A stretch of 64,000 nucleotides of DNA from Paraspadella gotoi. Its lineage: Eukaryota; Animalia; Chaetognatha. Positions 1 to 64,000 of this stretch are shown here, one piece after another (positions within the stretch are counted from its first letter, which is position 1; the number at the start of each line of letters is the position of its first letter). Location: assembly GCA_051294375.1 (NCBI GenBank), contig CM119265.1, positions 28,582,443 through 28,646,442 on the forward strand, in the 5' to 3' direction. The notes beneath the pieces were generated by a model. It ran no database searches. It saw only the letters and a list, made by a program, of their open reading frames with translations, and was not told the origin of the DNA. A program made the translations under genes and the position numbers.

Positions 1-529
1 GCGATGGTCAGTTGATTAAAGTAAGGCTTTGTCTTTTATTCCTATTTCGTTTTCTTTTATTAATTATTTGCTTGATGTTTAATCAAGCTCAACAAGCTAA
101 AATTGTTCATTCTCTAAATTGGTAAGTACTAATTTTGAAGGTAAAAAACTTTGCCAATAACGCAGAAAAACTACATTACTACTGATAAAGATGTCACGCC
201 TCGACTCTATTTTTAATGTCGTTCGGCCAATTCAAAGGTCTGTTTTTCGGTCCCTCATATTTTTCATAGGCCACTCGTATTCCGAGAGAGATTTTTGATA
301 TGAAGTTAGTTTCGTTTTAAAACTCATTGAATGTGTTTCGCCCGGAGGAAAATCTGTCTTTACGAGTTTCTGGGGGATTTTCCTTAAATAAATGATTAAA
401 TATACAAAGTGACTTTTCTCTCATGAACTCACGTTAAGCAATTCGTTTCGGGCGAAATTTCAAACTTAAAACGTTCGATTTCCCGCTGGCATAGAAAATA
501 TTAAAATATTAAAATATTTTATACAACTA

Positions 530-2169
530 CAGAGTGTCCCAATGGTACTGTCTGTCAAGAAAAGCTTACTGCTCCTATACCAGATAGAAAAACTTTAATT
601 CATTATAATGAATATGCGCACAAGTATGGACCATTTTATAGGATACCTAAGTTTTAACAAGTTTGAACAAACAATGTCGGATCTGCCCACGATCATTATC
701 GGTAATTAATTAATTAATTAATAAATAATTATTATATATTTAATTAATTAATAATTAATTTATTCAAGTTAATTATTTAATTAATTATGCAATTATACAA
801 TTAATTTGATCTAAAATGTTTGTTTTGATTGATTAATTAACTGATTAATTAATTATTGATTAATTAATTGAATAATTGATTAATTAACTAATTAATTATT
901 TGATTAATTAATACATCTTGCATTTACATTTAAAATAAAAAGAAAAAGAAGCATAATCAATTAGTGAAACAGGTTCTTTGTTTTTCCATTTAAACTCAAT
1001 TTCACTCAAACGATTCCATCGAAACTTGATTTCCAGTTTAATCACACTTTTCCACCCAAATACAAAATTTCAAGTCAATCGCCCCATCCAATTGGTGTTC
1101 AAATAGTGAAATATATTTTTTTTTCCATTTAAACTCATTTCCACTTGGACGATTCCATCGAAACTTCATATCCAGCTCAATCACACACTTCCCTACCCAC
1201 ACACAAAATTTCATTCCAATCCATCCATCCAATCACGAGTAATTGGTGTTTTTTGCTAAGGTGGGATGGACGGACGGACGGACGGACGGATGGACGGATG
1301 GACGGACGAATGGATGGACAGATGGACGGACAGACATCGTTTTTTTTTCCATAATTTATCATAATTCGATGTTCTGACATGATATAAGTGAATGCCCGAC
1401 AAGATTGAGGGGGTGGAACGACGGACCGACAAAGTGAATTATAGAGTCGGGATCTGCTGAAAGCAGATCCGACTAAAAATTGTACAAAGCAAACTCCTGT
1501 AGTTATTATATAAAGTAATTGGTAAAAATTTATTTTCAGTTATTTTTTAGAAAAAATTCTTAAATTATATATTTTTAATATATATCAAATATTGTTTATA
1601 ATATTGATTAATGATGTTATAAATCTTTTCTTAAATTGCAGGACAGTAAGAAACTGCCTCATATTTTTAGCTCCAGAGCTTTTATAATGCAGAAATTATT
1701 ATTTTATAAATTATCTAATTACCTTGTTCATATTACTTTTTTAATTGATTTAATAAAAACTTATTGAATAAATAGCAACCATTTTGTTCTGGCTTATTGA
1801 TTCAATCGCTCACAGCTTTAAATAATAAAATTTAAATATAAAATTAAATAGCATATTTTTATTAATTTTTATATTTTTTAAAATATTTATTTGTTCATTT
1901 TTATTAATCCACTTTTTTTTACAAATTAAAATTTAAACAATTTATATTTATTTAAAATATTTTTTTACATAATTTTTTTATATAATTAATTTAAAAAAAA
2001 ATTATCTAAAGAAATTATTTAAAGAAAAATTGATAAAAATTGAATTCAACATATAGTATCATAAATGGTAAGAACTTATCTTTGACATTGTTATATCAGA
2101 AATAGGATTTAATAACACAGTTCCACACAATATGTAAAAGTTAACCTACAGTACCATTGGGACACACTT
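530..2169. mobile_element. Putative Tc1/mariner-like MITE with a nested HINE
   Basis: Inverted ends CAGAGTGTCCCAATGGTACTGT (530) and ACAGTACCATTGGGACACACT (~2148-2168); left end preceded by TA; no coding capacity. Confidence 0.45.
656..1478 (-). mobile_element. DINE-1/HINE-like non-autonomous Helentron element
   Basis: One end AACAAGTTTGAACAAACAATGTCGGATCTGC, other end hairpin GTCGGGATCTGCTGAAAGCAGATCCGACTAAAA; subterminal inverted repeat, (GACG)n microsatellite and ~130-bp internal subrepeats; the same ends recur at least 8 times in the window. Confidence 0.75.
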
Positions 2170-2236
2170 TTTATTTCATTTATTTTATTTCATTCGATGA
2201 GAACATGGTTCGTCTATTTAGATCTGCTTACAGCAG

Positions 2237-3273
2237 TGTAATAAAAAAGTAGGTGACGACCTTTGTTATTAGTTTATTTAGTAATTGATATTGCAGGGAT
2301 AGCTTAGGCAAAGCAAGGATTGGCTTTGAGCAAAAGCAAAGGTTGGTCTTAAGAAAAGCTTAAGAAGCAAAAAATTGGTTATAAGTGAAGCAGAGATTGC
2401 CTTTGAGCAAAGAGGGAAATGGCTAAAAACAAAGGGCAGTTAGGAGAAGGCTAAAGCCAAAAGGGGGGCTTTTACGGCCTGCTAAGTCCCAAACCAATTC
2501 CAGAGGAGAAATCACGTGACCAAAATCTGCCTATATAAGGAGGAGTGCCACAGACTGTGGTCAGGAGTCAATTGAGACCCTCTGAAGTGTAAGGGGAAAT
2601 TCTGTCCGGCTGGAAAAGTTACTGGAAAAACGCTTAAGTCCAGGAGAGACTGAAAACGCCTAAGTCCAGGAGAGACTGAAAACGCCTAAGTCCAGGAGAG
2701 ACTGAAAACGCCTAAGTCAGGAGAGACTGAAAACGCCTAAGTCCAGGAAGGACTGGTTGGAAATAATAACTCTAAGGTTAAGTCTGATAAGACTTGGTTA
2801 AGGTTAAGTCTGGTAAGACTTGGTTAAGGTTAAGTCTGGTAAGACTTGGTTAAGGTTAATGGTAGATTAATATAAGGGTCTCAAGTGACTACAGACCACA
2901 GCTTCATAATTCCTAGTGGACTCTCCTCAACTCTCAAGTGGATTTCATTAATACTTTGGCTTACATTTAATTTGAACATGTGTATTTAATTTTGTATATG
3001 TACATTGATTTTACTGTGCTTTAAAAATAATGTATTGAGTCAGTAGTAAAGATATTATTTAAATTTGTACTAAAGATTATTTCTTTATTTTTCTTTTAGG
3101 TTAAATTTTTAATAAAAGCGCCCCAGGTTACAAATCCAGTGGACTCAGGATTTAAATAATAAAGTTTTTAACGCCAGGAACTCCAGTGCCCAAGAACTCA
3201 AGGACTCCAGTTTTTCGATATTTTATAATAAAGTGGGTGGTGGTAAAAAACACCACCCAAGATTTTTATTACA
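2237..3273 (+). repeat. 5' LTR
   Basis: TGTAATAAAAA...TTTTTATTACA 11-bp terminal inverted repeat; TATATAAGG ~2532; 26-bp tandem arrays at ~2625-2750 and ~2773-2860; AATAAA ~3111; GGGTGGTG/CACCACCC hairpin 3235-3258; near-identical to 14038-15043. Confidence 0.95.
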
Positions 3274-3275
3274 TC

Positions 3276-3321
3276 TGGCGCCAACATGTGGGGCTCGAAC
3301 CCACGACCCCGGGATTAAGAG
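3276..3321 (+). promoter_or_regulatory. Extended primer-binding site complementary to tRNA-Lys(CUU)
   Basis: TGGCGCCAACATGTGGGGCTCGAACCCACGACCCCGGGATTAAGAG, starting 2 nt after the LTR, is close to the reverse complement of animal tRNA-Lys(CUU) from the CCA end to the anticodon loop. Confidence 0.9.
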
Positions 3322-3589
3322 AGATTAAAAATAAGGGGAGCAACTAATAACGGTAAGGTATTCGTAACAGGAGGGAAGCGAAGGTACGGCGCAACTCTCA
3401 GCCAACGATCTTCTGACGGGTGAAATCAAGATTAGTCCTGAGAACCTACCAGGAAGGTGCCTGGGAGGAGACGGAGGTACAGATACTAAGGGAAAAGCGA
3501 CAATCGCCGAGGAAGTAGACTCGTTAATAATATGTACGCAAGAGGCGATTCCTGGGAGTTGCGACAGGGGTGCTGAAGAAATCCAAGGA

Positions 3590-4093
3590 ATGGACGAAAT
3601 GCCACAAGAAACGTCGCAGAAATGCGAAACCTTGGAGCAGGAATTGGTCTTTCTAACCGAGCTGCCGCCACAGAAGCAGAGACGGCTGAACACACTGGTA
3701 CGAACGTATAAGGTCTCGGCTTCCACGGGATCCACGCCGACCAAACCAGGGTCTGTTGCAATAAAGTATGGGGCGTCGGAGTCGGAACCTGAAGAATTAG
3801 ACACGGCTCCAAAAAGGTTTGCTTGTCACGAATGTGCTGATGAATTTACGAATAAAAGTGCATTGAACGGGCACCGAAGGTGTCACACTTACGACTGTCC
3901 TGAGTGTAATGAAAGAGTGAAAGGGAGATTTTTATTTGAGCTACACAACGAAGTGAAACATAAAAATTTATATGAGTGCTTGGTATGTGAGGAGACGTTC
4001 ACGGAAAAGGGGAGAATAATTGAACATCTCCTACTCCACGAGGTTTTTAAGGAGGAAGCTAGAAAAATAACGTCAAATATAAGGATACTGTAA
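3590..4093 (+). CDS. Element ORF1: three C2H2 zinc fingers (frame open from 3368)
   Basis: CHECADEFTNKSALNGHRRCH, CPECNERVKGRFLFELHNEVKH, CLVCEETFTEKGRIIEHLLLH. Confidence 0.85.
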   Translation: MDEMPQETSQKCETLEQELVFLTELPPQKQRRLNTLVRTYKVSASTGSTPTKPGSVAIKYGASESEPEELDTAPKRFACHECADEFTNKSALNGHRRCHTYDCPECNERVKGRFLFELHNEVKHKNLYECLVCEETFTEKGRIIEHLLLHEVFKEEARKITSNIRIL

Positions 4094-4662
4094 TGTAGTG
4101 AAAATTGGGGTAGGGAAAAGCCTATCACGCCTCGCTTCGTAAAAGAGATTTTTGGTCGGATTTAAATACACTCAAAATAGAGTTTTTATTTTGTCAATTT
4201 TAAATTATGTCCGAGTATAGAGGGGACGAGTGGTTTGATAAATTGTAAAAGGAGAAAACCCTGTACAAAAAGGGTGGCGTAATTTTCATTTGTTTTTCGT
4301 TCTCATGATAACGTTTATTTAAATTGCCGTTTATCTTAACGCCATAATCATGGCACTTATTTTCACCACACTCGTGGAATCATCTTTTACTAATGCCACA
4401 CTCGTGGTAATATTAATTTTAATTTTCTCATTACGCCATTGATCTGTAACGTTGATTTTAAAAGTGGTTTTGTTTTGATCGTCTCCCGCTTGGGAAAAAT
4501 ATTGTTTATTTACTCGGCTACGGCGCCTGATTTTCGTCCGATAGTCAACATTTTTTTTTCTACTTTTGGATATCTCGCATTTTTTATAGCGTTTCCACTA
4601 ATTGCCTTTTTATAAATTGTCGTGAACCCTCTCGTTGACAGATTAATTACTAAAACGGAGCA

Positions 4663-5241
4663 ATGAACCGCTCAAAAAGCCAAGTTTTCCGTGTAAACCC
4701 TAATACACGGGAACAAGCAACTCAAGCAGACGTAGAGTTGCTAAAATTTAATAACGTTGCATGTAAAACCGGAATAAACAATAATGGATCGACGGAAGAT
4801 GACGGACGGGGCGAGACGGATGTTTCGCCAGGCTCAATGAGTTACTCGGAAACAAGACCTCAGGAGGTGACGAGTGAAGAAGATGATGCATACAGTGAAG
4901 AAAGTGGAACGCGATCGGATGGGAGTAGGACTAGTAAAAGTAAGAAAAGGGAGTTTAAGAAACTAGGAAGAGACTGTTGGGACGAACATTGGGAAAAACG
5001 CACTGTAATGAACAAACGTGATTGTTTTAAATGTAGTATTTGTAATAAAACACTGTCTGCTAGAATCCACTTGGATATCCACAACGAGACTGTGCACTCT
5101 GTAGTTTATCGGTGTTTAATTTGTAAAAAATATATAAAGAAAAAGGATAAAATTGTAGTACATGTGTTAATGCATAAGGAAATGGAAATTTTTGCAAAAG
5201 ACGTTTTTTGTTGCATAGAAACTAAAGAGAGGAATAAGTAG
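4663..5241 (+). CDS. Element ORF2: acidic disordered N-terminus plus two C2H2 zinc fingers
   Basis: CSICNKTLSARIHLDIHNETVH and CLICKKYIKKKDKIVVHVLMH; AG acceptor at 4640-4641 upstream of the ATG. Confidence 0.85.
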   Translation: MNRSKSQVFRVNPNTREQATQADVELLKFNNVACKTGINNNGSTEDDGRGETDVSPGSMSYSETRPQEVTSEEDDAYSEESGTRSDGSRTSKSKKREFKKLGRDCWDEHWEKRTVMNKRDCFKCSICNKTLSARIHLDIHNETVHSVVYRCLICKKYIKKKDKIVVHVLMHKEMEIFAKDVFCCIETKERNK

Positions 5242-5370
5242 AATTTTACGTAAGGGTCATGAAAGTTCTGTAAAATAATATCAGCTGCTAAAATTCTCAA
5301 AAATCTTAAAATAATTTAATGTTTTTTCTTTATCACACAGATAAAACTCGAATTAATTAAGTTTACTAAA

Positions 5371-6297
5371 ATGGAATCTAATGAACTGAAAAATTGTTTT
5401 AGCGAATTAAGGGAGTGGGAAATGAAAAATAAGTTATCTGTAAACCAATTAACTGAAGGCCAGCGCAGGCTTGAAATGCAGATAGAGTATGAAAGAAAGG
5501 ATAAGGAAAAGGCTATCCAAAGGTTACGCGATGAGGAAATTAAAAATAGGGACTTACGAAAATTAGTCGCTGAACTTGGTCAAGGGATTCAATTTAAGAG
5601 TAGGGAAAAAGAGGGATTCATGAACGTAAGATTGAAAAAAGATATTGGGTTGAGAGAGACACAATGGGTAGAGACGGAAACGTTGACATATATCTTAAAA
5701 ACGAAAGGGGTTTTGAATGAGGTAGTAAGGGAGATGCAAGAATTTGAACGGAAACCATGGGAAACTAACAAGGAAGCGTGTATACCTACTAAAGTAATAA
5801 GATCAGAATCCCTAATGAAAGTATTCTTTGAGCAAGTTGATTTGACCATATTTACTAAAGAAAGGGAAAGGTTGGATAACGAGTGGAAAAAATTATGCTT
5901 AAAAAGTAAGGAAGTTGAAATATTACGGGAAAAAGTGTATGAGAACCGGGAAGTCATACAAAATTTCTATGAGAAGGAAATAATTGGTATTGTAAAGGAG
6001 AAGATGGACCAGGTTAAGAAAATATATAGCAACGTATGGAATAACCAAAATACTGAAGAAGGCAAGAACTTGATTGATAATAAAAGAATTAACTTTGAAG
6101 AGGACGAGATTCAAGTTTACGTCTCCCCAGAAGAAATCGTGGAAATGGAAGGGAATAATGTAAGTGAAAATGTACATTATGAAAAACAAAATGAGGTAGT
6201 CAATGAAAATATCAAGAATAGTATGGTAGAGAATAGGGGAACAAAAAGAGATGGAGACGGGAATCCAAAAGGAGTGATAAGTAATATAGACAAAGGT
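5371..6297 (+). CDS. Element ORF3, N-terminal part: coiled-coil protein, possibly Gag-like
   Basis: E/K/R-rich helical ORF running into the N gap at ...GVISNIDKG; the same sequence resumes at ~10745. Confidence 0.7.
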
Positions 6298-6322
6298 NNN
6301 NNNNNNNNNNNNNNNNNNNNNN

Positions 6323-9300
6323 TTCCGTTCTTCATGATAACGTTTATTAAAAAGCCGTTTAATGCTTAACGCCATTAATCATGGCACTTATTTTCACCGA
6401 CACTCGTTGTAATTCATCCTTTTACTAATGCCACACTCGTGGTAATATTTAATTTTAATTTTCTCATTTTACGCCATTGATTCTGTAAACGTTTGATTTT
6501 AAAATTGGCTTTTGGTTTTTGATCAAGAATATAACATCTACGGCTTGGGAAATAAATATATTGTTTTTATCTTACCTCTCGGCTATCGGCGCCTGATTTT
6601 TCGTTCGATAGTCAACATTTTTTTCTACTTTTGGACCTATCTCGCATATTTTTCCCTATAGCTCTCCTTTCCACTTTAATTTCTGCCTTATTTTATAAAA
6701 TATTGCTCTCTGTGAATCTCCCTACTCGTTGACAGACAATTTATACTCTATAATAAACGGCCAGCAATTGAACCCGCTGCAAAAATGCACATTCTAAGTG
6801 ATATATATACGTGTAAACCCTAATTACACGTGCGATAAACAAGCAACTCAAGCCCTCAGACGTTAAGTTGCTAATATAATAACGTTGTGCAATATGGGTG
6901 TTAAAACCGAAGAATTAAACAATAATGGAATTCGTGGAAGGATGACGACGGGAGCGAGGACGGATGTTTTCGCCAGGCTTTTCACATGATGTTACTCTGG
7001 AACAAAGACCTCAGGAGGGTTGAACGATGTGAGAACAAATGATGTCCACTTGCATTCCTACAGTGAGATAGTTGAGAAACGCGAATTTCGGATGGGACGT
7101 GTCAGGACTAGATAAAAGTAAGATAAGGTGTAGATTATTTTAAGAACACTTATATAGGAAGTAGACTGTTTGGGTCACGAAATGGGGAAAAAACGTCCTA
7201 CATGTTTACCATGAACAATTAAACGTTGTTATAACCTGTCCACGTATTTAGTAATAAAATCATCTGTCTGAAACTCTAAGAATTCCACTTGGCATGAGTC
7301 TCACACCCACGAGTATGTGCAACAAAATCCCTCGTCCACCGTCTTCATCGTGGAATCTAATTTGTATAAAAACATATATTATAAAAAGAAAAATGTCGTA
7401 ATAATATTATAGTACATGTGTTAATAGCCAATTAAGGAAATGGATAATTTTTGCAAAGAACGATTTTTGTCTGCATAGATACTAAGGAGAGGACCTATAA
7501 GATAAGAATTTCCTACTCCGTAAGGGGTTTCATGAATATGTTCTGTAAAATAATATCAGTCTTGCTAAAATTCTTTCAATAAATCTTAAATAATAATTTA
7601 GTTTTCTCATTTATACACAAGATTTAAAAACTTCGACTATTTAATTAAGTTTTACTAAAAATGGAATCTATTATGGCAACCTGCACCAAAAATTATTGTA
7701 TTTAAGCGAATTAATGCGGCATGTTGGAGATGAATTATATTATGAGTTATATTGTTAATACCCCAACTTAACTGAAAGGCTAGTGCTGCAGGCTTGAAAA
7801 ATATCTTGTGCAAAGATAAAGAGTATGAATAAGAAAGGTATTAGCGAATGGCTATATCCAAATGGTACGCTGTATGACTGTTGAAATAAATAAGGACTTT
7901 TACGTAATAAAATAGTCGCTGAACTTGGTCAAGGGCATTCTCAATTTATAGTGGAGTAGGGTGAAAATAAGATGGGATTTCATGATACTTGTATTTGTGA
8001 ATAAATATATTTGGGTTTTGAGAAGACACTAATTGGTTAGATGACGGTAAACTGTTGACATATATCTTATAAACGTAAAGGAGGAATGTGGACAGACTCT
8101 ACGATACATTAGGGTGTTAAACGTTTATTAACGATGCAATACAATGACATAAAAAGGTGAAATAAAAAGGTAATGCAATTACACAGTGGAAATGAGACAA
8201 AATCGATGTTTACTTAGTGAATGAAAGGTTTAGAAAGGCATTGAACGTTGTGTCTATTCTTCGTGGGCTAACGCGTGGCCATCGACCGGAAGGAAACCCC
8301 GTTGAAAGCCAGCGGGACGACGAGACCAATGACCTGAGGTTCTAAGAGGTCATGGTGGTCGTTGAGGGAAAAGATGAGAGAGATAGTCGAGGTAGCTCGG
8401 CCTTCATCCCCCCCATCAAGTTCGTTGTCTCCGGAAAGAGGGCGCGGAACTGATAACTACAGCTTCTTGCCGTGGTCCATGAATTGCATAAAGGGGAATT
8501 GGTTGCTTTTGCGCACAAAAGAGGTCGCTGTTTGTATGTCACATAAAGTTTGTCAAGTCCTAAATCCAATGAGGCCGTAGGAAATATAACGGAATATATA
8601 ATTTAGAGCGTGTGATAGCTCATCTGCGGTTTTTGGCGTCGTGTCTGTGGCGCTCTGCCACGGCGTTTTTTGCCGTCTTCCACGCATTGCTGTTTTTAAG
8701 TAGCTCTAGTTGTAGCAGAGGCTTGTTCATATTCTGCAGCCTTTTTTTCTGTGGACGTGTGGCCGACAATTCCGAGGTTATTTCCTCAGGGAACTTCGTA
8801 GTTGGCGTCAAAGAAAAGGCTGTCATCAATTATCGCCAGAGTCACTGGGCAACAGAGGTGGATGAAAGGCGACGATATTAATGATGGGAGACCTTTGTTT
8901 GTTTTTGTTGATTTTGTCGTAAGATAAAGGTGAAAGAAATAGAAAAAGAGTGATAAGTAATAAAAGTGGGTAAAGGAACGGAACATTTTTGAGAAAATAT
9001 ATTAAAATAGTAGGAAATTAACAAGTAGGTAGAATAAAAAGTAAGAAAAAAAATAAAAAATGGAGCAAATTTATATATTTGAATTGTTTAGAAAAAAGCG
9101 TTAAGGTTTTTTGTTTCATTGTAGGAATTATGTTTGCAGCATTGAAGGAGCAATTCAAGGCATTGAAGGAGTTTGCTTCTTTAGAGCATTCAGATAAAAA
9201 CGTCAGATTCGGTTTACTGCCAGAATCACGAGCAGAGGCTGATGCCACGAGCTTTTGGATACGCAAATTGACGAAGGTGTCGGCGATAGTTTTGGTAGAG

Positions 9301-10780
9301 ATAAGTTTTTTCTCGGCGTCTTCTTGCTTTGCTCGTCAACGGCCGTCGTTAGTAAACGTCGGGAAAAAGAAAACGATGAGGGCGACTCAACCAGTGTTGG
9401 AGTTTTTTGGCAGAGAGATTTGTCAGAGAGGGTTTTGGTAATGTTAGGTGGAGGATTTATATTATTCTCCAGAGTAGATGGTGACCCGCCGACACCGGAG
9501 ATAAGGGACTTAAATTGGAGGTGTGAAAAAGGAGTCTTTTTTGGAGGGGACATGGAAACGAGACAGGCGAATCGCCCTTGTGAATGCAAGGCTGATTGGG
9601 TGAATCCTTGCTTTCACAAAGAATTGTATTTTTTACTAAAAGCGGAAGATTCAAAACAAGTTCCAATTCATCCATTTTTTCTTGTTCACGTTGGGAGGTA
9701 GGATACTTAGTTGGGAGGTTGGTTGGCAATATTGTAAACATTTTCAGAGGTTTTTTTTTTTTTTATGGGCGGGGAAGGTTTTTAGGAGGCTTTTTTTTTT
9801 TATATAGTATTTTTCACAGAAGGCTTTTTGGGCGTGTTCTCCGTCGGGCTCACCAATGTGGGAGACACGACAATAGGGTGTAAACAGTTTATTACGAGGC
9901 AATTACAATGACATAAAAAGGTGAATAAATAATGAATTACACAGTGGAGAGACAAAACGATGTTACAGGATAAAGGTGTTAATTAGTTGTGTCTCTCGTG
10001 CTTCGCGCCGACCGAGAAGACCCGTTGAAGCCCACGAACAATGACCTGAGGTCTGAGGTCATGTGGTCGTTGAGCGGAAAAGAGAGGAGAGTCGATAGTA
10101 GCTCAGGTCCTCAGGGTTTGAATATAGTATCAGGTAGTAAGGAGATGCAATGAATTGAACATAATCGTAATGGGAAAGAATAAAGCAATTAAGAGAGCGG
10201 ATCGTATTAATTACTAAACTAATAAAAAGTAATAGAATCAGATATGCCTCCCTAATGAAATGTATTCTTTGAGCAAGTTGATTTGACCATATTTTACTTA
10301 AAGAAGGGAAAGGTGGTTGGTATAACGAGTGGAAAAATATATGCTTAAAAAGTAAGGAGAAGTGAAATATTACGAAAAGTGTATGAGAACCGGGAAGTCA
10401 TACAAAATTTCTATGAGAAGGAAATAATTGGGTATTTGATAGGAGAAGATGGACCAGGTTAAGAAAAATAATTAGCAACGTATGGAATAACCAAAATTAC
10501 TGAAGAATGGCAAGAACTTGATTGATAATAAAAGAATTAACTTTGAAGGACGAGATTCAAAGTTTACGTCTCCCAGAAGAAATCGTGGAAATGGAAGGGA
10601 ATAATGTAAGTGAAAATGTACATTATGGAAAAAACAAAATGAGGTAGTCAATGAAAAATATCAAGAATAGTATGGTTAGAGAATAGGGGAACAAAAAAAG
10701 AGATTGGAGACGCGGGAAATCCATAAAGGCAGTCCGAATAAAGTGGGAATCCAAAAGGAGTGATAAGTAATATAGACAAA
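6323..10780 (+). other. Error-rich duplicate of ~4330-6297 (unpolished read or alternate allele) carrying a nested insertion
   Basis: Colinear with 4330-6297 but full of single-base indels; begins right after an N gap. Confidence 0.85.
8087..10113 (-). mobile_element. Small nested LTR element (TRIM/non-autonomous-like) with tRNA-Trp-like PBS
   Basis: Direct repeats 8087-8406 and 9857-10113 with TG..CA ends; on the minus strand TGGTGAGCCCGACGGAG follows the 5' LTR and GGGGGGGA precedes the 3' LTR; it interrupts the ORF3 copy at AAGGGG. Confidence 0.75.
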
Positions 10781-10927
10781 GGTCTCGATCCCGGATGTAA
10801 GATATTATGCTGTGGAATTAGGAGGTGTGGGAAATGCTTCCACAGTCACGGGGACCAAGTTGATTGCCCATGCCTGCATACAAGGCAATTTATTGATTTC
10901 GTGGAAGGTGGAGAGCTATTTGATTAA
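10745..10927 (+). CDS. Element ORF3, C-terminus: Cys/His-rich, zinc-knuckle-like
   Basis: GNPKGVISNIDKGLDPGCKILCCGIRRCGKCFHSHGDQVDCPCLHTRQFIDFVEGGELFD*, continuing the ORF cut at 6297. Confidence 0.7.
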   Translation, partial: GNPKGVISNIDKGLDPGCKILCCGIRRCGKCFHSHGDQVDCPCLHTRQFIDFVEGGELFD

Positions 10928-11083
10928 CTATAAATAATAGGACTCGGTGAACAAGTTGTGCGATAACGCTGTGTTAATAATTGTGTTGACAAGTGTTAAT
11001 TGGAATTGAACAGTGTTTTATTCTTGAAGTGTATTGATAATTCTTGCCTTTCATGTTATGTTCTTTCTTCTTTCAGTAACGAA

Positions 11084-12675
11084 ATGGAACTGAAATTAAG
11101 TGACAGTGTGGTAAACTTATTTGAGACAAACATCCCAAAAAAGAATGACCTCTTGCACGCACAAAGCAAGACAAGGGAATTCAACTCCTAAAGCAAGCCA
11201 TTCTGGATGGCAATAAACCGGACTTCAAAGACAAAGTCATTAAAGGATTTAAATCCGTCTTCCGGTCACTGGAGCTCGATGACGGAATATTGGTGAGAAA
11301 GACTCCTGGCGGGAATACAGCAATCGTGGTCCCAGAAAGTAAGGTAAATGAAATCCTTTATCATACTCATGGTAGTCCGTTGTCAGCACATTATGGGATA
11401 AGTAAATCATATTATAAGTTGGTGAAACATTTTTATTTTCCAAAGATGGTTGTTAAATTATCTGACTTTATAAATACCTGCCCGTTGTGTGTACGTAGAA
11501 AAAGTCCCAAAAATAAGCCAATGGCGGAGATTCAGCCTATTAGCGTAGACAGCTACGATATTGGGGGATGTATATCTTATGATTTTAAAGGCCCTTTGCC
11601 AGTTAGTGACAAATCTATATTGTATCAATGTAAAAATCGATTCGTACTAGTAATTATTGATCACGCATCAAGGTTTGTATTGGCTCATCCGACGCCCACC
11701 ATGGAAGCGTCGGTTGTGGCGGAAGTCATTATTTCGTCTTGGATACCGAGATTTGGAGTGCCAAGAGCCATTATCTCAGATCGGGCTAAAACGTTCACGG
11801 GTAAAATTCTTAGAACTATATATGAAAGCCTCCAAATAGATATTTGCTTAACAGCGTCGTACAATCCGGCCGCTAATGGATTAATAGAACAAGTGAATAG
11901 AAATATTTCTAATATTTTAACGGTCATGTTGGATGGCTTTATGGCCGACTGGCCAAAGCAATTAAATTTATTATTTAGCGCGTATAACTCGAGCCCCAAT
12001 ATATCAACCGGGGTATCGCCAAACTACATAGTATATGGGAGAAACTTAATTGAACCTATTGATCTTATTTTAACCAGGAGGGAAACTATTGGCTGGAAGG
12101 AGAGAAAAATTTTGGACGAATTGGAGGAACGGTTACGAGCAAGAAGAAAAGTAATGGAGATATTGAACCTAAGGTACGAGGAGGGGCAGGAGAAGAGGAG
12201 GGAGAAATCTAAAGTTAAAGCCAATGTCCCAACTTATGTAGTTGGGGAATTAGTGGGCTTTGAGCCACCGTTGCAACCGGGGAAACTTTTAAAGTCCTAT
12301 GAGATTAATCATACAGTGATAAAAGTACTATCTCCAACAACGTATGTAATAAAAAACAATGAAACGGGTTTTGAAAGGGTTGTTAATGCAAGAAAACTAA
12401 AAAAGGCGGTAACAAGAAAACTTAAACCAGTAGAATGTCAAAATGGGGGAATAATAATTGAGGAACAATCTGATTTCTCAGATGCGTCGTCCGGATCCGA
12501 GGGAGAAGGCACTAACACGTGGGTGCAACAAACACGAACAAACGGAGAAAGCGTAATTGATGGACGAGCCGAACCTGTAAAAATAAGTACGCAAAAAGAA
12601 GAGGATATGAATATGTGGGATAAACGTTTGAGAGACAGGAAACTTTTGAATAAACCGAAAAGATTTGAATTATAA
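11084..12675 (+). CDS. Gypsy-type DDE integrase as a separate ORF (one probable 1-bp indel near 11168)
   Basis: HHCC (HTHGSPLSAHYG...CPLC), catalytic YDFKGP / ISDRAKTF / NGLIEQVNR, degenerate GPY/F region, basic C-tail RDRKLLNKPKRFE; acceptor TTCTTTCTTCTTTCAG ending 11076, ATG 11084. Confidence 0.92.
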
Positions 12676-12810
12676 TGACGAAAATGTTTTACTGAATAAA
12701 TAAAGTTAGATTATGGTCTTAAGTTTTGTCGGGGGGGGGGGAATGTAGAACATAAAATGTCCTACATTTGTTCTTTATTCTAGGTACGATAAATACTGAA
12801 ATAAATAAAT

Positions 12811-13914
12811 ATGTACGCGTTAACCAATGTCGGAATATACGTCAAACTCCTAAGTTATGGTAGAGACGATGAGGCGTTTGAATTAGCATTGAAAAAAGTA
12901 ATCAAAGGATCATTGCATATGGCAATTGAGTATGGTAGGGAGAGGGTTACGAGGAAGTTACTTGAGGAAGGAATTGATCCAAATGAAGTGAGGAACCATG
13001 ACGGACTTACGCCATTGCATATTGCAGTAATGAAGAAAAACGTGAATATCGTGGAACAGCTAATGGTGCGAGGAGCAGACGTGATGAAATGTGATTATTC
13101 AGGGAATAATTGCCAGGCTAAACTACTAAGAAAACGGTATGATTCAAAGTCTAAAATAGTAATGGAGCTCATTAAAAATAAGATGTCTGAACAGGACTTT
13201 AAGATAAAGAATACTCATGGGGAGACATTATTACACATAGTGGCTTCTAACCCAGAAATAGTAGATATACGGTTGTATGAGATGCTGTTAACAATGGGAG
13301 TGCCAACAGATGTACAGAATGAATACTCGGGACGCACATTCCTTATGGACTTATGTAATAATAATCTGGATGATGAATTTATAATAGAGGCTATAGAATT
13401 CGCTAGAAACAAAGGGATAGATATCAATCAAGAGGACAAGAACCAGAATACTTTACTACAGTATGCTATTACTAAGGGAAATAGGAAAGTAACAAAGACA
13501 TTGCTTGACATCCCGGATACCAAAGTAATAACTAAAAATGTGATGGATGTAACTCCGATGTGGAATGCAGCATTTAAGGGCGACTTAAGGATGGTTAAGG
13601 ACATTTACAGAGCAGGTGGAAATCTGGAAGATACTGCATATGTTAATGCAGCAACTACCAAGCCCATACCAACATGGCAGGCAGCTCGCAGGTCTCGTCA
13701 CGAGTTTGTAGCAAGAAAGATTATTGAATTCATGACAGGAGTAGAGGAAGGACAGAACATTACCAGGGAAGTTAAGAGTTTAAAACATCTAACTAAACTA
13801 ATTATTCGGAATGAGTTGGTTAGGAGTAACCAGGGAAGAGTATTAATTGACCAGTACGAAGGGCTTAAACTACCCAAGACCCTTGAACAGTACTTAAAGG
13901 AAATACAGTACTGA
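12811..13914 (+). CDS. Ankyrin-repeat plus C-terminal SOCS-box protein (ASB-like) inside the LTR element
   Basis: About 7 ankyrin repeats (GLTPLHIAVMKKNVNIVEQLMVRGADV, GETLLHIVA, NTLLQYAITKGN, TPMWNAAFKGD); BC-box VKSLKHLTKLIIR and cullin box LKLPKTLEQYL; intronless and intact. Confidence 0.9.
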   Translation: MYALTNVGIYVKLLSYGRDDEAFELALKKVIKGSLHMAIEYGRERVTRKLLEEGIDPNEVRNHDGLTPLHIAVMKKNVNIVEQLMVRGADVMKCDYSGNNCQAKLLRKRYDSKSKIVMELIKNKMSEQDFKIKNTHGETLLHIVASNPEIVDIRLYEMLLTMGVPTDVQNEYSGRTFLMDLCNNNLDDEFIIEAIEFARNKGIDINQEDKNQNTLLQYAITKGNRKVTKTLLDIPDTKVITKNVMDVTPMWNAAFKGDLRMVKDIYRAGGNLEDTAYVNAATTKPIPTWQAARRSRHEFVARKIIEFMTGVEEGQNITREVKSLKHLTKLIIRNELVRSNQGRVLIDQYEGLKLPKTLEQYLKEIQY

Positions 13915-14037
13915 AACTTCATTGTCTATTTGAGATTGCCTGAAGCACGGAGGAAACTACCTGGTTAAGGGAATTTTATGGTGCTTGAAAGCATGAAACT
14001 GCATGAGGACATGCAGAAGTTTTGTCCGGGACAGGGA

Positions 14038-15043
14038 TGTAAATAAAAAAGTAGGTGACGACCTTTTTTATTAGTTTATTTAGTAATTGATATTGCAGGG
14101 ATAGGCTTTAGGCAAAGCAAGGATTGGCTTTGAGCAAAAGCAAAGTTTGTCTTAAGAAAAGCTTAAGAAGCAAAAAATTGTTATAAGTGAAGCAGAGATT
14201 GCCTTTGAGCAAAGAGGAAATGGCTAAAAACAACAGGGCAGTTAGGAGAAGGCTAAAGCAAAGGGGGGCTTTTACGGGCCTGCTAAGTCCCAAACCAATT
14301 CCAGAGGGAGAAATCACGTGACCAAAATCTGCCTATATAAGGAGGAGTGCCACAGACTGTGGGTCAGGAGTCAATTGAGACCCTCTGAAGTGTAAGGGGA
14401 AATTCTGTCCGGCTGAAAAGTTACTGGAAAAACGCTTAAGTCAGAGAAACTGAAAACCTAAGTCCAGGAGAGACTGAAAACGCCTAAGTCCAGGAGAGAC
14501 TGAAAACGCCTAAGTCCAGGAGAGACTGAAAACGCCTAAGTCCAGAAGGACTGGTTGGAAATAATAACTCTAAGGTTAAGTCTGATAAGACTTGGTTAAG
14601 GTTAAGTCTGGTAAGACTTGGTTAAGGTTAATGGTAGATTAATATAAGGGTCTCAAGTGACTACAGACCACAGCTTCATACCTAGTGGACTCTCCTTCAA
14701 CTCTCAAGTGGATTTCATTAATACTTTGCTTACATTTTAATTTGAACATGTGTATTTAATTTTGTAATGTACATTGATTTTACTGTGCTTTAAAAAATAT
14801 GTATTGAGTCAGTAGTAAAGATATTATTAAAATTTGTACTAAAATTATTTTCTTTATTTTTCTTCCAGGTTAAATTTTTAATAAAAGCGCCCCAGGTTAC
14901 AAACTCCATGGACTTCAGGATTTAAATAATAAAGTTTTTAACGCCAGGAACTCCAGTGCCCAAGAACTCAAGGACTCCAGTTTTTCGTATTTTATAACTA
15001 AAAGTGAGTGGTGGTAAAAAACACCACCCAAGATTTTATTACA
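14038..15043 (+). repeat. 3' LTR
   Basis: Direct repeat of 2237-3273, preceded by GGGACAGGGA, followed by TSD AGCAG; one fewer AAGGTTAAGTCTGGTAAGACTTGGTT unit. Confidence 0.95.
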
Positions 15044-15448
15044 AGCAGATTCCGGCTTGACTATTCATTTTGTCGGTTCTGTCAGAACATCGAATTATGA
15101 AAAATTTGGCAAAAAAACCGATGTCCGTCTGTCTGTCTGTCTGACTGTCTGTTTGTCTGTTCTTCCATCCTACCTTAGCTTTAATCGCTGATTACTCTTG
15201 AGTGGATGAGGCTTTTAACTTAAAAATTTGTGTGAAGGTAAATAAGTATGTGATTGAGTTGTAAATCAAGCAAAAACAGCTCCCGCTCCCAACTGTACCA
15301 GTGTTATGATGTAAATATTTTCAATTTGTTATAAACAAATATAAACGTCAGGGAGTTTTCTAACTATTGATAAGATCAAATATCAATAATAGTCAGTCAG
15401 TTAAGAGTTATAACAACTCTTTTCATTTTATTCCATTTTTAGAGAGAT

Positions 15449-15488
<40 letters not shown>

Positions 15489-16095
15489 AAGTTTCCAACA
15501 AAGAATTGAGAAAAGGACAGGGGTAGACGGACTGACTAAGAATAAGCTAAGGCTGAGGATAAGCAAGTGAAAGAGAGTCAAAATAGAGTGAAATACATTT
15601 AGCAATGTAAAAGAAACATTGAAAATAATACTTTGAAAAACAACTTTCTCAACTAGGTGTTATCTTAAATTAGAATAATTAAATTGTAAGTTTTGTAATT
15701 AACGTTTCATATTAGACAATTTTTTTGTTTAATTTTTGTTAAAAAACTTGTACTGTATACTATACAGTTTATAGTCGAAGAAATTGTGCAGTGTAGATAT
15801 ATTTAATAATTTAATGATAAGCCAGTCTCTCACATATTTGACAAAAATAATTACTAAGATTTGATAAATTCTTCATTTTTTTGGCTAACCCTAACCATCT
15901 GTATATTGAGACAATAAAATTATATTAGTCACTATCTCTCACTCTCTCTCTCTATCTCTCTCTCTTTCTTTCTTTCTCTCTCTCTCTCTCTCTTCGCTGC
16001 TCTCTATATGAGTAGTAATTTCTCAAAAAACGTAGCTTTTAAAGGCAGTGTAAAACACTGGCCTCAAGCCCCACTTTTACTTTTCAATATTCAAT

Positions 16096-16146
<51 letters not shown>

Positions 16147-16494
16147 GATATTATATATCTTATGATAAATAAATTAATTTAAAACTTTCAACTAAAAAAA
16201 ATGAACTCGACTTTAAATCATACAATATAGACATTGATTACAACAGTTAAAATCTAATTTATATTTGACAACAATTTAAATACAAATCTATATTTTTTTC
16301 CAATTTTTATTCGCCATTCTCAAATGCGTTGACCAAATTGTATCAAAAAAGGTTCCGGACTAAATTTTTGGTCTCCCAACCCTTCACTGTTTTTCTCTCT
16401 CTTCTGGATTTTATTTCTATCTCTCACGATCCCCGAAAAAAGTTCACGACCTGTTTGTTCCTAATTCATCCGAACTTAATTTTAAGCCGAAGAA

Positions 16495-16647
<153 letters not shown>

Positions 16648-16887
16648 TGAAGCCACTCCTTCTCAAACTTGTTTTTTCTAATCTCAAAGATGCCGTTTTT
16701 TCTTCTGTACTGAATCAAAGTTCTCGATATAAATATTTTATTCTATTATTACTTTTATTTCTTTTTGGGGGCAAATTACTTTAACTGTTTCCCTAGATTC
16801 GTCAATATTTTTTCACCAAGTTTTATGATCGCTTGTTTTTCGTGATGTGATCGTTGTCTCCTTGAATTACTAGGTTAATGGCAAGAA

Positions 16888-17865
16888 AACAAGTTTGAGC
16901 AAATAAATTCGGATCTGCCTACGATAATTAAGCGGTAATCTGCTAATCATATGATAAATCACGATAATTCTTTCAATTTGTGATCCTAACTGATAATAAC
17001 CGATCGTACCATCACAAGCCAGAAGCTGCGCCAATACATGTAAATCGCTTGCAACGGATTAAACTGAACTGTTACTATGGTACAAATTATTTATTTTACT
17101 AGTTTTTTTTCAAATTGAATCATTTTTAAACTCGCTAGATTTTTTCAACTGACATCATTTTTTCAACTTGCATCATTTTTTAACTTGCATAATTTTGTTA
17201 ACTAGCATCATTTTTTTAACTTGCAACACTTGTTATCTAGCATCATTGTTTAAATTTGCATCATCTTTTCAATTGGCTTCATTTTTTCAACTCGCATAAT
17301 TTTTCAAATTCACATAATTTTTTCAATTGTCATCATTTTTTTTAATTTCCATCATTTTTTTAACTTGCATCATTTTTTAACATGCATCCTTTTTTAACAT
17401 TCAAAGTATTTTCAATTTCCAAATATTTTTATCTTGCATCATTTTTTCAATTTTCATCATTTTTTTAACTTTCATAATTTGTTTAAATTGCATCATTTTT
17501 TCAACCAATTTAATCAACCAATCAATCATTTTATCTGAGAGAGAAAAAAAAATTAAAATAACTTCAAGTGAATGTTACTTTTTTTCATTTCCGCTCACAA
17601 ATTTTTATCTCAAGCTATCCATCCGATTATGATTAATTAAAGTAATTATGAGTTAATGTAAATAAAATGATACAAGTAAATGTAACTTTTGTTTTTTTTT
17701 TCCATTTTAACCCATTTCAACTTTATATCCAGCTCAATCAAACACTTTCTTACTCACTTACAAGATTTTATGTCAGTTCAAATATACAATTCTAAATAAA
17801 TAAAAAAAAAGTTTAAAAAGTTTAAGTAAATATAACTTTTTTTTTCAATTTAAAGCCATTTCTAA
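16888..17865 (-). mobile_element. Partial HINE-family copy with ~19-bp TTTTTCAACTTGCATCAT minisatellite
   Basis: AACAAGTTTGAGCAAATAAATTCGGATCTGCCTACG end plus degenerate subrepeats. Confidence 0.55.
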
Positions 17866-18007
17866 TTACAAAGATTACAAATCGGGTACTCTCGGAAAAG
17901 AATGCCTAAATGTTTATCCTTCAGAAAAAAACAACAGCTTTAAAGCTATCGAATCACGCATCGATTTGACTATCACTCAAGCTTTTGTGAACTTTCACAA
18001 CGAAATC

Positions 18008-19229
18008 ATGAAGATCACGGAATTTCGAATTTTGCTTCCGATGGAACTGGAAGAATATCGGGTCGGGCAACTTTATTCCATCTTGGAGAGCGCTAAGGTT
18101 AAAGTCACTGTTTTGGATTATAAACATATGTAGTATTATGTAGTATTACGATTTTTTTTATAGATCAGAACTTGAAGGTTTTTTTTTTTTAAGTTTTTTT
18201 TATAACTGTGTGATGTTTAATTTTTAACGTGTTTTTTACGGATTCAGAAAATGCTCAAAAAGTCAATTATTATTATTATTAAATATTATGTTTTAGTTAT
18301 AAAAATCTAACGAAATCTACATACTAATTCTGCAAATGATGATGATGATGATAATGGATTTTAAATTTTTGACTCATTATTAAAGTTTAAAAAGGTTTAA
18401 TAATCTTTTTTAGCTTTTTTAGCTTCATCAAAATCCATTCTTAAAAACTATAATTTACTGAAAAATATTAAATATTTTTTTTAAAAGGCTCAATTCCTTT
18501 TTTTTACGATCCAAAAACCATAAAAAATTTTTTTTTCAAAAGTTACAGAGGAAATCGTTTTTTGTAGTAAGGCAAAATAATAATTGATCTCTGTTATAAA
18601 AATACAAAATTCTGAGACACCTTAATGTCAATCCCTATTAGAAAGAAACGGGAGGCGGGGAAGGATGGGAAATCGTGGCCAACGAACCCATAGACAAAAA
18701 ATTACCAGAAGATTTGTTCAAATTCGCGGGCGACCGAGTTCCCCACAGGGGCCAATATACCCATAAAATAGCCCACGTGGCGTCGAAGGCCCCAAGGTGG
18801 GTCAGGATTTTGGCCCCGCGAGGTTCATTGGAGTTTAAAGAGGAAGCTTGGAACTATTATCCTTACACGAGGTGAGAATAATTAAATTTAATTTAATTAA
18901 ATTTATTAATTTTTTTTTAGACATCGTTATTTCCTTTCGTTTCGTTGTGTTTGGCATGATAGAAAACGTTTTTTAGATTGATCAAACAACGATTTTTATT
19001 AATATGAGACGGACATGTTTCGCTTTAGTTTCTACAAGCCTTCATTGCGTCAGAGATAATTATTGAAACTTTCAAAAAAGATTTGTGCAAAAGAAATGAG
19101 AGAGAGAGAGAGAGAGAGGGCAAAGTTTCCAACACAGAGTTGAGAGAAGAATAGTGGTCAGATGTGAGGACAGGTTAAGGTAAGGACAGAATGAGCCAGA
19201 TGTGAAAGAAAACTTAATGGTGAAAATTT

Positions 19230-19260
<31 letters not shown>

Positions 19261-22200
19261 ACATTTGAAAATAATACATTTTTTGTAATGTACAACAAAG
19301 ATAAATTTTAGACTAAAGGTGAAATAAATATTTTAACAATTAACTACTAATAAAAATTGAAAATGAAAAGTGAAATTTGAGAGATTTGTGAAATAAGGGA
19401 GACCTTTGCACAGGCAATGGGCAAACGATGCCTCTCCTTCAACTGCAGCAACTCATTCCCTTTCTCTGTGAAGTGAGCGTCCACCCAAAAGGCGCTGCAG
19501 GAGGAAGGGGAGGAGTCCACAACTCATGTCGCCAAAGCGGCAAGAACGGACAACCACCCATCTTGCCAGCAGGCGAGAAGAGGGCGAGTCGACAGGCGTA
19601 CCAGGCCAGAGAGACATTAGAGTAGCCTTGGACTCTTCCCACAAGGAAGCCTTCCCAGTCCAACACACATAGCTCAACCAATATGACCTCTCAGCCATTG
19701 ACACGTCAATGACTCGACCACATCGTCAAGACCCTTCATTTGCTTCAACCAAAGGGGGCCAGCTCACTTTGAGCTCTTTCTTAATCCTTGAATTTCACTT
19801 TATTTCATAATAATACTTATTTCACAATCTCTCAAATTTCACTTTTTCATTTTCAATTTTCACATCTTATTTATTTTAGTAGTTAATTGTTTAAAATATT
19901 TATTTCACCTTTAGTCTAAAATTTATCTTTGTTGTACATTACAAAAAATGTATTATTTTCAAATGTTCTCTCTCTCTCTCTCTCTCAAATTTTCACCATT
20001 AGTTTCTTTTCACAATCTGGCTCATTCTGTCCTTACCTTAACCTGTCCTCACATCTGACCACTATTCTTCTCTCAACTCTGTGTTGGAAACTTTGCCCTC
20101 TCTCTCTCTCATTTCCTTTGCACAAATCTTTTTTGAAAGTCATAATTATCTCTGACGCTGATGAAGGCTTGTAGAAACTAAAGCCGAACATGTCCGTCTC
20201 ATAGCTAATAAAAATCGTTGCTTGCATCAATTCTAAAAACGTTTTCTATAATTTTTTTTAAAATTATGTTTCTTATTCACTTGCAAAAAATAGCGTTTAA
20301 TGAATGTATATATAGTTTATACACTGTTTTAATGTTTCACTGTTTCAATTAATCAATTAATCTTTAAATATTTGAATTTTATAAATTTCTCACTATGATA
20401 AAAGACGTTTTAAATTGTTCAAACAAGGATTTTATTAGTGTAAGACGGACATGTTTCGGCTTTAATTGTACAAGCCTTCATTGGCGTCAAAGATGTTTGT
20501 GAAATTTCAAACAAAGTTTATGCAAAGGAAAAGAGAGAGAGAGAGAGAAAGAGAGAGAGGGCAAAGTTTCCAACACAGAGTTGAGAGAAGAATAGTGGTC
20601 AGATGTGAGGACAGGTTAAAGTGAGGACAGAATGAGCTAGATTGTGAAAAGAAACTAAATGGTGAAAAATTGACAGAGAGAGAGAGATAGAGAGAACATT
20701 TGAAAGATAATACATTTTTTGTAATGTACAACAAAGATAAATTGTTGAAACTAAAGGTCAAATAAATATTTTAACAATTAACTATTAATAAATAACAGTG
20801 TGAAAAATGGAAAAGTGAAAAGTGAAATTTGATAGTTTTGTGAAATAAGTATTATTATGAAATAAAGTGAAAGTTCAAGGATTAAGAAAGAGCTCAAAGT
20901 GAGCTGGCCCCCTTTGGTTGAAGCAAATGAAGGGTCTTAACGATGTGGTCGAGTCATTGACGTGTCAATGGCTGAGAGGTCATGTTGGTTTAGACTGTGT
21001 GTGTTGGACTGGGATGGCTTCCTTGCGGGAAGAGTCCAAGGGCTACCCTAATGTCTCTCTGGCCTGGTACGCCTGTCGACTGCCCTCTTCTCGCCTGCTG
21101 GCGAGATGGGTGGTTGTCTGTTCTTGCCGCTTTGGCGACATGAGTTGTGGACTCCTCCCCTTCCTCCTGCAGCCGTCTTTTGGGTGGACTCACTTTGAGC
21201 TCTTTCTTAATCCTTGAACTTTCACTTTATTTCATATTAATACTTATTTCACAAAACTCTCAAATTTCACTTTTCACTTTTCAATTTTTCACACTCTGTT
21301 ATTTATTAATAGTTAATTGTTAAAATATTTATTTCACCTTTAGTTTCAACAATTTATCTTTGTTGTACATTACAAAAAATGTATTATCTTTCAAATGTTC
21401 TCTCTATCTCTCTCTCTCTCTCTCAATTTTTCACCATTTAGTTTCTTTTCACAATCGAGCTCATTCTGTCCTCACTTTAACCTGTCCTCACATCTGACCA
21501 CTATTCTTCTCTCAACTCTGTGTTGGAAACTTTGCCCTCTCTCTCTTTCTCTCTCTCTCTCTCTTTTCCTTTGCACAAACTTTGTTTGAAATTTCACAAA
21601 CATCTTTGACGCCGATGAAGGCTTGTACAATTAAAGCCGAAACATTTCCGTCTTACACTAATAAAATCGTTGTTTGAACAATTTAAAACGTCTTTTATCA
21701 TCCAAACACAACGAAACAAAAGGAAATAACGATGTCTAACAAATTTCTCACTGAATCCTATTGTCTCTATATCATCTTTATCTCAATCTCATCTCAATCT
21801 CATCTCAATCGCATCTCATCTCATCTCAATCTCATCTCAATCTCACCTCAATTTCATATCAATCTCATCTCAATCTCATTCTAATCTCATCTTAATCTCT
21901 TCTAAATCTCAATTTCCTCTAAATCTCAATCTCATTTTCAATCTCAATCTCATCTAAATCTCATCTTAATCTCATCTAAATCTCATCTTAATCTCATTTC
22001 ATCTAATATTAATCTCATCTTAATTTCATCTTAATCCCATCTTAATCCTATCCTAATCCCAAGGACGGTTATCACGAATCCGGAATACATGAAGGACAAG
22101 TTTTCTGTGGATACAAAGTCAGTCTTTGTTGGCGACGACGAAGGAAAACAAGAGAACATCTTTGGTCTGTCGGAAGAGGAACTGGGGAAAAGAGAGGTGA

Positions 22201-25200
22201 GGGGGAGAGAGAGAAAAGGGGGGGAGAGAGAAAAGGGGAGAGAGAAAGGACGAAGGAAAACAAGAGAACATCTTTGTTCTGTCGGAAGAGGAACTGGGGA
22301 AAAGAGAGGTGAGGGGGTAAGAGAGGAGAAAAGGGGGGGAGAGAAAAGGGGAGAGAGGAAAGGACGAAGGAAACAAGGAGAACATCTTTGGTCTGTCGAA
22401 AGAGGAAACTGGGGAAAAGAGAGGTGAGGGGGAGAGAGAGAAAAGGGGGGAAAGGAGAAGAAAAGGGCACCCGAGAAAATGGGACGAAGGAAAACAAGAG
22501 AAATCGTTTGGTGTCTGTCGGAAGAGGAAGCTGGGGGAAAAGAGAGGTGAGGGGGGGAGGAGAGAAGAAGGGGGGGAGAGAGAAAAGGGAGAGAGAAAGG
22601 ACGAAGGAAAACAAGAAAATACTTTGTTCTGTCGGAAGAGACGTAGGGGAACAAGGAGAAGGTGAGGGGGAGAGAGTAGAAGGGAAGAGGAAAAAAAGGC
22701 GGGCAGAGCAGAAAGGAAGAAAGGAATCAAACAAGAGAGACCATCTTTGTTCTGGGTCGGAAGACGGAAGACTAGGATAGCTGGCGGGAAAAGAGAGGTG
22801 AGGGGGAGAGGAGAGAAAAGGGGGGGAGAGAGAAAAGGCGAAGAGCAGAAAGGGAGGAAGGAAACTACAAGAGAACAGTCTTTGGTGTCTGTCGAAGAGG
22901 AACTGGGGAAAATGAGGAGGTGACAGGGGGACGAAGAGAGAAAAGCGGGCGGGGAGAAGAGAGAAAATAGAGGGAGGAAGGAAAGCGACGCGACAGGAAA
23001 AAAAGAGAGACAGTCGTTGTTCTGATCGGCAAGAGGAACTAGGGGAAGAACAAGAGAGTGAAGGGGAGAGAAGGTAGAGAAAGGGGGGAGAGAAGAAAGA
23101 AACGGAGGGGAGAGAGAAGGACGGGAAGGAAACAGAGAGAACATCTTTGTGTGGTCCTCGTCTCACGGACAGAGGAACTCGGGGGAAGCAGCGAGAGGAT
23201 GAGGCTGGAGGGGAGGAGACGGAAGAGAAAGAAGAGAAGCGAAAGAGAGAGGAGGGAGGGAAGAGAGAGAGAGAAAAGGAGGGATGACAAGAAAATAGGG
23301 AGGTTGGGAGAGAGAGAGAAAAGGAGGAAGAAGAGAGGAGAAGAGGAGAGAAAGAGGAGGGGAGAAGAGAAAGAGGGAAGAAGAGGAGAGAAAAAGTAGA
23401 GAGGACGAGGATAAGGGCTAGAGATCGAGAGATGGGAGAAGAGGAGTAGAAAAAGGCGGTCAGGAGAGAGAGATAACAGAGAAGAAACGAGGAGAAGAGA
23501 GATGCGATAAGCAAAAGTACAGAAGAGTAGCAGAAGAAAACAAGGAGGAATACCAGAGTGAGAGAAAAATAGGGAAGCAGAGAGAGAGAATAGGATAAAG
23601 AATCAGAAGAAAGAGATGGAGGAGATGAGAGAGAGCCTGAGAGAACGAAGAGATGAAGAAAAAGAAAATTTAATGAAGATAACAAAACGGTAATATGAAG
23701 GAGGGATTAGCTGTAACGAATGTTGGAGAGCTAATACTAATGTCGGAATGTGCTCCCAATTTATCATTATGCCGTATTAATGGCTTAATATATAGGTTGT
23801 TATATTAATTATACATTAATTCAATCGTTAAATTAATTGATTTAATTGAGATGATAAATAATTAGATGTCCGAAGGCGGTCAATCGTATTAGGTGTGAGA
23901 GAGAGGTTAAGGCACAATTTTGATGCAGGAAATATGTTTCGTGTTTTTGATTGAATTAGTATATGTACAGATATATATATTATTAATTAATTGACTCTAA
24001 TTGATGGGTAATTTATGCTGAGTGTCATTATTATTTGTAATTCGTGATTGTATAGGTTCTCTGAAGGGAGAACATCTTGCAGTTTACATTTACAAATTAA
24101 AAGGAAAGAGAAAGAAATAGGGATGCAAATTAGGTAGGGAGAATCGAGGGTTCTGTGTGTTTTGTTGTTTTTTTCGCAGTTTGTAACCTCTTGCTTTCAG
24201 CTCAAACGATTCCATCGAGAAGCTTAATTCCGCTCAGTTTAAAGAAGTTCACAGCACTTTTTTCTACAGGCAATGAAAGTAGCGAGAGCGGGAAATTATC
24301 AAAGTGCGATGCGCCCTAAGTCAGTCTGGGTCGAGCACATCTACGGTGCATAGAATACATGGGTGTTGCAACATAGTGGGAAGATATAGATGTGTTTTTG
24401 TTTTTTTTGCTAGGTTGGTAAGAGGCTCAGTGTTGTCCAAACTAGAGGGAGGGGGGTGACGCGGAGGATTGCCGATGCGAAACTTCAGTATACAGGCCTC
24501 AATCGAGCAACGAGGGGGTGGGGCGGGACACCCTTGGGGAAGGGGTGGCCTACGCCACGATCAGGGGGGGGGGTGGGGGGGGAGGTGAGGTGGGGGGCGG
24601 GGAGGGTGGAGGGGTGAGGGGAGTGGGTGGAGGGAGGCGGGTGGGGCAAGGGAGAGTGTTATATTGCGCAAATGCCATTGGGGCGCGAGATGGGTGAGAG
24701 AGTGCAGATTGAAGTGTTGTGGTGTGTGTTTGGTGTGCTAGAGGTGGACGGGTGAGGCTGTAGTTGTGTGGAGGGGAGCGGTGTGGGGGAGGGCGAGGTG
24801 GACAGACAGGAGCGCAAGGAGAGCACAGTACGGGAGGGAGGCTGAGCGGACTCGGTGGACATCATGTTTATTTTTTTGTTTGCAGTAATGTTAGTCATGA
24901 AGATTGAGGGATGTTGCTGACAGGTGATAGGGTAGAGGGGACTGCACGGCTTAGGTGGCAATGATTGGGGAGTGTGTATGGGACGGTGTGGGGGGGTGGG
25001 GTGCGGAGCCGAGTGAGGTGTATTCCGTTAGAGCTGTGGAGCGGGGGGTGTAGGAGCCGACAGGAATGTGTGAATTATAGGGAGAGTCAGGAAGGCTGCT
25101 GAAGAGCAGAATCCGTACTAAAAAGGTTGGGTAAAAAGGGAGAAGAAAGAAAATTTATAATTACCTGTAGAAATTAGGAGAGGATGAAAGGGGAAAAATG

Positions 25201-28200
25201 AGTGTGAGGAGGATAGAGAAGTAGTTTGAGTTCATTATATTTTTATATATAGGTGATCGAGTGGGGTTTGATGAGGAATGAGTGAAGGTGGGAAGATTAA
25301 ATGGTAAAGTAGTAGTGATATATGTGGGGGAAGTTATAGATTAGAGTTTATTGAGCTGAAGAGTGCGTGAGTGTGGGGGGGGTGGTTGGAGTGTGTGTGT
25401 GTGTGTGTGAGTCGGTCGAGTGTCCCATGGAGGTGGGTGTGCATTACTGTGCGTGTCCAACTCGATAAGATTTGGTAGAAGTGGGGGCAGTTCAATGGAA
25501 TGTTGAGTCAGCGGGATTCATGGTGGGGGGGGGAGCGTGGGTGGTTTCAGGTTGTGTGTATTAGCATTATCTATAATCACGTGTGCGAGTTGAAGCGCGT
25601 GGTAGTGTGGTGTGTTCATGGGAGAGAGTCAGATTGTGTGCAGAGTGCGTTTGCGTGTAGGTGTGATATTTTAACAAAATTAAAAAAATCATTAAATTTA
25701 AAAATCTAGTGGGTGCAGGCAATTTGTCAAGTATTTTATGATCAAGCATTGCAAACGTGCATCAAACAATGTAAATTTTCATAATCAACATAGGTATTTT
25801 GAAATTTGAGTTTATTATTAGTATAGAGGGGAGGGTGGTGGGGGATTAATAGACTATTGATCTGGTTGGTAAATTTAACGATGAATACAATTTGTTAAAT
25901 TGAGGTTGGGACAATTGTTAGAGGTTAAATGCGTTCGAGACGAAGCACAATATGCACTGGGTTCTGCGAATCTGATCTAAAGACATAATGAAGTGCAATA
26001 GTAATATATATCATTAGTAGGTAGAGGTTACTATAGTGTATAATTATATTATAGGATTAATACTCATCGCAGAATAATTCAATTCCTACTGCCCAAGTAG
26101 TAGAGAACGGATCGGAGGAATGCGAGAAGTCTCCGCCGATATGGGAATTCGCCGAAATCATGATTGTGTCGATGACGGTAATCCTGGCCTCGAGCCATGC
26201 AGCATTGCAGAAACCAGTGAAATTGTAAACAATAGCTCCTCATAGGCTGGGAGTTTCTCTGATCCTCTCTTCGACAGATTATAATAAATACGACCCTGCT
26301 TTCTTCTTATTTCAGTACCGAATTGATGCTGACTCCGTGTGTGTCTCAAAGGTGTCACCGTCATTGTAATATTGTCTCAGAAGATAAATAGCTCCCGTTT
26401 CGATTTCGACACATAGAAGAATCCATGGAGTTTTTCCTTCGATGATATAATACATAGAATCGTAACACTAGAATCGCAACCACGAATAAAGGATGTCAAT
26501 ACACATTCTGCAATCGATTTTCAGCCTTTTAAGATGTCATCCAATCGACTTCAATCCTATAGATTCTCAGGAAAAAAAATGTCGATACGCCTAGATGATG
26601 CTCATTGCAATCAATTCCAAACCTTGAATTCGCGCAGGCGATGGAGCGTACGCCGCCAGGAAGTATCCTTACCAGAAGATAATCATCACCAAAACAGGTA
26701 CGCGGTCCCTTTAGAGGTAAAGATTGGACTATCCTAATAATGGTGTTGATGACTCATTCTCGTTGGATGAGGCGGTAAGTGTGGCTAACTATAAACTTGT
26801 ATCTTCTGGTGACCGTATCGTGGCATGGCAATGGAGGCGGGGTCTGGGCTTGGAATCCCGAGGAGCTGTCACTATTGAGGGTCTTTTTTTTCCGGCCATC
26901 AATGGCGGTTGTTTACTGAGATCGTGTCCTGATGCGACGCTAGGTCTGGCAGTATATGGTACAAAATTGGCGGCGGGATCGATCTCGGTTGCAATTGGGG
27001 GATCGATCTCGGTACAGTACGTAGTTGGGGATGCGATCTCGGTACCGGAATTGGGGATTTGTGTGATGCTTCGGTAATTATTGGGTGATTCATGGATCTC
27101 AGGTACAAATTGTGGGGGATAGGTATCTCAGGTGACAGTTGGGGATCGATCCTCGGTACCCTCGAATTGGTCGATGTGCTGATGGTAATTAGTCAGATAC
27201 AGTCACGTCTGAATTATGTTCATTTTCGAGTTAAAGTGATGAAAATAAATTAGCATAGTACTAGAACAATAAAAAATAAAAGCATGCCAATAAAGAAATA
27301 TCTACGTTATGTGAATCTTTTATTTTTCTAATATTTATACATTAGTGTGCGCAGTGAGCAAAGTATTGTATAAGTATAAGTATAATGAACTAATCAGAAG
27401 TAAACTCTAAGTGGCTAAAATTTCAAAATTAAATTTTTTTTTAATTTTACAGAAACAGGTGTGTTGGATTCCAATGTAAAAAAATTGATAATAAGAAAGT
27501 ATCGACATTGTTTTTTTTCGTGCAACCATATAAATATATCACCATGGGCGATCATTTAATAAAGTAAGGCTATAATAATATATTTGCTGTGAATTAACAG
27601 GATGCCCAATGATATTTCAAGTTTTCATTCAGGCGATAAAAATAAAGTTTTTTTGTAATTTTTAAAAACATAACCACTACTGTAAGGTTTATATGAATTA
27701 TTTTGAAAAAAGATAATATGATTGGGCTTAAACCAACTTTAAGATGAGCGAATTCTGGAGGTCGTGTCTGGTTTCTAAGAACCTTTTAGCAAGCAATGCG
27801 TTTCATCTTTTATCTATTGTCTGTTTTGTTCTTGCATCGGTTTTTTTTCAAAAAAATTCGTTTACATTGCAAGCTGCAGTAAATTACTGTTCTATATGAA
27901 TTAGTGTGGACAAGAACTCGTTCAGAATATAAGGACTATTGAGCTCCTTGGATCAGTGCTGTGAACAACCAAGGTGGTTAACAGGCGAGTTACAGCTGTG
28001 CGTCGTCGTCCTTCTTAACTTACGTGTGAGGAGGCTGAGCTGTTTGCGGGCACGCGAGATGAGGCTATTGAGATCATGCACCGGATCCTTTTTGGTGCTT
28101 TTTGGGATGGTGGTTCTCGACATCGACTTGCTCCTGGCACCAATGGACGGCTGATAGAACAGGTTGGTAGATAGTCGTTCACCTATAACGGTTGTGTTGG

Positions 28201-31200
28201 TATTCGATGCCTTCGGCCCTGTAGTTTGTGGTTATTTTTGTAGTGGGTTGCTTTGTTAGAGTGCGCGCTGTTGGGGTTTTTCGCGGTGCCGCAAGGGAGA
28301 AGGGTCTGGTATACGTCTCCTGTCATAGTGTCAGATTTGTTGTGTTATTGTTAGGATTAGTGAATAAGTTCGTTACTCCAGGTTGACGGCAGTGTCGCTT
28401 CTGATGGTGTAGTTCCCGGGACACATGTTTTGTATCGCCCTTAGGTATGAGGCATGCCTCCTAGAAAGTGTGTTGGCTGGGGCTGTTGTGTTGCGGGTGG
28501 TAAATTGCGGGACTTCACTAAGTGAATGAGTAACAGTAATTATTGTTGATACTAGGTTGTTATGTTGAGCTCAGAGAACTGTTCAAGGTATACAGCTCAG
28601 GTCGCCTCGAGGCTTAATAAGATCACGCCGGTGTTACAAGAAGGGGTTAAGGTTACCGGTCCCTATCTTAAGCTTGATTACAGGAGGCGGACTACAATCC
28701 TCCTATGGGCTAATGGACGCGGGTTGCTGTCGAACCTTTTGAGCTTGGGGAGGGTCGAGATGACTTCCATCCATAGCTATACATTCCGGATGTATGATGG
28801 CAAATGGACGGCGCTGATCGGAAGTCAGGCGTTTGGTACACTCAGTACATATTACGATAAAGTGTAAATTAGAGTCGAATCTAATGGCAAAGTTTTCAGA
28901 TACAATTTGAAGCTTATTTTATATACATTAATTTATATATTGTTAATTTACCGCTATATGCCAGGTCAAGAGTCAAGTGGAAAGATAGCTTTATTTAATA
29001 AACATGAATGGATAAGAGTTTGTAATATTGTTTGTACTAATTGTCATTTACCATTTTTGGATTTGGGAACAATTTAGGTGTGGACTTCAAAGACACAGAG
29101 TCGAGGGAAAGTTTCATTTTCTAGTCAAGGAGCCGCCTAGATGAATCTTTTCAAAAATTTTCACAGGTATGTCAAGTTGTGTTTTTTTGTTCTTTAAATA
29201 TCACTGAACATCGTATTCGGTATGTTCGAGTAAGTATTTAACTGATTGTACTTAAGTTGGCGCGCGGCAGCGAGGGCATTTGTTGTTAGGATGGAGGACA
29301 GAGATGGTAGGTACGGTGTGGAATGACAAATGGGACGGGAAGTGAGGCGGAGGGAAAGAGGAGGCTAGAAGTAAGAATTGGGTGAAAGTTTGCGGAAGAC
29401 AAGAAAAAATGGTGATCGATGACTTTCAAATGAGTGTAAGTTGGACAGTGCTGTGAATCGATTGATTGTGAAAACGATGTCAGACTCGTTGGCCTAAATC
29501 GGTCGTGATTGCTTTTCTTTTATGTATTTTCTAAATTGTTTTCAGAATGTTTACTTTCACGTGAGAGGGGGGGGGAGGCTGGTTAAAGAAGACTGTGATA
29601 TTTTTTGAGGATCGAAGATTTGAAATGTAAAATTTATGACTTTTTTCGTTGTAAAATAATGTTTGCGGCAAGTTTTCCCTTGTATTAATTGATTGGTTAA
29701 ATTTTCATCCTCATAGAAATCCTTAGTGGAGTAGTACGGTTATTAGCTGTTTACAGAGGAAATAAAAAATTATTATCACGGCATTCTATGAATGATACTT
29801 TTGCCAAAGGTCAAATGTCGTCGGAATAAAAGTTTACAGGTTTAAAAATGTATTTTTTCGAGAAGAAGAAAATAATAGAATAAGGAGAAAGAAAGAACAT
29901 AACAGAAAAGAAGAAACAGGAATGATTGAAAGAAAGAGAGTAAGAGAAGATATATAACAAAAAGAGAAAAAGTGGACCAGCATAAGAAGATATAGAGAGG
30001 GCCAGATGGATAAACCGAACTAGACGAAGACGGACCGACGACTGACCGACGAACTAGCACGGTGATGACGAGGACGGACGATGATGAACGGGTAAGACAG
30101 AAGGACCTGACGAGTGATTGACGATGACGACGATTTGAGACGCGTCGAATGACGATCAAAGAAAGAAAAAGTGTAAGAAGATGGACATAAAAAACAGAAA
30201 GGTTAACAAGTACAATTAGTTTCTGCCTCATACCTGTCCTGCTCGTGTTCGGCGAGCATCGTCAGTTGGCGGTCTCACTCTCTCTCAGGTCTCTCATATG
30301 GATCTCTCGGGAGGCGTCTATTCCTTGGATAGTGCTGAAGTCAGTCTACTCCGGCCTCCCTGCCTCGCTCGCTTTCTCTCCTCTTGGGCTCGTTCTCCTG
30401 CTCTGCTCCGGGGCGTTCCTCGGTCTCGGGGCGGGGCGTCAGCATCGGTACTATCTGATGGTGATCGTCGTGGGCTTGCTGCCTCTCTCTCGTCTTTCTC
30501 TCGTTCGAGACGCGTGAATGTCGATCAGGGTGCCTTCTCAATCGCGTGGGCTTTACTCCTTCTCCGTCTCTGCTTCGAGTCGAGCGATCGGCCGTTCCGA
30601 ATGGGCTGACGTGGTGGGGATATGGTGGGGAGAGTAGTGATCTGTGTCTCTGGTTGTCATGCCATCTGGTGTGTCGAGGTCTGAGGAAAGGGTGAGAGGT
30701 AGTGAGGTCTCGTTCATCTCTGGGCTGGTCTTTAAAAAGAAAAAAATCACAAGCGTAAGAAAGAAGACAATCGACGACGGGTCGTGAGAGCGGTCTCTCT
30801 TCTCTCTCTTTTCTCTCAGTCTCATTCCTATTGGTGGGGTGGGATCTGGGGCTTTGCAATAGGTGGTGTTGGTTTCAGCTCGTCTCGTCGTCGATCGTGC
30901 GTCTGGGAGTCGGGGTCTCAGGTAGATCTTCCTCTGCTGCTGCTCTCATCCTCTGCTCGTTCATCGTCCGCACCTCGCTTCTCACTTCTCTTCAGTAATC
31001 TTCGGCTCTCGTTCTCTGTCTCCTTAGATAGTGAACAAGAATGACAAGACCTAGACGAGCTAAATCTCTCTGACATCGGCTCGGATTGTGTTTAGAAAAA
31101 TTTTGTTGTACGTAACGCTTTGTCATTCTAGTTTTAGTTGATTGACTTGTTATTTTTCGGATTCTCGTATAATGTTGTTTAAGTTTTGCTGTAGATCTTT

Positions 31201-33605
31201 ACCAGAACATGGTTTTCGCTCCGCCTGTTGCAATTTTTTATTAAGCTGCCAATGACTTGTGAATGTGGATATCAGCTGGGTCTCTATAGAATAGAAGAAA
31301 TACTTGGCAGATTAATTCACGTTGCTTCTGAGATCTTTGTTCCCCCGCTGATGCTTTTTTTTGTATTTTTCCTTTTTTTTTTTTCTTCTTCTTTTTTGTT
31401 TTATGGTGAGTCAACCATTTAGTGGATTTTTGAACGGGATGAAGATAGATTTTTGCAACCATACTCCCTGCGCGCAATGTGATTTGGTTTTGGCTCTCTT
31501 ATCTTCTTCACCACACAACACCAAAATATTCAGTTTGGCTATGATTAACAATGATGTGATAATGAATAGAGTACATCTATGAACTTCAGTATTACTTATA
31601 AGGGTTTGGAGAGTGATTATGACTAATTATGTAATATATACAATACGTACAAATTATCTGCGCAAAAGACTTGACAGCTGGACGAAGATAAACCCGACGA
31701 CGAGTGTTCAAGCGACTCGACTGCACGATGCCGAGGGACGATGGCAGGGTGGGGAGAAGGAGGAGAGTGGGTTCATTGTTAAATCTGTGGAGCTGACGAC
31801 GAACAAACGAGCGACGAGCGCGATCGACGACGCACGAAAAACAATTTCCTCACTTTGATCGTGATGCCGGCGAATTCGAATCCGTGATCCAGGCATCGAT
31901 AGCACTGTTCGGCGTTTCAGTGGTTGGTTCGGGTGATTTCACGTTGATTGTTAGTGAGGTGAGTGGATTATCTATTGTTTAATATAGCAGAAAAAGTCGT
32001 TTGTTATTGAAAATCCAGTGACGAAAACGTAAGTATAGGTATGGGAGCATATTTCGAGACTAAGCGTGTTGATCCAAGGTGGACGGTACTGTTAATTGAG
32101 TGTCGGTCTGGTTTAGTAGTTCTCGTAAAAGTCTTATTTTAATAGAGTTAGGTTAAAAGTATTGATGTGAAAAGTTTGTACATTCCTCAGTGCTAGGCGC
32201 GCATGTATTCGTCAAGGTTAGCGAACGGATAGAAGTAAGAACTTCGTTTTGCAAATGAAGCGGTTCCGCGAGCTGAGGAGATTTGTCTCTCTAGCTGCAC
32301 GGTGCCAAAATGAACACAAGTCGCAACAAATTAATATTGAAATAAAAAAAGACAAAACGTGGACAATTAAAAAGTAAATTAAAGGGGTGTAATAAAAGAT
32401 AAGATGGATTTTTTCGTTCAAGACAAACATACAATTTCTTCGATAGGAAATTTGCGATGGTGCGGAAACGTATTTTGGTTTTTCTTGAGAAATTTTAATT
32501 GGAATCGATCTGAAACTGGAGAATTATGTCTTCGTGTGCATTGACGAAGGAGAATTGGGTATCGTAATACATTTAATATATTAAGCATAGTAAATTGAAG
32601 ACCATTTTGGATTTTATCATTGGCGGTTACGGCTACATTAGGCGAAGAAAGTAAGGGGGTTGTTGGGTTCGTGGTTGTAGATAAGGGATGGGAAAATGGA
32701 GTATTTCTTATCTTAGTATGGTCTTTAACGTTTGGGTAACCTGATATAAGATCATGAATAAATTATTTCGAGAGTCTGTCCTCCGCTGTAAGTTTAATGA
32801 GAGTTTTATGTTAGTGTGCAATAAGTGATAGAGTTGGAGCACATACATCGAGCGGGCACAACAAGAGTGAATAAGAAATAAACGTTGAGCAAGATTGGAG
32901 GGATGACGGCTAAGTGAGGACGGGGATAAGTAGCAACTACTCGAGCGCGTGACGGATAAAGAATAACGTAGAAGCTACAGTAGAGAGTATTATATTTCTT
33001 GGGCTATAGAGAGTTTCTAAATAGGAAACATCGGTAAGAAAAGGACTGTGTATTTTTCGTTCGTCAGAGGGTGTAACAACGTTTGTCAGTGGGAGATCGG
33101 TTCATAGCTAATTTTGAACATTTATAAATGTCAGGTGTATCCACCACATTGCTCTAGAGGTTATGATGCTTTGACCCATCGCATGGCTCTAGCCAAAGAT
33201 CGTTACGAATTCCATTATTGTATGGCTTAATTTATTGGTACAGGATAATTATCTTTCTAACGAAAGTCTCCTGTGTAAGACTTCAGCAGCGCANNNNNNN
33301 NNNNNNNNNNNNNNNNNNTGAGAGAGCCAGGCAGCGAGAGCAGAGTGAGAAGAGAGAGCAGAGCGCAAAGAGAGAGAAGGGGGGAAAGAGATAAAGATGA
33401 GAGAAGAGAGGGACGGAGCGAGAGAGAGATACGAGAGAGATATAGAGAGAGAGACGGATGAAGGAGGAGAAGGAGGGAGGGGGAGAGAGAGAGAAAAGGG
33501 GAGAGAGAGAGAGAGAAAAGAGGAGAGAGAGAAAGAAAAGAGAAGAGAGAGAAGAAAAAAAGGAGGAAAGAGTGAGAGAAAATAGGAAGAGAGAGAGAGA
33601 TAGAT

Positions 33606-33650
<45 letters not shown>

Positions 33651-36600
33651 AGAAAGAAAAATGAGATAAAAAGTCAATATGACAGGATATTAACAAGTTT
33701 GAGCAAACAATGTCGGATCTGCCTACTTATTCATTTATCGTTTAGAGTTAATTAATTAATTAATTTAATAATTAATTCAAGTTAATTTATTAGTTTAATT
33801 AATTAATATTAATTCAAGTCAATTATTTAAATAATTAGGCAATTTGATCCAAAATGTCTGTTTGATTGTTATTGGACAGATTAGTTAGTTGAGTTATTAA
33901 TTGACTAATTGATTAGAGTAACTGATTATTATATTTGATTAATTATACATTTGCTTTACATTTAAAATAAAAAGAAAAGAAGCATAATCAATTAGTGAAA
34001 CAGGTTCTGTTTTTTTCCATTAAACTCCATTTCCCACCAAACGATTCCATCGAACTTATTTCCAGTTTAACACACACTTTCTAGACAAGGATGAGCAAAA
34101 TTTCAAGTGCAATCGCCCTGATCCACTCATGAATAATTGGGTGTCAAATAGTGAAATATATTTTTTGTTGTTTTTTCTATTAAACTCATTTCCACTCGCA
34201 CGATTCCATCGAAACTTCATATAACGAGCTCAATCACACCCTTCCCTACCCACACACAAAATTTAGCGAACCATCCATACAATCACGAGTAATTGGTTTT
34301 TTTGCTAGGTGGACGGACGGATGGACGGACGGACGGACAGACAGACAAACACAGACAGACGGACGGACGGACATCATTTTTTTTGCATAATTTATCATAA
34401 TTAGATGTTCTGACATGATATAAGTGACTGCCCGACAATATTGAGGGGGCGGACCGACGGACCGACGGACCGACAAAGTGAATTATAGAGTCAGGATCTG
34501 CTGAAAGCAGATCCGACTAAAAAGTTTAAAAAAGAGAAGAAAAAAATTAAATTACTTAAAATTAAAATAAAAAAGAAATAAAAGGAAGAGTAAAAAATAG
34601 TTCAAATAAAAGTATTTTATTATTATATTTTATATATAATATATTATAAATAAATTAAAAATTTAAATATAGATATAAATTATATATTTTATTACTAAAT
34701 GCTATTGTTATTTTTTTTATCGCAGGTCATTTTCATCGACTTCGTCAACGATAAATTGAGAAGCAGTAAGTTTATCACATTCATACTTTTCAGTTTTGTC
34801 ATTATCATCATCACTTCATCAACCCTTATTTTTTCATAAATCATTTTCAATCTTTCTTATTTTAAATTTAAATTAAAAAAAAAATTAAATTTAAAATCTA
34901 GGCATCATTTCAATATTAAATTATATCAACATTAAAACGTCATCAAACAATTAATTTTCATAATCAACATATAGTTTAAATTTAGTTTATTATAGTATAA
35001 GAACTATTTTTGTAATTTAAAGAATAAATTTTTAATTGGATTGGGACAATTTTAAGGTTAACGTTCAGAACACATAATCACTGGTCTCAATCATCTAAGC
35101 AAATCAAGTGCATTAATATATACATTATATATATTATATTATATTATATATATTAATATATAAATTGTACATAAATCCACCAATAAAATGTCCAATAACA
35201 TTTGCAATCGATTTCAGCCTTTACAATGTCATCAATCGATTTCAATCCTAATGATCTCAGAAAAAAATTCCAACCCTAATGATCTCAGCAATCAATTCCA
35301 ACCTTAATTCGCGCAGGCGACTACGACGCCGCCGAAGATCCTTCCAAAATTAAATCCATCAAAACAGGACGCGGTCCTTTAAGTCAAGATTGGACATCTA
35401 ATTGCGCGCCAATGATGTGCGCATATAAACTTGTCACAGCGGATTTTATATGGTAAGGTTGTGATGCACATCTTTGGATGAGGCGGTAAGTGTGCTGAAG
35501 ACTATTAACTGTATCTTCTGTGACCCCTCGGCTGCAATGGAGCGGGTCCTGGGCTTGGAACCAGGCTTGAGGGTTTTTCCGGCCTCCAAGGCGGTTTACA
35601 ACCGTCTGTCACGCTACCCGCAGTATAGGTACAATTGGGGATCGATCTCGGTGCAATTGGGGATCGATCTCGTACAATTGGGGATCGATCTCGGTACCAT
35701 TGGGGATCGATCTCGGTACAATTGGGGATCGATCTCGGTAAAATTGGGGATCGATCTCGATACAATTAGGGATCGATCCCGGTACCAAATTGTCATGTGC
35801 TGATGGTATTAGTCAATAAGTCACGTCTGAATTAGTTATTTTCGTTAAAGTGATGAAAATAAAATTTAGCATATAGAACATAAAAAATAAAGCACAATAA
35901 AAATACCTACGTATGTGAATTTATTTTCTAATTTTATACATTAGTGTGCACCAGTGAGCAATATTTATATATAGTAATAACTAATAAGTATATAATTGGC
36001 TAAAATTTCAAAATTAAATTTTTTTTAATTTTAAGAACAGGTTTGGATTCCATGTAAAAAAATTGATATAAGAAAGTATAATTGTTTTTTCGTACAACCA
36101 ATATAAAAATTATCCATTCATTTAATAAATAAGCTATAATAAATAAGCTGTGATTAAAGATGCCAATTTTCAATTTTCAGCTTAAAAATAAAGTTTTTTT
36201 GTAATTTTAACCTACTAAAGGTTATAATTTTTGAAAAAGATATATATTTTCTTAAACAACTTTAAATGAGGAATCTGAATCTGTTCTAAGAATTTTTAAA
36301 AAATGTTTCATTCTTTTATTATGTTTTTTTTTCCCTTTTTTTTCAAATGTAAATGCAAGCTGCAGTAATTACTGTTATATGTTAGTGACAAAACCGTTCA
36401 ATATAAGCAGTCCTTGAGCTTTGGATCAGGCTGTAACACCATGTTACAGGCGGGTTAAGTGCCCCGTCCTTCTTAACTGCGAGGCGGCCACCGGGCTAGA
36501 ACCCCGGACCTTTGGGTTGGGAGGCGAATGACTTGCCTCCGGCACCAATGGCCGCTGATGAACGGTTGGTAGATAATAGTTCACCATACATCCTCCCCAC

Positions 36601-63112: not shown

Positions 63113-64000
63113 AACAAGTTTGAGCAAACAATGTCGGATCTGCCTACGATAATTAATTAATTAATAGATTAATAAATTAATTTTAGATTAATTAATTAAT
63201 TAATAGATTAATTAATTAATTAATTTAAATAATTAATTAATAAATTAATTAATTAATTAATTTAAATAATTAATTATAATTTATATTCAGCTTGTCATCA
63301 TCGATGTCATTAAAATTGAGTCAGGACAGTTATTAAATGTTTTGTTTACATTTTATCAAAACAAACAAATATCTTCTATTTTATTTTATGTCTCCTTCTC
63401 TTTCTCTCTCTCTCTCACTCTTTCTCTCTCTCTCACTCTCTCTCTTTCTCTCTCTCTCACTCTCTCTCTTTCTCTCTCACTCTCTTTCTTTCTCTCTCTC
63501 TCTCTCTTTTTATGCAATTGCATCATTTTTTCAACTTGCATCATTTTTTCAACTTGCATTCCGTCAAAACTTTATATCTAGCTTCTTCACTCACTTTCCT
63601 ACCGGCTCACAAAATTTCATCTCAATCTATCATGGGTTAAAATAAATAAAAAGATTCAATTAAATGTGACTCATATTTTTTTCATTTAAACTCATTTCCA
63701 CTGGTATGTTTCCACCGAAACTTTATATCAAGCTTCGTCACACATTTTCCTACCCACACACAACATTTCAACTCAATCTATCCTTCCAATTATGATTAAT
63801 TAGAGTATTTATTGGTAAAAATAAGTAAAAAGATTTTAGTAAATGCGACTTATGTTTTTTCCATTTAAACTAATTTCCACTCACACGATTCCATCGAAAC
63901 TTTATATCCAGCTTTATCACACACTTTCCTACCCACACACAAAATTTAATTCCAATCCAACCAGCCAATCACGAGTTATTGGAGCTTTTTGCTATGGTGG
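63113..64000 (-). mobile_element. HINE-family copy, truncated by the window end
   Basis: AACAAGTTTGAGCAAACAATGTCGGATCTGCCTACG end plus subrepeats. Confidence 0.7.

Follow-up and report, generated by a model that had tools for sequence, protein, structure and literature searches.

In LTR retroelements, Pol carries the integrase into the particle, and families lacking a reverse transcriptase (RT) are known to retain gag or nothing. Complex retroviruses, such as foamy viruses and lentiviruses, possess a splice donor after the primer binding site (PBS), several acceptors, small regulatory genes, and a second, internal polypurine tract (PPT). In zebrafish, Bhikhari-1/-2 have been described as recently active, Pol-less LTR families that kept a conserved gene and whose Gag starts with a coiled coil (PMC12067270). 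The planarian Burro/GYPSM1 elements are giant Gypsy elements with ankyrin repeats and ubiquitin-pathway domains (PMC6431247). Ginger1 transposons have terminal inverted repeats (TIRs) of 40–270 bp and 4-bp target-site duplications (TSDs), CCGG or CCGT, and lack LTR, PBS, and PPT (PMC2836005).

Here, we analyzed an element within a window of 64,000 nt from the chaetognath Paraspadella gotoi. Coordinates refer to this window, and features lie on the plus strand unless stated otherwise. The element resembles Ty3/Gypsy (Metaviridae, e.g., yeast Ty3) in its TG...CA LTRs, 5-bp TSD, tRNA-type PBS, PPT, and H2C2-DDE integrase. In contrast to Ty3/Gypsy, it is devoid of protease, RT, RNase H, and a recognizable Gag, and its integrase, instead of closing Pol, is encoded by a separate gene with its own ATG. 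Like Bhikhari, it represents an RT-less LTR family with a conserved gene, and the predicted coiled coil of its ORF3 resembles the start of Bhikhari Gag. However, Bhikhari keeps gag and loses all of pol (PMC12067270), whereas here the integrase is retained and joined by additional zinc-finger and ankyrin/SOCS genes. Burro differs in being autonomous, larger than 30 kb, and equipped with its domains inside one polyprotein (PMC6431247), while a lone Gypsy-type integrase of 500–800 aa and TGT termini are shared with Ginger1 (PMC2836005). A donor-like site after the PBS, acceptor-like sites, extra genes, and a predicted internal PPT-like tract are reminiscent of complex retroviruses, but gag, RT, and env are missing, the integrase is Gypsy-type, and splicing is only predicted. 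In our judgment, this LTR retroelement, roughly 8.3 kb in size, possesses a free-standing integrase gene and four further genes but no RT, and it probably moves via RNA using RT supplied in trans.

Element Ends and True Length

The 5′ LTR (2237–3273, 1037 nt) and the 3′ LTR (14038–15043, 1006 nt) are direct repeats with TG...CA ends, the former with a 10-nt terminal inverted repeat. AGCAG is present as an exact TSD on both flanks (2232–2236 and 15044–15048), with a chance of 1 in 1024 for such a five-letter match. Two letters 3′ of the LTR, the PBS (3276–3293) begins with TGG; it looks complementary to the 3′ end of a putative tRNA-Lys, along a stretch longer than the customary 18 letters. Neither ARAGORN nor Rfam returned a match. 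The 3′ PPT (14028–14037) was read directly from the sequence. Thus, the paired LTRs, TSD, PBS, and PPT given in the preliminary description are all present. They correspond to those of Ty3/Gypsy elements, including a TSD in the range of 4–6 bp (here 5 bp), and the combination of intact cis signals with a missing RT is that of a non-autonomous LTR retrotransposon.

The 5′ LTR furthermore contains a TATA-like box at 2534, AATAAA at 3111 and 3158, 26-nt tandem units of two kinds, and an acceptor-like site ending at 3099. Both LTRs differ by 9 substitutions and 32 indels, mostly of 1 nt. Since contigs agree with the 5′ LTR at 6 of the 8 listed indel places of the 3′ LTR, much of this difference is attributed to assembly error. 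LTR depth amounted to about one to three times the summed integrase depth in samples X5, X4, and X1, ratios which do not represent copy numbers.

The element ends also bear on DNA transposition as an explanation, in which the integrase would work on the outer termini, TGT...ACA, in the manner of a Ginger transposase, and LTR, PBS, and PPT would be relics. Ginger1 indeed encodes a lone Gypsy-integrase-like enzyme and starts with TGT (PMC2836005), and the outer ends form an inverted repeat. Yet this repeat comprises 10 nt and not a TIR of 40–270 bp, the direct repeats are 1 kb in length, the TSD AGCAG has 5 bp instead of the 4-bp CCGG/CCGT, and a PBS and two PPT-like tracts exist, the internal one being kept in a sister subfamily in which its flanks do not align. 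We regard DNA transposition as highly improbable.

The span 2237–15043 (12.8 kb) had been taken as one element, which does not hold for about 4.5 kb of it. A run of 25 N at 6298–6322 is followed by raw long-read fill up to 10783; this assembly artefact (6298–10783, no strand assigned) repeats 4295–6297. The fill duplicates 4295–5708 with 367 inserted, 22 deleted, and 58 substituted letters, i.e., dominated by insertions, as well as 5717–6297. Between both duplicated parts sits a nested 2-kb LTR element (8085–10113, minus strand; repeats 8085–8406 and 9855–10113) with its own PBS and G-rich PPT. Because 6298–10783 is a gap-fill artefact, the real element measures approximately 8.3 kb (8321 nt, internal region 6278 nt).

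Gene Content and Absence of RT

Five plus-strand ORFs were found, and Pfam profiles together with sequence reading confirmed their previously proposed order: zinc finger, zinc finger, coiled coil, integrase, ankyrin/SOCS. ORF1 (3590–4093, 167 aa, frame open from 3368) encodes C2H2 zinc fingers, and ORF2 (4663–5241, 192 aa, acceptor-like AG ending at 4641) two C2H2 fingers, with matches below the Pfam cut-off (E 1e-4 and 1e-3). The two ORFs are paralogues (31% across 80 aa, with E 7e-10). The first 309 codons of ORF3 (5371–6297, acceptor-like AG ending at 5340) are Glu/Lys-rich and predicted to form a helical coiled coil; its last 47 codons (10784–10927, established from contigs and sequence reading) hold a Cys/His cluster. 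ORF3 revealed neither a Pfam family match nor a homologue in the database search; the best Atlas value of 0.87 is uninformative, and the single-sequence structure model reached pLDDT 44. Compared with a Gag, defined by a capsid domain and a CCHC knuckle, ORF3 offers C-x2-C-x3-H-x5-C near its end. The ankyrin-repeat protein (12811–13914, 367 aa, acceptor-like AG ending at 12783) carries a C-terminal SOCS-box-like motif. Its ankyrin match has E 6e-24, the SOCS box (E 3e-4) falls below the Pfam cut-off, database searches returned generic matches only (6 proteins), and the structure model has pLDDT 39.

No Pfam match to RT, RNase H, protease, or Gag was obtained in the nine of nine frames scanned. 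Accordingly, these frames contain no Pol polyprotein (protease, RT, RNase H) ahead of the integrase, and the Pfam scan did not reveal the gag, pol, and env set of a complex retrovirus. In contigs assembled from other individuals, ORF3 is followed by the integrase gene, the ankyrin gene, and the LTR, with no gag-pol among them. In X5, a different individual from a different study, four contigs chain 10322–14109 via 30-nt overlaps, and X1 provides a single contig of 2989 nt identical to 11029–14017; among the listed contigs, none has at least 31 letters on both sides of 11029–11058. The spacer between the ORF3 stop and the integrase ATG, 156 nt in length, is confirmed by contigs. An ordinary gag-pol between 10927 and 11084, which would have contradicted the preliminary description, was looked for in the contigs and not found. 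The profile search and the contigs thus agree with the RT-less state claimed before; it is demonstrated for this subfamily only.

A Free-Standing Integrase and Its Relatives

The integrase gene (11084–12675) starts with an ATG of its own, which follows an acceptor-like AG (11076) at a distance of 7 nt. It comprises H2C2, DDE core, SH3-like part, acidic tail, and a C-terminal basic motif, with Pfam matches to H2C2 (PF17921, 5e-13), rve (PF00665, 1e-9), and, weakly, PF22938; H2C2, DDE core, and the C-terminal SH3-like part characterize it as a Gypsy-type integrase. Its best relative of solved structure is Ty3 Gag-Pol (E 6e-26), followed by foamy virus integrase. The ORFs had been called essentially intact. 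While all five were found, the integrase gene is broken near its start: the ATG at 11084 opens a frame stopping at 11189–11191, while the long integrase frame has its start at 11149. The break is real, as the site is spanned with 0 gaps by contigs from X1, X4, and X5. Programmed −1 frameshifting was rejected as an explanation; the overlap contains no canonical slippery heptamer, and relatives are continuous there. Within the integrase frame, 24 of 25 listed differences are synonymous. As the gene is broken here, copies of this subfamily would now also need the integrase of sister subfamilies.

Seventeen close relatives (45–58% identical) were identified; in 13 of them, the same start column is occupied by Met, and RNase H motifs upstream of the integrase were found in 0 of the 15 reaching the N-terminus. 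When proteins of any length were admitted, the top 27 scores for a single domain all belonged to short integrase-only proteins (354–869 bits), and the best protein with RT or RNase H motifs upstream reaches 242 bits. Long top matches (2000–3500 aa) were dismissed as chimeric gene models with scores summed over domains (single-domain about 215 bits). No RT-fused close relative occurs among 1.84 billion representatives, although these database integrases come without DNA context and an RT could lie elsewhere in their elements. In a tree of 64 rows, computed by a quick search without bootstrap and without named reference clades such as Ginger, 16 free-standing integrases group together on a single branch (SH-aLRT 100, stem 1.07) apart from 48 other, mostly pol-fused, integrases. 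Scans of viral contigs and prokaryote genomes yielded no relative; metagenome contigs yielded five loci, all distant (27–29%), four of which are ordinary pol genes. The literature search returned no description of this group.

These data speak to the possibility of an ordinary Gypsy element that was recently stripped of gag-pol or misassembled. The 4.5-kb artefact within the span and the broken integrase gene would fit such an event. However, loss of gag-pol by misassembly is refuted by the ORF3–integrase junction confirmed in contigs of other individuals, and both the relatives and the tree contradict a recent deletion, which we consider extremely improbable. The conserved start and the separate, long-stemmed clade indicate that the integrase is not the deletion stump of an ordinary Gypsy element; on sequence grounds, membership in an old lineage of free-standing integrases is the best reading.

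Predicted Splice Signals and the Sister Subfamily

Splice sites were called from motifs without a shuffle control. A predicted donor-like site, GGTAAG (3352–3357), lies just 3′ of the PBS, and an acceptor-like AG precedes four ATGs, at 4641 (ORF2), 5340 (ORF3), 11076 (integrase), and 12783 (ankyrin). Three of four internal acceptor-like sites are located 7–30 nt 5′ of an ATG; the fourth, 12077, coincides with the landing point of a GT..AG joint in run X9 (one contig, depth 2.1, run guessed to be RNA). Accessory genes on spliced RNAs, a feature of complex retroviruses, are therefore represented by donor- and acceptor-like motifs and this one weak joint. An internal PPT-like tract (AAGTTTTGTC, a G run, and AATGT; 12721–12752) has the same lead-in as the 3′ PPT and is kept after the integrase in the sister subfamily, where the adjoining sequence does not align. 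The complex-retrovirus-like organization proposed earlier is thus supported as far as sequence signals go.

The sister contig is 80% identical to this element in the integrase and continues into the internal PPT-like tract and the ankyrin gene. It allows for another reading of the family, absent from the preliminary description, that implies the same mechanism for this copy: autonomous kin would encode gag-PR-RT-RH in one gene and integrase in a second, spliced gene, and here the first gene would have been replaced by ZnF-ZnF-coiled coil and the element mobilized by its kin. A clade of integrases as deep as this one needs RT to be steadily supplied, and the sister contig has 3.5 kb of upstream DNA that could just accommodate a compact gag-PR-RT-RH. 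Moreover, the integrase has 17 relatives while ORF3 and the ankyrin protein have no close ones; therefore, cargo may differ between families. On the other hand, the sister contig (6243 nt) matches the internal region here (6278 nt) within 35 nt and its upstream DNA (3506 versus 3580 nt) within 75 nt, and the ankyrin gene is common to both. We regard this reading as rather unlikely.

Proposed Mechanism

Contigs, integrase relatives, and the tree support the initial claim of an LTR element that lacks RT and has an integrase of its own together with additional genes. Because its own RT gene is missing, the element likely borrows RT from another element, which would supply RT, RNase H, and probably capsid in trans. 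Full-length RNA from the 5′ LTR would be packaged and copied from a tRNA primer. The donor 3′ of the PBS, or one in the LTR, would be spliced to the acceptors before ORF2, ORF3, integrase, and ankyrin/SOCS, such that each protein could be made separately from subgenomic RNAs. We propose that the lineage retained its integrase since this enzyme, once released from Pol, has to be produced alone and recognizes the element's own ends. Roles of ORF1–3 and the ankyrin/SOCS protein are read from domains only: the zinc fingers likely regulate transcription, and the ankyrin/SOCS protein likely targets a host protein by bringing in an Elongin-BC/Cullin ligase.

A segmented lineage is a further, doubtful possibility. 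The element would then be an integrase and regulatory/counter-defense segment expressed from spliced RNAs, mutually dependent on a Gag-protease-RT-RNase H segment without integrase. If true, the deep clade of free-standing integrases would mark an old two-part retro-transcribing genome in animals.

Implications

A long-lived lineage with a separate integrase gene shows that Pol can be split. It raises the questions of how a free integrase enters the particle, which element supplies the RT, and whether retroelement genomes may be segmented. Furthermore, a step is missing on the way from Gypsy elements to Ginger DNA transposons, a chain of events that the Ginger authors call unclear (PMC2836005), and the element is a concrete candidate for it. 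Finally, the ankyrin/SOCS gene would amount to a ubiquitin-ligase adaptor carried by a transposon, and the target of this adaptor could reveal a host restriction factor.

Boundaries and Length of the Element

The element under study, an LTR retroelement without reverse transcriptase (RT), occupies positions 2237-15043 on the forward strand and is bounded by LTRs of 1037 nt (5') and 1006 nt (3'). The paired LTRs, AGCAG target site duplication, PBS and PPT of the preliminary description were all found again: AGCAG stands on both flanks, the outer termini form a 10-nt inverted repeat, the PBS begins two letters past the 5' LTR and probably resembles a tRNA-Lys 3' end, and the PPT lies directly 5' of the 3' LTR. 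Between the two LTRs there are 9 substitutions and 32 indel events, nearly all of the indels single-letter. Since contigs of the sequencing runs agree with the 5' LTR at six of the eight 3'-LTR indel places listed, the true divergence is smaller than it looks in the assembly. The 5' LTR contains two arrays built of 26-nt units (2609-2755 and about 2780-2860); both recur in the 3' LTR, which is one unit short. Donor-like GGTAAG sites in the second array precede an acceptor-like site at 3099, and an intron may thus lie within the LTR itself.

The boundaries thus stand, but the length does not, as the middle of the element is an assembly artefact. Sequence following a run of 25 N (6298-6322) duplicates 4295-5708 (72%) and 5717-6272 (85%); in the former block, 367 letters are inserted, as against 22 deleted and 58 substituted. 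Errors dominated by insertions are the profile of a single raw long read, and the middle is therefore a gap filled by one such read. Across the second block, contigs from three runs align with 16-23 gaps, omitting 43 nt at 10702-10744. Once the fill (6298-10783) is removed, the element measures 8321 nt and its internal region 6278 nt; ORF3 is split by the gap into 309 codons 5' and 47 codons 3'.

The gap-fill read carries a nested 2-kb LTR element on the reverse strand (8085-10113), with its own PBS, a G-rich PPT and unrecognised ORF fragments. Contigs of the sequencing runs X1, X4 and X5 all start about 139 nt before 10262, a position that maps close to the insertion point of the nested element (5682-5712); this is what coexisting filled and empty forms of the site would look like. 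Further N runs lie at 33294-33318, again of 25 letters, and at 61465-61760; raw-read fills may thus sit elsewhere in the assembly. At 19100-21700 there is a cluster of inverted repeats that are almost perfect (97%) and reach 301 nt; nested MITEs, or a further artefact of gap filling, are the probable source.

Coding Capacity

All five ORFs lie on the forward strand, and the nine frames scanned gave no match to RT, RNase H, protease or Gag. ORF1 and ORF2 are paralogous C2H2 proteins. The Glu/Lys-rich ORF3 occupies the gag position and ends C-terminally in a Cys/His cluster; domain and database searches returned no family match for it, and neither homology search nor a low-confidence structure model revealed a capsid fold. 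The last ORF encodes an ankyrin protein with a SOCS-box-like C-terminal end. Ankyrin repeats with a SOCS box are the architecture of Elongin-BC/Cullin substrate adaptors; the protein may have a counter-defence role. Elsewhere in the window, long host ORFs encode a NACHT NTPase (41724-42842, forward), a 335-aa frame without match (43607-44611, forward), a Kelch-repeat protein (45947-47038, forward) and a 478-aa membrane-like protein without match (56388-57821, reverse). The NACHT and Kelch genes, together with the repeat landscape, would fit an invertebrate host.

The preliminary description had left room for ordinary gag-pol between 10927 and 11084 in other copies. ORF3 stop and integrase ATG are separated by a 156-nt spacer, in which gag-pol was absent from the run contigs aligned there, a type of record that drops rare variants. 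Contigs from four of nine listed runs were aligned to 10130-14400. In X5, from a different individual and study, four contigs that overlap by 30 nt form a chain across 10322-14109. One contig of X1, which may be the source run, is 2989 nt long and agrees letter for letter with 11029-14017; X4 contigs cover all bins. Among the contig records listed, none has at least 31 letters on each side of 11029-11058.

The ORFs had also been called essentially intact, which is incorrect for the integrase. Its ATG at 11084 opens 35 codons resembling the N-termini of relatives, followed by a stop; the long frame begins at 11149. Contigs of X1, X4 and X5 cover the break with zero gaps, so it is common to the main form of the subfamily. 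The break looks recent, as 24 of 25 integrase-frame differences are synonymous and 23 fall at third positions (among 41 of 286 difference rows listed, alignable parts only). One contig of a further run, X9 (depth 2.1), omits 277 nt of the integrase core (11799-12077), ending GT..AG. The C-terminus (12600-12675) consists of an acidic tail and a W-x2-RLR-x-R...KP-x-R motif. Most full-length relatives share this motif, which is perhaps akin to nucleosome-binding basic motifs.

A Family of Free-Standing Integrases

Relatives of the integrase, known here as protein sequences, derive from contigs in ENA, Logan and JGI that are no longer than 5.8 kb. A search restricted to 279-889 aa yielded 27 proteins, of which 17 are close relatives at 45-58% identity. 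Ten of these 17 open with a Met no more than two positions from where the profile starts, and three have one in the start column behind a short extension; the others comprise one extended protein without that Met, one starting 16 positions later, and two lacking the N-terminus. A profile was also run against 1.84 billion representatives without length limit. Ranked by single domain and pooled with the earlier proteins, the top 27 are short integrase-only proteins (354-869 bits), the remote relatives P0044 and P0047 among them, and the best protein with upstream motifs of RT or RNase H reaches 242 bits. On this sequence evidence, integrase stands as a separate gene throughout a family.

A quick maximum-likelihood tree was built from 64 rows, fragments excluded (16 free-standing integrases, the 40 best-scoring RT-fused ones of enough length, and 8 others). 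In it, the free-standing proteins form one branch (SH-aLRT 100, stem 1.07 changes per site), within which P0044 and P0047 split first. By this tree, the element is part of a clade of free-standing integrases that is old. The relatives search also led to a metagenome-contig locus (L004, 1-13983) with an unrelated Gypsy-like gag-pol unit in head-to-tail repeat (period 7614 nt), which has a long C-terminal extension past integrase.

The element resembles non-autonomous Ty3/Gypsy elements in its working, but lacks the Pol that defines Ty3/Gypsy; from Ginger1 (PMC2836005) it differs in both TIR and TSD. Bhikhari keeps gag and has lost pol (PMC12067270), and Burro has ankyrin, yet is autonomous (PMC6431247). 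An LTR family with integrase only is described nowhere in the literature listings and abstract openings covered; as Repbase and GyDB, like subscription journals, lay outside this scope, an unpublished library entry may exist.

Proposed Working of the Element

A motif scan found a donor-like site 3' of the PBS and, without shuffle control, four internal pyrimidine-rich AG sites above the chosen threshold. Three of them precede a start codon, that of ORF3, of the integrase or of the ankyrin gene, by 7-30 nt; ORF2 has a weaker acceptor-like site 21 nt upstream. The fourth, 12077, is the landing point of the joint in the single X9 contig; X9 is only guessed to be RNA, and the joint is a weak hint of splicing. 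Separate spliced RNAs would yield each protein, while the full-length RNA would be copied by RT and RNase H of another element. A second PPT-like tract, 3' of the integrase, has the same 10-letter lead-in as the 3' PPT and is followed by TGT. Plus-strand synthesis may start here a second time, or the tract may mark a former 3' end, with ankyrin/SOCS captured beyond it.

Sister subfamilies bear on the main rival, autonomous kin with a split pol. A 6243-nt X1 contig shows about 80% identity in the integrase, extends 3506 nt upstream of this match (3580 nt in this element) and leads on, via joints, to the tract 12723-12752 and two ankyrin-gene parts; a third integrase variant (about 79%) is also present. 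The size of the contig fits the same layout, which is support rather than proof, since its roughly 3.5 kb upstream could just hold a compact gag-PR-RT-RH. We regard such split-pol kin as unlikely.

The element is real and unusual, shorter than first claimed, and its integrase gene is broken in this subfamily. RT supplied in trans is its best reading and a probable one; the bold case, a segmented retroelement genome, is improbable.

Follow-up and report, generated by a model that had tools for sequence, protein, structure and literature searches.

Textbook LTR retrotransposons and retroviruses cut their integrase from the Pol polyprotein. The stretch of Paraspadella gotoi DNA analyzed here, 64,000 nt of AT-rich, microsatellite-rich eukaryotic sequence (hereafter the window), contains an LTR element whose integrase begins with its own ATG, and it raises the questions whether such an integrase is the product of a random deletion or the trait of a lineage, how it could be expressed, and whether the present copy is still functional. 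The reading that we favor with moderate confidence is that of a Ty3/Gypsy-derived lineage with a separate integrase gene, likely expressed from a spliced sub-genomic mRNA, the element at hand being a member that lacks reverse transcriptase (RT), is likely copied in trans, and has a probably dead integrase of its own.

The element spans positions 2237–15043 (plus strand, here and below unless stated otherwise) and is bounded by a target-site duplication, AGCAG, with the identical five letters just outside each LTR (2232..2236 and 15044..15048). The 5' LTR (2237..3273) is of the TG..CA type with an 11-nt terminal inverted repeat, and carries a TATA-like signal at 2532, an acceptor-like site at 3099, and AATAAA at 3111. 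It is 93% alike to the 3' LTR (14038..15043); in approximately 990 matched columns, the two differ by 9 substitutions and by 33 gap events, mostly of a single base (28). The insertion is recent and the element young. Each LTR also contains donor-like and strong acceptor-like sites just 5' of AATAAA (2589–3099 and 14392–14868), a possible LTR intron. The primer-binding site (3276..3293), read directly, starts with TGG two bases inside the LTR. ARAGORN and Rfam gave no match to it; we take it to correspond to tRNA-Lys, with a tRNA-like match that presumably extends over some 45 nt versus the usual 18. The 3' polypurine tract occupies 14024..14037, and is mirrored by a second tract-like motif followed by TGTA at 12721..12748. 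Two copies of the tract, each with the upstream context and TGTA, are thus present (12721–12748 and 14017–14041), on either side of the ankyrin-SOCS cassette described below, as if a tract had been duplicated when the cassette was acquired, or as if the element used a central tract.

The true length of the element is about 8.3 kb. Beyond an assembly gap of 25 N (6298..6322), the segment 6323..10744 is a noisy re-read of 4295–6275 at 75–87% identity, the differences being mostly indels; the repeats of 4295–6275 lie at 6323–8081 and 10129–10733 and flank a nested insertion of about 2 kb, and the window disagrees with short-read contigs up to 10745 and agrees with them thereafter. This assembly duplicate makes the element appear 4.4 kb longer than it is. 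The nested insertion (8085..10111, minus strand), inside the noisy copy of ORF3, is itself a small LTR-like element without a Pfam domain, having 260–320-nt direct end repeats (TG..CA-like) and, on the minus strand, motifs that resemble a tract and a primer site; it occurs only in the noisy copy, and is perhaps confined to one haplotype.

Five ORFs follow each other in the element. ORF1 (3368..4093, first ATG at 3590) encodes three C2H2 zinc fingers, and its paralog ORF2 (4663..5241; 31% identity over 77 aa) encodes two. ORF3 consists of a 5' part (5371..6297) encoding a coiled coil and a helical region, and a 3' end with the stop codon (10745..10927) encoding a Cys/His knuckle-like run, CX2CX3HX5C; the latter segment shows no differences in the contigs of samples X4 and X5. 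The integrase comes fourth, and the ankyrin-repeat and SOCS-box ORF (12811..13914, 367 codons), preceded by its own acceptor-like site at 12783, is the last. ORF3 occupies the Gag position and has a knuckle-like end, and from this position it is possibly a Gag. Its AlphaFold model has a pLDDT of 45, no homolog was found among 1738 candidates, no Pfam family was assigned, the match to a Gag profile was not significant, and all atlas matches scored below 0.9. The frame 10776–10934 was considered as a protease relic and rejected, having no Pfam or profile match. No env family was matched in the five ORFs, where the top 19-residue hydropathy is 0.6–1.15. The domain content of the ankyrin-SOCS cargo suggests that host ubiquitin ligases are redirected by the element.

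Protease (PR), RT, and RNase H (RH) are missing from the whole element, and there is no Pol polyprotein ORF. In the six frames of 2237–15043, neither YxDD nor ADxLSR nor a canonical protease motif occurs, and the four loose D[ST]G matches all lie outside the spacer that precedes the integrase. In tblastn searches, 15 canonical Gypsy polyproteins matched only 11149–12519, and a PR-RT-RH profile of 93 segments found no match in the element among the 1821 six-frame pieces of the window, with the integrase as a positive control scoring 803 bits. The LTRs, the primer-binding site, and the polypurine tract imply reverse transcription, and since the element has no RT, it must be provided in trans.

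The relatives of the integrase show how far this arrangement extends. A search with the integrase returned 27 matches, 17 of which are 45–58% identical (314–620 aa) and 10 are 24–34% identical. No RT or RNase H family was detected in the 17 close relatives. In 14 of them, a Met stands 8–15 residues before a conserved xxFE motif (10 in the window), one of the remaining three has a later start, and two are cut short; these relatives are known as proteins without DNA context, and gene finders begin their calls at a Met. A search for longer proteins yielded 61 matches, all 22–35% identical. A profile search covering 1.84 billion representatives added two proteins, P0100 and P0104 (31% identical; 541 and 549 aa), which have a Met close to where the profile begins; everything that scored below them was a canonical polyprotein. 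Of the 243 proteins, the 24 that score at least 350 bits and cover the N-terminus, among them the window and its near-copies, have at most 50 upstream residues and never an RNase-H-end motif (0/24). By contrast with these, proteins below 250 bits (n = 190) mostly have a long upstream part (166/190) and often the RNase-H-end motif (128), and none fall between 250 and 350 bits. P0095–P0129 were considered as fused relatives and rejected: the gene models examined are of canonical Gypsy type, most of them from pseudoscorpions, and their scores sum two or more integrase stretches, each below 250 bits.

In a FastTree phylogeny of 139 of the 243 proteins (score at least 190, core spanned), 23 stand-alone rows, including P0100 and P0104/P0242, are set apart by a branch with SH support of 100; the clade label is partly circular, being set by profile score with a profile built from 21 of the clade's rows, a circularity from which P0100 and P0104/P0242, outside the profile, are exempt. 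The clade is long-branched and has no supported named sister, its nearest named relatives being canonical RT-RH-IN polyproteins. A metagenome scan gave 17 loci at 23–34% identity, the long ones again canonical polyproteins, and none of 14 pattern matches in a viral scan was related. Alignment of the integrase profile with Ty3 Gag-Pol starts at residue 1020, at profile position 17. As mature Ty3 integrase presumably starts near residue 1012, the new ATG would stand about where the protease would cut.

The same order of ORF3 end, spacer, and integrase as in the window is seen in contigs of three samples from two studies (X4, X5, and X6), and one X6 contig bridges all three parts (10745–12069). 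An earlier note on this DNA had argued against a random deletion, and had named copies with contiguous RT-RH-IN as what would speak against its view. Its argument is upheld by the Met shared among the relatives and by the other samples, and none of the close relatives has RT-RH joined to its integrase. Judging from these sequences, the stand-alone integrase appears to be a trait of the lineage and not a local deletion, a conclusion that we regard as well supported.

One may go further and suppose that the entire lineage is RT-free: an old, diversified LTR lineage, a kind of satellite or second segment with its own spliced integrase, a particle protein, and zinc-finger and ankyrin-SOCS ubiquitin-ligase adaptor genes as accessories, whose RT is always borrowed. 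We consider this a tentative possibility, clearly less probable than the favored reading. Neither the 156-nt spacer nor any other part of the element holds an RT relic, the four other ORFs are open, and loss of the protease would make a free-standing integrase necessary. In addition, a sister family has pieces of the integrase and of the ankyrin ORF in common with the element as far as the 3' tract, and its integrase is under purifying selection. On the other hand, the relatives are known as proteins, so that an RT may sit upstream as an ORF of its own, and RT-less deletion derivatives such as TelKA2n are common (PMC5408684).

Returning to the lineage with a separate integrase gene, the copy in the window is broken. 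Its N-terminal piece (11084..11191) starts with the ATG, runs for 35 codons to a stop, and aligns with the N-termini of the relatives. The main frame (11149..12675) contains the HHCC finger, the DDE core (D at 11581, D at 11779, and E at 11887), and the C-terminal domain, with the Pfam families H2C2 and rve, and it opens at 11149, shifted by one base relative to the frame of the ATG. The NLFE and HYG codons lie 275 nt apart, compared with 90–92 whole codons in most relatives, which confirms the single 1-bp indel that the earlier note had placed between the two frames. The same note had treated the offset as an error to be polished away, and here it is contradicted: contigs of X4 (11029–11662), X5 (11029–12500), and X6 (10745–12069) cross the overlap 11149–11191 with no gaps, hence the offset is genuine and not an assembly or sequencing error. 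With a genuine offset no full protein would be made, and the integrase of this copy is probably dead.

Alternatively, the offset could be bypassed by recoding or alternative splicing, the subfamily still making its integrase. The offset is shared by the majority contigs in all three samples compared, the LTRs are less than 1% apart, and four of the five downstream changes among the differences listed, those between the integrase of X5 and X6 and that of the window, are synonymous (expected share 0.22–0.28; p 0.01–0.02), which is not easily reconciled with a gene that died long ago. Against this, no canonical slippery heptamer was found in the overlap 11149–11191 on inspection by eye, and the sole nearby heptamer (11134–11143) precedes the stop of the second frame. 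Short-read contigs drop minority alleles, so open-frame copies may be hidden, and the surplus of synonymous changes can be due to such copies or to recombination with them. We therefore regard a bypass as unlikely; given the lack of a canonical slippery site in the overlap, an integrase dead in this subfamily is more likely than recoding.

A source of active integrase could be the sister family, found in the same organism at similar depth (X4 record 4, X9 record 24), which has an integrase approximately 85% identical to that of the window and pieces of the ankyrin ORF; 10 of the 14 differences listed for its integrase are synonymous. One X9 contig of depth 2.1 lacks 277 nt inside the integrase, bounded by GT..AG (11801..12077), as a cryptic intron would be. 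X9 is only guessed to be RNA (share 0.16, depth in 14 of 30 bins), and its cover leaves out position 11076. The contig indicates that RNA of the element is probably spliced somewhere. Removal of this segment would break the integrase, a possible case of silencing by splicing.

Splicing is also the route by which a free integrase would be expressed. The spacer between ORF3 and the integrase (10928..11083) is intron-like, with stops in all three frames and a candidate acceptor CAG at 11074–11076. Its description in the earlier note holds throughout: the distance given there as about 155 nt is 156 nt, from the TAA at 10925–10927 to the ATG at 11084; the six-frame scan, tblastn, and profile agree that it contains no RT, protease, or RNase H-end motif; and the pyrimidine tract ending in AG at 11076 has 17 pyrimidines in the 20 positions before CAG. 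An acceptor of this strength was reached within 80 nt of the ATG in 38 of 10,000 shuffles of the spacer, and anywhere in the spacer in 112 of 20,000. The same shuffle test gave 4 of 10,000 for the ankyrin acceptor, 582 of 10,000 for the acceptor-like site of ORF3 (5340), and 4114 of 10,000 for that of ORF2 (4589). Only the integrase and ankyrin acceptors are thus clearly above chance, those of ORF3 and ORF2 being weak or ordinary. In the accurate internal sequence, four of the seven acceptor-like sites with at least 13 pyrimidines sit 7–73 nt before the first ATGs of ORF2, ORF3, the integrase, and the ankyrin ORF.

Between X6 and the window (10745–12069), eight of ten differences are in the 156-nt spacer (five of seven events, p ~0.0004), and none affects the acceptor or the ATG; the spacer changes faster than the ORFs, as an intron would. 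The relatives provide a further trace. Five of them have 18–50 extra residues before the Met, in no case resembling an RNase H end (0/5), and in four of the five these residues are rich in F, L, I, C, Y, and V. In three of the five, two of which are sister sequences, the residue directly before the Met is Q, which makes up 3% of residues. This is what a translated pyrimidine tract followed by CAG-ATG would give. Taken together, the strength of the acceptor, the like sites before other ORFs, the faster change of the spacer, and the Q before Met in three of five relatives make it likely that the integrase of the lineage is translated from its own spliced mRNA, as the sequence evidence predicts. 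Without splicing, the separate integrase ORF would have to be translated by re-initiation after ORF3 or by internal ribosome entry, or transcribed from an internal promoter, the pyrimidine tract being incidental; this is somewhat more doubtful than a bypassed offset, as the two ORFs are separated by a 156-nt gap with no overlap, and as each of the two strong acceptors lies just 5' of a first ATG.

In the expression scheme that we favor, transcription from the 5' LTR would give one transcript. A candidate major donor, GTAAGG (3352..3358), was found by motif scan just 3' of the primer-binding site, the place where the major donor of retroviruses is located. Joining of this donor to the acceptors before ORF2, ORF3, the integrase (11076), and the ankyrin-SOCS ORF would put the ATG of each ORF first on its own mRNA, and would release a free integrase that needs no protease cut. 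By analogy with foamy-virus Pol, the integrase could be packaged by binding the element RNA or a Gag. RT would be supplied in trans by a helper, an autonomous relative that encodes PR-RT-RH in a further ORF, or by another element altogether.

The element resembles Ty3/Gypsy (Metaviridae) in its HHCC-DDE integrase, with residues 1020–1448 of Ty3-G (PDB 7q5b, E 9e-26) as the best solved match, and in its TG..CA LTRs, primer-binding site, polypurine tract, and 5-bp duplication. It differs in that the integrase does not form the C-terminus of a Pol polyprotein, PR, RT, and RH are absent, Gag is unrecognizable, and two C2H2 ORFs and an ankyrin-SOCS ORF are present; having no pol polyprotein, it is not an autonomous Ty3/Gypsy element. 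One could see in it an ordinary Gypsy element that lost PR-RT-RH by chance deletion, with an accidental ATG and acceptor, as such derivatives are common and the nearest named relatives are canonical RT-RH-IN polyproteins, but these polyproteins are just 22–35% identical and the Met start is common to a clade of 31–58% identity, so this very improbable explanation is largely refuted.

Four other systems are partly similar. In foamy viruses, Pol is translated from a spliced mRNA without Gag and is packaged via contacts with RNA and Gag (PMC3705302). Such split expression is a model for how the element likely works, with the acceptor and the ATG present here and the splicing predicted; the foamy Pol, however, is one PR-RT-IN precursor cut by protease, whereas here the integrase alone has an ATG and there is no env. 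The bdelloid elements Vesta, Juno, and TelKA carry an extra ORF after the integrase, typically expressed from a spliced message, and include a non-autonomous family without most of pol (PMC5408684). In contrast to the present element, all families treated there are described as canonical PR-RT-RH-IN with env, GDSL, or DEDDy cargo, and no ankyrin cargo is described (PMC5408684). The planarian Burro/GYPSM1 elements are also Gypsy-like with ankyrin repeats and ubiquitination-related cargo, but encode one giant polyprotein that comprises PR-RT-RH-IN and has homology to env (PMC6431247). The Ginger1 and Ginger2 DNA transposons share a stand-alone Gypsy-like integrase, but have terminal inverted repeats of 40–270 bp, CCGG/CCGT targets, and OTU/Ulp1 tails (PMC2836005). 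A Ginger-like DNA transposon using the integrase as a cut-and-paste transposase, for which integrase-only coding with splicing is described as typical (PMC2836005), can be dismissed as highly improbable in view of the 1-kb direct LTRs, 11-nt inverted ends, primer-binding site, polypurine tract, and non-CCGG 5-bp duplication (AGCAG), and of the absence of OTU and Ulp1 domains and of the GPY/F motif. In narrow searches of the open literature we found no report of LTR elements in which integrase has a separate, spliced gene; subscription papers, Repbase entries, or supplements may describe such.

The Pol polyprotein couples integrase to RT and protease in amount, packaging, and activation. Where a free integrase has been retained across 31–58% identity, its packaging and timing must be achieved in another way, and such a lineage offers a natural experiment on the reason for the polyprotein being universal elsewhere. 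Should RT prove to be absent throughout the lineage, the retroelement would be divided into parts, with copying and integration encoded on different genomes.

Outside the element, the window contains host ORFs: 56385–57821 (478 aa, minus strand), to which no Pfam family was assigned, 41724–44614, encoding a NACHT NTPase followed by a 335-aa frame, and 45947–47041, encoding Kelch repeats without interruption. The region 19100–21700 holds several long inverted repeats with 94–100% complementarity, either a palindromic element or an assembly fold-back.

Follow-up and report, generated by a model that had tools for sequence, protein, structure and literature searches.

A young LTR retroelement in the 64 000-nt stretch of DNA analysed here (the window) carries, between its integrase gene and its 3′ LTR, a gene for an ankyrin-repeat protein that ends in a SOCS box. 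The element-borne ASB-like gene is real. It varies a strategy that viruses are known to use and sits in an unusually built LTR element. Our leading interpretation, which is tentative and which we hold at a little under an even chance, is that this is an accessory gene whose product would act as a Vif-like substrate adaptor, probably against a host protein that restrains the element.

Reading frame and position of the gene

The frame runs for 367 codons without a stop, frameshift or intron (Table 1) and is backed by short-read contigs, in agreement with the first-pass annotation, which had described an intact intronless ORF of this length between integrase and the 3′ LTR. No frame as long as this arose in 2000 base shuffles of 11001–15043. 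The ORF starts 136 nt past the integrase stop (12675), and 103 nt separate its end from the motif with which the 3′ polypurine tract begins. The gene had also been said to occupy the env position. That placement stands, but an env origin does not, because the product has no membrane segment and gag-pol was not seen upstream. No hydrophobic segment was found in the product (maximum 19-residue hydropathy 0.9), and with its ankyrin fold the third ORF is not a membrane fusion glycoprotein as in errantivirus-like env elements; an env remnant was ruled out by the same lack of a membrane segment.

Table 1. Features of the element, in order along the window
Feature	Position	Strand	Remarks
Left target-site duplication, AGCAG	2232..2236	.	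Identical 5 bases at right end
5′ LTR	2237..3273	+	TG...CA, terminal inverted repeat ~11 bp
5′ LTR signals	2237..3273	+	TATA-like box near 2532; AATAAA at 3111/3158/3227
Primer-binding site (PBS), unusually long	3276..3320	+	Directly after LTR
Splice-donor-like site after PBS, inferred major donor	3351..3358	+	Pattern scan, 1 of 10 matches in element
ORF ZF1, C2H2 zinc fingers	3590..4093	+	Frame open from 3368; zf-C2H2 E = 2.6e-5, 24.9 bits
ORF ZF2, C2H2 zinc fingers	4663..5241	+	ZF1 paralogue, 31% over 80 aa
ORF3, charged orphan protein	5371..6297	+	Cut by N gap; frame resumes 10784–10927, Cys/His-rich end
Assembly overlap, not element sequence	6298..10783	.	N gap plus noisy copies of 4295–5708 and 5717–6272
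Stand-alone Ty3/gypsy-type integrase	11084..12675	+	HHCC, D-D35-E intact, p58-type C-terminus
Internal polypurine-tract-like site and TG...CA hairpin	12721..12765	+	10-nt motif common to 3′ tract
Polypyrimidine tract and AG, acceptor-like	12762..12783	+	16/20 pyrimidines, 27 nt before ORF ATG
Ankyrin-SOCS box ORF	12811..13914	+	367 aa, ATG to TGA; Pfam, short-read contigs, ESM Atlas, AlphaFold2
Eight ankyrin repeats	12910..13740	+	Residues ~34–310
BC box, S323–I332	13777..13806	+	Thr328 at Cys/Ser/Ala position; consensus from PMC3355856
Cullin box, L352–L362	13864..13896	+	Fits Cul2-box pattern; Cul5 box except Lys for first Pro
3′ polypurine tract	14017..14037	+	Purine tract directly before 3′ LTR
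3′ LTR	14038..15043	+	TG...CA
Right target-site duplication, AGCAG	15044..15048	.	Same as left

Ankyrin stack and SOCS box

Pfam recognised ankyrin repeats in the product (Ank_2, E = 6e-24). An AlphaFold2 model built from a 22-row alignment (mean pLDDT 79) has eight helix pairs over residues 20–309, with pLDDT of 79–96 across the block from residue 31 to 310. The ankyrin assignment made at first pass was therefore correct, but the count is eight repeats rather than about seven. Three further helices are predicted in the tail (321–338, 342–348 and 356–366) at a pLDDT of 43–49, from an alignment in which the tail was out of register with the ASB rows. A model from the single sequence reached a pLDDT of 39, and the tail lay below 50 in both models.

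Scanned over the whole protein, the SOCS box family PF07525 matched residues 321–363 at 21.3 bits (cut-off 23.5). On the last 87 and 54 residues alone, tails that were picked after the first SOCS match was known, it scored 24.7 and 26.3 bits and was the sole family matched; the profile check proposed in the first-pass annotation thus finds the box on the isolated tail, while in the whole protein the score stays below cut-off. Neighbours of the product in the ESM Atlas fall in clusters named ‘SOCS box domain-containing protein’ (score 0.98).

The two motifs read at first pass, SLKHLTKLII (residues 323–332) and LKLPKTLEQYL (352–362), are present as described, threonine included. BC boxes follow the consensus (S,T,P)Lxxx(C,S,A)xxx-hydrophobic (PMC3355856); three of its four defined positions fit, Leu324 and Ile332 being retained, and the sixth residue is Thr, at the Cys position that has been deemed critical (PMC6232478). 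We came across no BC box with Thr there in the papers cited. The Cul5 box contains LP-hydrophobic-P, with the fourth-position Pro the most important (PMC3355856; pattern also in PMC13342108). The product has LKLP here, which departs from the pattern, while the fourth Pro is kept and the remaining positions fit; for SOCS1, with its incomplete Cul5 box, PMC3355856 reports that Cul5 binding was not detected. The Cul2 box, published as lying 8–23 residues further on from the BC box (PMC3355856), is matched at L354-P355..L358..L362, 21 residues past I332. This match does not decide the cullin, because every Cul5 box fits the Cul2 pattern too. As in ASB proteins, the ankyrin repeats lie N-terminal to the SOCS box. 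Since the strict motif misses two defining residues, we file the product, on its sequence, as ASB-like and not as a proven ASB member.

Searches for a donor returned ankyrin proteins of no particular kind. BLASTP gave no alignment between the tail and a real insect ASB, and phmmer no match between the tail and the PDB. Fold searches (PDB, viral and VIA) gave generic ankyrins, named no donor and barely covered the tail. The model matched ASB7 (8Y1U chain A) with Z 22.3 and rmsd 4.1 over 262 residues, within residues 29–315 only, which is no better than its matches to generic ankyrin proteins. Homologues of the whole protein, sought among 5.8 billion proteins, came to five hits from 2089 candidates, all generic ankyrin only, and of the 150 listed of 4117 hits to residues 201–367 among 1.84 billion proteins, none had its best stretch over the SOCS box. 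Among the matches listed, the closest relative has a local identity of ~31% over 242 aa, and there is no close host ASB.

Thr328 outside (C,S,A), LKLP instead of LPxP and the whole-protein SOCS score below cut-off all weigh against an adaptor, while the ASB architecture, with its SOCS box at the extreme C-terminus, and the likeness of the tail's three predicted helices to the SOCS box of ASB7 (PMC11263391) speak for one, as do the retained Leu324, Ile332 and fourth-position Pro and the spacing of the two boxes. The absence of BLASTP and phmmer matches for the tail and its low pLDDT also count against an adaptor. The two misses would also suit a decoy, in which the ankyrin repeats block a host factor (in the manner of IκB, or against a host ASB) and a worn SOCS box binds weakly or not at all. 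Burro elements offer a precedent for ankyrin cargo with no SOCS box listed (PMC6431247). We consider the decoy rather unlikely, though the likeliest of the alternatives, since the 43-residue box is complete, terminal, correctly spaced and above the Pfam cut-off by itself.

Structure and age of the element

The ORF lies within an LTR element spanning 2237–15043 and flanked by a 5-bp target duplication. The TG...CA LTRs, PBS, polypurine tract (PPT) and target duplication are those of Ty3/gypsy elements; a Ginger-type DNA transposon was ruled out by the LTRs, PBS and PPT. The PBS resembles the complement of the 3′ half of a lysine tRNA, while Rfam and ARAGORN matched no tRNA or RNA family there. 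An exact match of the LTR-PBS in a bacterial MAG extended to no further similarity and was put down to chance.

Over 983 matched bases the two LTRs differ by at most seven substitutions and 34 gap events. At several of these differences short-read contigs agree with the 5′ LTR, which marks many of them as assembly errors and makes the insertion very young. The LTR contigs were ~6–17 times deeper than internal contigs, depth not being equal to copy number, and the excess could reflect solo LTRs or a partner that shares the LTR. Both LTRs contain tandem 26-nt units of two kinds (2609–2860 and 14433–14640, with one more unit in the 5′ LTR); as speculation, it is possible that these are binding sites for the element's zinc-finger proteins. 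The end of the LTR (3225–3273) forms a strong hairpin inside the terminal inverted repeat (−12.6 kcal/mol). One short-read contig, from run X4, equals the right flank (15044–15143) exactly from the first base past the LTR and adds 25 further letters, consistent with an empty site and hence a polymorphic insertion.

Part of the assembled interior is an assembly overlap. It repeats 4295–5708 at 72% and 5717–6272 at 85%, with an unrelated 2-kb stretch between the copies, and it closes on an exact 39-nt repeat (6259–6297 = 10745–10783), after which the ORF3 frame continues to a stop at 10927. From LTR to LTR the element measures 12.8 kb as assembled and 8321 bp minus the overlap. The gene order then becomes ZF1, ZF2, ORF3, integrase and ankyrin-SOCS, with a longest open frame of 508 aa. 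ZF1 scores just beneath the zf-C2H2 cut-off of 25.2 bits. ORF3 matches no Pfam family, has a best Atlas score of 0.87, which is low recognition, and is not recognisably Gag. The 2-kb stretch within the overlap (8085–10113, placed at ORF3 position 5708–5717) lies between two direct repeats of ~300 bp that are 71% alike; it may stem from a chimeric read or from another copy into which a small LTR-type element had inserted.

Reverse transcriptase and Gag

A six-frame search of 6297–11200 revealed no motif of RT, protease or RNase H, and the Pol ORFs of fetched gypsy loci matched the element in the integrase only. In accurate sequence the end of ORF3 and the start of integrase are 157 nt apart. 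The assembled copy, to which this statement applies, therefore appears to lack the gag and the PR-RT-RH fused upstream of integrase that make a Ty3/gypsy element autonomous, a point that the first-pass annotation had missed. Because RT was not seen in it, the element as assembled would need a partner to move and would be mobilised in trans; it could also have arisen from an autonomous element by simple deletion.

A stand-alone integrase

The integrase opens with an ATG of its own (11084), 7 nt past an acceptor-like site. Its first codons are off-frame relative to the body, with the break within 11149–11191, and this is an error or a mutation. The HHCC and DD35E motifs and the GPY/F-type tail are those of a gypsy-type integrase, and the closest named relatives are gypsy Pol proteins at 24–30% identity. 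All 17 relatives with 45–58% identity, from a search that admitted proteins of 279–889 residues only, are short and unnamed, and 14 of them have a Met 6–13 residues ahead of the common N-terminal motif. A search of longer proteins returned 13 RT-fused forms, all at 24–30% to the integrase, which is weak evidence in itself. A quick tree placed the 18 stand-alone rows on one branch with an SH-aLRT of 100 and a long stem. Judged from these alignments, the integrase is of a distinct stand-alone clade.

A scan of metagenome contigs for loci of this clade gave 17 distant gypsy loci (23–34%), none of which was matched by the ankyrin, zinc-finger or ORF3 queries, and no loci of the clade were found in viral or genome contigs. 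Three distant gypsy loci (L003, L004 and L005) have consecutive ORFs of 524 aa, 1338 aa (RT and integrase) and 858 aa and are three-ORF elements. A contig from run X9 (depth 2.1; RNA by guess only) omits 277 nt of the integrase core (11800–12077, GT..AG, + strand), possibly a non-productive splice.

A free-standing integrase in a copy that appears to lack RT and Gag suggests a division of labour between two elements. In its full form, which we hold to be doubtful, this would be a two-part LTR retroelement: an RT-less, Gag-less half with the integrase, two zinc-finger regulators and an adaptor that degrades a host silencing factor, and an LTR-sharing partner that gives Gag and RT, all 17 integrase relatives being alike in this. 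If true, the retrotransposon would be segmented and would carry a gene for counter-defence at the protein level.

Splicing signals

Acceptor-like sites with at least 15 pyrimidines in 20 occur at only three places in the accurate internal sequence: 30 nt upstream of the ATG of ORF3, 7 nt upstream of that of integrase and 27 nt upstream of that of the ankyrin gene. The threshold was chosen after inspection, without a shuffle control. Weaker sites (13–14/20) precede ZF2, and none precedes ZF1. Together with the donor-like site after the PBS, this pattern suggests that each protein is likely translated from a separate spliced RNA. The short-read contigs, among which those of X9 are RNA by guess, showed no spliced transcript of the ankyrin-SOCS ORF.

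Several separately initiated element proteins in need of balance would also suit self-regulation, in which the adaptor would act on one of the proteins made by the element or its partner (integrase, the zinc-finger proteins, ORF3 or Gag), whose destruction would time the cycle or limit copy number. The contig depths, which are not copy numbers, suggest few internal copies, in keeping with this. The viral analogues compared here all target host proteins, and we judge self-regulation to be quite unlikely.

Short-read support and sister families

The stretch 11100–15043 is present in nine short-read runs from three studies, with at least half of the sampled words found in eight of the nine. The comparison of contigs took in five of the nine runs (X1, X4, X6, X7 and X9), and the ORF region four (X4, X6, X7 and X9). 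The best-matching sample may be the window's own, while X6 and X7 are from another study; X9 contigs were not counted as expression. In X6 a single contig covers 12778–14030 with no differences and runs into the start of the LTR. In X4 one contig (12640–12857) reaches from the end of integrase across the start of the ORF with one gap in a G run, and a second (12883–14030) is free of differences. Contigs of X7 take in most of the ORF and differ at one base, and X9 covers 13777–13955 only. An identical or near-identical ORF is present in all three DNA runs (X4, X6 and X7). A chimeric assembly that inserted a host gene into the element was ruled out because contigs bridge both junctions, and the ankyrin-SOCS gene belongs to the element. 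Short X4 contigs over the ORF start (12828–12911) have depths of 380–428, against 189 elsewhere, and branch points, and may come from truncated or rearranged copies.

The contigs also contain two diverged sister families. Family a (X4, X6, X7 and X9) has gap-free pieces at codons 176–191 and 267–291, with a spacing of 227 nt in both family and window. It then matches the 19 nt that lead up to the purine tract, with a loose end that continues into a purine tract and the start of an LTR. From the last matched piece to the motif before the PPT it measures 302 nt, compared with 318 nt in the window, so that it has room for the same tail. Family b (X1, X4 and X6) is gap-free over codons 288–314, with 16 differences in 81 nt; four of the five that are listed of these 16 fall at third positions (P = 0.045). 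In the sister integrase, 22 of 29 differences fall at third positions among those listed (P = 3e-6). Neither family yielded a piece of at least 80% identity over the SOCS box, and similarity above 80% is confined to the ankyrin repeats. This confinement favours the decoy, and the space that family a leaves for the same tail counts against it.

These comparisons give good evidence, at the level of sequence, for an old, maintained gene in the slot before the PPT and modest evidence for purifying selection on the ORF. The several samples and the two sister families argue against a single neutral copy, the case that the first-pass annotation had named as contradicting its reading. Since both families keep gap-free homologous pieces, the ORF is probably no passenger, that is, a host ASB mRNA captured between duplicated polypurine tracts and carried without function. 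An intronless ORF between two PPT-like sites with a common 10-nt motif does have the look of a capture scar (three matches to the motif occurred in 2 of 100 shuffles), and the copy is so young that its intactness alone proves little. The internal site, which an integrase contig of a diverged sister family matches as well (joint 12389–12723), may be a scar left by gene capture or else a central PPT. We nevertheless think a passenger unlikely, because sister families that are ~20% or more diverged preserve the frame spacing, with the position before the PPT also unchanged in one of them, because no close host ASB was found in the searches of 5.8 billion and 1.84 billion proteins, and because the base composition of the ORF is like that of the element's integrase.

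A possible adaptor and its known counterparts

The favoured adaptor would work as follows. The ORF would be expressed from a spliced subgenomic RNA, using the donor after the PBS and the acceptor at 12783. The stack of eight ankyrin repeats would bind a host protein, probably a restraint on the element. Through its degenerate SOCS box the product is predicted to engage ElonginC/B and a cullin, Cul5 or else Cul2, and the bound protein would then be ubiquitinated and destroyed. Mobilised in trans, the element could repay its partner with integrase and adaptor. The splicing, the binding of ElonginC and the choice of cullin are inferred. Imperfect boxes can function in other parasites: the BC box alone suffices for Cul2 recruitment by poxvirus ANK/BC proteins (PMC6232478), and ASFV MGF505-1R recruits Cul5 through an imperfect box (PMC13342108).

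Cellular ASB proteins such as ASB7 (PDB 8Y1U; PMC11263391) have the same ankyrin stack and terminal SOCS box. The ORF differs from them in lying inside an LTR element, in the Thr at the BC-box Cys position, in LKLP and in having no orthologue that we found. Orthopoxvirus ANK/BC proteins (ECTV 010; PMC6232478) and ASFV MGF505-1R (PMC13342108) are likewise ankyrin ElonginBC-cullin adaptors of parasites with imperfect boxes. They are DNA-virus proteins with demonstrated binding, whereas the element's ORF is known from its sequence, and as described in those papers the ANK/BC proteins have no cullin box and the MGF505 box is N-terminal, whereas the ORF has a full C-terminal SOCS box. Lentiviral Vif (PMC3843819) is the retroviral parallel, a retroelement accessory gene past integrase with a BC box, and it lends us counter-defence as a working model. 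Vif has no ankyrin repeats, no homology is implied, and an APOBEC3-like target is not known for the ORF. By analogy with these systems, a counter-defence role is plausible. The first-pass reading as a counter-defence factor is supported in part, through the intact, element-borne ASB-like gene and its sister copies, while none of the results points to a silencing protein as the substrate.

The same viral proteins allow for a different target. Poxvirus and ASFV adaptors hit NF-κB/IRF3 and p300 (PMC13342108, PMC6232478), and the cargo of Burro elements is enriched in apoptosis and ubiquitin domains (PMC6431247), so an adaptor might instead act on another host process (apoptosis, NF-κB-type signalling, the cell cycle, or germ or stem cell fate) and favour carriers of the element. 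We find this unlikely, because an env-less intracellular element should face silencing more directly than immune signalling.

Among mobile elements, the giant gypsy elements Burro/GYPSM1 of planarians (PMC6431247) share the gypsy type, ankyrin repeats and ubiquitin-related cargo. They exceed 30 kb and encode a polyprotein of ~4900 aa that includes Gag, RT and Env, whereas the present element is ~8.3 kb with short separate ORFs. Membership of Burro was ruled out by its size (12.8 kb assembled, 8.3 kb without the overlap) and its longest frame. In bdelloid LTR retrotransposons, non-env third ORFs are captured genes in the env position and are typically spliced, as is predicted here, but the cargo consists of GDSL esterases, DEDDy exonucleases and coiled-coil or membrane proteins, and the elements have gag-pol (PMC5408684, which mentions neither ankyrin, SOCS nor ubiquitin). 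Wheat RLG_Quinta and RLG_Sabrina (PMC11302176, PMC9744471) are RT-less LTR elements that keep a useful gene and have a partner sharing LTR ends and PBS. These keep Gag without RT and integrase, whereas the present element appears to be the reverse, keeping integrase without Gag and RT, and so reverses the Gag-keeping split of semi-autonomous elements. Transposon counter-defences described so far include plant VANC and, in the telomeric elements of Drosophila (TART), piRNA-based gene capture, fragments of an F-box gene among the captured sequences (PMC13534243, PMC7785250). The full texts searched showed neither an LTR retrotransposon with a SOCS-box gene nor an integrase-only partner, though TE annotations in supplements could hold such a family; PMC12748216 lists host ASB genes only. 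The closest analogues are viral.

Hijacking of cullin ligases is a viral hallmark (Vif, poxvirus ANK/BC, ASFV MGF505), and a maintained ankyrin-SOCS gene in an env-less animal LTR element would extend it to intracellular retrotransposons. The substrate of the adaptor would point to a host factor that limits such elements.

Other features of the window

The window, which probably comes from an animal genome, is rich in AT and in microsatellites, and outside the element it has NACHT and Kelch ORFs that lack introns. At 41952–44614 an ORF with a NACHT domain (Pfam E = 1e-12) precedes one of 320 aa that matches no family; together they may represent a single NLR-like gene, broken or split. The Kelch-repeat ORF (46040–47041) is of KLHDC2-like type (Pfam E = 2e-40), and a 448-aa ORF on the minus strand (56385–57731) appears hydrophobic by eye and matches no Pfam family. 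Between 19100 and 21700 lie nested, near-perfect inverted repeats with arms of up to 301 nt that are 94–100% complementary, foldback or MITE-like in character.
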